NCBI GenBank assembly: GCA_904063045.1
Contig: CAJFCJ010000002.1
Span: 3,343,891 to 3,407,890, forward strand
Reading direction: 5' to 3'
From: Dimorphilus gyrociliatus
Taxonomy: Eukaryota > Animalia > Annelida
DNA: 64,000 bases
Below the pieces are notes generated by a model. It was not told where the DNA came from. It saw nothing but the letters and a program-made list of their open reading frames with translations, and made no database searches. Positions 1 through 64,000 of this stretch are shown piece by piece. Position 1 is the stretch's first letter, and every line of letters begins with the position of its first letter. The translations under genes were made by a program, and so were the position numbers.

Positions 1-3000
1 GGCCTACAAAAGGGCCCAACTTGTTCGTCTAACGATTTTTATACAAAACACGTGTTTGTCAATGCTGTCATGCCATAAGTAGGGATAATCCGACAAGATT
101 ATCGACTTAGTAGAAAAATGGTGTAAAAACCGGTTTTATTTACCTGAAAAGTTCAAAAGGGAGAGTAGCAGCAGACAACGAAAACTGGTCATTTTCGGGT
201 CTAAGCCAATTTTCATGTATTTTCGCCCACAATAGTATAAAAATGTTCATTCATTTCTAAACCGTCACTTCTAAGGAGCTTTCATGTAGTTATGATGTCC
301 AAGTATAATCTTTCCTGAGGCAGAAGTATTATCCGATTTTTCCAAGCTAAGATCGCTACACTTTGATGTTGCCTGCCCGATAGCCAAGCGATATAGTGAG
401 AACGGAAACGAGACGCCGACCCAATTTGCATAAGGGTTACCGCCAGATGGCGATTATTTTTTTTTAAAAAAAGGCTGTTCTACATACCGCCTATCCTCCC
501 TTTTGGTAATTCCCCTCAGTATTTGTATCCCTCCCCATGCAGTAAAAGGGCGCGGAAAATGAGACGTATCTCATTATCTCATAACAAAGAATCCATGTGA
601 TTCACGCGCTTCCCAGCGCGTGCATTTTAATAGATCGATTGCGGGTTTTTTTATTAGGGCTGTCGGAATGATTTATATGTTGCGGTATGCGTTTGTTTTG
701 AAATGTAGCGGGCGTGAACATATGTGTTTGTTTTTGTTTCTTGTCTGCTGGGCAGTTGGGGAGGAAGTGAAGACTGAAGAGAGAAGCAGGTTAGCCTAAT
801 TAGGGTGTGTCACGCTGTAATTAATAATCGACCTTGACGGCGTCTCGTTGAGCGAATTCTTTAGGGTATGAGTGGGCTGGAGAATTTCATTTTATATCTT
901 TAAAGCATATCAGTAAAAAGTTACAAAAAAAAGAAGGTTTTAGGTGGTGACTGGCGGACGTATGGCTTTAATTAATGAATGTAGGTTGGAACTTTCTAAT
1001 GGATTTGCAACATTTTGACTTTCTTTACTTTTAATTAGAAAAGATATTGAAAGAAGTAAAAGAAAAATAACAAACTAGCAAAAAATAATCTTATCAATTT
1101 TTAATTTATGGCATAATTTTCTTGTTTGTAATTATAAAATGAACTCTTTCATGTCTTTTTTCCCTTTAGAGTAAGTACACCCGATAGGGTCAATACAATA
1201 GATGAGTCACTTGACATTAATAACCCCCCTCTCTCTGTCTATCTCTCTCTTTTTCTACTTTTTTCCCCCTTCCCTTTCCATAACTTTAATTTACATATGA
1301 TTAATATCTACTTATTAAACGTAATTTCTTTTTTATCTTATAGAACTAAGAAATAAATCATTTAATTAGTCAGCTAAAATTTCTTTAACCTTTGAATGAT
1401 TAAGACAACTCGTAAATTAATAAATCAAGTGGAAAGAATGTCCACTCATTCTATTTACGAGGCCTTATATATATACACAGATGCTGGGGCATAAAATTAA
1501 TCCAGTGGAATGAGTCAAACATTCGCAAGTACCGCTTTGTAAAAGTATATCTCATTAATATATTGCGTTACTTGAATGAAAACAAATAATAAACAATTCA
1601 AAATTCCTTTCTAAACACACACTTGTTTTCTTTTGAATGGACATAAAGTTAATTACAATTTAGATAAGCTAACGTAGACAAAGAGACAATTTGATAGTTT
1701 ATTGAAAGAAGTTGCTTTTGTATATATACAAAGTCTAAAGATTACTCAATTTCACTTAGATGTCGTTAACTTAGAGAAATTCAAAATTCATTCAAAGAAG
1801 AAGAAAAAGTTTTTATAGGGGAAAAAGGGATATTATTTCACTATTTTCCCTTCCCTATTCTATACTTGTACTCTTTTCTTCAACTTATATAGAGTTTATA
1901 TTTTCAGTGTGGGCGAGATGTAATTGACTGTAAACTTAATTTCCAATATGCGGGTATATAAATATGAATTAAATATGGAATGTATATAAATAAATATATC
2001 GACAAAGATCAGGTGGTGCGTTTTAAAGGTTAGGTGAAGCGTAAAAAATCGAATCAGGTGGTACAATTAGTTTTTCTTTGAAAATTCGTAATATAGTTGT
2101 TAGAGATAATAGATGAATCAAGCAATTAACTTTTTAAAATCCTTACAATCCAAAAGGTTTAATCATAATACTCTTTGCACTAGGCTAAATATTAAAGCTG
2201 TTTAGAGTATTGATAAAAAGAAGAATTTCCTCCCATCTGGTACGCAATAAATATAAAATGTTTTCTTTAAAAGTCATCAAGACAGGAGACGGATTTAATG
2301 AATAACAATGATAGTTTTGTAAAAGGTTTTATTTAAATAGAAAAGTTTCCCCCAATATGAATTAAAAGATACTTAAAACGTGTCAGCAGAAATTAATTTC
2401 CCTCAAGTGACCCTCTAAGAGACAAACTGCTGAGTTGAGGACGTAAATCAAATGAGAGTCAAATTATAAGAATTATATAAAATTACACTATTATTTTTGT
2501 TTGTCAACTCGAACAAATTTCCGCTTTTAAACTCTTGATTTACAATCAGTCTATCAAGGGAATTAGTTTTAGGATTGAAAGAGAGTTTCATTGGTTTATT
2601 CGAGACAAACATAGTCCTTATTCAACCTTTATTACTTTTTATATCTTTGTGTTTTGGTTCTTACGAATACATCAAGTATACAAGTACTGAAAAATATGGA
2701 GATTGTAATTAGTGCTGAGAGCGATAATTACCCTTTAAGGTTTAATAGGGCGTAAAAATGTAAGAAAATTGAATTTACGCTAGTGATCATACCTTTTTTC
2801 TGCTTTATTTTTAAATCCTAATTCCTTTTAAGGAGTGTCATTTGGGAATTATTTTTGATTGGTTATTGATAAGGTGTTTTTTTTATTTTGTAGATAAAAA
2901 CGTACATTATATATTTAATGACAACATAAACTAAAGAGATTAAAAAGCTATCATGTAAAAAGAAATGAGGGTAAAAAAAAAGTACGTCAAACTGAAAAAA

Positions 3001-5922
3001 AGTGGATATAATAAGTCGTTTAGTTTCTTTCTTTTTCTCCTTTTTTTTCCTTTACCCATTTAACCTTGTATTTTTCTTTTTAGCACGTAATTGAGAGAAA
3101 CAAAGACAGAAGAAAAAAAATCCGGTACGGTCGACCGCCTCCGAAGACAAGCAGACGTCTATCTTGATATCAGTCACAAGGCGTTCTCATTATCGCTCAT
3201 CTGCATCGAACTTTTTCACGCCCGATCGCCTCTTTGTACGCAACACGTCCGTAATTGTATACGATATTCGATTTTTCTTTGCATCGACCATTCTTTCCTT
3301 CCCGTTCTATTACCCGGACAGCAGATGTAGATTTCCCCTTTCTTTTCACTATACGCCCCCCGTCCTTTCTTTTCTCGCCCTATTAAACTATAATAAGTAA
3401 GTGTATACTTCGATACGGCCGTTCAAAAATAGACGCCCCACTGAAATATTAGCACGTGAAAGCATCAAAGAACTCTTATTATGCCTGTATACACGTTTAA
3501 ATATGCCTCTATTTATTAAATATTGTAAATTAATACGGTTTACTTTCTTAATTTTTGACATAATTGGGTTATAAATATTAATGAAGTGTTTAATACCCAA
3601 CCGTATATAGAATTACTAACAACAGATTTGGGAGATACTTGTCACGTTTCTAGACATTTTCCATAATCTTTGAATAAATTAACAGATATAATTGATAAAA
3701 GATTCCGTTCTTAATCCGTTTTTTTTATGACAGATGATATATTATGTAAGAATTTCAACATCTTTATCTGTTTCCTCCGTAGATTCTATATATAGTTGAA
3801 GTTTGCTTATTTTTTTTATTTTTGTGTTTAAACAACTTGTAAGTGAGGAGAGGAGAGAAAGAAAGAATGAAAAAAAAGAGAGTAAGTTACGGGAAAAAGG
3901 GAAGAGAATGCAAAAGAGGTAATTTTCAATAGAGATAAATGTAGAAGTATGAAAGGACTTAAAAAGTACTTTTGTAATAGTATACAACTTTCGATTTCTA
4001 TCCTATCGACCATTTTTTGTATCGTCCGCTAAGGACTGATATCCTATTCGATAGCCCGAGGGGAACGTATCTGTTGTCCGTTGTTCTTCGTCCCAGTAGG
4101 CCTAATAGGACTGCCTAATTATCGAACGAGTAAAGTGGATGTCGCACAAAGGGCTTCTAGTCAACCCTACTTTTCGCCTTAATTTGATTTGCTTTTTCCA
4201 GAGTAGCGTTTTGTAGAGCTTCATAAAATGTATCACGTGATTACGGCGATAATCGAAAAGGCCATTCAAAAATTAAGATTTGTCACGACAAACATTCCGT
4301 GGCGCCATCTGTTTTGTAATTAAAACATCAATTTTATGGGATGAAAAAAAGGAAATTTACATGACGTAAAACTACATTTGGGAGTAATTTGACAAATAAT
4401 AACTGATAAGTAATAAAATTTCCATACGAAAATGTTTTTATTAATGTAAGAAAATGATTAATATAGTAATAAAATTAATTCTTAAGAAATGATCAATTTT
4501 CAAATAGTATTTAATAGTGTTAAAAACCCAATTATTCCATTCTATAATATTCACCCTTTTAATGAAAAAACAATAAAATTGCTCATTAGTCATCTGCCAA
4601 GCAGATGTAACTTGAATCATATAATTAAGGGGAGTAGAATTAACCCCTAGTACACGTATGTCTCAATCTCATTATTTACCTGATTACATTAAACTGTATT
4701 ATCGATAGAAGACACGGATGCATCTTACGTAATTGCTCTTTACGTAATGTCTTTTTCCATCTAATAAACGACTCTAGCGAATATTTTGATAAGGAAATAA
4801 TAATCTCTAAGTAGAAAATTGCGTGTATCTTTGGACAGATGTAATGGAAAATATCTTTAACTATTCAATTAAATAGACGGGTCAAATGGGTTTTCATTAG
4901 TCGAATACTATAGAATAATGTTTCTTTTCTCTTACAAACAGCGTATTATTCATCTCTAACGAGATCTTTAAATGTACGTGGGGAATACGAAACTCTAAAA
5001 AGATTTTCATCACATTCTAAACCTCTTTATCTCTTTTTACTCTCAAAATCTTCGATACACATTTTATACGCCTATAGAAAAATCTTTCACTTCATTAGTA
5101 ATAATTCATAGAAATTTGGGGCTTTTTCTTTTAATAATACAATAATTAACATTATTCTGTGATGATACAAATTGTGATCTAGTAACCAGACATGATAGCT
5201 GGCTACGTGTAATTCTTCAATTATCTAGTATCAAATAAGGTAGAGGAGGGGATGTACAGTATGTCAATACGATATAGTACACTAATCTCAATATTTAATT
5301 CATAAATTTCTCCTCCAAGTTATTATAGAAAGATTATAAGATTATATTTATAACCAGGATGAGATGATCATATTTGCATACGAAAACAGCGGCAAAAATT
5401 TTGTATTTATTTTAGATCAAAGCCACGGAATTTCCTTTTAATCCTAAATAATTCAAAATAAGAGTTAGATACAACATGTTCTTTCCTTTTTTCTTTTACC
5501 TCTGTTAATAGCACAATGCTATTTGAGCAAAAATTATATATAAACTATAGAAGATAAGCGTATTATATAACTTTGAATTAAAGTTTTATTATTTCTATTA
5601 ATAAATTACGAAAAGCAATATTTTCTCATTGTTTATTAATTTATTACAATAACTATAAGCAATTAACAATTATATTTCTAAAAAAACAATAACAGTAAAT
5701 ATTGGTCGACTTCTGATAAAGTTATAAATTTAATCAAAAACATTGTTATATTATTATAACGAATTTTTATATATGCAAAATTTCTTTCATTCTCTATATT
5801 CTCATCTCTCTCTACCTCTTTCACTCTCTTATACAAGCTTTCTTTATAGTTTTTATTTATTATTTAGTTATATTATGAATATTAGTATTTCGAAAATATT
5901 TGTATAGTTTACTGCTCAATCT

Positions 5923-8900
5923 CTAAAGCAAATCCATATAAAATTGCCTCTCTTTTTCAATATCTTCTGCGCTCTCTTGACCAACATCGGAATTGAACAT
6001 TTTAACTTCTACTCCTCTCTTCGTTCTAATATAATTTTCAACCAAACCTTTTCCAAGTATTTCTTTTAAGTCATTATCCTCCTCCAAAGCTTTCAAAGCT
6101 TCTTCCAAGGACTTAGGCATTCTAATGACGTCCGGGCCCTGAGCCTTTTGTTCCGGCAATTCCATTTTATGCCTCACTCCATCGATTCCGGCAGCTAGAA
6201 TACTGGCCATTACCAGGTAGGGATTGGCAACAGCTCCTCCTAATCTGTTTTCCAAATATGGTCCAGTACTTGATCCAATCTTTACGCGAACATAGCACTC
6301 TCTAGAGTCTATTCCCCAATTTGCAATATTCGGTGCAGCAAAAGGGCATACTATACGTCTGTAACAATTGTATGTTGGAGCAAGAAAAGCTGTAAGTGCT
6401 CTTGCATGCTTTAATTGACCGGCTAAGAAATATCTGGCTAAATCAGATAGACCATGCTCTTTCGTTTCATCGTAAAATGCAGGTTTTCCATCTTTCCATA
6501 AGGAATGGTTAAAATGACATCCGCTTCCTGCTTTTTTGGCAATCTAAACAAATGAATAAATATGGATATTAGAATAGAAAGATTTTTAAATGAAAAATAG
6601 AAGTATACGATTTAATTGACATTTTAAAGATGTATTTCATTAATTTAATAATTATTTGTTTTGACGAGTTTGTCGTCTTCTTGTAAATAAGTTTTTTTTT
6701 TAATTATGCACCCTATAGTGTACTTTTGCTTACTATTACTAATACACTTACTGGTTTAGACATAAATGTTGCTAAATAGCCTTCGTGTAAACCTAATATT
6801 TCCTTAATACCATTCTTGTAAAGTATAGCTGTATCGGCGCTATTGACACCCGTTTCAGGAGGTACAGTCATTTCAAATTGACCTCCTGCGTATTCTGTAT
6901 GCATATGTTCAATATTTATTCCAGCACCAAACAAATTACTTTCAATTTCGTACATAAATTTCTCGTATTTGGTCCATAAGAAAGCTGATTCGTACTCGTC
7001 TTTATCATAGAGAGAAACATATGAGCCGGATTCGTCTTTTTTCATAATATAATACTCTAGTTCGTATGCTGAGAGAACTTCATAACCCATTTCCTTAAGG
7101 GTCCTTAATTGACGCATAGCTGCGTGTCGAGTGGAAAAATCAGCGTACCTTCTATCCAAGGAGTGTACGTCGGTTAAAACTTCACCAACTTTGTACTTTC
7201 CGCAGCCTGCCCAGGGTAGCGCATGGCAAGTACCTTTTTGAGGAAGATATAACATATCGGGACATCCATTGTCCATCATTAAGCAGTCTTTTGGCAATTT
7301 ATTTCCCAAACTTCCTATTGCAGTCACTATGGAAACAAACGCATTAGCAAAAAACAATTTACAAAAAGTGCTCTAAATAGTATTTTAAAGGTTGTTTCAG
7401 AACTAAGCCTTCTATAGCTTGGCTTCCCTCGCATTACAGAGTTGTAGGCTTAGTATTTCTACTGTAAACATAAATAGATAACGATTTCCTTGGAGGAAAA
7501 GAGCACGCAATTCATAACGTTTCCATTTATTTCTATAATACATTGACATGAAGGGGAATGTTTTTATTGTTAGATAGATAAAATGAGATATTTTAACTAC
7601 TTTGAATTTATATCTTGGAAAAATTTGACTAGAAACGGAAATTTTTAGTAGAAAACCGTCAGTTTTAAGTAACGAATTTATAAAAGAAGCCAATTTTTTT
7701 CTTATTTAATTGCTGGAGCGTTAAATGCTGCTTGGCACCTGCCCCTTTAAGTAGCTTTGATCACGTGATTTCCATTGTAATTTCCAGTATACGGAGATGC
7801 GTCAGTTTGGAATAAAACGATTTTTCTTATTTTAAAAATCAATTAGCAAATATTTGATTAAAATAGAAAACAAAAGAGTTAAGAGAGTTTGCCTAATGTT
7901 AAAAATATAAATATTACTTAGGCATATTCAACCAAGAAACACCTGTGTAGGCCATAAAGGTCAAGAGTCTCATCTTTTTTTTATATTAAAATTTTCTCCT
8001 TTACTTTGTAACATTTCTAAATTTTATTAGCAGAAAAATGCAACTAATGAGTTTCTTTAAAAATACATAGTAAGTTTACTATGTATATAGTATATAAGAA
8101 AGGACTAGTAATAATAAATTAACACGAAGTGGCTGATTGATATCCAATATAACAAACGCATAATTCAATACTTAAGAATTAAAGACTACAATAGTTAGCA
8201 TTGTGATAAATTGATTCCATGGTCAATTAAGAAACTCTACAATTGTGACCTATTTCTTTGTTAGTTCCCACCAACTCAGCTAGGCTTAAAGGAGGTCTGG
8301 TATCATATGATGGAAAAAAAATAAACACAAGAAATTCCGCCCCCCACAGCTCCTCTCTAAAGCAAGCCTTATTAATCTTTTCTCTACGATATTCTTTAGC
8401 ATTCTGTTTTACGTTTGGAAAATTTTTTACTGGAGAAAATAACAATCTTGCTATATTTAGAAAAAGTAGAGAAAAAAATTTCCTATAAGAACTGCAAACC
8501 ATGACAAATCAACAGTGCAAACAATTAACTAGACATAATGGTTGTTTCGAGCGTTCCAGTTCGAAACTAAACAAAATCAAGCCCCTATACTGTAGTAGAA
8601 CTGATAGCCAGTCTAAAGACGAGTAAATTGATTGTGTAGACGCCGCTCTAGCGTAAATGAATTGGGATTTAGTCTAGAAAAATTTTCAATACCAAAGCTA
8701 CAATCTACATTGGCATGACGTCATTCAATTGAATAGATGCAACATGTGGAAACTAAAAAAAATCAATTATTTTTTACAGCATAAGAACAATATAAGTGGC
8801 AAAGAAAATACTGGACAGTTGATAAAAGAGCTTCGAAAATTCGTCTAGTGACGTAGAGGCTCACTTTATCAAAGGGAAACGTTTGTCAAGGACATCGCCT

Positions 8901-9268
8901 GAAACTGTTTCTATTTTATCAATTTTTATCTTACTCTCGAAAAAAATGAAAAAGCATTCAATATTTGTTAAATTTTCATATTTCCTCTAGCCTTTAATAC
9001 TATATAGGCCAGTTTTAGGCTTAAACATATACCGATTATTTAATAGATCATTGCTAAGTTGTTGCTTCAAAAATCATATAAATAATTTACCTCCTGCACT
9101 TCTTATTCCACTTTCCAAAGTAGTCTTTAAATGTCTTTGATGAACAACTTTGCATCTTCCAGTTCCACTCATATCATTGAATGTGAATCTTATGTAGTCG
9201 AAATCTTTTAGTTTTTCATAGCAGTTGTCAACCACTTCCTTTTCATCATACTCCTGAGAACTTGCCAT
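5923..9268 (-). CDS. LGSN: Lengsin-like type-I glutamine synthetase family protein (453 aa, 3 exons)
   Basis: Exons 9268-9091, 7314-6752 and 6543-5923 join in phase through GT-AG introns (1362 nt). GS motifs: YELEY, HTEYAGGQFE, KP..GSGCHFNHSLW, NCYRR, WGIDSR..VRV, and LENRLGGAVANPYL, which is close to the lengsin C-terminal signature. The symbol denotes family resemblance, not proven orthology. Confidence 0.88.
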
Positions 9269-10485
9269 AATTTGCAGAAGAGTTTTTTTGCTATCTGGCT
9301 ACAGGTTGGTTTTATTTTATAATGTACGTATGTACTATCTATGCAGGCTTCAAGTTCGCGCAAGAAGGATCAATGTTTGCAGGTTTTTAAACGATAGGTG
9401 GCTCTGCAAAAAGAAGGCCTTGATGATTAGCATAGTAGCTGTAGTCTTTCAATGAATTTCACTTTATCATAATCAAAAGGCCTATAAAAAAGTAATATTA
9501 AGTATAAATGTTTAATCATTGCAAGGACAAAATCATCTTCATCTAATTCTTTATTGCAGCAATTTTATTATAACAGCAATATATTTTGCTGCCCAAGATT
9601 TATGTAGGTTAAAATATAAATAAGAAATATCAATTAAATTCAATAAGCGTCTTAAATTAAAGACGTAGATAATATAGAAGAATGCTTTATATTCTTTAAG
9701 TTTAAATTTAGAAGTCTATCAGTTAAACAAAACAAAAGTAAAGATTTTAAAAATATGCAATTTACTAAAATATCTACTGTTGCAGTACAGTTACAGCATA
9801 CAAAAGTTACGTTGCTTGCGCCATCTAGTACCCTATTAAAATAATAGTTTAGATTTTTATACGTACAGCATACAATTATCAGTCTATTAGATAAACTTGG
9901 GGTCTTTATTTCTTATAATTATCATTTATTTGACATTGCATTATATTTGAGTTGTTTCGGCGATATTCATATGTTGTAGGTCTTTGTAAAGAAATGATAC
10001 AGACAAAGAATTTTAAGACACATTTAGAGTTTTCTTAGCAAACTAATGAATATATTTATAATCATCCGATAATGGTTTTTACATTAACTTTCAGCTGGTA
10101 ATTAGTTGAAAATTAGATTATTTTTTTTAGTAAAACAGTTTTCTTTTCATTATAAAAATGTCAATATTTATTGGACTTTTTCCAACAATTTTGATGATAA
10201 CAACAATAAATATACTATATATATATACTGTATATATAAATATATAGCATTTAGATAAATTAGCAAACAGTTTTCGTTCATTATCGTATTAAATATAAGT
10301 TATCTTATAAACTTTCTTATCGATATATTATAGAATAAAAAAATTAACTTGAAAATCGATTTACTGTCAAAGAACGATGTGATAGGGAATGTGATATAAA
10401 GATAATTGAATTTGAAGTTTCTTTTTCTTGTTGAGTATAGCACCAAGATCATTTTTACATGAAGAAAAATGTGAATAGTATTACA

Positions 10486-13400
10486 CTAATCTAATTTTTG
10501 AATCGTGCGGAAGATATTTAATAATTCTGAAAAATTAATAGATTTCAACGCTTTTTCTCTATCCTCGTTGCCTGGCTTTTTCCTTGTACCATCCCTACAG
10601 GAAATCATTTTCTTATAGATATATATTTACAGTTTAAAAGGATTTTACAATGTATCACTTACATGAAGAGCGATTGAGGTGGAATGCACTGTAATCTTGT
10701 TTGAAGTGTTTGAAATGCAACACTTTGTGGTAGTAACATTAAAATTCCGTATAAACTCTCAACAAGATAAGGATAGTGTCTAGCTTCTAACAATTGCATT
10801 CGTAAAACTGTTGAAAAAGAAAGAAATGTAAAAATTATGAAAAAATAGAATATTTGTATATTAATATTACATGCAAAAATTGGAGATTCTACTAATTGGA
10901 CAAGCCTGTCCAATTGTAACAATAGATCGACAGTAACGTTCATTTCGCTCACTGCTCTAATCAAGTAGGCTGAGTGCGAATACATTTGAGACAATAGACA
11001 AAGCGCAATAACTGCGAAGGAGTTGTGACAAAATGCTTTATAGAGTATCACAAATAAATCAGCAGCATAGTCGTCCCTTAATTCTCTGAGAACAGTTCGA
11101 ACTTTGTGTAGTTCACTAGAAGTTAAGAGAATATAAGCCAACATTTCAGTAATGTCAGCTGCGAATTGTTTTTCTTTATTATGTGTCTCTAACTTTAAAA
11201 TAATAAGCGCTAAGCACTTGTATATATTTTCAGCACCGAGATAAATGCAGATCTGCCTAATAATTATCATCCCCTTGCCATCTTTCTTGTCCAAAAGTGT
11301 TACATCATTTTTAAATAATTGAATAATTTTTATCATGAAACATGTAAAGTATGCGTTATGTTCATGAGAGTTTTGTAAGTCTGCTAGCACTTGTTCTGGA
11401 ATGTCCATATCAAACTTAGGAGGGACTTGACGTCCAAATGATGATGAAGAAATGTCACTCAGAACCTCTATTGTTAAGTATATTACTCCTTCATCTGGGT
11501 CAGATAAGGCTGACATGAGAAGAGGAAAGAGGTTTTCCAAGTGTCTTAAAACTCTTTGAGGTACTCGTTTCTGAAGATGGGCGATCCAATGCAAAGCAGC
11601 AATCCTAGTTGCTACAGATTCGTGCGCCATCTGATGAGTTAAAGCAGAAACAACTGCTGTCATGTTAAAATGATAATCATCTTTTATAGCGGGAGATCTG
11701 TAAAGCAATAAAAATATATTAAAATAGGAACTAAAAGGGAATATTAGCAAATGTGTAATTACTTGTCTAATTCAACTTCATTGGGGACAGGTCCTCCATC
11801 ATAAGAAACTTGTTCTTCATTCTCGTTGTCAGGTTTATTGTCCTCATCAGCTGCAGCTGCTACTGATGATTGTTCATCTAAACAAAAATTTTATAACTAT
11901 TACAATTTGTTTACAAAAGCGCTAAAAATTGTTCCCAACTATTTAAAAAATTACATACTCGCTAAAAATTACTGAATTACGTCTACTTTAAAAAAACAAT
12001 TGAAATACTATGAGATAAAAATTGTCATAATCGATCTTATCTTTCTCTCATTTTAATAAAAACTTCAATGATTTTAATATTATAAATTTTAGTATGTTTA
12101 ACAAGCAGAATTTATAAAAAAAAAACAATTATAAGAAACGGAACTTAATATATGGAAATAAAAAAAAAACCAAGTCTAATTATATAAAATAAGTCAACTA
12201 TAGATGGCAGATACAAAAGGCTAACCTCGTCTTCCAGGAATATAACGAGACAATCATTTAATCGCATAAAATTATTTCCTACTACTAATTTATATGGTAT
12301 TAAATGATTTTTTTTCATAAACTTTTCAATTACTCTAAATGCTAACCAGTATATATGGCTATTTCCTTTTCCAATAGTTAAACATAGGTAAAAGGTAATA
12401 TTATTACTTTTAATTTGATTTTTCTTAATTAATCATCGTTAGATGCACAATCCTTTCATCGTGTATGGATATATTTTAATATTGACGATATCATCATTAT
12501 ATAGAACAACTACTACCATATAGTTTTTTATAATTACAAGATATTCTTTTAGTATTTGAGTGAGTATATTAACTCGTGTATAATTGAGAGTATGTTAGTT
12601 TGTAGGAGAAATAATAAAAGTTAGAGAGATATCTTGATAAGTCTTTAATTGACAAATTATTTTACTGTTTCGTGACGTTGACTAATTTGTTAAAAAATAC
12701 TTAATTTTGTGAGACTTAATTAATTTCTCCTGCTTACCCGCACTTAAGGGATTATCGTCGTCATCGGTTAATAATTTCATTATACTAGCTTGAACCTTAT
12801 CAGCCCGATCTCTAACCTCTGAAGAGAAAGAAATTACGAATTATAGGGTAATTTTATATCCAAAATCTTCTTCTAAAATTTCTTTATTTTTTAACGTGAG
12901 TATAGTTAAAAAAATTTTGATTGAGCTCATGGCACATTACCGTTCTTATTGCTTTCCTCGTAGGCAAGACACGGAAGTAAAGAAGATATAGTGCTAGCTA
13001 TAACAGGAAGGATAGCATCCCTTCCGCCCAATTTTACAAATTCTTCCAGCCAGTTGATAGCCATAGATTGTATTCCAGAATCTGTTGATATAGAAATCGT
13101 TTGTTTTTGATAAGAAAAAATGAGAGTAGAAATAATTAGTAGAATTCTTACCACTACTCTGACAATGTAACAAAATAATGTTGACCATAACGTGATAATC
13201 AACATTTTTACTTTTACCCTCCGAAATATTTCTTAAAAGTTTCCTTAGGCATTTTTTACATCTGATAAAAAAGAAGGAAATACTTTAAAAGTATATCTTT
13301 GATTTATTTTATATAAATAATTACGCTTGCTTGACATCCTGATGATTATCACCCAATATTTGGAACAGACCATCAAGCAATTGAGGCAAAAATACTATCA

Positions 13401-15349
13401 TATCAATATCTGGTACGTTGTCCAGTTCATCAATCTTTTTAATCAATAACATATATTGTTAGATTTTATGTTATATAAGCGCTCAATTATTTTAAATAAT
13501 AGTATACCCATGAAACTATAAACATTCTAGTATATTGGCCTCGATTGTAGATTCTTGTTCTTAGTTGATTAATTAGATCGACCAAATTCATATTTGGACT
13601 TGCAGTGAGAACATCTCTAACTAATACATTTAAAAGTCCACTGCCATTTCTAACATGTCCATCTGGATCTGCTGCCAACTGAAAAAAAGGCATTCAATTT
13701 AATTACTTACGCTTCGTATGAAAACTAAATAGGAAAGCAGCTGCAGATCGACACCAATACGTTTGTCAATAAAGTAATAAATCAAGTTTGCGAATTTGTG
13801 TCTTTATCAGACTTAAAGATATGATAGAACGGAGAACCAAAGTAAAAAGACTTAAATATCAAGGCGTTTAGGCATTCTGTGTATCTTGGTCAAAGCATAA
13901 CCAATAGTAAAATTTATAAGCATGTTTTATACAAATGGATCATCCGTTTAAAGACGGGATACGCAATCCCTCAACTTAAAATAATATTCAACATTAAAGC
14001 ATGACTAGAGAATGAAATTATATATTGGCTTATTTAGCAATTTGTACTTAAGTGTATATACAAGTATATATATATATATATATATATACAGTATATAAAG
14101 TAAGTTTATTTATTTATTAGTATTTAGCTATTACAGGCCCAAAGCTATAATATTAATAGTATATTTAAGAACACATATACTATCCTCCACTTACTCATCT
14201 ACTTTATAAAAACCGAAATTGCCTCTTACTTTCGCAAAGCGAATAGAGCGGGAAAATGCTTTATTTTAGAATTCTAATTTAAAAAAAAATCTATATATAA
14301 GAATAATTTATATCGATTTTCGTTAAGTTTTCAGTTAAACGTAAAATGCGCAGTCCTTCCTAAAATGAAAAAGCCGTAAATCATGCCCAAAATTATATAT
14401 TTAAATAATATTTCGAACCTACTGGAAAGTATACTTTTGAGTTCAAATTCTACTAAACTAATTATTTACTTTAACTTATAATTTATTTTTCATATTAGAT
14501 GGAATAAGGAAGCAATAAATCCTAGTAACATATGATTGCTGGTAGCACAGTTACAATCTGACGCAATATGTCTTACCCGACTCAATCCATCAAAAACCTC
14601 ATTAAAATGAGGCAGAAATCCATCTCGTGCAATTTTAATGATATTATATAAAGCCTCGCATCCAAAATAGCGAACATTTCTATCCGAATCATGAAAGCAT
14701 GTTAAAACTGGCTCTATTAGTTTCGAAATAAATTCTTTCGACTCCTGAAATTAAACAAATAATAAAAATATTGAAACTTATTCAATTAATTATTATAGAG
14801 CGCTAGTACGGTGTATAGGAGAGTAAATATTGCAGTCGCGCCCTAGACACCAATATGAGCACAGAAACGCAATACAGCTATAAACTTTTACCTGCAAACG
14901 ATTGCGGAAGGTTTGTCTATTTTACATTATAAATTTTCTATGAAATTAAGTCTAGGTAGTGTTGTATTTTAATTTATTATAAATATTGCCGTCATTTAAG
15001 AAAAAACGAATGTAATATTTCAATGTTTCGCTTCCTATTTTCTGTAAGCAGTGGTAGTTTACACAAGAGAGTTTCTCTTAATATTTCTTCGTCTCCAAAT
15101 CAACAAACGTAATTAATCGATCTTTCAACGACAAACCCTCAGGCCAACAATATACCTCGTAACAATTGTATGAGGTCTCAGGTGAAACGCGAAGCCTTAA
15201 AGGGAAAACGCCGGGGCTGAGACGCAGATATGACCGCCTTAATATTCATTTCAAAGTAAAATTTCTATTCTAGAGAACTAAAAATTCCTACTTTAGAAAA
15301 GTAGAGATTGTATAGATATTAATATTCTAGATATATGCGGTATATACAG

Positions 15350-15381
<32 letters not shown>

Positions 15382-17201
15382 AATAGAGCAATTGATGTCT
15401 GCAGACGTCTACAGAGAAACGGCAAATAGCCAACAGGTTATACCAAATTTTCTCCTTTCTTGTCATTAAAAGGTCACCTTATCCAGGCGGGCAAAAAAAA
15501 TACTAAGCGATGGGAATGTAAATGTGCAGACGGTATTGCAGACTAGATTATCGATAGAGAGATTAAGAATGGGTTGAAAGAATTAGTCCTTTTTTAAATA
15601 TTCCTCTAAACTGACGATAAAAAGAAGTAGTTATTTTAACCGTTTAATAATGCACATAGTGTGTTTTTATCCTAGAATTAACTCGAACGGATAATTTTAA
15701 TAAATTTAGATGTTATAATAAATAAATATCAATATACATATAAATATAATTTAATGACTGGTTTCCTGAGTTAAGAGCAGTGTCCTTTATAACTTGACCT
15801 TTAAATAGATAGGTTAGATAATATTAGGCCCTCTTGAGTTTTTCTCATTAGAATGGGTAAAGATAGAAATGTTCCGACTTATGTTTTTTACTTACAAACA
15901 AATAGTAGCGACAAAAAACAAAATCACAGTTCGGGTCTAAGATAAAATCAATTCTCTTTACCCTAAATTTAGACCATTTTCGTAAATTTTCAAAAGAGAT
16001 TTTGTCCATTAAGGCCAATACTAGGATGTACACGAGTCAGAATTCTTTAACTAAATTTTTTCTCCTCTTTACTCCTTTTTAACTAAACGAGAAAAGTTAA
16101 ACGGCTAAATTGACCAATTCTATATGCTTAAAAAGAGCGAAGAAAGAGGGCAAAGACGCGATAAACATGCAATATCCAAGATATTTTTAAAGCTTTGAGT
16201 TTGTGTGAATTGAAGGGTAAAATATACTAGCGAAAGAAAACCATCTAATATCTATGAAGAAGGAAGAGAAAGGAGGATGAGAAAAAGTTCTATATAAGTA
16301 AAAGGACTTTAAGGATTACTTTTATCATCCACATCAATAACAGATAATGAATAACATATATTTATTTGTATACTTTATACTATTGAATAAAATGATATAT
16401 CTAACACAGCTATTTATTCATCTCACCATTCATCTGTAAATAATAATATACAATATTCTGCACCCAAGCATTTCATTATTATAGTAACTAATATTGCTGT
16501 TTTACCAGTTATTTCACATTACTAAGTGCAAAATTCACCTAGTTTTAGTTTTATAGACTTTATATACCTATTAGCAGCAAAGGACATGTCTGGCTGAAGG
16601 CTCAGGAAATGAGTCGGTGTTGGGAAGTCAATAAATTATAGAACTAAATTCGCTAATACCTTTTTAAATATTATAATTAATTATTATATAATTACTGAAT
16701 AAAAGTATTGTAAATATTGTCTATCGATTCTATTGATGATGTACTATTTATAAACAGCGGTTTGTAAGCTATACAGTATCACAAAAAGATATTGAAATTC
16801 GTTAACGAGATGGCTTACCTTTCCTAAAGCAGTTGTTGTTGCAGCAAGAGCTATTAATCCTCCTAGTCGAGTGTTTATATTATGTGACATGGCATAATCT
16901 CGTCCTAGTATATCAATTATCTGAGTGATTTGCTTTATTTCATTTTTCCTGACTAGATCTTTAACGATGCTAAAATATTTATTACAAGATATTAAAAATA
17001 CTAAATTGCATTAATCAATTAATTAGAGATCACAATGTAATAATACCATATATATAATCAAAATAGAAAAAAATTGTTGTCAAATAACCCTAATATCACT
17101 CACCGTTCGACTTCTAAAGCCGCTGCTTTACGTTTATCATAAATTTTGTCGCTTAATCCCCGAATAACCGAGGCTGGAAAAAATTCTTGAATAGATGACA
17201 T
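10486..17201 (-). CDS. VAC14: VAC14 PIKfyve-complex scaffold (HEAT repeats), about 11 exons
   Basis: Exon 1 (17201-17104) reads MSSIQEFFPASVIRGLSDKIYDKRKAAALEVER. Later exons give ...NTRLGGLIALAA, ...VRYFGCEALYNIIK, ADPDGHVRNGSGLLNVLVRD, ...DRLVQLVESPIFA, YPYLVESLYGILMLLPQS. The last exon (about 10594-10486) ends INFSELLNIFRTIQKLD*. Confidence 0.95.
14064..14097. repeat. (TA)n microsatellite in a VAC14 intron
   Basis: About 12 TA units followed by CAGTATATA. Confidence 0.9.
15341..15378. repeat. (TA)n microsatellite in VAC14 intron 2
   Basis: TATATACAG followed by about 14 TA units. Confidence 0.9.
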
Positions 17202-17280
17202 TGTTAATAAACTAAATTGACTTTTATATATGAATGTTTAAAATTTTCTTTTAGTTTTTTCAAAGCGATCATTTAATTCG

Positions 17281-17290
17281 ATCACGTGAC
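17281..17290. promoter_or_regulatory. E-box/CLEAR-like motif (GTCACGTGAT) in the shared VAC14-MARVEL promoter
   Basis: ATCACGTGAC lies 80 nt upstream of the VAC14 ATG, in the 358-nt head-to-head gap, and matches the MiT/TFE CLEAR consensus at 9 of 10 positions. Motif match only. Confidence 0.4.
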
Positions 17291-17559
17291 TATTAGTAAT
17301 GTTTCCCAGTGTCAACCAGTTTATTTTCACTGTTGAAATAGCAACAACTTCATCCAAGAAAATTTCAATTTTCGTCTATTTAAATGTAGGCCTAGCAATC
17401 AGGTCATTTGTCAAATGGAACGTAGGATTCTTAAAAGAAATTAATAAAGTAATTATAATTTTATTTCTAACATAACGTTATTTCTATGCTTTGTAAATAA
17501 ATCGATATTGTTAATTTTTTTGTTAATTAACTTTTTTTTATTAATATAGACAATCTTTA

Positions 17560-18428
17560 ATGGGGGATGAACAGAATGGAACAAATGCAGAGCAACCATT
17601 TCTCTCTGAAAAAATAGTTGAAGGTCATCCGTTGATCATTCGATTCGATGCTGCTTACGCAAAAAGCTGTATCGGAATAGTTCATTTGTTTATCTCTGTA
17701 AGTTTGTAAACCGATCACTATTCTTAAATTATCGTTTTACAACAGCCTTTACATAATTTTAACGCTATCTCACACATTGATTACTTCCTTTTAACACCTC
17801 AAATTTTTCTAGCTAAACAAACTGCTTTTTAAAGTCTTTTTTTTTACATTTAAAATCTATCCAGCTACTAAGCTTGTCTGGTTTGGCTTGCCTGACAACC
17901 AGTAATTCTTATTATGGGACTTATCTGCACCTGCCTTTATCGTGGCATCACCGATGTTACGTTTTTACAACGGTCTTGTCATTCTTAATATCGTTTACCA
18001 TCTACTTTCTGAACGTTACTGCAATAGTTTCTGCTTTTAAGAGGAAATGGCATTTACTTGTAAGCTAAATCGATTTAAAATGAAAATCTCTTAAATTAAT
18101 TTTATCCACATAATCTATTTTTTTTTTAAAAACAGAATGCAATCGTTTTTGGTTTGGTTTCTTTTATATCGTTCTTTTCCTCATCACTAGTTGCAAGTGC
18201 CATAACATTTTACACAAATTTTGACCAAAAGAGAATACCACGTACAACAATACACCACCTGGCTGCAGCAGCCGTAAGAATAATTCTAACTATGCTTACT
18301 GCTAATTAATCGTGACCTGTTTTTTTTTTCTTTAGATTGCTGGCTACGGGTATACAATTTTATTAGCATGTGCAACATTTCACGGCGTTCTTAGATGGCG
18401 TCAATCAACTCCAGCCACACCATCTTAA
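17560..18428 (+). CDS. MARVEL-domain four-TM protein (CMTM/plasmolipin-like), about 187 aa, 4 exons
   Basis: Exons 17560-17697, 17865-18059, 18136-about 18273 and 18336-18428 are separated by phase-0 GT-AG introns. The product has four hydrophobic segments, an F/RFD..Y..S..G motif before TM1 and an AAAA-IAGY motif in TM4, typical of MARVEL proteins. Confidence 0.75.
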
Positions 18429-18904
18429 TTAGTCATATACTTTATATATTAACTACAAAGCTACAGGGATCAAGCTCATCGATATTGTTATGGGTTTTTA
18501 CTGAATATACTTAATGATAGATGGAATATATATTCATTTGTTTATTTAATTAAAAAACACGTAAAAGACTTAAATGAATTACAATAAAAAACGAAAATAT
18601 AAAAAAATTTAAGATCTTCAAATTCGAAAATAAAAAATTTCAACAATTTTGAGAAATCATACTTTAAACTGGGTTTTCAGCACAGTAAACAGCAATGAAA
18701 TAAAACTAATCACTAACAGATATGGATAAACAAATTTTAGTAAAAAAATTAAAAGAAAGCATTCCATTTTCATATAAAAAAAATAGGAAAAGTAGATGCA
18801 TAGAAACGTGACTGGATAATGTTATGTTGTTCTTTGAGTATTCGTATAGAGGACATTTCTGCGTATATATCGTGCTTAGTGTCAATGGCTCTTTCATTTC
18901 ACAG

Positions 18905-19830
18905 TTATTTGCTAGCTTTAAAAAGTGTCCTTCCTTTCCCATCAGTCTAATAGGGCTACCGCTTTTAACAATTTTATCATTATCTATTACAATGTTTGTA
19001 TCATATTTTTTGTTATTAACTTATAAGCAGTAATTATCATTGGGTATCTTTTGAAATGACTTTTCAATATCTCTAGGATATTTTTGTCTGTCTGATTATC
19101 AACGCATCCTATAGGTATATCGATCACTATGATGAGATTTTTCTTTAGAAACTTTTCGCACGCTAAATCGTTGTCTATATTCTACAGTCAGGTAATTCTC
19201 CCTTCCTTAATTTAATACTCACTTTATTCATCTTTAGTTTGACCTCGATTTAATAATTGAGCTTTTAAATGGAAATTAAAAAATCTCAAAGAGGCAATAG
19301 AATAATTTTGTGTTAACTTTGATAGATTTCTATGAATTCACAAATAATTGAATGACGATTGTAAATGTTATATCATTTCTTTAGACACTATAAGTTCTTA
19401 GCTTTCTAAAACATTTTATTGTTAGAATACAACGTACAACATATCTGTTTGCATTCATATGTTTGATCAATTGTTTCACATCCTTTAAATTCGCTAGACC
19501 CCTATGGTAAGTAAAGAAATTAATAAAACAGACAAGTAAACAGGTATAAATCATTAATAATTAAATATTGTTCAAGGGTAAGCATCCAAAATTTAGCTCG
19601 ATATGATCAAATAGGTTTACAGCAAAACTGTCAACAAAGCCCAGATTTCGAGAAAACCTATTAAGTATTCTTCCTTTCGGATTGATAATAAAGAATCTCA
19701 TCGGGATAGTCATTATCTTCTTAAACATACTATTATGCAGATTTACAGAAGAAAGAGAAGAGTTAATGGTAAAAGCTATTGATGAACTGCTTCTGGGAAG
19801 CTCATTAAAAATAATACAAGGAGTATTCAT
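18905..19830 (-). pseudogene. Degraded ABCC4-like remnant (copy E)
   Basis: 19561-19830 encodes SVNLHNSMFKKIMTIPMRFFIINPKGRILNRFSRNLGFVD, nearly identical to copy D TMD2. About 18960-19170 aligns by eye with copy D NBD2 (21850-22030) but with frameshifts and stops, and GSPIRLMGKEGHFLKLAN resembles an ABCC C-terminus. Most of the gene is deleted. Confidence 0.8.
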
Positions 19831-21754
19831 AAATGATTGAACTTTTTATTTTAGTTTGAGAGACATTTTGTAGATATACCACAAGTTTTCATTAATGTAT
19901 AAATCAATATAAATAGAATTAGAAACAATGAAATTAATACAAAATGTTCAATTAAAAATAATCAAAATTGTTGTTATTATAAATCCAATACATCTCTCTT
20001 CATCATCTAAAAATTATATTCTTTAAATAATTTATTTATCTAGATAAATTGTCTTTGATTTAGAAAATGGATACTACAACTATTGCAAAAATTTGTAGGT
20101 TAAGAATGATATTGAGTATATTTGCTGTAAAAGTATGTAGTTTTTTCTACATCAATTAAACATACAGAGAGATATATTATGCTGTTTAGCGTTGACATGA
20201 CTTTTTTATCTATAAAATTAATTAATTCTATCAATTTTATACTACAAATTAAGCACTCCGCGATTCACAATTACTCTATATATAGTATGAGTATCGAAAA
20301 TCTACTTTCTTTTCCTCTAAGCACCGTAAAAGATACCACAAATTAATTTCTAAAGAGCTGAAGTGCCCGAATTTTCATTTACTAAGAAGGAGCATCTGTT
20401 AATATGGCTATAAAATACATTTTGTATATGCTATTTACTATCTAAATAATGAAGCAATGTAATGTAAAAGGGTACAAACATTCGAAATATTGCCTAGCGT
20501 ATTTTTTTAAAAAATGAGTGAGTTTATACAACTTAAAAAAAGAATATTAACATTATATAATCGCAATCAACTCAATTGACATTATTGGATATATAAAATA
20601 AAAAAACTAAATATGTTTTATCATAAATATTGATTTGTTACGCCTTCAATCATTATCTATCAAACTACTCGGTAAAATATTAGGAATTAGTTAGGAGTTT
20701 TACGAAAATACCTTTTTAAAATAGTATTGAGAAAAGTCGATAAATTTAATAAGATGATTCAGAATTATGCTTAAATTTTTCGCCTCTTAAAACTCAATTG
20801 TTAGCGCTAAGAATAGAATTCTCTTCAATTATGTAATCATAAGAGTTTCAAATTTAAAAGTTTTTCATTTAGCAATAAGTATAAATCTTCAGTAACTTAA
20901 ATAGCTTTATTAAAAAACGTGAAATACTTGTTAAACTGGTTTAACAGTGGTTATAACAGACTTTTTTAAATTGATATGTCATACATGAATAATATGCAAA
21001 TTGAAATTTTTTATGAATCATCTTTGAATAAGCATAATGAAACTTTCTTAATCGTTTTCAGCAGTTTATTATTCATCATTATTCTTTACATAACTTTAGA
21101 CAAGAGTTGTTAATTTCAATGCATCGTATATGTGAACACACAAATTAAACATAAAAGAGCAAAAATAGAGTATAAAATTGGATAATTTTCATCCTGAAAC
21201 TCCTATTGTTATTACACATAAAAGCTTGTATTTCTATTGCGAAACAGATATATCGAATAACTCAAATCTCCTGGGGTCGAACGAAAAGAAATCTTTTAGA
21301 TTTAGTATTAGCAAAGAAAAGATAGAAATATATACATTAGCATCAATATATTTGATATACAGAATGTATAATAATCGTGATAAATAATGACGTATATTTT
21401 CTTTATAACTATCTTTCAAAGTGTAATTTGAGGATTTTTTAGAAGATGTATGCTTATTTCTATAGAAAGCGTTTAGCATAGATATTGTATTCTTCCGTTC
21501 AAATATTTATTGTATAATTAAACATTACATTTTACTAAGCAAGCACACGGTTAGCACAAATTTATTTATTATTTCATATAAGAGTGGACTAAATTGCCTA
21601 AAGTATTTATTAATTTATTATAGCCTTTATATTTTCAAGCAGTTTACAATTTAGAAATAATAATGTAAATTCTTTATAGATGTTTAATCCTACTCTTCCA
21701 GCCTTTTTTAACTAAAGTTATTTCCTTTAAGAACATAGTGAAGTTGTCTATTTC

Positions 21755-24700
21755 TTAACTATTGGCAAGTGTGTATAAATATTCTTTCTTTTCCATTAGA
21801 TCATTATAACTACCACTTTCAACAATTTGACCATTATACATAACAATGATTCTATCACAATGTTTTATTGTTTCTAACCTATGAGCAATGATTATCATCG
21901 TACACTTTTTGAATTGAATTTTCAATATCTCTTGAATGTTTTTATCCGTTTTATTATCAACGTTTGCTGTAGCCTCGTCGATCACTAACAAGTGACTTTT
22001 CTTTAAAATTGCTCGAGCTAAGCAAAATAGCTGTCTCTCTCCAACGCTCAGATTTTTTCCTCCTTCCATAATTTGGGAGTCAAGTTGTTCCCTTTGATTA
22101 AACACTCGTTGTGACAATTGAACTTTTTCCAAACATGACCATATCTCATCATCAGTATATGTATCAAAAGGATCTAGGTTAGACCTGAATGATCCAGAGA
22201 ACAAAATAGGATCTTGTGGTATAACCGAAATCGCTGATCTAGATTTGCTTAACTCTAAATTATTTACAATATCGATATCGTCTAAAATAATTTGTCCCTC
22301 TATTTTAGTCAACTGAAAGAGGGCGGCAAGAAGAGAACTCTTCCCTGCTCCAGTTCTTCCAACAACTCCAATCTGTTTGTAAAATTGAAATTAGATATAT
22401 TAGTTTATAATGAAGACTTTCGACTTTGTATGTTATAAACATTTGACTTACTTTTTCTCCTGTTTTAATTTCGAAATTTAATGACTTGAGAACTAAAGGC
22501 AATCCTTCATCATATCTCAAAGAAACATTTTTAAATTTAATATGTCCATTTTGAGGCCAAGATGGTGATTTTTCCACGGAATTGTCAATTTTATCCTGTT
22601 CTTGACTAAGTGTCGAGTATTGTGTAATTCTTTGAACTGATACCATCTGAAATAACAAAAGAAATATGACCGTGAACTTTATTAACATTTTAAAAAATGA
22701 ATACCTACCGCAATATCGAAATCTGCCATAATTTTGAGTGAAAATTGAAAAGCATCGAACGTACTACAAAGATAAGTGATTACCAATGCTGATATTACAG
22801 GATTAAAGGATGATGAAAAGAAAATTATCGTAAGTACTACAATCAGAACGAAAACCAACACTATTGTTGAATAAATCTGTTGACAAAACTTAACAAAAGT
22901 TTCTAATAATAAAGCAGTATTGCTGTGTTGATTTGAAGCTTCATAAAATTTCTCCATGTAAACTTGTTCTTTTTCAAAACATCTTATTGTCAGAATACCA
23001 CTTAAAACATTATCAATCTGTTCGTATATAGGTGTTCTATCCATTGCCTCAAATCTCTTTAATTCGCTAGATATAGGTGACAGCTTTCTAAATGAATAAA
23101 ATAGTAACGCTATAAGAATGGCAGCCGGAAAAATCAAATAATAAATATTGACTATTGCAAGAGTTATTATGAATGTTATTAGTCCAAAATAGAATACAAT
23201 TTGATCAAGTAGATCAACCACAAGTGTATCAACAAACCCAATATCTCGAGAAAACCTATTTAATATTCTTCCTTTGGGATTGCTATTAAAGAACCTCATT
23301 GGTATTGTCATTATCTTTCTAAACATTCTGTTATGTAGATTTACAGAGCAGAAAGATATGTTTATGGTAAATAGCCACTGACGAACTGTCTCTAGAAAAA
23401 CCATTAAAAATAATACACAGATAATTCCATAAATGGATGAAACTTCAAATGCATGCTTCGAGAAATAACTTAGAGACAAGTCGCAGGTTGTCACCAAGAT
23501 AAAAATCAGGACAAATAGAGTAAGAAAAAATCCTATCAATAGGTAACTTCCATTTTTAAAATAGTTATAATATGTTTTTAGTCCAGCAAATCCAGTGCTG
23601 CTGTCTTCCTCTTCTATAAATTGTTCTTCGTAGGAAGTATCATCTGACTTTTGTTTTGAATGTTCACACTTAAATTTTTTAATAGAGGATGCTGCTACTT
23701 CTCTGCATATTCCATTTTCTAATTCAAAAACAACATCAGCTTGCTTGAGAAGTGAAACTTGATGCGTAACAAGTATAGTTAATTTATCTTTCAAATATCC
23801 TTTTATACATCTAGCCATAATTTCTCCTCCAACTTCCTTATCTAAAGCACTCAGTGGATCATCCAATAAATAAAGGTCAGCAGCTCTGTAGATAGCTCTT
23901 GCTAGAACAATTCTCGCCTTTTGTCCACCACTCAACATAAGACCTCGTTCACCTACCAGCGTTTGATCACCATTTACCCACCCGCTTATGTCCTAATTAG
24001 TAAAATAATAAAAGAAATAAAATAACGTTGTCGTGCTATTCTTAGATATTATAGAAGTTGATATTTTTTTTATAAATATAGGAGTTGATATTGAACTTAC
24101 TTTTTCAAGTGAAGTAGCATGGAGAACTCGTCGATATTTCTTCTCATCAAGTGACTCGTGAAAAAGGATATTTTGTTTTATGGAACCATTGAACAACCAT
24201 GATAGTTGAGGAGCAAATGATATTTTAGATGGACGCCTTAAGAAGCCAGATAAAAGTGGTATTTCTTTCAAAATCGTTAATAATAGCGTTGACTGCATAG
24301 AAAACAATAATATTTACACAAAAATAAAGACTATATTATATTTACTTTTCCGGAACCAACTGAACCATATATACCAATTAATTTGGATTCTGGAGCTTTG
24401 ATTGTCACATCTCTTAAACAGTATTTCAATTTTTCCGAGCATGTATTCTATTTTTAAAAGTAACAGTTAAATTGAGTAAGAGTTAAATTAAATATTTACA
24501 CCTTCCATTCTGTTTTAATTTTACAAGCTGCAAAAACTAAATCATCTCTTTTTAGAGAGGCTTTTTGCTCCAATGAAATTTCCTTTTCATTATCATTTTT
24601 GTCTTGTGCATTTAGTAGTTTCTGAAGAAGATGTATTTAATAATTTACCGTTATACAATAAATTTGTCTAATAACTTACATTAACTCTTCCCATTGAAGA

Positions 24701-26014
24701 TTTTATTTCATTTATTATATAAAAACACAACGGAGCATATTGAAAAATGTCACATTCGGTGAATGAAATGATCAATAAAAGTCGTATATAGATTGGATAA
24801 GTGAAGTTATCTTGACCTAATAATTTGCAAATTGTAATGACCAAAAATGTGCTTAATCGAACTCCAACAATAGCTATTGCTTTATTGAGGTTTCGAAAGA
24901 TGTAAGTATTAAATATTTCCAATATTTCACTTTCCCTTAATTTTTCAAGTGTCTTTATAAAATACTTTTCCCACACTTGCATCTTTATTGTTTGCATACC
25001 AGTCAAGATTTCATTCATGAATAAAATTCTTTTATCACTTTTCTCTGCTATTTTCGCTCTAAAGGAACCTTGCTTAAATCCAAAAAAACACAGAAAACTA
25101 ACAATCGTAAGATTCAAAGAAAAATAACCAAGTGCAGCAAAAGGATTATAAAAGATAGCTATCAAAACTGTAACTATAATTAGTAGTAAACTGCCCGAAA
25201 CAATAGCACCGACATATGATGCAAAGACATACATTTTTTCAACATCAGTTGAAATTGTAGAGAGAATAAATCCTGTTGTTAGTTCATGACTTGCTTGATA
25301 ATCTATTTTCATTGTCTGAGAATTATTTAAAGTACAATTATAGTTTCTCTTTTCTTTAATTTACAAAATACTTTTTCAAATATGCAACAGCTTAAAGCGG
25401 CACGAACAGCAATGGCTCGATATGTCGCAATTAACGTTGATAATTTAGCAAAGAACCCATCACTTAATAAAAAGAATACTGAAAATTTTAATATAATTAG
25501 ATGGTATACTATGAAAAAATATAAAAACTACTTAATGTGAATGTCGCAAGATATGTTGTGTATGTTACTTTATTTTCCAAATCAAAGACTATTTTTTGAA
25601 GTAGAAAGGGAATAATCATTCTAAAAGTGACAGCAAAACTTCTATACAAGTATCCTTTTAAAATGGCTGATTTAGATAAAGTAAACAGATGCTTCAAAAT
25701 AGATATATTCTTTCCATTCTTTCGATCTTTGTCAATTAGCCTGTATTAGTTAATAATTTTTATGGCATTATCAATTAACTACTGATAAACATTAACTAAC
25801 TCTTTCAACGACATGTGTACAGTCTTTGAATCGTACTCCGCTGGTGTAATAAATTTTCGAATGTTATCTTTCCAATTTTTCTTTCGTACAATTCCAAAAA
25901 CCCAGCTAAATATTTTGTTAATAGGTTAGCCTTTTACTTAAATTTGTAATTAACTTACCATTGTAATAAATACGAGATATATCCAGCATTTTCAATAGGA
26001 TGTGCTAAAGGCAT
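21755..26014 (-). CDS. ABCC4: ABCC4/MRP4-like ABC transporter (copy D), TMD1-NBD1-TMD2-NBD2
   Basis: Starts MPLAHPIENAGYISYLLQW. NBD1 has GSVGSGKS, LSGGQKAR and LYLLDDPLSALD; TMD2 has PKGRILNRFSRD; NBD2 has GRTGAGKS, LSVGERQL, VIDEATA and IAHRL. The ORF pieces join via short GT-AG introns. No TMD0, so it is a short ABCC. Confidence 0.9.
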
Positions 26015-27317
26015 GCTTTAAACATCAACATTAATACTTCTTTACAGAAACTAATAGTATAATTGCGTGGGAGAGAGCTTATTGAAAACCAAACGTAACT
26101 GTTCAGAGCTTTTTACTCAGTTTTGATAGATCTTTTAATATTATACAATACTATACGGGAAGCGCAATAGGGTAAGACCTATTCTAACATTTTCAAGTTT
26201 AATCATTCAGATAGAAAGTAATATTTCGTCTTTAGAATATAGTGAAGAGTTTGTTAACTATACGAATTTTATTGGTTTGATATTTATCTTTTCAACAAAT
26301 ATTGAGTATTGTAGATAAAAACTATTAATATTGTATTGCAAATACAGATATTTCAAAATATTGAATTGAATTTGACCTTTATCGATATAGCTAAAAAAAA
26401 TAAAATTGAATTATTAATGAAACTAAGAGCATCCTATTTGCTATCGGCATTACTTCACGCATATTTCCGGCTATAGTCGACTACATATTTACATTAATTA
26501 AAATAAAAGATTAAATATTTTATTAGATCTTTTACAAAATCGTACTTACATCACTCTTTTCACAACCTTCAACTTAGGTTTCAACAACCAATTGACACAA
26601 AACTGTCACCGAAAACTTTAGTTCTTATTTATCAAAATTCGATTGCTATACGATACAGTGACCTATATAGAAAATTTTAAGAAGGACTAGCTTAATAGAT
26701 CTGCTGTAAACTATCTAAAATTCAATAACAATGTTCATATTAAAATAAAATCTCAGAATTTTGTATATGTACATTGAAAATATGGTCTATTTCTTTTTCA
26801 TTTTACAATTTTTCATATAAAGTTCTAATCTTTATCTAAAGTAAGTTAATTCACCTAAATAACAACATAAATTTCCTTCTTTCTTGTTTATCCAAACTTC
26901 TAAAAAATGCCACAGCTTATATCTCAACGAATAACAATAACTTTATAAATTAATATTTCAATATAGAATCTACTAAAGTAACTACTACATTTATTTATCA
27001 ATTAAAAACAGTAAATACAATTAAATAGTGTAACAATGAAGCTCATACATTGAGTACAATAAAATATCTTAACATATTCCTGGAATGTTATGTAACGTGT
27101 TTGTGCATAGCTGTTTACTATTCACATTGCTTTTCCATCTTCATTCTTCTATCAATCAAATATTTCAGCTAAAGTATTTCAAAATATCAAGTTGATTGGA
27201 TGCTACTGTAAAAGAACAATGTTGTTATTCCTCCTTCCGAATTCTCATATTATTAGATCTCTTTCTTTTAAAAAAAAATACGAAAACGAATAAGATACAC
27301 TAACCTTATTGCTTGTA

Positions 27318-30300
27318 TTACAGTGAAGAAGAGCCACTGTTAACCAAATTATAGAGCAAGCCACGATTTGCTAATAGTTCTTCAACAGTTCCAAATTCGC
27401 GAGCTGTTCCCGACTCCATCACTAATATTTTATCGCAGTGCATAATAGTATCCAATCGATGAGCAATTGTTATCATGGAACAACTTTTAAAGTGACTTTT
27501 TAATATGTTTTGAATTCCTTCATCTGTATCATTATCAACATTAGCTGTAGCCTCGTCAATTACTATAAGATGAGAATTTTTTAATAAAGCTCTTGCTAAG
27601 CAGATTAATTGCTTTTCTCCAACACTTAAATTTTTACCGCCTTCGATTATTTCTGAATCTAATTGTTTACTAAGATTGGCAATTTTGAATGAAAGCTGTA
27701 CTCTTTGCAAACAATTCCAGAGATCGTCATCCGTGTACATATCATACGGATCTAGGTTTGAACGATATGATCCCGAGAAGAGAGTCGGCTCTTGAGGTAT
27801 TACTGATATAACAGATCTGGAAGTATTGATTGGCACTTCACTAATCAAATCCTTCCCATCAAAGATAATCTCTCCCTTAACTTCTCCCATTCTTAGTAAT
27901 GCGGCTATCAAAGAACTTTTCCCTGCGCCAGTCCTCCCTACTACTCCAATCTATGATTATATGACTTATTAATAATAACTACTGGATTGATTTAACCTGT
28001 TACCTTTTCCCCTGGTTCTACGTTAAGGTTTAAAGATTTTAGTACATATGGTAGATTGATATCGTATTTAAAATACATGTTTCTTAACTGTAGACTACCT
28101 GCATTAGGCCAATTTGAATCTAGTGAAGGATATTTTTTATTAGAATCTTCTTCGGGTTCAAGTTGGGTATATTGCTTTATTCTTTCGACAGAAGTCATCT
28201 GAAAAAGAGCAAAGACAATTGAAATATTGAATTAATTCAACTTAAAAAATACATTACTTGATTGTCAAAATCACAATAAACTCTGAAGGAATACATAAGA
28301 GGGAACATAAGGGAATTGATATATATTAATATTACAGCTACAACTTTAGGATCTAAGTAATGGGAAAAAGCAAGGCATCCAACATTAGTAGACAACTGGA
28401 GAAAACCTGTCCAACAAAAGTATAAATGATTTCCAAAAAAATTAAACCCATACGACAAATATGCAGTTTGAGAATGAACGTCGCTTTTCGCCCAAAATTC
28501 CTCAATAAACTGGCGTTTTTTATCGAGAGATCTAATTGTTATTAATCCACTTAGGACGTCATCCAATAGTTCATAGGCAGGCGTCCTTGCTACACATTCC
28601 ATCCTTCTTAGTTCACTAGATATACCACTGACCCACCGGACAGTGAAAAACAATCCAACAAAGCAAATAGAAAACGGTATAATTAAATAGACAACATTAC
28701 GTACAGCAATAGCTAAGGTTAAAACAACACTACCAGGAATGAGTATTAAAAATTCCAGAAATCCACCCAAAGTACCATCTACAAACCCAAGATCACGGGA
28801 AAACCTATTTAATATTCTTCCTTTTGGACTAACATCAAAGAACCTATTTGAAACTCTCATAATCTTATCAAACATGTCATTATGAAGATTTATTGAACAT
28901 TTCGCAATATTCAAGTAATACAGCATTTGTCGAGCTAGTTCAGCCATGCACATTGCTCCTAGTAAGCATAAAAGTGCCATTAGGGTATTAAAGTCAAACT
29001 TTTTTACCAGAAACGAAGATATGATAGTATCAAACCACATTTTCAATGAAAACATTACAAGAAATAGGAGTAGAGAAAACCCAAATAATGGAAGACTTCC
29101 TGATTTGAAATAGTCCATGTAGGTCTTTAATCCGGACAAACCTTCTTTCACGTCCTCTTCTGCAATGTAAGTTTGTTCATTATCAATGTTCATAGGCTCG
29201 TTGTGTTTTTCTTCAAATTGAAGAGAATCAACTATTGACTTGGGTATTCGTGTGCAAGTTCCATCTTCAATCTTGTAAATAATATCAGCTTCTCTGAGAA
29301 ATTGAATTTGATGAGTGGCTAGAATCACCACCTTTTCCTTTAAGTAAGAAAGAATACACCTCTCCATTATTAGTCTGGCGACATTCTTGTCCAGAGCGCT
29401 AATGGGATCATCTAATATATAGATATCAGCATTTCGGTAAATTGCTCTTGCTAGACCAACTCGTGCTTTTTGCCCACCGCTTAACATTACACCTCTTTCA
29501 CCAACAAGAGTCTGATCGCCGTGAGACCAAATGGACAGATCTTTTTCTAGACAACAAGCATGAAGAACTTTTTTATATTTAATTGAGTCAAAACTCTCCC
29601 CAAAAAGTATGTTATTCCTAATAGTTTCGTGTTGTAACCAAGTTTCCTGACAACAATAGGACTTTTTCTCAGGAACGTTAATTTCTCCTCTATCACAAAT
29701 CAATTCTTCTAAAATTACGTGCAAAAGAGTTGTCTTTCCTGACCCTACTTTTCCACATACTCCAATAAGACCTTTACCTGATATTTCAAAATTTATATCC
29801 CGTAAAGTAGCTCGTTTGTTATCTGTTGATCTGTTTAGCTAAAAAAGAAAAATATTAATTTTTTAATATTTAAAACTCTTATTATTTTCAAAGAATGAAA
29901 ATTTAGAAACCTTCCATGTAAAATCAACATTTCTTATTCCATAGCTTGATTGTTTTTCTGTTGACTGATAATTTAACTTTTCAGAGACAGTACGTTCAGT
30001 CATCCCTAATATTTTCTGTGAAAATTTGGTGAAATTGTAGCAAGGAATTTCAATAGAAAAGAATAATATAAACCTCTATTCTAAACATAGATTTGCTACA
30101 TTCTTCATAATAGAAGAACGATTCCGGTAAATAATAAAAAACGTCAATTTCAATGGTTTGTATAAGAGAAATTAACAATATAGCAGATGCGAGTTCCACT
30201 GTGTTCTGAAGTGCTAACTTTATGCATAATACGGGCAGTAAAAGACATAATTTAAAACCAAACAATCCAAGAAATCTGTATAGTATTTTGAATGTGAATG

Positions 30301-31510
30301 AAAATAGGTATGATAAGATTTCTGCTTGTCTTAAAAACTGTATTCTTTTCTGGAAAACTGATTCCCAGACTTGTATCTTAATAGTCTGAATTCCTGACAG
30401 TATTTCATTCATGAATAAAGTTCTTTTATCACTTTTTTCAGCAATAACACTTCTTATTGAACCTTGTTTCCAAGAAGTCAGCGATTGTAATATAACTATA
30501 AACAAAATCGTAAAAAATAGAACTAATGCAGGCAGATAACCATATATATATCCTATTATTCCAACAATTGCAATTGCGTGGAAGAAACTTCCTGTTATTA
30601 ATGTCGTATAAGTAAAAAAATTTGGTATTTTCTCTATATCAGTTGAGAAAATGGACACTATTCGCCCAGAGGTTACATTCTGAAGTGTTTCATAATCCAT
30701 ATCTATAATCTATCAATTAAATATCAAGTTATAGTATCTCTACAGAAATAACTAAACTTTACTTTTCTAAATAAACAACAAGAAACTGCACATCTTAATT
30801 TTATACCAGTTAAATATCCGAGTTGATATACAGCGTATCTAACTGAGAAATTCTCCAAAACAGAACAAAGAGCTAAAAGTAAAGTATACATTTTTCAATC
30901 TGTAGTAAAGATTTAGCTAGAATACTTACCTATTCCAATAATTTTCAGATAAGAAATATAAGAAACTTGCGTTTGAATATCATAAATAAGGGAACGAATT
31001 ATGAAAGGTTGGAGTAATCGAATTATTAGCTGAATGATTATAAATTTTAAGACTCTGTTTGATTTGATATATAGTATATCACTATACTGCAAAAAGTCTG
31101 CACAAAGTATTCTTTATTATGTCACCTCTAGCCATAGTAATTATAGATCTTATGACAGAAGTTTGTAAAACATCTCCTTTTTCTCCAAATATTATTCTTT
31201 TACATAAAAAAAGATATAATTATACATAACATTATATATATATTATTATTATGTTTAGTAAATATTACTTTTTAAGTTGTTTATGAACTGTCTCAGCTGA
31301 AAGGTCTGTACAAATTTTATATCTTTTAAATTTTTCCTTCCAGTTCTCGTGTAAAATCATCTTGACGCACCATCTATAGAAGGTAAGTGGCGGGAAACAA
31401 TAAAGCCATTTTTAGCGATTTAGAAATGATAGTTACATATTTAGCACCGCATTCAAAAAAGAAAACTTATCCATTGGATGGGGAATGTTCTTTATCTCTT
31501 TTTTCGTCAT
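27318..31510 (-). CDS. ABCC4: ABCC4/MRP4-like ABC transporter (copy C)
   Basis: Starts MTKKEIKNIPHPMDK. Motifs GKVGSGKT, LSGGQKAR, YILDDPISALD, GRILNRFSRD, GRTGAGKS, LSVGEKQL, VIDEATA and IAHRL are all present in order. Confidence 0.9.
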
Positions 31511-32223
31511 CTTCTCTTCTTGATATTTTTTCTTACGATGCCTTGTTTAAGAATCTAAGCGTAAGCAATGTTGTGTTCTAAAAACAATTAAAAGATACAG
31601 ATTGGAGTATCACACAATTAAAAAAACGCTTTATACCAATATTTATTTTGTCTAGCATTTAAGGAAACTATAAATAAAAAGACTACTCCATCAAAAATAT
31701 AAATTCATCACTTTATTATCAAAAAACAATTCTATAGTATAAACTTTTCAATAGCATATTTTCCTTCTTTTATCTTCACGCAGGAGAGAATTTCAATATA
31801 TATTAATTACATTCAGAAACTATAGTTGAAGGTTTCCGACAAACTGTCTATCCCAAATAAATCATACAAGTATATAATTGAACATATAAATTCAATGACT
31901 GTTTTCATTCTAAAACGTTATATAGAGTTAAAAATTTTTTACCTAGTGACCTTCAAACTAACAGCATGCATTCATATTAAATACGAACTATTAATAGTAA
32001 TTTATCTTGTCAAATTTTCATCAAAATAACTTTATTAATCTTCTAAAGCCTATCTATCAGCCGATAAGAGTCCATCAAAGTTGCTACACAATTTCAAAAA
32101 AATCATAATTTATAAGTTTATTAGTTTTCTAACTAAAATTATAAAACTATTAGAAATTCATCAAAACGTTATATTTTCAAATATTTTCTCTTTTCCTTCT
32201 TAACATGTTCCTCTATTAAGAAG

Positions 32224-35200
32224 TCACACTGAATCCTTGGCTATATTTTTTTGATTATTAACAAGCTCGAAAAACATTCCTTCTTTTCTTAAAAGTTCTT
32301 TCACTGTTCCGTATTCTCCTACTTCTCCCGAATCCATCACGATAATCTTATCACTGTCCATAATCGTACTTAAACGATGAGCAATTGTTATTGTAGTACA
32401 GTCCTTAAAATGACATTTCAGTATATTTTGGATACACTTATCCGTTTCATTATCGACATTTGCAGTTGCTTCATCAATTATTAAAAGATGACACTTTTTC
32501 AAAAGAGCTCTCGCTAAACAAATCAGTTGTCTTTCCCCAACACTGAGATTTCGACCACATTCTGATATTGTAGAGTTTAATTGTTGTGCCGTGTTTCCAA
32601 CTTTCTTATCGAGATAAACTTTTTTCAAGCTCATCCAAATATCATCATCACAATACTCATCGAGAGGATCGAGATTCGATCGATAAGTTCCGGTAAACAG
32701 TATAGGATCTTGAGGAATGACCGATATAACGGATCGTGAACATTGTAAATTCACATCAGTCAATATATTAACACCATCAAGAATAATCTCTCCTTCGACA
32801 GGACACATTCTGAAGAGAGCACTGATTAGTGAACTTTTCCCGGCTCCTGTACGTCCAACAACTCCAATCTTCTCTCCAGAAAGAATATTAACATTGATAT
32901 TTTTCAAAGAATAAGGAAGACTCTCATCGTATCTCATGAATACGTTTTTGATAGTAAGAGATCCATTCGAAGGCCAAGAATCTGAAACTGGTGGAAACTT
33001 TTTATCGGAATCTTCTTCTGACCTAAGAAGAGAATACTCTTTTATTCGTTCAACGGAAGTCATCTGTGAAAACAAGCCTATTAGATTATTTTAAGGAACG
33101 AAATATTATAAAAGAAAATACATATCCATCAACAAGAGTGTACTGTCTCAAAGCGTATTGAAAGGCACAAGTCGTTGTACTAACATAAGTTATGGCCAGA
33201 GCTATATAAAAACCATTCTTTTCATTTGCATAATAAATACAAGAGAAATTTATAACCAATTGTAATGCCAGAATAATTATGTAATAGAAGTATTCAGAAT
33301 ATATATAATATGTTTGCAAAAAATGATTCACTTGGGAATATATGTCAAAAGCAGAATGAAATTTTTCCATGAATGATTTTCTTTTATTAAAACAACGTAT
33401 TGAAACTAGTCCGTGGAAGACATTATCCAAAAGCTCAAAAAGTGGACTAACTCTAATTGCTTCCATCCTCTTTAATTCACTGCTGTTTATTGTTTTCCTT
33501 TTCACAGCCAGTATCAGCAAAGTGATAAACAAACCAAAAGGAATCATTAAAAAGTATACATTATATATTGCTAAACAAATTGAAAACATCATAGATCCAG
33601 CTATTGCCATCACAAAATCAATCATTCTGGGAAGTTCAGTATCAATAAATCCCATATCCCTTGAGAATCTATTTAGAATTCGTCCTTTTGGATTTATATG
33701 GAAGAATCTCATGGCAACTGACATTACTTTTGCAAACATTTTATTATGAAGATTAATAGATGCTAGACCACTGTTTATATAGAACAAAAAACCCTTTCCA
33801 ATTTCGAGTATGATCATCAGACAAAGAAGTATTGCAACTTTAGATAACAATTCATTGTTCATTGGTTCTTTTGCTAAAATAGAAATCGTTTTATCTAGTA
33901 AGACTTTCATTAGAAAAACCAGAGAAAAGAGAAATAGTGAAAGCAGGAATATCACTATATTTCCACTTTTTAAGTAGTCTGTGTAAGTTTTAAATGTTGA
34001 AGCTCCCGAGTTTAAACGTTCAGATTCAATTGTGTTTGTATTAACATTGATGTTCATTTGAGGATTTGGAATATTTTCAGAGTGAAAATCTTGCAAAGAA
34101 TTCTTCTGTATTTCGGTGCAAGTTGAATTTTCTATCAAGTAGACAATATCGGCATCTTGAAGAAATTGGGTTTGATGTGTGACGAGTACAACAGTTTTAT
34201 ATTTTAAATAGTTATGGATACATCTTTCCATGATTTGTTTGGCGACACGATTATCAAGTGCACTTAGAGGATCGTCAAGAAGATATATATCAGCATCTCT
34301 GTATATACTTCTTGCAAGAGAAAGTCGAGATTTTTGTCCACCACTTAACATCAGTCCATTTTCGCCAACAATAGTTTGATCTTTTAGAGGAAATGTTTCA
34401 AGATCCTGTGAAATAATGTCAATATTTCGTGAATCATTAGAACAGCTTTACTAAATATCTATACTTTATCGAGACAACAACAATGTAAGACTTTCTTATA
34501 TTTGAGAATATTGAAATCTTCTCCGAACAGAATATTTTCGCGAATAGTTCCATTGTAGATCCAAGGTTCTTGAGGCGCGAACGATTTTTTAGACGGAAGG
34601 GATATTTGTCCATTTGATGTTGAATATTCTCCCAACATGTTCAACAGCAGTGTCGACTGTAAAAGAATCAACAAATTATATCAATGTTTTATCCAATTTA
34701 ATGGCATGAATATAAATGTCGGTGTTTTACTTTTCCACTCCCAACTTTACCACAAATTCCAATCAATTGTTCTCTTTTTATACTGAAATTTATGGCTTTT
34801 AAAAGGTAATCCTTATCTCCATTTGCATTCACCTTTGTTAATAACTTGGATTAATAATTTAGTTATATATCCGAATTTACATCACCAACCTTCCATCTAA
34901 AATTGAAGTTATTAATTCCATTTTTCCTGTGTAAATCCCTGGGTAATTGAGGAAATTTATCACTTTCAACCAAGTTAGGTATTTCAGTATTGGATGTTTC
35001 AATAACTTTCTATGGATTGAATTAAAAAAATTAATGTTTTTTCAAAAACAGTTGACTTTTGACAAAATGGAAAACCTGAATTCTATTGAGACTTTGACGA
35101 ACTTCACTAAAGATATAGAAGAATTCTGGAAAATAGACAAGTAGGTCTGTCTCGAACAACATTAGTATTGTAATTAGTCTGATGACAGATGGAGGACTTA

Positions 35201-36680
35201 TTTCTGATGAGAAAGTCAATTTGCTAACAATAACTACAAGTATTAGGGAAAACTTCATCCCTATAATACCAAACAGTGTATAAATAATTCGAAAAACAAA
35301 GGATTGAAGTATTTTTAATATTTCATTTCTACGAAATTGACCAATTTTTTGTATGAAGAAACTTTCCCATACTTTTAATTTAATCGTTTGTATTCCAGAT
35401 AGAATTTCATTCATCATCAATGTTCTACTATCTGCTTTCATAGCAATATCTGTCCTTAATATTCCTTGTTTCATTGCTAGACAGGTTTGAATTGAAACAA
35501 TTAATGCTAAAGAACAGCAGCAGGCAATACCAGATAAGTAACCATAAAATATTGAAATTATAACTGTTGCTATGAACAATTGAGAAACTGCTGATATCAA
35601 ATTTCCGATAAAAGGAAGTAAGATTGGAATTTTCTCTAAATCAGTGGAAAAAATTGAAAAAATGTGACCTGATGAAATATGTTGGAACTCTTCATAGTTA
35701 ATGTTCAAAATCTGCAAAAACAAAATTAAGATAAATCCATTTATTTTATTAAACATACAACCTTTTCATAAAGCATACATCCATAACCTGCTTTAACACT
35801 AATACCGATTTCTACTAACAGTATTGCCGAATATCTAACAGAACAATTTTCAACTGTTCCACAAATCGCTGAAATATATATGAAATTAGAGGAAATTCCT
35901 TTTACTGGTTGTGTAATAGAATATTGTTTTTACCTATAATGCATATATATATGTAAGACATGTAAGTTATTTTGTCTAATATTTCATTGAATATTGCATA
36001 AATTATAAATGGCACTACAAATCGCGCACAAACCTGAAAAGGGTTAAAATTTTGTGTATTTGTTTATTAATATATTATTGGTTAACAAATTTGTTTCTTA
36101 TTTTTTTAGCATACTACTTACGCCTAGAACACGGAAGAAGATATGAGTCCATACGTTTTTTATTATTATGCTTTGTAATATTTTGAGCAATGAAATTTGT
36201 GTTTTTGACGCTTTCTGCTTTTCAATTTCGCTAAATTCAAAATGAAAACTCTGCTTGTTTTGTCTTTTTGTTAGAAATGAAAATGTTTGATGTACATACG
36301 ATTTTAAATAATAGTGAATGGGTTTTGATTTTAGTCTCTTCAAAAATTGATAGTTATCTATAGTTTTCTGCCATTCCTTCCCTTTAACAACTTGAATAAT
36401 CCATCTATAAAAAAAATACGCATTATATTTTAAAATATATAATCTATTCAATAATGAATTATCTTTACAAATGTTATCTTATTATTTTTTAGGGATATCA
36501 ATTAGCATTAAATCTGATATAATTGTAATTATAAAATAGATATTTGTAACATATTAAAGGTTACATAGAGTACTTTTGTCAAAGTGTTGATTTATAATAT
36601 ATTTACAGTGTCAATATTTTAGAAATTCTATTAGCTTCCGCTTCAGGATGTGGAAAGGCATGTGATTTCGATGAAGCCAT
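32224..36680 (-). CDS. ABCC4: ABCC4/MRP4-like ABC transporter (copy B)
   Basis: Starts MASSKSHAFPHPEAEANRISKILT. Motifs GKVGSGKS, LSGGQKSR, YLLDDPLSALD, GRILNRFSRD, GRTGAGKS, LSVGERQL and IIDEATA are present; the protein ends KDSV*. Confidence 0.9.
32256..33008. repeat. 753-bp exact duplicate of 38317-39069 (NBD2 exon of copies B and A)
   Basis: Line-by-line comparison at offset 6061 shows no mismatch from 32256/38317 to 33008/39069. Confidence 0.95.
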
Positions 36681-37164
36681 TTTTTCTTAACGACTATCTA
36701 AAAGAAAACCGGTGGAACAGTTAGAAAAAGTTTAGAAAAACCAAACAAACACATAAACGAGTTTTATATCAATGATAATTACCGAAATTCACCGTCCATA
36801 CAAAAAAACTGATAAAATTTTTCTTCCACATTTAATAAGTTATAAACTTAAATTAATTGTATTGCTTATCACAGAACAATATATTAAATAAAAAAGTAAC
36901 AAACTATAGGCTTACAAAAAAATCAATAATTTACAAATTCTTAAATATCATAAGAAATAGATGGATAAAGAAAGAGAAAATTGTAACAAGCGATGCGTAT
37001 CTTCACTAGTAGAAAAGTTTCAATATATATAAAATACGTTCAGAAATTATTGTTGTAGATATCCATCAGACTGTGTAGACTAAATAAATCATACAATTAT
37101 TCAGTTGAAAAAAAAAGTACAGTGACCGTTTTTTTCTAGACGGTTATATAGATTTAAAAATTTC

Positions 37165-37470
37165 TTATATAGTGACCTTCCAACTAACAGCATGCATTCA
37201 TATTAAGTACGAACTATTAAAAGTTATTTATCTTATCAAATTTTCATCAAAATAACTTTATTAATCTTCTAAAGCCTATCTATCAGCCGATAAGAGTCCA
37301 TCAAAGTTGCTACACAATTTCAAAAAAATCATAATTTATAAGTTTATTAGTTTTCTAATTAAAATAATAAAACTATTAGAAATTCATCAAAACGTTATAT
37401 TTTCAAATATTTTCTCTTTTCCTTCTTAACATATTCCTATATCAAGAAATCATACTATATCTTTGGTTTC
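37165..37470. repeat. Duplicate of the copy B stop region and 3' flank (about 31940-32250)
   Basis: TAGTGACCTT..AACTAACAGCATGCATTCATATTAA...CCTTCTTAACAT is shared with only scattered substitutions. Weaker similarity extends about 170 nt further toward lower coordinates. Confidence 0.9.
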
Positions 37471-37790
37471 TTTAAGGAAAATTTCATCCCTATACTACTA
37501 AAAAGTTTATAAAATATTCGGAATATATAAGAGTGTAGTATTTTCAGTATTTCATTTTTACGGGAGTGACCAATCTTTGTATAAAGAAACTTTCCCTTTC
37601 TTTCAATTTAATCGTTTGTATTCCGGATAGAATTTCATTCATCAATATTATTCTACTATAGAGCTGAAGCAGGTAATCCTCGATAGATAACAATAAAATA
37701 TTGAAACTAAAGCGGCTGATTGAACAATTGAGAAACTACTAAAATTAGATTTCCTATGTATGGGAATAACAATTTGCATAATCCATCTTT
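37449..37790 (-). pseudogene. Internally deleted ABCC4-like remnant (copy A')
   Basis: About 37560-37790 aligns with copy B TMD1 (35350-35620) but carries indels. 37449-37470 encodes ETKDIV*, homologous to the KDSV* end of copy B, and is followed by the B-like 3' flank. Confidence 0.75.
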
Positions 37791-38296
37791 AAAAAAGGTC
37801 CGAAATATATTTGTATTTCAAAATCTTATTTGTTTTTTAAGATTAAAGTATCTTTTTTGACAGATATCAATTAGTAATAAATCAATTTCAGGTTGAATTA
37901 TTTTTCATAATATTCTTGTACTTAGACTCAAACTTATGTTAATCTTGTTATGATAGGTATCGTATAAAACTTTATTAGCAAAAAAGTAATTCAATGTTTT
38001 AACAATATTTTAAATAGCCCAAAAATTTAACTTTGATATTTCAATACAATAACAATTTAACTGTAAAAATATACTTTAGTGTTTTGCCTAAGCGTTTGAA
38101 TAACAATTGTAAAACAAGACGACTATATAAACAAATATAATAAAGCCGAAAGAACTAGTTTCTGCTTTTTGTGTGATATATCTAAGTATTGAAAAACCAT
38201 ACATCTAACAATGAAATTCTTTCTGTCCTTTATGCATTGTTGCAAGCGTGCAACGTATTCTCCTTGTATTAGTTTTGTAAGAAATCATAATATGTC

Positions 38297-41200
38297 TTAA
38301 GTCACATTTGCTTGACTATTAACAAGCTCGAAAAACATTCCTTCTTTTCTTAAAAGTTCTTTCACTGTTCCGTATTCTCCTACTTCTCCCGAATCCATCA
38401 CGATAATCTTATCACTGTCCATAATCGTACTTAAACGATGAGCAATTGTTATTGTAGTACAGTCCTTAAAATGACATTTCAGTATATTTTGGATACACTT
38501 ATCCGTTTCATTATCGACATTTGCAGTTGCTTCATCAATTATTAAAAGATGACACTTTTTCAAAAGAGCTCTCGCTAAACAAATCAGTTGTCTTTCCCCA
38601 ACACTGAGATTTCGACCACATTCTGATATTGTAGAGTTTAATTGTTGTGCCGTGTTTCCAACTTTCTTATCGAGATAAACTTTTTTCAAGCTCATCCAAA
38701 TATCATCATCACAATACTCATCGAGAGGATCGAGATTCGATCGATAAGTTCCGGTAAACAGTATAGGATCTTGAGGAATGACCGATATAACGGATCGTGA
38801 ACATTGTAAATTCACATCAGTCAATATATTAACACCATCAAGAATAATCTCTCCTTCGACAGGACACATTCTGAAGAGAGCACTGATTAGTGAACTTTTC
38901 CCGGCTCCTGTACGTCCAACAACTCCAATCTTCTCTCCAGAAAGAATATTAACATTGATATTTTTCAAAGAATAAGGAAGACTCTCATCGTATCTCATGA
39001 ATACGTTTTTGATAGTAAGAGATCCATTCGAAGGCCAAGAATCTGAAACTGGTGGAAACTTTTTATCGGGGTCTTCTTCTGATTTCAAAGAGGAGTAATA
39101 CTGAATTCGCTCCACAGAGGTCATCTTTTAAATGTTTGAAAATTTTAATTAGTTTATGTATTAATGTGTAACATACCGTATTGTCAAAGTCTGAACACAA
39201 TTTTAAAGAATATTGGAATATTACAATCAAGTTATTCAGATACATTAATGTTAAACCTGCTATGGTTGGGTTTAAATAGGATGAAAATTTAAGGCAAGCT
39301 ATTGCTATACACATGTAGAATAGTAGGGTTACAGCAAAATAGACTTGCTGAAGAAATTTACTATAAGTTTCTTGTATGATTGCAATTGTTGTATGATTAT
39401 TGCTTGCGGTATAGAATTTTTTCAAAAATGTTTTCTGTTTCTGGAAACAGCGAATAACGATTAGGCCCTGTATTACGTTATCAATGTGCTCATAAATTGG
39501 TGTTCGTTGTTTCGCCTCCAATCTTTTGAATTCTGAACCTATCGGAGTTAGCTTTCTATAGAGTAGTAACATTGATATTACAAAAATAGACAAAGGTAGA
39601 AATAAAAGTGGAATGTTATATACTGCAAGAGCAACTGAGAAAACGATTGCTCCGACCCATAAAGTAATCTGCTCCAGAAGAGTGACGAGTAATGAGTCGA
39701 CAAAACCTAAATCTCTAGAGAATCTATTCAGTATTCTTCCTTTTGGATTTTTATGAAAAAACCCAAAAGGTATTTCCAATATTTTTTGGAACATTTTTTT
39801 ATGTAAATTCACTGAACAGAGAATAATATTGATGTAGTATGTAGACAATCGTCCAATTTCGATGATAGTTAGCGTAATTAAAATAATAGCAACGGTCATC
39901 AACATTGAATAATTAAGGTTTTCTACAGCAAATTGAGTTAGAACTTTATCAATCCAAATATAGATTGAAAAAAATATACCAAAGAGTAGCAGCGACATAG
40001 TTAATAATAAAAAACTTCCAGTTTTGAAGTAGTTAAAATACACTTTAAAGCCTGCAAATCCGCTGTTCATCTCCTCCTCTTCATGGAAAATTTCATTTTG
40101 ATATATTTTTAGATGTTGGATATTTTCAGTAAGCTCTTTACCTAAGTTATAGTCAGATTTTGAAATTATGTGACAGCATCCATCGATTACTTCATAGATA
40201 ATATGCGCTTCATTTAATAGATGAACTTGATGAGTTGTTAGGAAAATTACTTTGTTTTTTAAGAAGTCAAGAAAACATCTCTGAATTATTAGTTTCGTAA
40301 CTTTTTCATTAATAGCACTAAGAGGATCATCAAATACATAGAAAGTAGCCTTCCTATAGACAGCCCTAGCTAAGGAAATCCTTGCTCTTTGACCTCCGCT
40401 AAGCCTTTTTCCGTTTTCACCAACAAGAGTTTTATCCCCGTTCGGTAAATCAATCAAGTCCTTTACATCAAAAGATATAATTCTTTCAGATTTTATCTAA
40501 ATTTTTAAAATGTTACAAACTTTATCCAAACAGCAAGCAAAAAGTACTGATTTGTATCGTTCCGCATCAAATTTTTCATGGAAGAGGATATTTTCTTTTA
40601 TCGATGCATTAGTTAACCATGGCTCTTGAGGGGAATATGAAAATTTTAAACGAGAGCTCAGACGTGTAAAGGAATGAGGTAATTCATTGAGCAAATTCAA
40701 TAACAATGTCGTCTAATCAGAATAAATTCACAATAATTAAATCTCAATAATTCTACTACTAATTACTACAACCTTTCCAGATCCAACACGACCACAAATA
40801 CCAATAAACATTGGTTTTTTAGTTAAAGGAAAATGTAGATTGTTATAATTCACATTTTTAGGCTGACTTAAATTTTCAGTCTGAAAAAGATTACATAAAT
40901 AGTAATATGTTTTCAACTGTTCTATAAATACCTTTTCAATATTTGAAATACGTTCTTCAGAGACTTTTTCTAAAGAGTTCAAAAGATTCTACAATATTTA
41001 GGTTAAAAAGTTAAATTATGTTCTCTGTTCCTGTATTTTGTTTCTTACCGCTACTCTATTCATGGATTTCAAACATTCACTATATAAAAAAAAGGTATCT
41101 GGGAAATAATAGAATATCTCATTCTCCATTGCAACAATTATTGACATTAATCTTATGACAGAGGGAAGATTAAATGTATATTGGCTAGTCAATTTTGCAA

Positions 41201-42452
41201 CTAATATTTCGAAAAACATGACAAATTTTAAGCCAAATGAACCAATTATTCTGTATATTATTCTATATTTGTAACTACCAAGAATTTGCATTATTTCTTT
41301 ATTTCTTAAGTACTCTATCCTTTTACTAAAGTATTTTTCCCAAATCAACATTTTAATAATTTGAATGCCTGATAATATTTCGTTCATTAAGAGAATTCTT
41401 TTATCAGTCTTTTCTGCTATTTTAGATCTTTTGGTTCCTTGCTTAAATGCCAGAAATGATTGAATAGAAACAAGAAAGACAGTCGCAGATAAAAGTCCCA
41501 AGCCAACAATAGAACCATATAAGAAGGATATCATAGAAAATGATATAAGAATTAAGAATATGGCACCAAAGAAACTTTCACAATAATTGCACAAGAAGTT
41601 TATTCTTTCAATATCTGATGAGTATATCGACAATATAAAACCCGAAGTATACTGTGAAATCGTTTGGTAATCAATTTTTAGAATCTGGAATTTGAAATGT
41701 ATGGAATTACATCTAAAATATAAACTATTTATTTTGAAATCAATACTTTATAAAACAAACAACAACTTAAAGAACTTCGAACTTTAATACCAGCGCTAAT
41801 AAAACAAAGTGCACTATATCTTGAATTGATAGCGTCCATAAAAGAGCAGAATCCTTTATTAAATTAATAATAAATATCAAGTGAATTTTGGTAATATTGT
41901 AATTTTACCTAAAAGAACAACGAACGTGTACGAAAACGTAGTGACTCTTGTCTGAATGTCCATAATAATTCTTTGTAGTATAAACGGTAAACTTAGACGG
42001 AAAATAACCTTTAAAAGTAAACTATATTCATATTTGCTATTTACTTGTAAATTTGTTGACTTACGGATATAAATTTAAAAATTAATCCACTTATTATATC
42101 ATTTAACACCAATTTAAATATTCCATACATAATACGATTGTCTTTTTTTTTAAAGTCATTACTATATATCCCTATACCTAAATTTCTATAATTATCATTA
42201 ACAGAGATTATTTAATAATATAAAATGTAAAGTTACTTTGATAACTTCAGATGAAGATTGCGAGAAGAGAATTCGCTATGTAATGTAAAATTTAAGATAT
42301 TTTTTAATCTTTTCTTCGCCATAATTATCGGAATAATCCATCTGTGTATTAGAAAACATGTAAACGCTAACATATAATATTAATATTTTGTATATAAACC
42401 CCTGGGTATATTTCTGTATAAAGTTAGCGTGCTCGATTGGATGAACAGTCAT
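38297..42452 (-). CDS. ABCC4: ABCC4/MRP4-like ABC transporter (copy A)
   Basis: Starts MTVHPIEHANFIQKYTQGWIIP. Motifs GRVGSGKT, LSGGQRAR, YVFDDPLSAIN and GRILNRFSRD are present, and NBD2 is identical to copy B. About 11 exons that splice in frame by eye. Confidence 0.87.
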
Positions 42453-42707
42453 CTTACTGCCGGTTCTCAGTCAATACTTCTGATCCACAGATCGTTTGGC
42501 TATTTTACAATACTATCTATTCGTCATTTTGTCAGTACCAACAAATTCTTTACAATAGATGTACAACACATACGAAAAGCGTACTAACAATAGTTTTGCG
42601 ATAGTTAACATTTCTCTTTTTATATTGGTTTATTTAAAGAAAGTTTAGGCTATCATATAAGTATTTTTCTGCAGGTGAAGGTTATAAACAAAAACAATAT
42701 TCAGTAT

Positions 42708-45700
42708 TTATAACGTTTCAACAAATTTATCTTTATCTTTTGAGATTGTAATATCTTCCTCAAAAAATAAATCTTTTATCAATGTTAAAATCTCAACGAA
42801 AAATGAACCATGTAACATCGTTGATTTTTCAATATTTTGTGATATTTTTGAACAGAAACTTGCTTCATCGGTATTTAAACAATTATCATCCGTTTCGTAA
42901 TCTGGAATATTGTCACCGTCTCTGTCAATATCATAAATATCTGGAATAAGATCGTTATCGTCATCATCATCTATATAATCTGGGATTCCGTCATTGTCAG
43001 AGTCTTTTTTTGTATCAATAAATATACTGGAAGACTTTCTTGTTGTTAAGCAGAGATTAGATTTTTCTAAATTGCCCTTTGAACTCGACTCTATAAAATT
43101 CATAGAGAGCTGTTTATCTAATATTAAGTGTTTAGCTATACTTTCAACTTCTAAATCAGAATCTTTTTCTATTGGAATGCCACCTTCGTCCCTAAATACC
43201 TCTGAAGATTCGTCTTCTGTTTCTAAATTATTTAATGCAGATTCCTCGCTTATCATTGCACCGTCATCGAAAGTTGTGGACTCTAGGATATTTTCGTTTT
43301 CTGTCTCAGCTTGTAAAGTGTTATCTTTTAAATTGTCGGGAACACTTTTCTCTTGTTCACCTGCAACAGAATAATCATATTCAATATCCTTTTTTTCATC
43401 TTTCCCTCCAAACAGTGACTGTTCCTCTTTGAAGTTGTCTGGAATGCCCAAAATCGTATCTTCAAGCTCAAGTTTTTCAAAGTTACTTTTTCCCTCCGTA
43501 TCCTTTGTAGGAAAATCTTCAGCTAAACCTTTACCTGAAAAAATTTGTATTATCGTAATTTACAAGATTAATTTCCTTTTTTCAGTGAAAATATAAATAT
43601 ATCTAATAGAACAGAAAAAAAGAAATACCTGCAACGTCAGGCGTTTCCTTTAAAATGTCAATGTCTAAATAATCTGGCACACCATCTGAATCAGAATCAA
43701 CATCTAAATCCTCAAAAGTGGAATCAAAAATATTATTATCAATTCTACTTTCCTCTTCAAGTACATCGAAATCATAATCAGCCTTTGGTAATTTTAAACT
43801 TTCATCAGTTAAAATTTCATCAACATCCACAGGTATTTTAGTTACATTTTTAGAAGACCGCTGACTATTGTCTTTGATTTCGACACTTTCGACACTGTCT
43901 TCAACTTCTACAATATCTACCATCACATCATCAAGAGTTTCGGGTTTCAGTAATTCAATTTCCTTATCACTATTAAAATTATCAAAGTGATCAGGACTTT
44001 CGTCATAATCTTTTTCATCACCTAAATAATCTGGAATTCCATTTCCATCTGAATCTTTCAAAATATTGTTTTCTGAATCTTTAGAAATTGTGCTTTCTTC
44101 CTGGTCAATCTCTTTTTTCGTTTTCTCAATAAAATCATTATCTTCCTCTAAATGATCGGGTATTCCATCGTTGTCATCGTCATCATCTAAATAATCTGGT
44201 ATTCCATCTCCATCTGAATCCTTCATCATGTAATCATCTTCTTTAGACTTTGTTTTCAATTCTTCATTTTCATTCCTTTCGTTAACATCATTGTTATCAT
44301 CTAAATGATCGGGTATTCCATCGTTGTCATCGTCATCATCTAAATAATCTGGTATTCCATCTCCATCTGAATCTTTAATCATGTAATCATCTTCTTCAAC
44401 TTTCGCTTTCAATTCTTCGTCACTTTCTTTCATTTCTTTAACATCATTTTTTTCATCTAAATGATCAGGCATTCCATCGCTGTCGGAGTCCCTCATGATG
44501 TAGTAGTCTTCATTATGCTTTGTTTTCAATTCTACATTTTCTTTCATTCCGTTGACATCATTGTTATCATCTAAATGATCGGGTATTCCATCATTGTCAT
44601 CATCATCGTCTAAATAATCTGGTATTCCATCACCATCGGAATCTTTGATCATATAATCACTTTCAATTTCATCACTTTTAAGGCTCTTGTCATTATCTTC
44701 CTGGGCATCTTTTGTGTCCTTGCCTGGATAGCCCTCGTCTAAATAATCAGAAATTCTATCGCCATCACTGTCTTTCGTCATGTTATCATCTGCATCCTCG
44801 GAGCTCTTTTCTTCTTCATTAACTTTTGCATCGTTAAATTCATTCTTGTCATGTAAAAGGTCAGGAATTCCATCATTATTATTATCATCATCTAAGTAAT
44901 CCGGTATTCCGTCACCGTCTGAATCTTTAATCATATAATTGTCTTCTACTTCATATTTGGAAGCTAAAAACCTTTCATCATTTTCTTTCTTTTCTTTAAA
45001 ATCATTTTCGCCTTCTGGGTGATCATATATGCCCTTATTATCATTATCATCATCTAAATAATCAGGTATCCCATCACCGTCTGAATCTTTAGTCATATAA
45101 TTATCTTCGTCTTCATGTTTTGAGCTCAATTCCTTTTCTTCATTTGCTTTCTTTTCGTCATTGTTATTATCTGTGTGATCAGGTGTTTCATCATTGTCAA
45201 TATTGGCATCTAAATGATTTGGCATTCTGCCACTATCTGTGTTTTCAAGCTTGTAATCACCTGCTTCATATTTTGAGCTCAGCTCTTTTACATTATTAAT
45301 CTTTTCATCAACATCATTTTTATCATCTATTTCATCAGGAATGCCATCATTGTCGTCATCATCGTCTAAATAATCTGGTATTCCATCACCGTCCGAATCT
45401 TTAATCATATAATCTTCTTCTTCATCCAGCTTTGTTCTAAATTCTTCACTTTTACTCTCTTTGGTTTCCTTAGCATCATTTTTATCATCTATTTCATCAG
45501 GAATGCCATCATTGTCGTCATCATCGTCTAAATAATCTGGTATTCCATCACCGTCCGAATCTTTAATCATATAATCATCTTCTTCATCCAGCTTTGTTCT
45601 AAATTCTTCATTTTTACTCTCTTTTGTTTCCTTAGCATCATTTTTATCATCTATTTCATCAGGAATGCCATCATTGTCGTCATCATCGTCTAAATAATCT

Positions 45701-48700
45701 GGTATTCCATCACCGTCCGAATCTCTAATCATATAATCATCTTCTTCATCCAGCTTTGTTCTAAATTCTTCACTTTTACTCTCTTTGGTTTCCTTAGCAT
45801 CATTTTTATCATCTATTTCATCAGGAATGCCATCATTGTCGTCATCATCGTCTAAATAATCTGGTATTCCATCACCGTCCGAATCTTTAATCATATAATC
45901 ATCTTCTTCATCCAGCTTTGTTCTAAATTCTTCATTTTTACTCTCTTTTGTTTCCTCAGCATCATTTTTATCATCTATTTCATCAGGAATGCCATCATTG
46001 TCGTCATCATCGTCTAAATAATCTGGTATTCCATCACCGTCCGAATCTCTAATCATATAATCATCTTCTTCATCCAGCTTTGTTCTAAATTCTTCACTTT
46101 TACTCTCTTTGGTTTCCTTAGCATCATTTTTATCATCTATTTCATCAGGAATGCCATCATTGTCGTCATCATCGTCTAAATAATCTGGTATTCCATCACC
46201 GTCCGAATCTCTAATCATATAATCATCTTCTTCATCCAGCTTTGTTCTAAATTCTTCACTTTTACTCTCTTTGGTTTCCTTAGCATCATTTTTATCATCT
46301 ATTTCATCAGGAATGCCATCATTGTCGTCATCATCGTCTAAATAATCTGGTATTCCATCACCGTCCGAATCTTTAATCATATAATCTTCTTCTTCATCCA
46401 GCTTTGTTCTAAATTCTTCACTTTTACTCTCTTTGGTTTCCTTAGCATCATTTTTATCATCTATTTCATCAGGAATGCCATCATTGTCGTCATCATCGTC
46501 TAAATAATCTGGTATTCCATCACCGTCCGAATCTCTAATCATATAATCATCTTCTTCATCCAGCTTTGTTCTAAATTCTTCACTTTTACTCTCTTTGGTT
46601 TCCTTAGCATCATTTTTATCATCTATTTCATCAGGAATGCCATCATTGTTGTCATCATCATCTAAATAATCTGGTATTCCATTACCGTCCGAATCTTTAA
46701 TCATATAATCATCTTCTTCATCCAGCTTTGTTCTAAATTCTTCATTTTTACTCTCTTTTGTTTCCTCAGCATCATTTTTATCATCTATTTCATCAGGAAT
46801 GCCATCATTGTCGTCATCATCGTCTAAATAATCTGGTATTCCATCACCGTCCGAATCTTTAATCATATAATCATTTTCTTCCTCATTCTTCGATCTCAAT
46901 TTTCTCCCTTCACTCTCTTTCGTTTCCTTAACATCGTTTTCATTATCTATCTTATCAGGTATACCATCATTATCATCATCATCGTCTAAATAATCTGGTA
47001 TTCCATCGCCATCTGAATCCTTGGTCATGTAATTACTTTCATCTTCATCACTTTTGTGGCTCTCGTCATTATCTTTCTGTGCATCTTTTGTGTCTTTGCC
47101 TTGATAGTTCTCGTCTAACTTATCAAGAATTCTATCGCCACCACTCTCTTTGATTATGTTGTTAGCTTCACCTTTTGATCTCTTATCTTTTTCAGTACCT
47201 TTTTCATCATTAAATTCATTCTTGTTGTCTAATTGATCAGGTATACCGTCATTGTCATTATTATCGTCTAAATAATCTGGTATTCCATCACCATCGGAAT
47301 CTTTGATCATAAAATCTTCGTTTTCCTCATTTGTGTCTCTTTCATTATCTTCCTGCGCATCTTTTGTGTCCTTGACTTCATAATCGTCATCCAAATAGCC
47401 TGGAATTCCATAACCTTCGGTGTCTTTTGTTATGTTATCATCTTCGTCCTTTGAGTTCTTTTCTTCTTCCTTACTTTTTGCTTCATTAAATTCATTCTTG
47501 TCACCTAAATGATCAGGAATTCCAGCATTATCATTATCATCGTCTAAATAATCCGGTATTCCGTCACCGTCTGAATCTTTAATCATATAATCATCTGTTT
47601 CATCATGCTTTGAACTTAGTTCCTGTTCTTTAATCTCTTTCGTTTCCTTACTGAAACTGCCGTCCTCTGAATAATCTGATACGCCATTGTTGTCCTCATC
47701 ATTATCCAAGTAATCGGGTATTCCGTCACCATCTCTATCTTTAATCAAATTGTCTTCATTTTCTCCATTTTTGGTGTTTTTTTCCTTCTTTTGGACTTGA
47801 CCCTTTGTTTCCCTGGCCTGATTGTTTTCATTTAAATTTTCAGAATTTCCATCATTGTCATTATCATCGTCTAAATAATCCGGTGTTCCATCAGCATCTG
47901 CATCTCTAAAGGTATAATCGCCTTCTTCATGTTTTGAGCTCCACTCTTCCTCTTCTATTTCACTTTTTTCGTTTACATCATTGTTTTCATCTAAATGATC
48001 AGGTATTCCATCGTTGTCATCGTCATCATCTAAATAATCTGGTATTCCATCTCCATCTGAATCCTTCATCATGTAATCATCTTCATTAGGCTTTGTTTTC
48101 AATTCTTCATTTTCTTTCATTTCGTTAACATCATTGTTATCATCTAAATGATCGGGTATTCCATCATTGTCATCGTCATCATCCAAATAATCTGGTATTC
48201 CATCTCCATCTGAATCCTTCATCATGTAGTCATCTTCATTAGGCTTTGTTTTCAATTCTTCATTTTCTTTCATATCGTTAACATCATTATTATCATCTAA
48301 ATGATCGGGTATCCCATCATTGTCATCGTCATCATCCAAATAATCTGGTATTCCATCTCCATCTGAATCCTTCATCATGTAATCATCTTCTTTAGGCTTT
48401 CTTTTTAATTCTTCATTTTCTTTCATTTCGTTAACATCATTGTTATCGTCTAAATGATCGGGTATTCCATCATTGTCATCGTCATCATCTAAATAATCTG
48501 GTATTCCATCGCCATCGGAATCTTTCAGCATGTAATCGTCTTCAACTTTTGTTTTCAATTCTTCTTCATTTTCTTTCATTTTTTTGGCATTATTATCGTC
48601 GTCCAAGTGATCTGGAATTCCATCGTTATCGTCGTCATCGTCTAAGTAATTTGGTATTCCATCACCGTCTGTGTCTTTAACCATATAATCATGTTCATCA

Positions 48701-49880
48701 TTTTTGGAGGTCATTTCTTGTTTCTCGACTTTTTCGTTAGTGTCATTGTCATTCTCTAAATCAACATGCACATCGTCATCATCAATATCTCTGAAAACAT
48801 TATCAACTTTCTTTTTTTCATTGTTTTTTTCTTTTTTTTCTTTGGTGTCACTGTTGTCGTTTATATAAGGCGGTGTTCCGTCATCCAGCTTCGATGAATG
48901 ATAAGTTTTTCCTGAATTAGACGATCTTTTCCTCTGATCTCCTTGATACTCAAGAAGTATTTCTGTAAGCTCGTTGTTCTCTAAATCAGCAGGTTCCTTA
49001 TTAAATATTTTGCGATTCTCACTTTCCAAGACTTGATCAAATTTCTTTTTTTCGTCGTATTTGTTTTGTACGCCATCGTTATCATCATCATCCATGTAGT
49101 TCGGTATACTATCACCGTCATCATCCTGCATAGTATAGTTTTCTTCAGATGATTTACCGTCACTACGATTTTCTTTGTTTTCATTATTTTGAGCTTCCTC
49201 ATTATCTTGCGAAATGTAATCATCTTGTTCAGAATCTAAATGATTTGTCCTTTTTTCAATGTTTTCATGCTCAAGTTTGCTATTTCCAGTATTAATTGAA
49301 TCATCCTCATTAAACTTGTCTTTGGAAGCTGACTCTTTTTCATTATCTTCATATAAGTAATTCGGAGAGCCGAAATCTTCTTCGTAGTTGTTCGAAAGCA
49401 AATCTTGAAAGACAATTTCAATAAGAAACAACATCATAGGAATGGATTAAAAACCAACCACTTTTTTGAGAATCGGGGAATATATAGTGTCTGTGTAGCG
49501 AGGAATCTGTATCGAGATAATCCGGTATTCCATCTCCGTCTTCATCTTCTTCTTCATCCGGTATTCCTAAAATACGAAAGAAAAATCTACAGGGTTGCTC
49601 TTTAAGTATAAATGTTATCTGCACACCGTCACCATCATCGTCATCATCCAGATAATTTGGTATCCCGTCACCGTCCGTATCCTAGTTAGGACGCGGCCAT
49701 AAAAGAGAATGAATTTGAATGGTCGGTGCATTGGAGAAAACTCACCTCTTCTAGATAATTAGGTAAAGCGTCCAAATCTGTCCTAAACTCGTCTTCGGAA
49801 GTAGAATAATAACCTGTATCTTCTTCCGTTTCTTCAATCGAAAGCAATTTTCTTTGACAAAATTCGCAAGTATTCGTTAC
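42708..49880 (-). CDS. Giant Asp/Glu-rich protein with about 25 canonical and several degenerate Cys-free thrombospondin type-3-like repeats ([22 protein letters not shown]); 5' end unresolved
   Basis: Exons 49880-49746, 49681-49627, 49566-49459, 49403-43629 (5775 nt) and 43534-42708 join in frame (6900 nt, 2299 codons plus stop). The DxDxDGxxD motif is the TSP3 Ca2+-binding signature. There is no Met in the first three exons, and an in-frame TAG (the acceptor) lies immediately 5' of 49880. Confidence 0.85.
45313..46872 (-). repeat. Coding tandem array, about 10 x 162 bp (54 aa)
   Basis: TTCATCAGGAATGCCATC recurs at 45331, 45493, 45655, 45817, 45979, 46141, 46303, 46465, 46627 and 46789, a period of exactly 162. 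Confidence 0.95.
47980..48695 (-). repeat. Coding tandem array of about 153-bp (51 aa) units; related units recur at about 44150-44660
   Basis: ATCCTTCATCATGTA occurs at 48061, 48214 and 48367 (period 153). The protein unit is [51 protein letters not shown]. Confidence 0.9.
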
Positions 49881-49897
49881 CTAAAAGTTTGTAAATA

Positions 49898-49927
49898 TAC
49901 TGTATGTATATATATATATATATATAT
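49898..49927. repeat. (TA)n microsatellite between GRP94 and the acidic-repeat gene
   Basis: TACTGTATG followed by about 10 TA units. Confidence 0.85.
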
Positions 49928-50169
49928 CAGTTTGTTCTTATGTTGGCTAAGAGAGTGTTAGGTGTTGTTTTTTCAAATCAGCAAAATATATATTTTCAGA
50001 TTAATATTAAAATGTAGAAAAAATGTATTGAACACATATCATTAATAATATATTTCATGAGGAACAGGAATAAACAACAACAAACAATTGTAAAAACAAC
50101 AAAAAAGCATGACTAGAAATATATGACTTTAATGACTAGAAGAATTTTATTAATATTTTATCTCTAATA

Positions 50170-53100
50170 TCATAGCTCTTCCTTTTCCTGAAAAAGGGAT
50201 ATCATGCGGTTAAATCACTTCAAATTGATCTTAATAAGGTATAGTTTTGTTATCTTACCTTTGTTTCACTTTCGTCATCAATGAATTCCTCTTTAGATGC
50301 GGTAGCATCGTCAGCCTTGTCAGAATCATTGTCAGCTTCTTCGGTTCCATCGGCGTCTGTAACGCTTTCATCCATAACTTCATCGTCATCTTCTGGCTCA
50401 TCTTCAATCGGCTCATTCAAAGGAATTTCCATAGATAATCTCAACATATTCTCTATTCTCTGCGAAAAACCGGCTGTATCGACGAGTGAAAAGCCTGATC
50501 TGAGAACAGCTGATTCATAGAGAACAGTAGCTAAATCCTTTGTAGTTGCATCCTCTCTATCTACTGCTGCTCTCTCCTTTAATTTTTTCACCAGAGGATG
50601 TCTTGGATTCATTTCAAGTATCTTTTTCTGTCCGCTATAATAATCATTTCCAGTGTCTTTAGATTTTTGATATGCCTGTGATTTCATTATTCTTTCCATA
50701 TTTCCAGACCAGCCAGATGTTGTAGCAACCAAAGCACAAGGAGAGGTAGTCAATCGATCAGAAACAATAGCCTTCTCTATTTTACCAGGTAGAACATGAT
50801 TCATCATGTATTCCATCAGAGGCTCATATTCTCTCTCTAAAGCCTCCTTTCTTTGTTTAGCTTTTTCCGAATCATTCAACTTAACTCCTTCTTTTGCGAC
50901 GTTCTGAAATTTTTTGCCCTCAAACTCAGGTAAAGCTTGAATGCAATATTCATCAACAGCTTCAGTTAAGTAGAGAACTTCATAGCCTTTCTTCAATAGC
51001 TTTTCAACGAAGGGAGATTTTTCTCCTTCCTCTCTTGAAGTTCCAGCTACATAATAAATTGAATCTTGTCCTTCCTTCATTCTCTCTACATAGTCACCAA
51101 GCGAGGAAAGTTCGGCGGCAGAGTGAGAAGATTGAAATTTCAAAAGTCTTGATAATCTTGTACGATTTGCGTGATCTTCAATAACTCCTAGTTTGATATT
51201 TGTACTAAATTCTTTCCAAAATTGAGCAAAATCCTCTGTGCTCATTTTCTTAATCATATCTAAGGTTTTCCTAACTAATTTCTTTTTAATAACTTTTAAT
51301 AGTTTATGTTGCTGAAGCGTTTCTCTAGACACATTAAGGGGAAGATCATCACTATCTACAACTCCTTTCACAAAGGAAAGATACTTGGGCATCATTTCTT
51401 CAAAATTATCAGTGATAAATACTCTTCTCACATACATTTTTATCATATCAATCTTTTTTCCGTAATTTGTAAACATGTCTTGAGGGCTAGTTTTCGGGAT
51501 GAACAATATGGCTTTGAAAGTTACTTCACCTATAAAATGAAAACTCTAAGTAGTAAAAAGTCACATACAAAATACTTTTAAATATAAAAAAATAAAACCT
51601 TCAGCTGTGAAATGAGTATGAGACAAAGGTGGCTCATATTCTTTTGAGAAGGACTTGTAAAAATCTACATACTCGTGATCTTCTATTTCTCCAGATTTTC
51701 TTGTCCATATGGGTTTATTATCATTTAAGAGTGTCCAATCCCAAATTGTTTTGTCAACATAACTACTAGTCTCGCCTCCTTCGCCATCATCAACTTTTTC
51801 TTCAACTTGTTCAACCCTCGAATCCCAAATATAAATATTAAAATTTATAAATTGTGAATATTTCTTAATAAGGTCACGGATAGTCGTTTGTTCAAGATAC
51901 TCTGAAGCTTCTTCTTTCATATGTAGAGAAACAGTGGTACCTCTTGTCAGAGTCGTCCCTCTTGGATCCTTTGAAACGGTAAAGGAAGAAGCATCTGACT
52001 CCCAAACATATTGTTCGTCATCATTACTCTTTGACGTAACCATAACTCGATCGGCAACAAGAAATGACGAATAGAAACCAACTCCAAATTGACCAATCAT
52101 ATCATTCATTTCTTGAGACCCTGCCTCACTTAATTTACTAAGAAATTCCGAAGTTCCAGACTTGGCAATTGTACCCAATTGTTTAACAAGGTCATCTTTT
52201 GTCATCCCTATACCACTATCAGTTATATGAAGCATTTGATTCTCTTTATCAGCTCGAATTTTTATCGATAATTCGTCAAAGTCACCTAAAGCTTTTTTGT
52301 CGGTCAACGAAAGTAAACGAATTTTGTCGAGAGCATCTGAAGCATTCGAAATTAATTCACGCAGGAAAATTTCCTTGTTTTTGTATAAAGAGTTAATAAT
52401 CAGCTTCATCATTCTATCAACCTCAGCTTGAAAGGTGAACTTTTCAGCTTTATCTCGCATTTCCTTTAGTTGAGAAACATTTAGCTCATCTATTTTTATA
52501 GCCTCCTCCTCCCTATGTAAACAGTATTTTATTAGGTACAAAAGTGTGCGAATAATGTGTTACGTAGGAAGTTTACCGATTTATTTACAAAAGAGTTAAA
52601 AATTACTTAAATTTAGCATAAGGAACAGCTTATGTAGAGTTAATATACCCTAAAGGTGAAAATTTACAATCATACACTATACTGACTATCTGGTTTCAAT
52701 AAATAATATAGGCTAAATTTCCACGAATTTTCTTAGTGGAAACGGATACGTTAGATTTTTTTTTTACTCTTTGAAGCAATCTCTTCAAGTTTTTCTTGGA
52801 AAAAGCGAATTAAAGCAAATAAAAATATTTAAGATATGAAATTTAATTGAATAAAAAATCATTATTGATGCACAATAATTATTTATGAAATAAAAAATGT
52901 TTACCTTTTAACAGTTTCATCATCAGTTTTTGACGCATCTCGACTTTTACCTATGTCATCATTTGCTGTTGGTGTCGACTCTAAATCATCTTCAGCCGAA
53001 ATTATTACTGCAACGAAAATTCTACGTTCAATTTCTCATAAAAAAAAACTAAAACCAAGTAAAATTCAAAAATAGAATTCTATTTCTAGAACTCTTCAGC

Positions 53101-53227
53101 ATCTCAAAGCAAGTGAAAAAGTTAATGCTTTAGCAATAGTTAGTTGTAATTTTGTTAAATTTTATCTATTTTACTGACCAGGACAGAAAAAAATACAAAA
53201 AACGAAAATTAGAGCGAACTTCTTCAT
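50170..53227 (-). CDS. HSP90B1: Endoplasmin / GRP94 (ER Hsp90), 784 aa, 5 exons
   Basis: Exons 53227-53179 (signal peptide [16 protein letters not shown]), 53007-52905, 52512-51599, 51529-50259 and 50187-50170 total 2355 nt. Motifs [31 protein letters not shown] and [10 protein letters not shown] are present; the protein ends EKEEL*, with AATAAA about 20 nt after the stop. Confidence 0.97.
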
Positions 53228-53304
53228 GACCGACAAGAAATGATGAATCTTCTCTAATTGACAGAAGTCGTGCCTATTTTGGCTAGGATTCGCCGCCCAA
53301 AGCT

Positions 53305-53362
53305 ACCTTCCAATCAGCGTTCAACAACGGGCGTCACGTGGCCTACTTTTAAACCAATCAAT
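53305..53362 (-). promoter_or_regulatory. Probable GRP94 proximal promoter: two CCAAT boxes flanking GCCACGTGAC (XBP1/ATF6-type ACGT core)
   Basis: CCAAT occurs at about 53310 and 53356, with GCCACGTGAC on the - strand at about 53333-53342, 80-130 nt upstream of the ATG. There is no exact ERSE (CCAAT-N9-CCACG). A perfect GTCACGTGAC palindrome also lies at 53517-53526. Confidence 0.4.
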
Positions 53363-54737
53363 TCTAGACAAATAATGTAAATGTTGCTGCCGTCTTTTTC
53401 CTGACATGGCTTAACTCTATTGGCAGTTTTGTTTTGCATAAGCCTACTTTAAGAAATATAGCATCATGTGAAGCGTGATCATGTACCATTTGTATTTGAA
53501 ACGAATAGAGAGCTAGGTCACGTGACGATCGAGTATTCCAAAACTCTTTCGTATATGTGAGCAAGTTCGAAATATTTAAATGGGAAAGTTGTCTTAGCAA
53601 AAAATTAAATTTTAATTTTTGCCTGGGAAGACATATTTTGTTTTAAAACAGAAAAAACCCTGTAATACGAAAATATATATGATAATTTCTATATCCGGTT
53701 ATTACAGGCACGTGCTCCTTCCCTAAAGATGATGAAACCAAAGACGATCTCTCTTCAAAAACATAAAAATGATCAATTCAACAGGTTAAATAATTTTCCT
53801 TACTATTTTTATTGGTACAATGGTTTAGTCGATAAAATCATCTGCTTATATAATATGATCCATTGATTCCTAGTAGAAATAGCGACACGCATAGTTAAAG
53901 CATAAAATTTTTCCCTTTGACAAATAGTAGTAATAAAATTCACGAAATCTAACGAAACCATCTAAAAGTGAAAGTTTATTTTAATTATAGCGTTTTCTCA
54001 ACTCATACTATATTACAGATGGCGTGACTGATAGCAGTAATTCTGTTGTTAGCTGTTAGAATCAAGAGCGCAGGCTGTGTTTGTATACTTTTATGCTTGG
54101 GAAAAGAAAATAGTTTGGACATTCAATGCTAATCAAACGCTTTTCTGTGACTTTGCTCACTGGTTGGTTGTTGTATTGTTGATTCAGTGGCAATTCCGAG
54201 TTATAGATAATACTAGCGTAGTTTTGGTCGTCCACTCTTGGCTTCTTTATAACTTTGTTTATCATAATCTGCATAGAGGGTCCTCCATTGATAAATTATC
54301 TTCTGAAGGACACTCCTCGCAGTCTAAATACTTAAACATAGTTTTCGATGCATTCATTAAGGGTTTAACTTTATATACTTTATTAGATATATAATTTTAA
54401 TAACTAATCTCTCTAAGAGAATTTTTAACTGTTTAAATTATAGGCTGTTTAATGATGGATAGGACAATTTAATATGTATTGGTACATTTTATTTCTTTTG
54501 TATATTTAATGGAGTAGAATGGAATTACTCGAAAAAATCTATAATTGTTGTATACAAATAATTGAACTTAAGTCTTTTAAAGAAAAATACTCGTATAGAA
54601 CGGAAAATGAGGTTTTCCTATGATAATCTCAATCCTCTCACTACTCAATGACCTTGATGCTATTTGCTTACTTTATTTTATATAATAATCTCAAATCTTT
54701 TTTCTTTCTGAATAGCTTCATTCAAGATATAGATGTC

Positions 54738-55442
54738 ATGTCAAAAACTGAAAAGAATCGATTAAAACGCTTGACGAAACGATTGGAAAGGATCAGTCGC
54801 AAATGCAAAACAAAGCCAAAAGCGCCTGTAAAACCTGAAAAGTACTGTTCGTGTGGACCGAAAGTTCGACTTGAAGATTTAGTTAGTCTTGATTGTGAAA
54901 TGGTAGGAGTCGGGCAAGATCGTTCTTGCGCAATAGCCAGATGCAGTTTAGTAGATTATCAATGCAGAACACTTTGTGATATCTACGTAAAACCTGATAA
55001 ACCGATAACGGACTATCGGACGTTTGTCAGTGGTATTCGACCATGTCATATGAAAAATGCAATTAGCTTAGAAGAAGCAGTTTCAATTATTTCAGAACTG
55101 GTCAAGGACAAAATAGTGGTTGGTCATTCACTTTATAATGATTTAAGATTATTAAACGGTCTGCAAAAGTTAGATACGAGAGATACAATTAAATGTGAAA
55201 GATTAAAACTAAAGGCTTTAGCTGTTAACTGTGAAAAGAAAGGCTTAGCAAGTCTGTCTTATTGTTTATTGAAAAAGAAAATTCAAGTGGGAGAACATTG
55301 TTCCGTTGAAGACGCAGTAGCGACGATGCAACTGTTCAAGTATGCTCATTTTGATATTAGACCTGAAGGAAACGATTGTTTATCGAGTTTGTTGACAGAT
55401 AATTATTGGCCTAGTAATATTTTTGAATGTTGCGATAGATAA
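54738..55442 (+). CDS. AEN/ISG20-like DEDDh 3'-5' exonuclease (234 aa)
   Basis: Motifs are ExoI SLDCEMVG, ExoII VGHSLYND and ExoIII HCSVEDA, with a basic N-terminus and a C-terminal NYWP like the YWP of AEN. A splice acceptor at about 54713 precedes ATG 54738, so an upstream (probably non-coding) exon exists. Confidence 0.85.
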   Translation: MSKTEKNRLKRLTKRLERISRKCKTKPKAPVKPEKYCSCGPKVRLEDLVSLDCEMVGVGQDRSCAIARCSLVDYQCRTLCDIYVKPDKPITDYRTFVSGIRPCHMKNAISLEEAVSIISELVKDKIVVGHSLYNDLRLLNGLQKLDTRDTIKCERLKLKALAVNCEKKGLASLSYCLLKKKIQVGEHCSVEDAVATMQLFKYAHFDIRPEGNDCLSSLLTDNYWPSNIFECCDR

Positions 55443-56292
55443 GGGGCTGATTTGTTTTTATAAGTGTTGTTGTATTCGGTTATAAAATACTCTTTATAAA
55501 AAAAACACTATCAAATGTTAGGCAATTCTGAATATGAAAATTACTTAAATATTTTTTATCACTACTGTCTCAATTACTGAAAAGATAAGATTTTTTTTAA
55601 ATAATTTCAATACATTCAAAAAATTAGGTTGAGTTGATAGATTTGCTAGCAAAAGTATTTTGTTCTTATTACAAATGGAATCCTATCTTTCGTTTGACAG
55701 CTTCTTTTTAAGATGAGAATGATTTTTTTAAGGTTTGTTGAGTCAAGATGTTTTTGGCAAATGGAAAGATTCTATTTTTAATTCTGTATAACCTCAAAAA
55801 CAGAAGATAAAAAGTTTCTGAATGTGTTTCAACGCCATCTATAGTACAGGCAACAAATGCTCTGTTGACCCCGCGAATGACAAAGCTAGAGGAGATTCTG
55901 TAATCAAAAGCAAACAAGACAAAGTCGATCGACAAACCAAGTAATTATACAAAATAAACAAACCACCGCGAAATCGATTAAACACTCCCCTGTTCGGTTT
56001 TTAGCAAGACAAACAACGGCATGTGGCTTGATACAACGCAGACCACTTGTCAGAGTTTGCAAGAAATAAAAACCGAGCAACATTCACCTAAGTCGAAAAT
56101 AAAAATCCGCTTTTCTCTTATCTCGATGATAAAAACGATAAAATTTGACCGAGAAATCACGTGGTTAAATTATTATAATTAGGCAACAAAAACTTATAGG
56201 ATAATAGTAGTTAATTGTACGAATTGCATGCAGACAAGCAGGCGTCACAAAGTCATTAAATGAGCACCAAGAAGATACAACTCATCAATTGT

Positions 56293-59200
56293 TTATGATT
56301 TAGGAGGTAGAGGAGGCGCCCTAGCTTCTTCCACTCTCCTTAAGAGAACTTCTAACCAACAAGGGCACTGTGTGACATCTAGTCTCTTGTAACCTGGTCC
56401 CCAACCTTTGGCGAACGAAATCCTTAAGGCCCGATGATCCACAGGACCTGGGATAGCTCTGGAACAAGGGCATTGCTTTCGGGATGTAAGATCCGCGAGC
56501 GTTGAAAAGGCATTTACGCAATGTTTCGGTGCTAATCTTCTCACAGAAAATGGGTCGTTACAGGAATGCACGAAAATGGGGTGATCAGAGAGATTGTAGA
56601 CCCAAATTCCATCATCTTCCTTACTTAGGCATACGCCGCGTCCAATTTTTGCTCTAGTTCTGTCTATACTCGCTTCGGCATCCGTCGAATGGAGAACCCC
56701 TAAGCAGAGGTGTTCGGCACCAGTCTCCGTTCTGGGTCCATCTGAAACGTGGACGGTCGATGAGGTTATGTGATAAGTTCTATGAATTGGTGTCCTTTCT
56801 TCCCAGTATCGTACTCTAGCCCATGTAGTTAAGTTAGGATCGTCTGAAAGGATAACAAAAATTTTAGGTATAAAATATTTAGAAATAGTTTATTTATTGT
56901 ATAAAAAGCGACTGTATGCCCGACGGCAGAAAGGGAGAAAAACTTATCACATCTTAAATTTTTTCTAAAAATTACTCCAAGCTAAATAGATCGAGTTTGG
57001 ATTTAAGAAGTTAAACGGCTTTAATTACAGGTAGTAAAGTGCAATACTAAGTGAGAAATTCAGCTAGCAGTTAGATGTAGATTGTTAAAAAGTGTCAAAC
57101 GTCACAGTTTTCAGGTGGGCGCCCGCGGGCTCACCGTTACATTTGCGTGAGAAAATGTCCATGGAATCTATATAGAAATGCATAAAAGAAGGGAAGTAAA
57201 GGAAACTTTCCCTTTAACTCTTTGCTTTCTATTTCGGGACCGATATTAGAATTCTCCAAAGTACGAAAAATAAACAGACGTTTCAGCATCGTGTATAGAC
57301 AATATAAACAAAATTTGCGCAATACGTATCAATTCCCTATCATCTGATTGACGGCATAATGTTTTCTAACACTACATTTTTCTCGTAACAAAGGATGACC
57401 GATCGTTGAGCTCATATGGAAAGTATATCAAATTTATCTGTCATGTTGCATTGAGGAGAGAAATAACTGGACAGTAAGACCCTAAAAATAGCAACGACTA
57501 TCTCAGTTTACAAAGAATATGAGACAGAGAGGTATATTACGCAAGAATTCATCACATGTCAGGAATATTTAATTATAGTTATCAGCTCAAATTATAATAC
57601 AAGAGAAATTACATTATCTTAAATGAGATTTGGCATTTGGGATATGGTGACTAAGGAAATTACATTTTATAGCCCTAGTTCGTGTTCAATTTTTATAAAT
57701 TTTAGACTCTATAAATTTATTATTCATTATAGCCTAGCTGAATTCTGCAGCGGCACAATTAGTGTCACTTGTTAAAAAATTAAAAGCCGAACTAGCGTTT
57801 TTATATTCATGTCTCCAGCTGACAAGTAGAACGCTGCGAGTAAAAAACTTATACAATTACTGGCGACAGTTGGTGAATAAAGGCAATATTTAAAAAAATC
57901 TGAGTTATCAAAAAGACGTCGACTGCTATTTTATCCCTTTGTTAATAAAGATATCGATTCATACATCGCAGCTGCTAAAAATTGTTTTGCCAAGAGAAAA
58001 AAAGGGGGGCGGAGGTCAAAATAAAAAGGAGCATGCAGGGATAAGACAGGAACATCCGACAAAGCCTTGTAAACTCATCATTCAATAGTACCCAGTCAAA
58101 AAACTAAATAAGTACAATTAGTGTCATCACGTGCGCCGTTACAAGCGCCTTTCTTTAAAAAACGCAAATTTTTAGGCCTACAACAGCAGGCGGTTGGCGC
58201 CAATGTGTCGGTCCGATAACGGCAGGGGCGGCAGACTGGCGCCACGCTTTCGCCGCCTGGCGCAATTGAGATTCTAACTATTTAGCTGCCGAACGCAAGA
58301 TTTTACAACTTACAACTTGAAAAAAGGAGAAAACAGACAAAAAAACTCTGAAGGAAAGAAAATGGGACTTTTCTTTCTATCAACTACATTGGAACCTTAC
58401 CTATAGAGCAGATAGTAGCAATGCTACTTCTTACACTAGTCGATCTGGACGAAATAGATGGTGTATTTTTAAAAGTTTCGCCTCTCATGACGTCATCGTA
58501 GGCAGGTGGGGGTTTTTCTAATAAAAATTACACTAATTAGTCTTAAATTCTTCAATTAACTTTAATTACTCTGCTCACCTGACGTAATACTAGAATGCCA
58601 AGGATTAATACAGACGAACCCTTCCTCTAAGTCCTTGCAAATCCAAGGATGCTTTTTCAATTCGAAACTTGGCGGGGCGTCTCCAAATCTAAATATTCTG
58701 GCAACTAATGCCTTTGGATCCACTATACCCAAGTCTCCCAATCTTATTTGGCCATCCTTAACAGTTACACACGACGTTGATGCAGAATCACGAGTAATGA
58801 CTGCGTAGTCTAAGAGAAGAAGTTGATTGACTGACAGACGCTTTAAATAAGCATTAATCAGCTTCTGTTTACTTTCGTCAGAAACGCCAGAAAGTAGACG
58901 TCGAGATAATTTTGAACGATTGAGAGCATCTATGTTAGGTACTTCGATACCACAGCATTTCGGGGCTCTTCTACTTTCTGTTTAAAACAATATTCATCAC
59001 ATTTCACATTGAAAGGCAGGGTTAGACTAATTAATAATAATAATCTGGCGCCCATACGTTTTGTTGACATAGACGAGATAAAATTAATCCATGAAATGAA
59101 GAAAATTGTTGGATTTAAATCCAAAAAAAGTTATTCTTTTTATCTTTCTAAGTACATAAATACTGAAAGAATCACATAGAACTCAGGCTATTTCTTTTAT

Positions 59201-59971
59201 CAAGTAATAATGAATAGCTCCTTCTTCGTTTTATAAAGAACTTCTTATAAAATAAGAAAACCTTTACAATTCACCAATTAGCTTTGAAATCAATCGGAAT
59301 TCAATCAATTAAGACTTTTAAACATAGAAATTCTATTCCGAACCATGTTGGCGCCTTTCGGCATTATTTCAGAAAAACATCAAAGGAAATCGGTAAACTT
59401 TCAAAGAAAGTTTAAATTCAGCTATTCTACGGCCAATATTTATAATTTAGGGATATATACAGATTGAAATTTATCTGATTATGGGTCCTAAATTATAGGC
59501 TGATTTTTAAAAATAGTTTACTTTAAAAACATATACCTTTGAATAGCAACAATTGAAAGTTCACCTAGAGCTTATAATATAAGATATTAATTTTTGCTGT
59601 TCAAAACTATCACATTCTTCCAATAACATTTGAGAGTAAAAATAAAAGAGATAATCAAGTTACTTTTAATAGATTATTCCTCTTTTACAGTAAATAAATT
59701 TAACATTATATTGATATAAAGAGCCGGAATACGTTTGGCGCCAGGATACCTCTCTTGCTTAGCTCTTCAAAATTCTTATGCATTCCAACAAAATATTTTC
59801 AAAATGACATAAATCAGTTTTAAAAAACTTACCCAAGCCCCGATCACAACTAACAGATACTCTTCTCCTCCTGCAAGGAGATAATAAAGGCGTGTTCGTC
59901 TCCACACTGGTCGCTAGCTTTCTCCTGCACCTAATTCGCACGCAGTAATTCTCAGAGCCTTCAACGTACAT
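56293..59971 (-). CDS. SMAD6: Inhibitory Smad (Smad6/7, Dad-like), about 412 aa, 5 exons
   Basis: Exons 59971-59833, 58977-58579 (MH1-like: YLKRLSVNQL...ARIFRF...ELK...VCINPWH), 58517-58401 (PY motif PPPAY), 57167-57135 and 56843-56293 (MH2: WARVRYWEERT...RISFAKGWGPGYKR...CPCWLEVLL) are all phase 1 and total 1239 nt. Exon 1 is the least certain. The invertebrate gene is co-orthologous to SMAD6 and SMAD7. Confidence 0.92.
58190..58265. promoter_or_regulatory. BMP/Mad-Medea response element cluster in I-Smad intron 3
   Basis: GGCGCC-A-ATGT-GTCG (58196-58210, +) and GGCGCC-A-GTCT-GCCG (58243-58229, -) both match the Dad activation element GGCGCCA(N4)GNCV. A CAGAC SBE lies at 58232 and GCCGCC at about 58252. 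Confidence 0.65.
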
Positions 59972-61270
59972 TGGAAAAACACCCTAGTTGCTCTTCTTAT
60001 ATGGGCTGGTCGATTTCTTACTAAATGTACGTCTTGGAGGGAATTTTCTTGAAAAATGATGCCGAATGCTACATTTTAGACGCTCCGTTGCGCCGTCTAG
60101 TGGCGAGTGTATAACAAAATATGGTTCTCGTTCCGCGCGTATTTTCATTAGAATAAATTATTGTTTCGGACCGGATTCTCTGATTTAGGTGTAGCTATTT
60201 TCTACTGACAGTCAACTCTCGTGAATGGAAATTATTGTTTGCAAAAAAAATATAGCAGTACTAATATAGCTCTTAAAAACTTTTTATGTCTACCAGTTGA
60301 AGTTACATATATGGAAGATTTGGTTTTAAACAGAAAATTTTGATTCTAATACGTATGTATTTCGGCATAAAATAAGTTTATTAATAAAATCTCGTGTTGT
60401 TTGTTTAAAAATAATACAAAAAACTAAACTTGACTTTTTTTTAATAAAAAGCTTCATTATTGTTGACGTCACATTTTGACCCATTTTTAATCTCTTTCCT
60501 TGTTAATCATATTTGAAAATCGATTTAACTTTTTGCAAATATAGAATATTAAATATTAATAAATTTACATATGAAAATTTGATATGTTACAGTCAAAATA
60601 TAGTCAAAATATGTACTAATGTATATAATACTAAAAGTAGGCAATTGACAGACAGTAAATTTAAATCACTTGAAAAAGGTAATAGTTCAGTATACATTCT
60701 GTTAACTATTTTTCTCGAGAAATGCAAGCATAAATAAACAACTCTTTCAAGTAGAAAACGGCTTAAATATTATTTCAATAAACAACATCGTATAAGATTA
60801 TACTACATAAATTCCTGACTTATTCAATACATTTGCTTTTTTATATGTTTGTTCAACCCATCTATATATATGTATAATTTTTTATTTATATGCTAATATT
60901 TATATATTTTTATCAATTAAAATCACATCTATTAAGTTTTTTTTGTTCATGAAATGTAAAAAAGACTATTATGTGAAATGAGTAATTGCTTTTTAACAAC
61001 TCCTTTGTTCCTTAATATAACAAAAGTAGTAAGCGGTGAGCTTTCCAGAGTAACTTCTGGGAATACTATTTCGACACAGTGTTTAGAGCTACCTTTTTCA
61101 AAGGCGTACGACTACTTCTCTATGTCAACACGCAAAATGGCGTACAAACCCTGACTGAAAGTTTCCAGTCTTTCGTTTGCAGATAGCTGTGAATCAACCT
61201 ACTTTAGTACCAGGTATCATCAGTGAATTTTTTCTCGTGTATTGGATGATATTTTGAGCGCAAAAGAATC

Positions 61271-61850
61271 ATGGGTGACGAAAAAGTTATGTCCAACTTC
61301 CAAGTACAGAATGTAATTAAATTACTATTGAACCACAAAAAAGGAGAAGACAAGGATGAAAAATGGCCTGAAAAAGCCATTAAAAGCCTTGTTAAGAAAC
61401 TCCGAGGCTTATCGGGTAACGAAGGTATTGATCTACTACTGAATGCAATTTCTCAAAAAGATGCTAATACAAATTGCATAAAAATTCCGAGGTTCGTTGC
61501 AATTTCGCTGGCTGAATATATTAAGTGTGTCTTCGTTGTTAATTTTATAAACATTCTTAGATCTTTGGATGGAAGAATGCAAGTAAGCACGAGGAAAGGA
61601 ATGCCTCATGTTATGTATTGTAGACTATGGCGCTGGCCTGATCTAACCTCTCATAATGAATTAAAATCCATGGATCATTGCATTTTTGCGTTTCATTTAA
61701 AGAGAGATCAAGTAAATTTTACTGACCTTAAATCTCGCAATATATAATAGTTACGTAATTAATTGATTTTTTTTTAGGTTTGCGTCAATCCGTATCACTA
61801 TCAACGCATTAAAACTGAAGAAGTAACTAACACAGATACACTAAAAAGAG
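61271..61850 (+). CDS. SMAD3: R-Smad, Smad2/3-like, 5' part only (MH1); the gene continues beyond the window
   Basis: Exons 61271-61491, 61561-61711 and 61778-61850 give [15 protein letters not shown]...[34 protein letters not shown]...[34 protein letters not shown] and [18 protein letters not shown] favour Smad2/3 over Smad1/5. I found no further exon in 61851-64000. Confidence 0.88.
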
Positions 61851-64000
61851 GTAGGTTAAAAATTGCGAAAGCATTTCTTTTGAGTTTCTGCATCGCACGT
61901 GATAGGTTAGCTAAAATTGTTGACGTCTAGTATAAATATAACGAAACGAAATGTAAATTTCTATAAGGCAAGCTAGAACATTTCAAAATATAAAAATGTT
62001 GTATTTAAAGGGGATTTTACATCGAAATATACTTGATCTATAGGAAATTATTGTTATCAAACAAGTATTATATGGATTTATATATCTTGATAAACTATAT
62101 TATATAAAACAAAGAGAAAAATGTAATTGAGAGAACCTACAAAAGTTAAAAAATATCTGTTGTTTTATAAAATTATCATAGTTAGATACGCTAGAATAAT
62201 CATATTGAGAGAAAAATTACAAGATTACTTAAATAGTTCTTTTTTAAAAATTGTCTTTTGTATTGTATAGAAGTCTATTCTTAAAAAACTAACAGTAAAA
62301 AAGCTTTTACATTTCTCTTTTTTGAATTAATAATTTCAAACTGAAATATTTAAAAAAAAGATACACTATCACAGCTGTTACCTTCAAAGAATGCTTTATT
62401 CAAACACGTAATTTTGTACATGAAATAACGGTTATATCTTAAGCTGAATATAAACATAACAATAACTTTACTAAGATTATAATGATTTGCTCTTCCTCTT
62501 TATTTTGTCAATTTAAATTATTCTATTGCGTTTATAATATACATTTTTCTAAACAGCTGTTATTTTATTACACAAAAACACTGTCTAATATATATGAGAC
62601 AGTTATTACATAAGCTATACTTATTTTATGGAGAACAATTGCATATTAATAATAATTACTTTTTACTCGGAATTATTCGTTGCGTGATATTTCATGAATA
62701 ATTTTCTTCGAGTGCTTTACTAGAATTCTTTTATTTTCTCCAAAAAGGAAAATCTATATAATATTTTAGCTAATTATTAAAGGATGATTTCTTTTATAGA
62801 TATTCTTGTTAAGAGTATTAATTGACTTTTTTATACTCATTTGAATAAATAGACTTAGTTGCTCAAAAGCCAAGTTAGTAGGTTTATTTTACTTGGAATG
62901 AACTTAAAACATTGGGTTTGTTTTAAATATCGGTTATAAAGAGAAATGTTCTGTAACTTAGTTATATTGGCAATTTCAAAGATTAAAATCCGTGTAATAC
63001 TCATAAACAATCAGAAACATATGAAGTTTTCTTTGACGTAAGCAGATGGAGATAGAACTCGTCAAGTAACTCCTGTATTTTTCTCAGTAAGCTTTTTTTG
63101 TTAAATCACAATGAAAAGAGATACGGTATGTTTAATTTATCCGTAAACTTGAGTAATCTATAATTTTAAATGAAAATCAGTTCGTCATACGACCTAAAGT
63201 ATATGATGTCAGAGGTATGTTACTGTAAACTTAGTGTTGCATCCAGAACGAATGGAAAGCCTAATATATATCTATCTCAAGATTTGAAACATACTTAATG
63301 TTTTTAGTAAATCATTAGGTGGCGCTTTATGTCTTCGAAATGTTTTTTACAATGTTACCTGTTATGGCCATCTATTAGATTATCTAGTAATTAAACCATA
63401 TCACAATGAAGAGATAATCCTTTTTGAATAGAGACCAAATATAGGTCACGATAACCGTGACATTTTTAGTAAAAAGATATAGTAAGGGGAAAGTTTATAT
63501 ATAACATACACATACATACAGTATTTATATATAGAATATAAATATATGGCTCATTGAATGATGCTTTGCGAAGGTGCTAATTAAATAATAATAGCTGGTT
63601 AAATAAAACACTAATTAATCCCCGTGAGTTAAATTAGTCGCATTCAAATTTCAGATAATGAATCTAGTCATTTAAAGATCAAATTGGAAAATTTGGTGGT
63701 ACTCTCTGACCTTAAACAAAAACATTTAATTAAATAAACTTCACGTGATAAATAACAACTTCATATGTCAAACTAAACTAAACAAACGCTACCGATATAC
63801 TGTATTGTGAAATTTAGACTAAAATGTACAACAAATATTTTTGTAGATAATGACATACTCTCAGCTTTGTTAATAAAAAGTACACTAAGGTACACATTCT
63901 AAGAACAATAACTGACCTTAAAGCTAAAAATTAATCCTACTCTCAGATATTTAATTGAAGCGTACAATATCAAATTACAATTTAGACTATATTTATATTT

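Follow-up and report, generated by a model that had tools for sequence, protein, structure and literature searches.

The window analysed here is a 64,000-nt stretch of the genome of the annelid Dimorphilus gyrociliatus (assembly GCA_904063045.1, contig CAJFCJ010000002.1, positions 3,343,891 to 3,407,890). Its reverse strand carries a gene for GRP94 and, immediately beyond it, the exons of a giant acidic repeat protein. The usual view of GRP94 is of a uniform ~800-aa protein that ends in KDEL and folds few clients; it is also known as a luminal Ca2+ binder. The RNA considered below comes from one public run (X2), kept as contigs and of unrecorded library type; isoform quantities are not derivable from such contigs.

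Gene organization at the locus

The GRP94 gene comprises five exons, four forming the body of the protein and a very small fifth closing it, and the exons of the acidic tail lie downstream on the same strand. The features are as follows.

53179..53227, (-): GRP94 exon 1, beginning at ATG 53227; joined to exon 2 in an X2 contig
52905..53007, (-): GRP94 exon 2, an acidic segment preceding the N-domain; joints 53007/53179 and 52511/52904 in X2 record 11
51599..52512, (-): GRP94 exon 3, ATPase N-domain and beginning of the middle domain; Pfam, sequence and X2 record 9
50259..51529, (-): GRP94 exon 4, the last exon common to both forms; HSP90 (Pfam) at 557 bits, phases and X2 record 9
50170..50187, (-): proximal alternative last exon, 18 nt, EKEEL and stop; from sequence
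49881..50258, (-): long-isoform intron, 378 nt, GTAAGA...TTTTAG; X2 record 9 joint skipping 378 nt, CT..AC (cut +4)
49746..49880, (-): tail exon A, with a 14-letter opening segment and the CxxC[QR]R[KL]L motif; X2 contig and sequence
49627..49681, (-): tail exon B, with the first repeat unit (19 letters); X2 contig and sequence
49459..49566, (-): tail exon C; X2 contig and sequence
43629..49403, (-): giant tail exon, ~1,925 aa; sequence, with X2 record 9 over 49403-48481
42708..43534, (-): last tail exon; sequence

Judged by eye, the 16-letter N-terminus encoded by exon 1 appears hydrophobic and signal-peptide-like. Pfam finds the Hsp90 domain set in this GRP94 (an HATPase_c N-domain followed by the middle and C domains of HSP90), with exon 3 matching HATPase_c, HATPase_c_3 and HSP90, and the nucleotide-binding motifs of that exon, one of 12 letters and GQFGVGFYS, are unbroken. 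Exon 4 ends in the residues ...ESETK at the donor AAG/GTAAGA. The four GRP94 donors have phases 1, 2, 1 and 0, and the donor at 50259 is therefore the sole one in phase 0. The small exon that follows has a strong polypyrimidine acceptor and an intact frame; the EKEEL that it encodes is a predicted KDEL-type ER-retrieval signal, and an AATAAA (50151-50146) lies 19 nt past its stop. This exon, its poly(A) signal and an ATG at 50110 are all contained in the 378-nt intron of the long isoform.

Tail exon A has a TTTTAG acceptor and a GAG/GTGAGT donor, is phase 0 at both ends and has no Met; the in-frame codon directly upstream is the acceptor's own TAG. Between the end of the GRP94 stop (50170) and the start of this exon (49880) there are 289 nt. 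The original prediction, made from the letters of the window, had described an orphan exon with this acceptor, in phase 0, without Met and blocked by an in-frame TAG, about 290 nt from the GRP94 stop and had singled out the exon-4 donor as the only one in phase with it, and these descriptions hold. It had also named ATG 50110, past the poly(A) signal and with a very poor donor, as the local alternative start. That ATG does lie beyond the AATAAA and opens a hydrophobic peptide, and its GT donor is indeed poor. We rejected it as an independent start: besides the donor, no X2 contig covers 49881-50254 and the ATG has no conserved counterpart.

RNA evidence for the junction

X2 record 9 is a spliced contig of 3,370 nt that matches the window with 0 mismatches and has seven joints, all GT..AG. 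Its path runs 52476-51597, 51527-50259, 49880-49745 and onward to 49403-48481. In it the exon-4 donor (50259) is spliced onto the acceptor at 49880, which is the very junction that had been predicted; the EKEEL exon is left out, and exons A, B and C lead on to the giant exon. The mRNA of the long form is thereby documented. The ambiguity at the joint is only 6 nt, so that a shared 31-mer does not explain it, and exon 4 at 100% has a single copy in the genome, which rules out a processed pseudogene. Contig depth is about equal on the two sides, 51 for the contig of exons 1-3 and 49.7 for the contig that runs from exon 3 to the tail. Among the joints listed, no X2 contig uses the EKEEL exon, and none lies on 50024-50207; this absence carries little weight because de Bruijn contigs usually have their short terminal branches clipped.

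We consider it highly probable that GRP94 exons 1-4 and the giant acidic gene share a single transcription unit whose 3' end has two alternatives. The worm models of "GRP94" and of a Met-less orphan "acidic protein" should be combined into isoforms of the same gene. Read through the 50259/49880 junction, the open frame starts at ATG 53227, closes with the stop at 42708 and encodes 3,078 aa (352 kDa), against about 3,080 aa forecast; the product consists of a signal-peptide-like N-terminus, an intact Hsp90 body and a tail of 2,299 aa, against about 2,300. The joined frame was verified by computation, and database searches used the exons one by one.

Composition of the tail

X2 coverage of the tail reaches 48481 within the giant exon, and the remainder rests on sequence, including the predicted splice 43629/43534. 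The giant exon holds ~28 units of 51-54 aa, each a 22-letter motif followed by a charged spacer. The last tail exon ends in ...FVETL without a KDEL-type signal (stop 42710-42708, AATAAA at 42634-42629). Over the whole tail, Asp and Glu make up 36% of residues, the net charge is near -583, and we count 55 DxDx[DN]G and 24 D-x-DG[DN]GIPDYLD motifs. Cysteines number 5 in the 2,299 residues, with 0 in the repeat units, and the tail is therefore no classical disulfide-bonded wire of thrombospondin type 3 (TSP3) repeats. Elsewhere in the D. gyrociliatus genome these acidic repeats are absent.

With the whole giant exon as query, Pfam gave no family at an E value of 0.01 or lower. Taken singly, the 8 worm units tested all match TSP_3 (PF02412) or TSP3_bac (PF18884) weakly, at 12-19 bits, and a 500-aa piece of worm repeats scores 14.5 bits, both under the cut-off of 25; these matches fall exactly on the DxDxDGxxDxxD motifs. 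Searching the PDB by sequence with a 500-aa stretch of repeats gave no match at E <= 0.01, and an AlphaFold2 model of three units from a 12-row alignment was poor (pLDDT 54, pTM 0.19, spacers <50). Judged by its motifs, the tail probably binds Ca2+.

Counterparts in flukes

The best database matches of the tail are fluke gene models of 1,700-3,260 aa called "endoplasmin". The top five, all from flukes, measure 2,845-3,259 aa and include Hsp90 domains; their E values go down to 6e-156, and they rank above every bacterial TSP3 protein. The union of GRP94 and tail is annotated, as gene predictions, in >12 fluke species under the names "endoplasmin" or "putative thrombospondin", for example S. mansoni Smp_030300 = Smp_340630, Clonorchis KAG5444747.1, Opisthorchis T265_15515 and Paragonimus PHET_03766. 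In the three flukes whose DNA was inspected (Opisthorchis viverrini, S. mansoni and Paragonimus heterotremus), the GRP94 body closes with a common exon that stops at a codon boundary before GTAAGT, a small KDEL-stop exon lies ~100 nt further on, and the annotated giant forms splice to tail exons 8-20 kb downstream.

Worm and fluke tails have in common a consensus of 11 letters followed by [DE]D, and they open with the same motif, CxxC[QR]R[KL]L, whose worm version is CEFCQRKL and whose fluke version is CPTCRRLL. The support for the opening motif from shuffling is modest (31-42/2,000 in two species). A C-terminal helix motif compares weakly between worm and flukes, its score being reached by 97/2,000 and 257/2,000 shuffles, and shows no similarity to Clonorchis. 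The tail of S. bovis, at 46.7 and 40.2 bits, is above the Pfam thresholds for TSP_3 and TSP3_bac. In a third organism (ENA ERZ28675667, ctg711), a homologous giant exon begins after an in-frame CEICEIKL; no GRP94 lies within 37 kb upstream of it, a point against the linked design that is softened by fluke introns of up to 20 kb at this place. On the simplest reading, its presence in trematodes would make the design of GRP94 plus tail old in Spiralia.

The architecture had been put forward as undescribed. The literature that we found lists the giant fluke protein and holds no discussion of its design, but the worm is not unique in having it, as the fluke gene models share it. For S. mansoni, a proteomics table assigns a single "unique" peptide to each of two giant isoforms, which is suggestive only. 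An inventory of Hsp90-family genes gives endoplasmin as a single gene, the only ER member in S. mansoni and a drug-target candidate.

GRP94 paralogs in Dimorphilus

Dimorphilus has three GRP94 paralogs, and in all three the KDEL-type end sits on a separate small exon. The terminal exons homologous to the EKEEL exon end in KKDEL (paralog C8) and RTRIEL (paralog C7). The GRP94 of the window is 71% identical to C8 and 65% to the other paralog, versus 46-48% to cytosolic Hsp90s, and in the tree it falls among HDEL- and KDEL-bearing endoplasmins, separated from cytosolic Hsp90 at 100/100. Worm and fluke GRP94 bodies form separate clades. The branch of C8 is the shortest (0.09), against 0.26 for the faster-evolving window paralog. 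The tail appears to have been kept by one of the three paralogs, and the C8 copy looks like the housekeeping one.

Discussion

We propose that a single promoter, a putative signal peptide and a complete, seemingly functional GRP94 body from exons 1-4 would serve two products, with a splice choice at the donor 50259 deciding between them. For the short form, a 71-nt intron would be removed and the donor joined to the EKEEL exon and its nearby poly(A) signal, giving a 784-aa chaperone retained in the ER. In the long form, seen as mRNA in the X2 contig, splicing bypasses the EKEEL exon together with its poly(A) site and uses the acceptor at 49880, and the tail would take the place of the retrieval signal. 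The tail may then act as a high-capacity, low-affinity Ca2+ binder in the secretory pathway, and the GRP94 dimer would bring two tails together. Since it has no KDEL, two fates would be open to it: retention in the ER through Ca2+-dependent self-association, in the manner of calsequestrin, or export.

The predicted protein resembles several known systems and departs from each. With canonical GRP94 (endoplasmin, HSP90B1) it shares the putative signal peptide, the ATPase N-domain, the middle and C domains, the acidic C-terminal stretch and, in the predicted short form, a KDEL-type end; the canonical protein is ~800 aa and KDEL, whereas RNA evidence in the worm is mainly for the form without a retrieval signal and with 2,299 acidic residues added. 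The fluke giants are alike in their putative signal peptide, full GRP94 body, CxxC-RRLL opening, TSP3-like repeats (13-letter motif), lack of a terminal KDEL and small KDEL exon after the last common exon. Their tails, however, bear cysteines in TSP3 repeats and long basic linkers rich in Ser and Lys, the introns before the tail measure 8-20 kb against 378 nt in the worm, and a single endoplasmin gene is listed in S. mansoni against three in the worm.

In thrombospondin and COMP, the DxDxDGxxDxxD motifs of the type 3 repeats wrap Ca2+ in the signature domain. The worm tail has such motifs in tandem, but it has charged spacers, units under the Pfam threshold, and neither paired cysteines nor EGF or lectin-like flanks. 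Calsequestrin is a high-capacity luminal Ca2+ buffer without KDEL; the very acidic, KDEL-less and presumably luminal worm tail may be compared with it as a functional analogy, whereas thioredoxin-like domains and any sequence relationship are absent (no Pfam match). In the IgM heavy chain, splicing to distal exons vies with the use of a proximal terminal exon and its poly(A) site, and the outcome alters C-terminal sorting between the secreted and membrane forms. The worm gene has, by analogy, the same arrangement of proximal and distal last exons, but its switch would strip a chaperone of its ER-retrieval signal and add a module of 260 kDa.

Other readings of the locus differ in how many products it makes and in how many genes it contains. 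The window paralog could make the giant isoform only, the EKEEL exon being an unused relic and the canonical role having moved to C8. The empty stretch 50024-50207, the near-equal depth across the junction, and the short branch and perfect KKDEL of C8 all fit such a history; against it, the EKEEL exon retains its strong acceptor, frame, KEEL-type signal and closely following AATAAA, and the clipping of short branches applies to the missing contigs, so that we regard this as unlikely. The junction might instead be rare read-through between two independent genes, the acidic one having a hidden first exon or a start of its own, such as ATG 50110, and the fusion protein having no role. The close spacing on one strand of a compact genome, the origin of the contigs in one run only and the hydrophobic peptide at 50110 speak for it. 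Yet exon A is Met-less and closed upstream, the 50110 donor is poor, the spacer is empty of contigs, the fusion contig equals that from the GRP94 5' end in depth, and the same union occurs in >12 fluke species at the same position after the KDEL exon and with the same CxxC opening; we consider read-through improbable. A phase-0, Met-less acceptor 289 nt behind a same-strand stop is also classical operon geometry, and exon A could be a trans-splice acceptor that receives its AUG from a spliced leader, as in flatworms. The D. gyrociliatus genome paper, however, reports no over-represented 5' leaders and the absence of operons and trans-splicing (PMC7854359), the X2 contig is cis-spliced to 50259, and no loose end at 49880 is among those listed, which leaves the spliced leader scarcely credible.

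A further question is whether annelids and flukes, both with a real long isoform, each captured a TSP3-like gene downstream of GRP94. Acidic DxDxDG repeats are of low complexity and match many bacterial proteins too, the statistics of the short motifs are modest, the sampling covers two phyla, and worm and fluke GRP94 bodies fall into separate clades. Convergence would nevertheless have to arrive at the same host gene, the same phase-0 splice point before a small KDEL exon, the same consensus and the same tail opening, and the separate small KDEL exon is present in all three Dimorphilus paralogs; we think it rather unlikely. Common descent of the two-product gene leads to a bolder reading, to which we give somewhat less than even odds: a GRP94 that yields both an ER chaperone and a KDEL-less ~300 kDa protein with a giant TSP3-like Ca2+-binding tail would have been present already in the annelid-flatworm ancestor and have been kept for more than half a billion years, with a dedicated Dimorphilus paralog now making mainly the giant form.

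In S. mansoni endoplasmin is the only ER Hsp90 listed and a candidate drug target, and for schistosomes and for liver and lung flukes the existence and role of a giant isoform would bear on how that target is understood. More generally, a conserved isoform in which the retrieval signal gives way to a ~260 kDa calcium-motif tail would be a new class of GRP94 product. It would point to an undescribed link from ER chaperoning, or from the Ca2+-depletion-inducible GRP promoter, to the bulk storage or secretion of Ca2+, and would offer a testable handle on calcium storage and export in some invertebrates.

Gene structure and setting

The gene for GRP94, the ER Hsp90 or endoplasmin, has an alternative 3′ end that gives up the ER-retrieval signal and gains a giant tail of acidic repeats. 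The gene and its tail are arranged as follows.

53227-53179, minus strand: GRP94 exon 1, with a hydrophobic signal-like peptide at its start
53007-52905, minus strand: GRP94 exon 2
52512-51599, minus strand: GRP94 exon 3, HATPase_c/HSP90 part
51529-50259, minus strand: GRP94 exon 4, last residues ...ESETK, donor AAG|GTAAGA at 50259
50187-50170, minus strand: GRP94 exon 5, EKEEL and stop, with AATAAA 19 nt after
49880-49746, minus strand: exon A, first exon of the tail, acceptor TTTTAG, phase 0, without Met

All GRP94 and tail features lie on the minus strand, in a region of 30-35% G+C whose introns measure 55-71 nt and have GT..AG ends; the published D. gyrociliatus genome is 73.8 Mb with a median intron of 66 bp (PMC7854359). 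The Pfam domains HATPase_c and HSP90 (557 bits) fall on exons 3 and 4, where the nucleotide-binding motifs are intact. The original prediction was right in all that it stated of the sequence: the TAG in the exon A acceptor closes that exon's frame upstream, the exon begins 289 nt (predicted, about 290) downstream of the GRP94 stop, and, with GRP94 donor phases of 1, 2, 1 and 0, only the exon-4 donor matches its phase. The local alternative start that it named, ATG 50110, is present, and its sole donor is indeed poor. A (TA)n microsatellite (49895-49937) lies within the 378-nt intron, immediately upstream of the exon A acceptor, and an ABC-transporter-like gene on the minus strand (38300-41750), with nucleotide-binding domains bearing LSGGQ, lies downstream of the tail 3′ end.

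RNA support for the junction

The stretch is present in only two public runs, both stored as contigs: a coral metatranscriptome (X1) and a 2017 run labeled 'organism A', library type not on record (X2). When contigs were aligned to 48000-53500, X2 record 9 (3,370 nt, mean depth 49.7) matched with zero mismatches in blocks 52476-51597, 51527-50255, 49876-49745, (49680-49626), 49565-49459 and 49403-48481, one joint being absent from its listing. The joint 49876/50255 is given as skipping 378 nt with CT..AC ends (cut +4), and a 4-nt shift brings it to exactly 50259^49880, an intron reading GTAAGA...TTTTAG. The predicted splice, which skips the EKEEL exon, was sought in public RNA as proposed and is confirmed there.

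Three arguments point to a real junction. A shared 31-mer cannot have made it, because the ambiguity at the joint is only 6 nt; the record derives from spliced RNA, since the same contig holds further canonical joints; and it does not represent a processed pseudogene, because the genome contains a single 100% copy of exon 4. Exons 1-2-3 are joined in another X2 contig, of depth 51, an unspliced piece across intron 2 has a depth of 4.3, and no X2 contig falls on 49881-50254; as a rough hint, given that contigs cannot measure isoform ratios, this picture suggests that the long form is more than a rare by-product in the X2 sample. Short terminal branches, such as the EKEEL exon with a short 3′ UTR, are typically trimmed in such assemblies.

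The X1 contigs are pieces of GRP94 exons 3-4 (50602-52123), 99-100% identical to the worm and uninformative on the junction; the coral sample therefore contained the worm itself or one of its very close relatives. Two X1 contigs also cover position 50088, in the T-rich spacer immediately after the poly(A) signal of GRP94, and lack 3 nt of a GTT run there; they could come from pre-mRNA, from a short-isoform 3′ UTR that extends further, or from an unrelated sequence of low complexity.

The long-form product

Contig splicing together with a last, sequence-inferred splice (43629/43534) yields a single open frame of 3,078 aa, computed at 352 kDa with a pI near 4, in line with the predicted 3,080 or so; the short form would stop at 784 aa, with EKEEL as its C-terminus. 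The tail makes up 2,299 aa (predicted, about 2,300), of which 24% are Asp and 12% Glu; its net charge is near -583, only 5 Cys occur in it, and its C-terminus, ...FVETL, is no retrieval signal. About 28 units of 51-54 aa, each a 22-residue motif stretch followed by a charged spacer, together carry 55 DxDx[DN]G motifs; these repeats were not found elsewhere in the worm genome.

Such motifs coordinate Ca2+ in thrombospondin type 3 repeats, and by motif the tail is predicted to bind Ca2+. In all eight single worm units examined, the DxDxDG part matches Pfam TSP_3 and/or TSP3_bac, at 12-19 bits where the cut-off is 25 bits. A 200-aa stretch of the Schistosoma bovis tail exceeds both cut-offs, at 46.7 and 40.2 bits, and touches a further two Ca2+-binding families. 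A PDB sequence search with the tail repeats gave no match, and the AlphaFold model is poor (pLDDT 54; motif parts 60-72, spacers <50).

GRP94 paralogs in the worm

Genome-wide comparisons used a 77.9-Mb worm assembly (G000), which contains three GRP94 genes: the window copy and two whose bodies are almost wholly one exon.

G000:C8:1093422-1097666 (L002): 749-aa open frame, 71% identical to the window copy; small last exon KKDEL and stop
G000:C7:3139090-3143307 (L003): 764-aa open frame, 65% identical to the window copy; small last exon RTRIEL and stop, which is unusual

The retrieval signal sits on a separate small exon in all three. In a 14-row tree with thin taxon sampling the worm paralogs group together (support 86/93) outside the fluke clade, and the C8 branch is the shortest (0.09 vs 0.26 and 0.23). 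Most simply read, the duplications occurred on the annelid side, C8 being the housekeeping copy while the window copy kept the tail. A very AT-rich Hsp90-like frame on a small contig (L006, G000:C275:13256-16708; 37% identity to GRP94 over 150 aa) has a composition that suggests contaminant or protist sequence.

The same architecture in flukes

With the giant exon's first 500 residues as query, the top five matches were trematode proteins of 2,845-3,259 aa (E 6e-156 to 3e-140) from three Paragonimus species, Opisthorchis and S. bovis, all with Hsp90 Pfam domains and all ranked above every bacterial TSP3-repeat protein. Shorter or weaker matches (1,925-2,612 aa) from S. rodhaini, S. spindalis, S. 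mekongi and Calicophoron ranked under many bacterial proteins. A reverse search for proteins of at least 1,703 aa with the GRP94 body extended the set to S. japonicum, S. curassoni, Trichobilharzia and S. mansoni, the last with 'putative endoplasmin' of 1,743 and 2,126 aa; the remaining matches were tandem Hsp90s or evident mis-fusions. Among the cluster members is Clonorchis 'Endoplasmin' (2,863 aa). All the fluke proteins begin with a signal peptide, full GRP94, an acidic linker and CPTCRRLL, continue with Cys-bearing TSP3 repeats and many further repeats, and end without KDEL. The P0027 protein cluster holds eight annotated S. rodhaini giant-endoplasmin isoform models (1,691-2,617 aa), which suggest extensive alternative splicing inside the fluke tail.

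The proposed comparison of adjacency and phase in other species shows the same layout in the DNA of three flukes. In each, the last common exon stops at a codon boundary followed by GTAAGT, and about 100 nt later comes the acceptor of a small in-frame exon that encodes a terminal KDEL and stop; the giant models bypass this exon and splice far downstream.

O. viverrini (L009): small exon VGEPSNAKDEL, then AATAAA; giant model resumes about 20 kb on, opening DKENCPTCRRLL
S. mansoni (L020): small exon ENQSSSPKDEL; giant model resumes about 8.5 kb on
P. heterotremus (L021): small exon VSKSSDAKDEL; giant model resumes about 12.5 kb on, opening TNQSCPTCRRLL

Worm exon A opens with CxxC[QR]R[KL]L, the same motif in the same place as in flukes. 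Shuffle tests of this similarity gave 31/2,000 and 42/2,000 for two species and 384/2,000 for a third; by itself the likeness is suggestive, and it persuades only when the common position and overall architecture are counted in. A possible C-terminal helix common to worm and flukes is weak. A eukaryote exon in ENA ERZ28675667 ctg711 (L007:9932-15721; P0008), open for 1,930 aa with DSDNDGIPD-type repeats, has ESCEICEIKL just ahead in frame, a CxxC motif resembling exon A; no GRP94 was found in the 37 kb upstream.

Discussion

The worm data show the long mRNA junction and its open frame, and the genomic layout is conserved. The EKEEL exon would be used to give the short form, the switch probably being a competition between the proximal acceptor with its poly(A) site and the distal acceptor. 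If translated, the long form may dimerise through the GRP94 C-domain and bind Ca2+ through its tail; KDEL-less, it would be either kept by Ca2+-dependent self-association or exported.

The S. mansoni gene Smp_030300, now Smp_340630 ('endoplasmin precursor-like'), is among three Hsp90-family genes in a 2022 schistosome heat-shock protein survey that leaves its size unmentioned (PMC9559072). Smp_030300.4 (239.5 kDa) and Smp_030300.3 (197 kDa) appear in a miracidium proteome, with 20 peptides each, one unique each, as 'Putative thrombospondin' with an InterPro TSP3 superfamily match and no comment (PMC4723143). The original prediction knew of no description of the architecture: in a literature largely outside subscription journals we found no paper describing GRP94/endoplasmin with a TSP3-type tail, but the design was already present, unremarked, in fluke gene models. 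Because it is now RNA-supported in an annelid as well as present in those annotations, the evidence implies that the GRP94-tail design is old and conserved.
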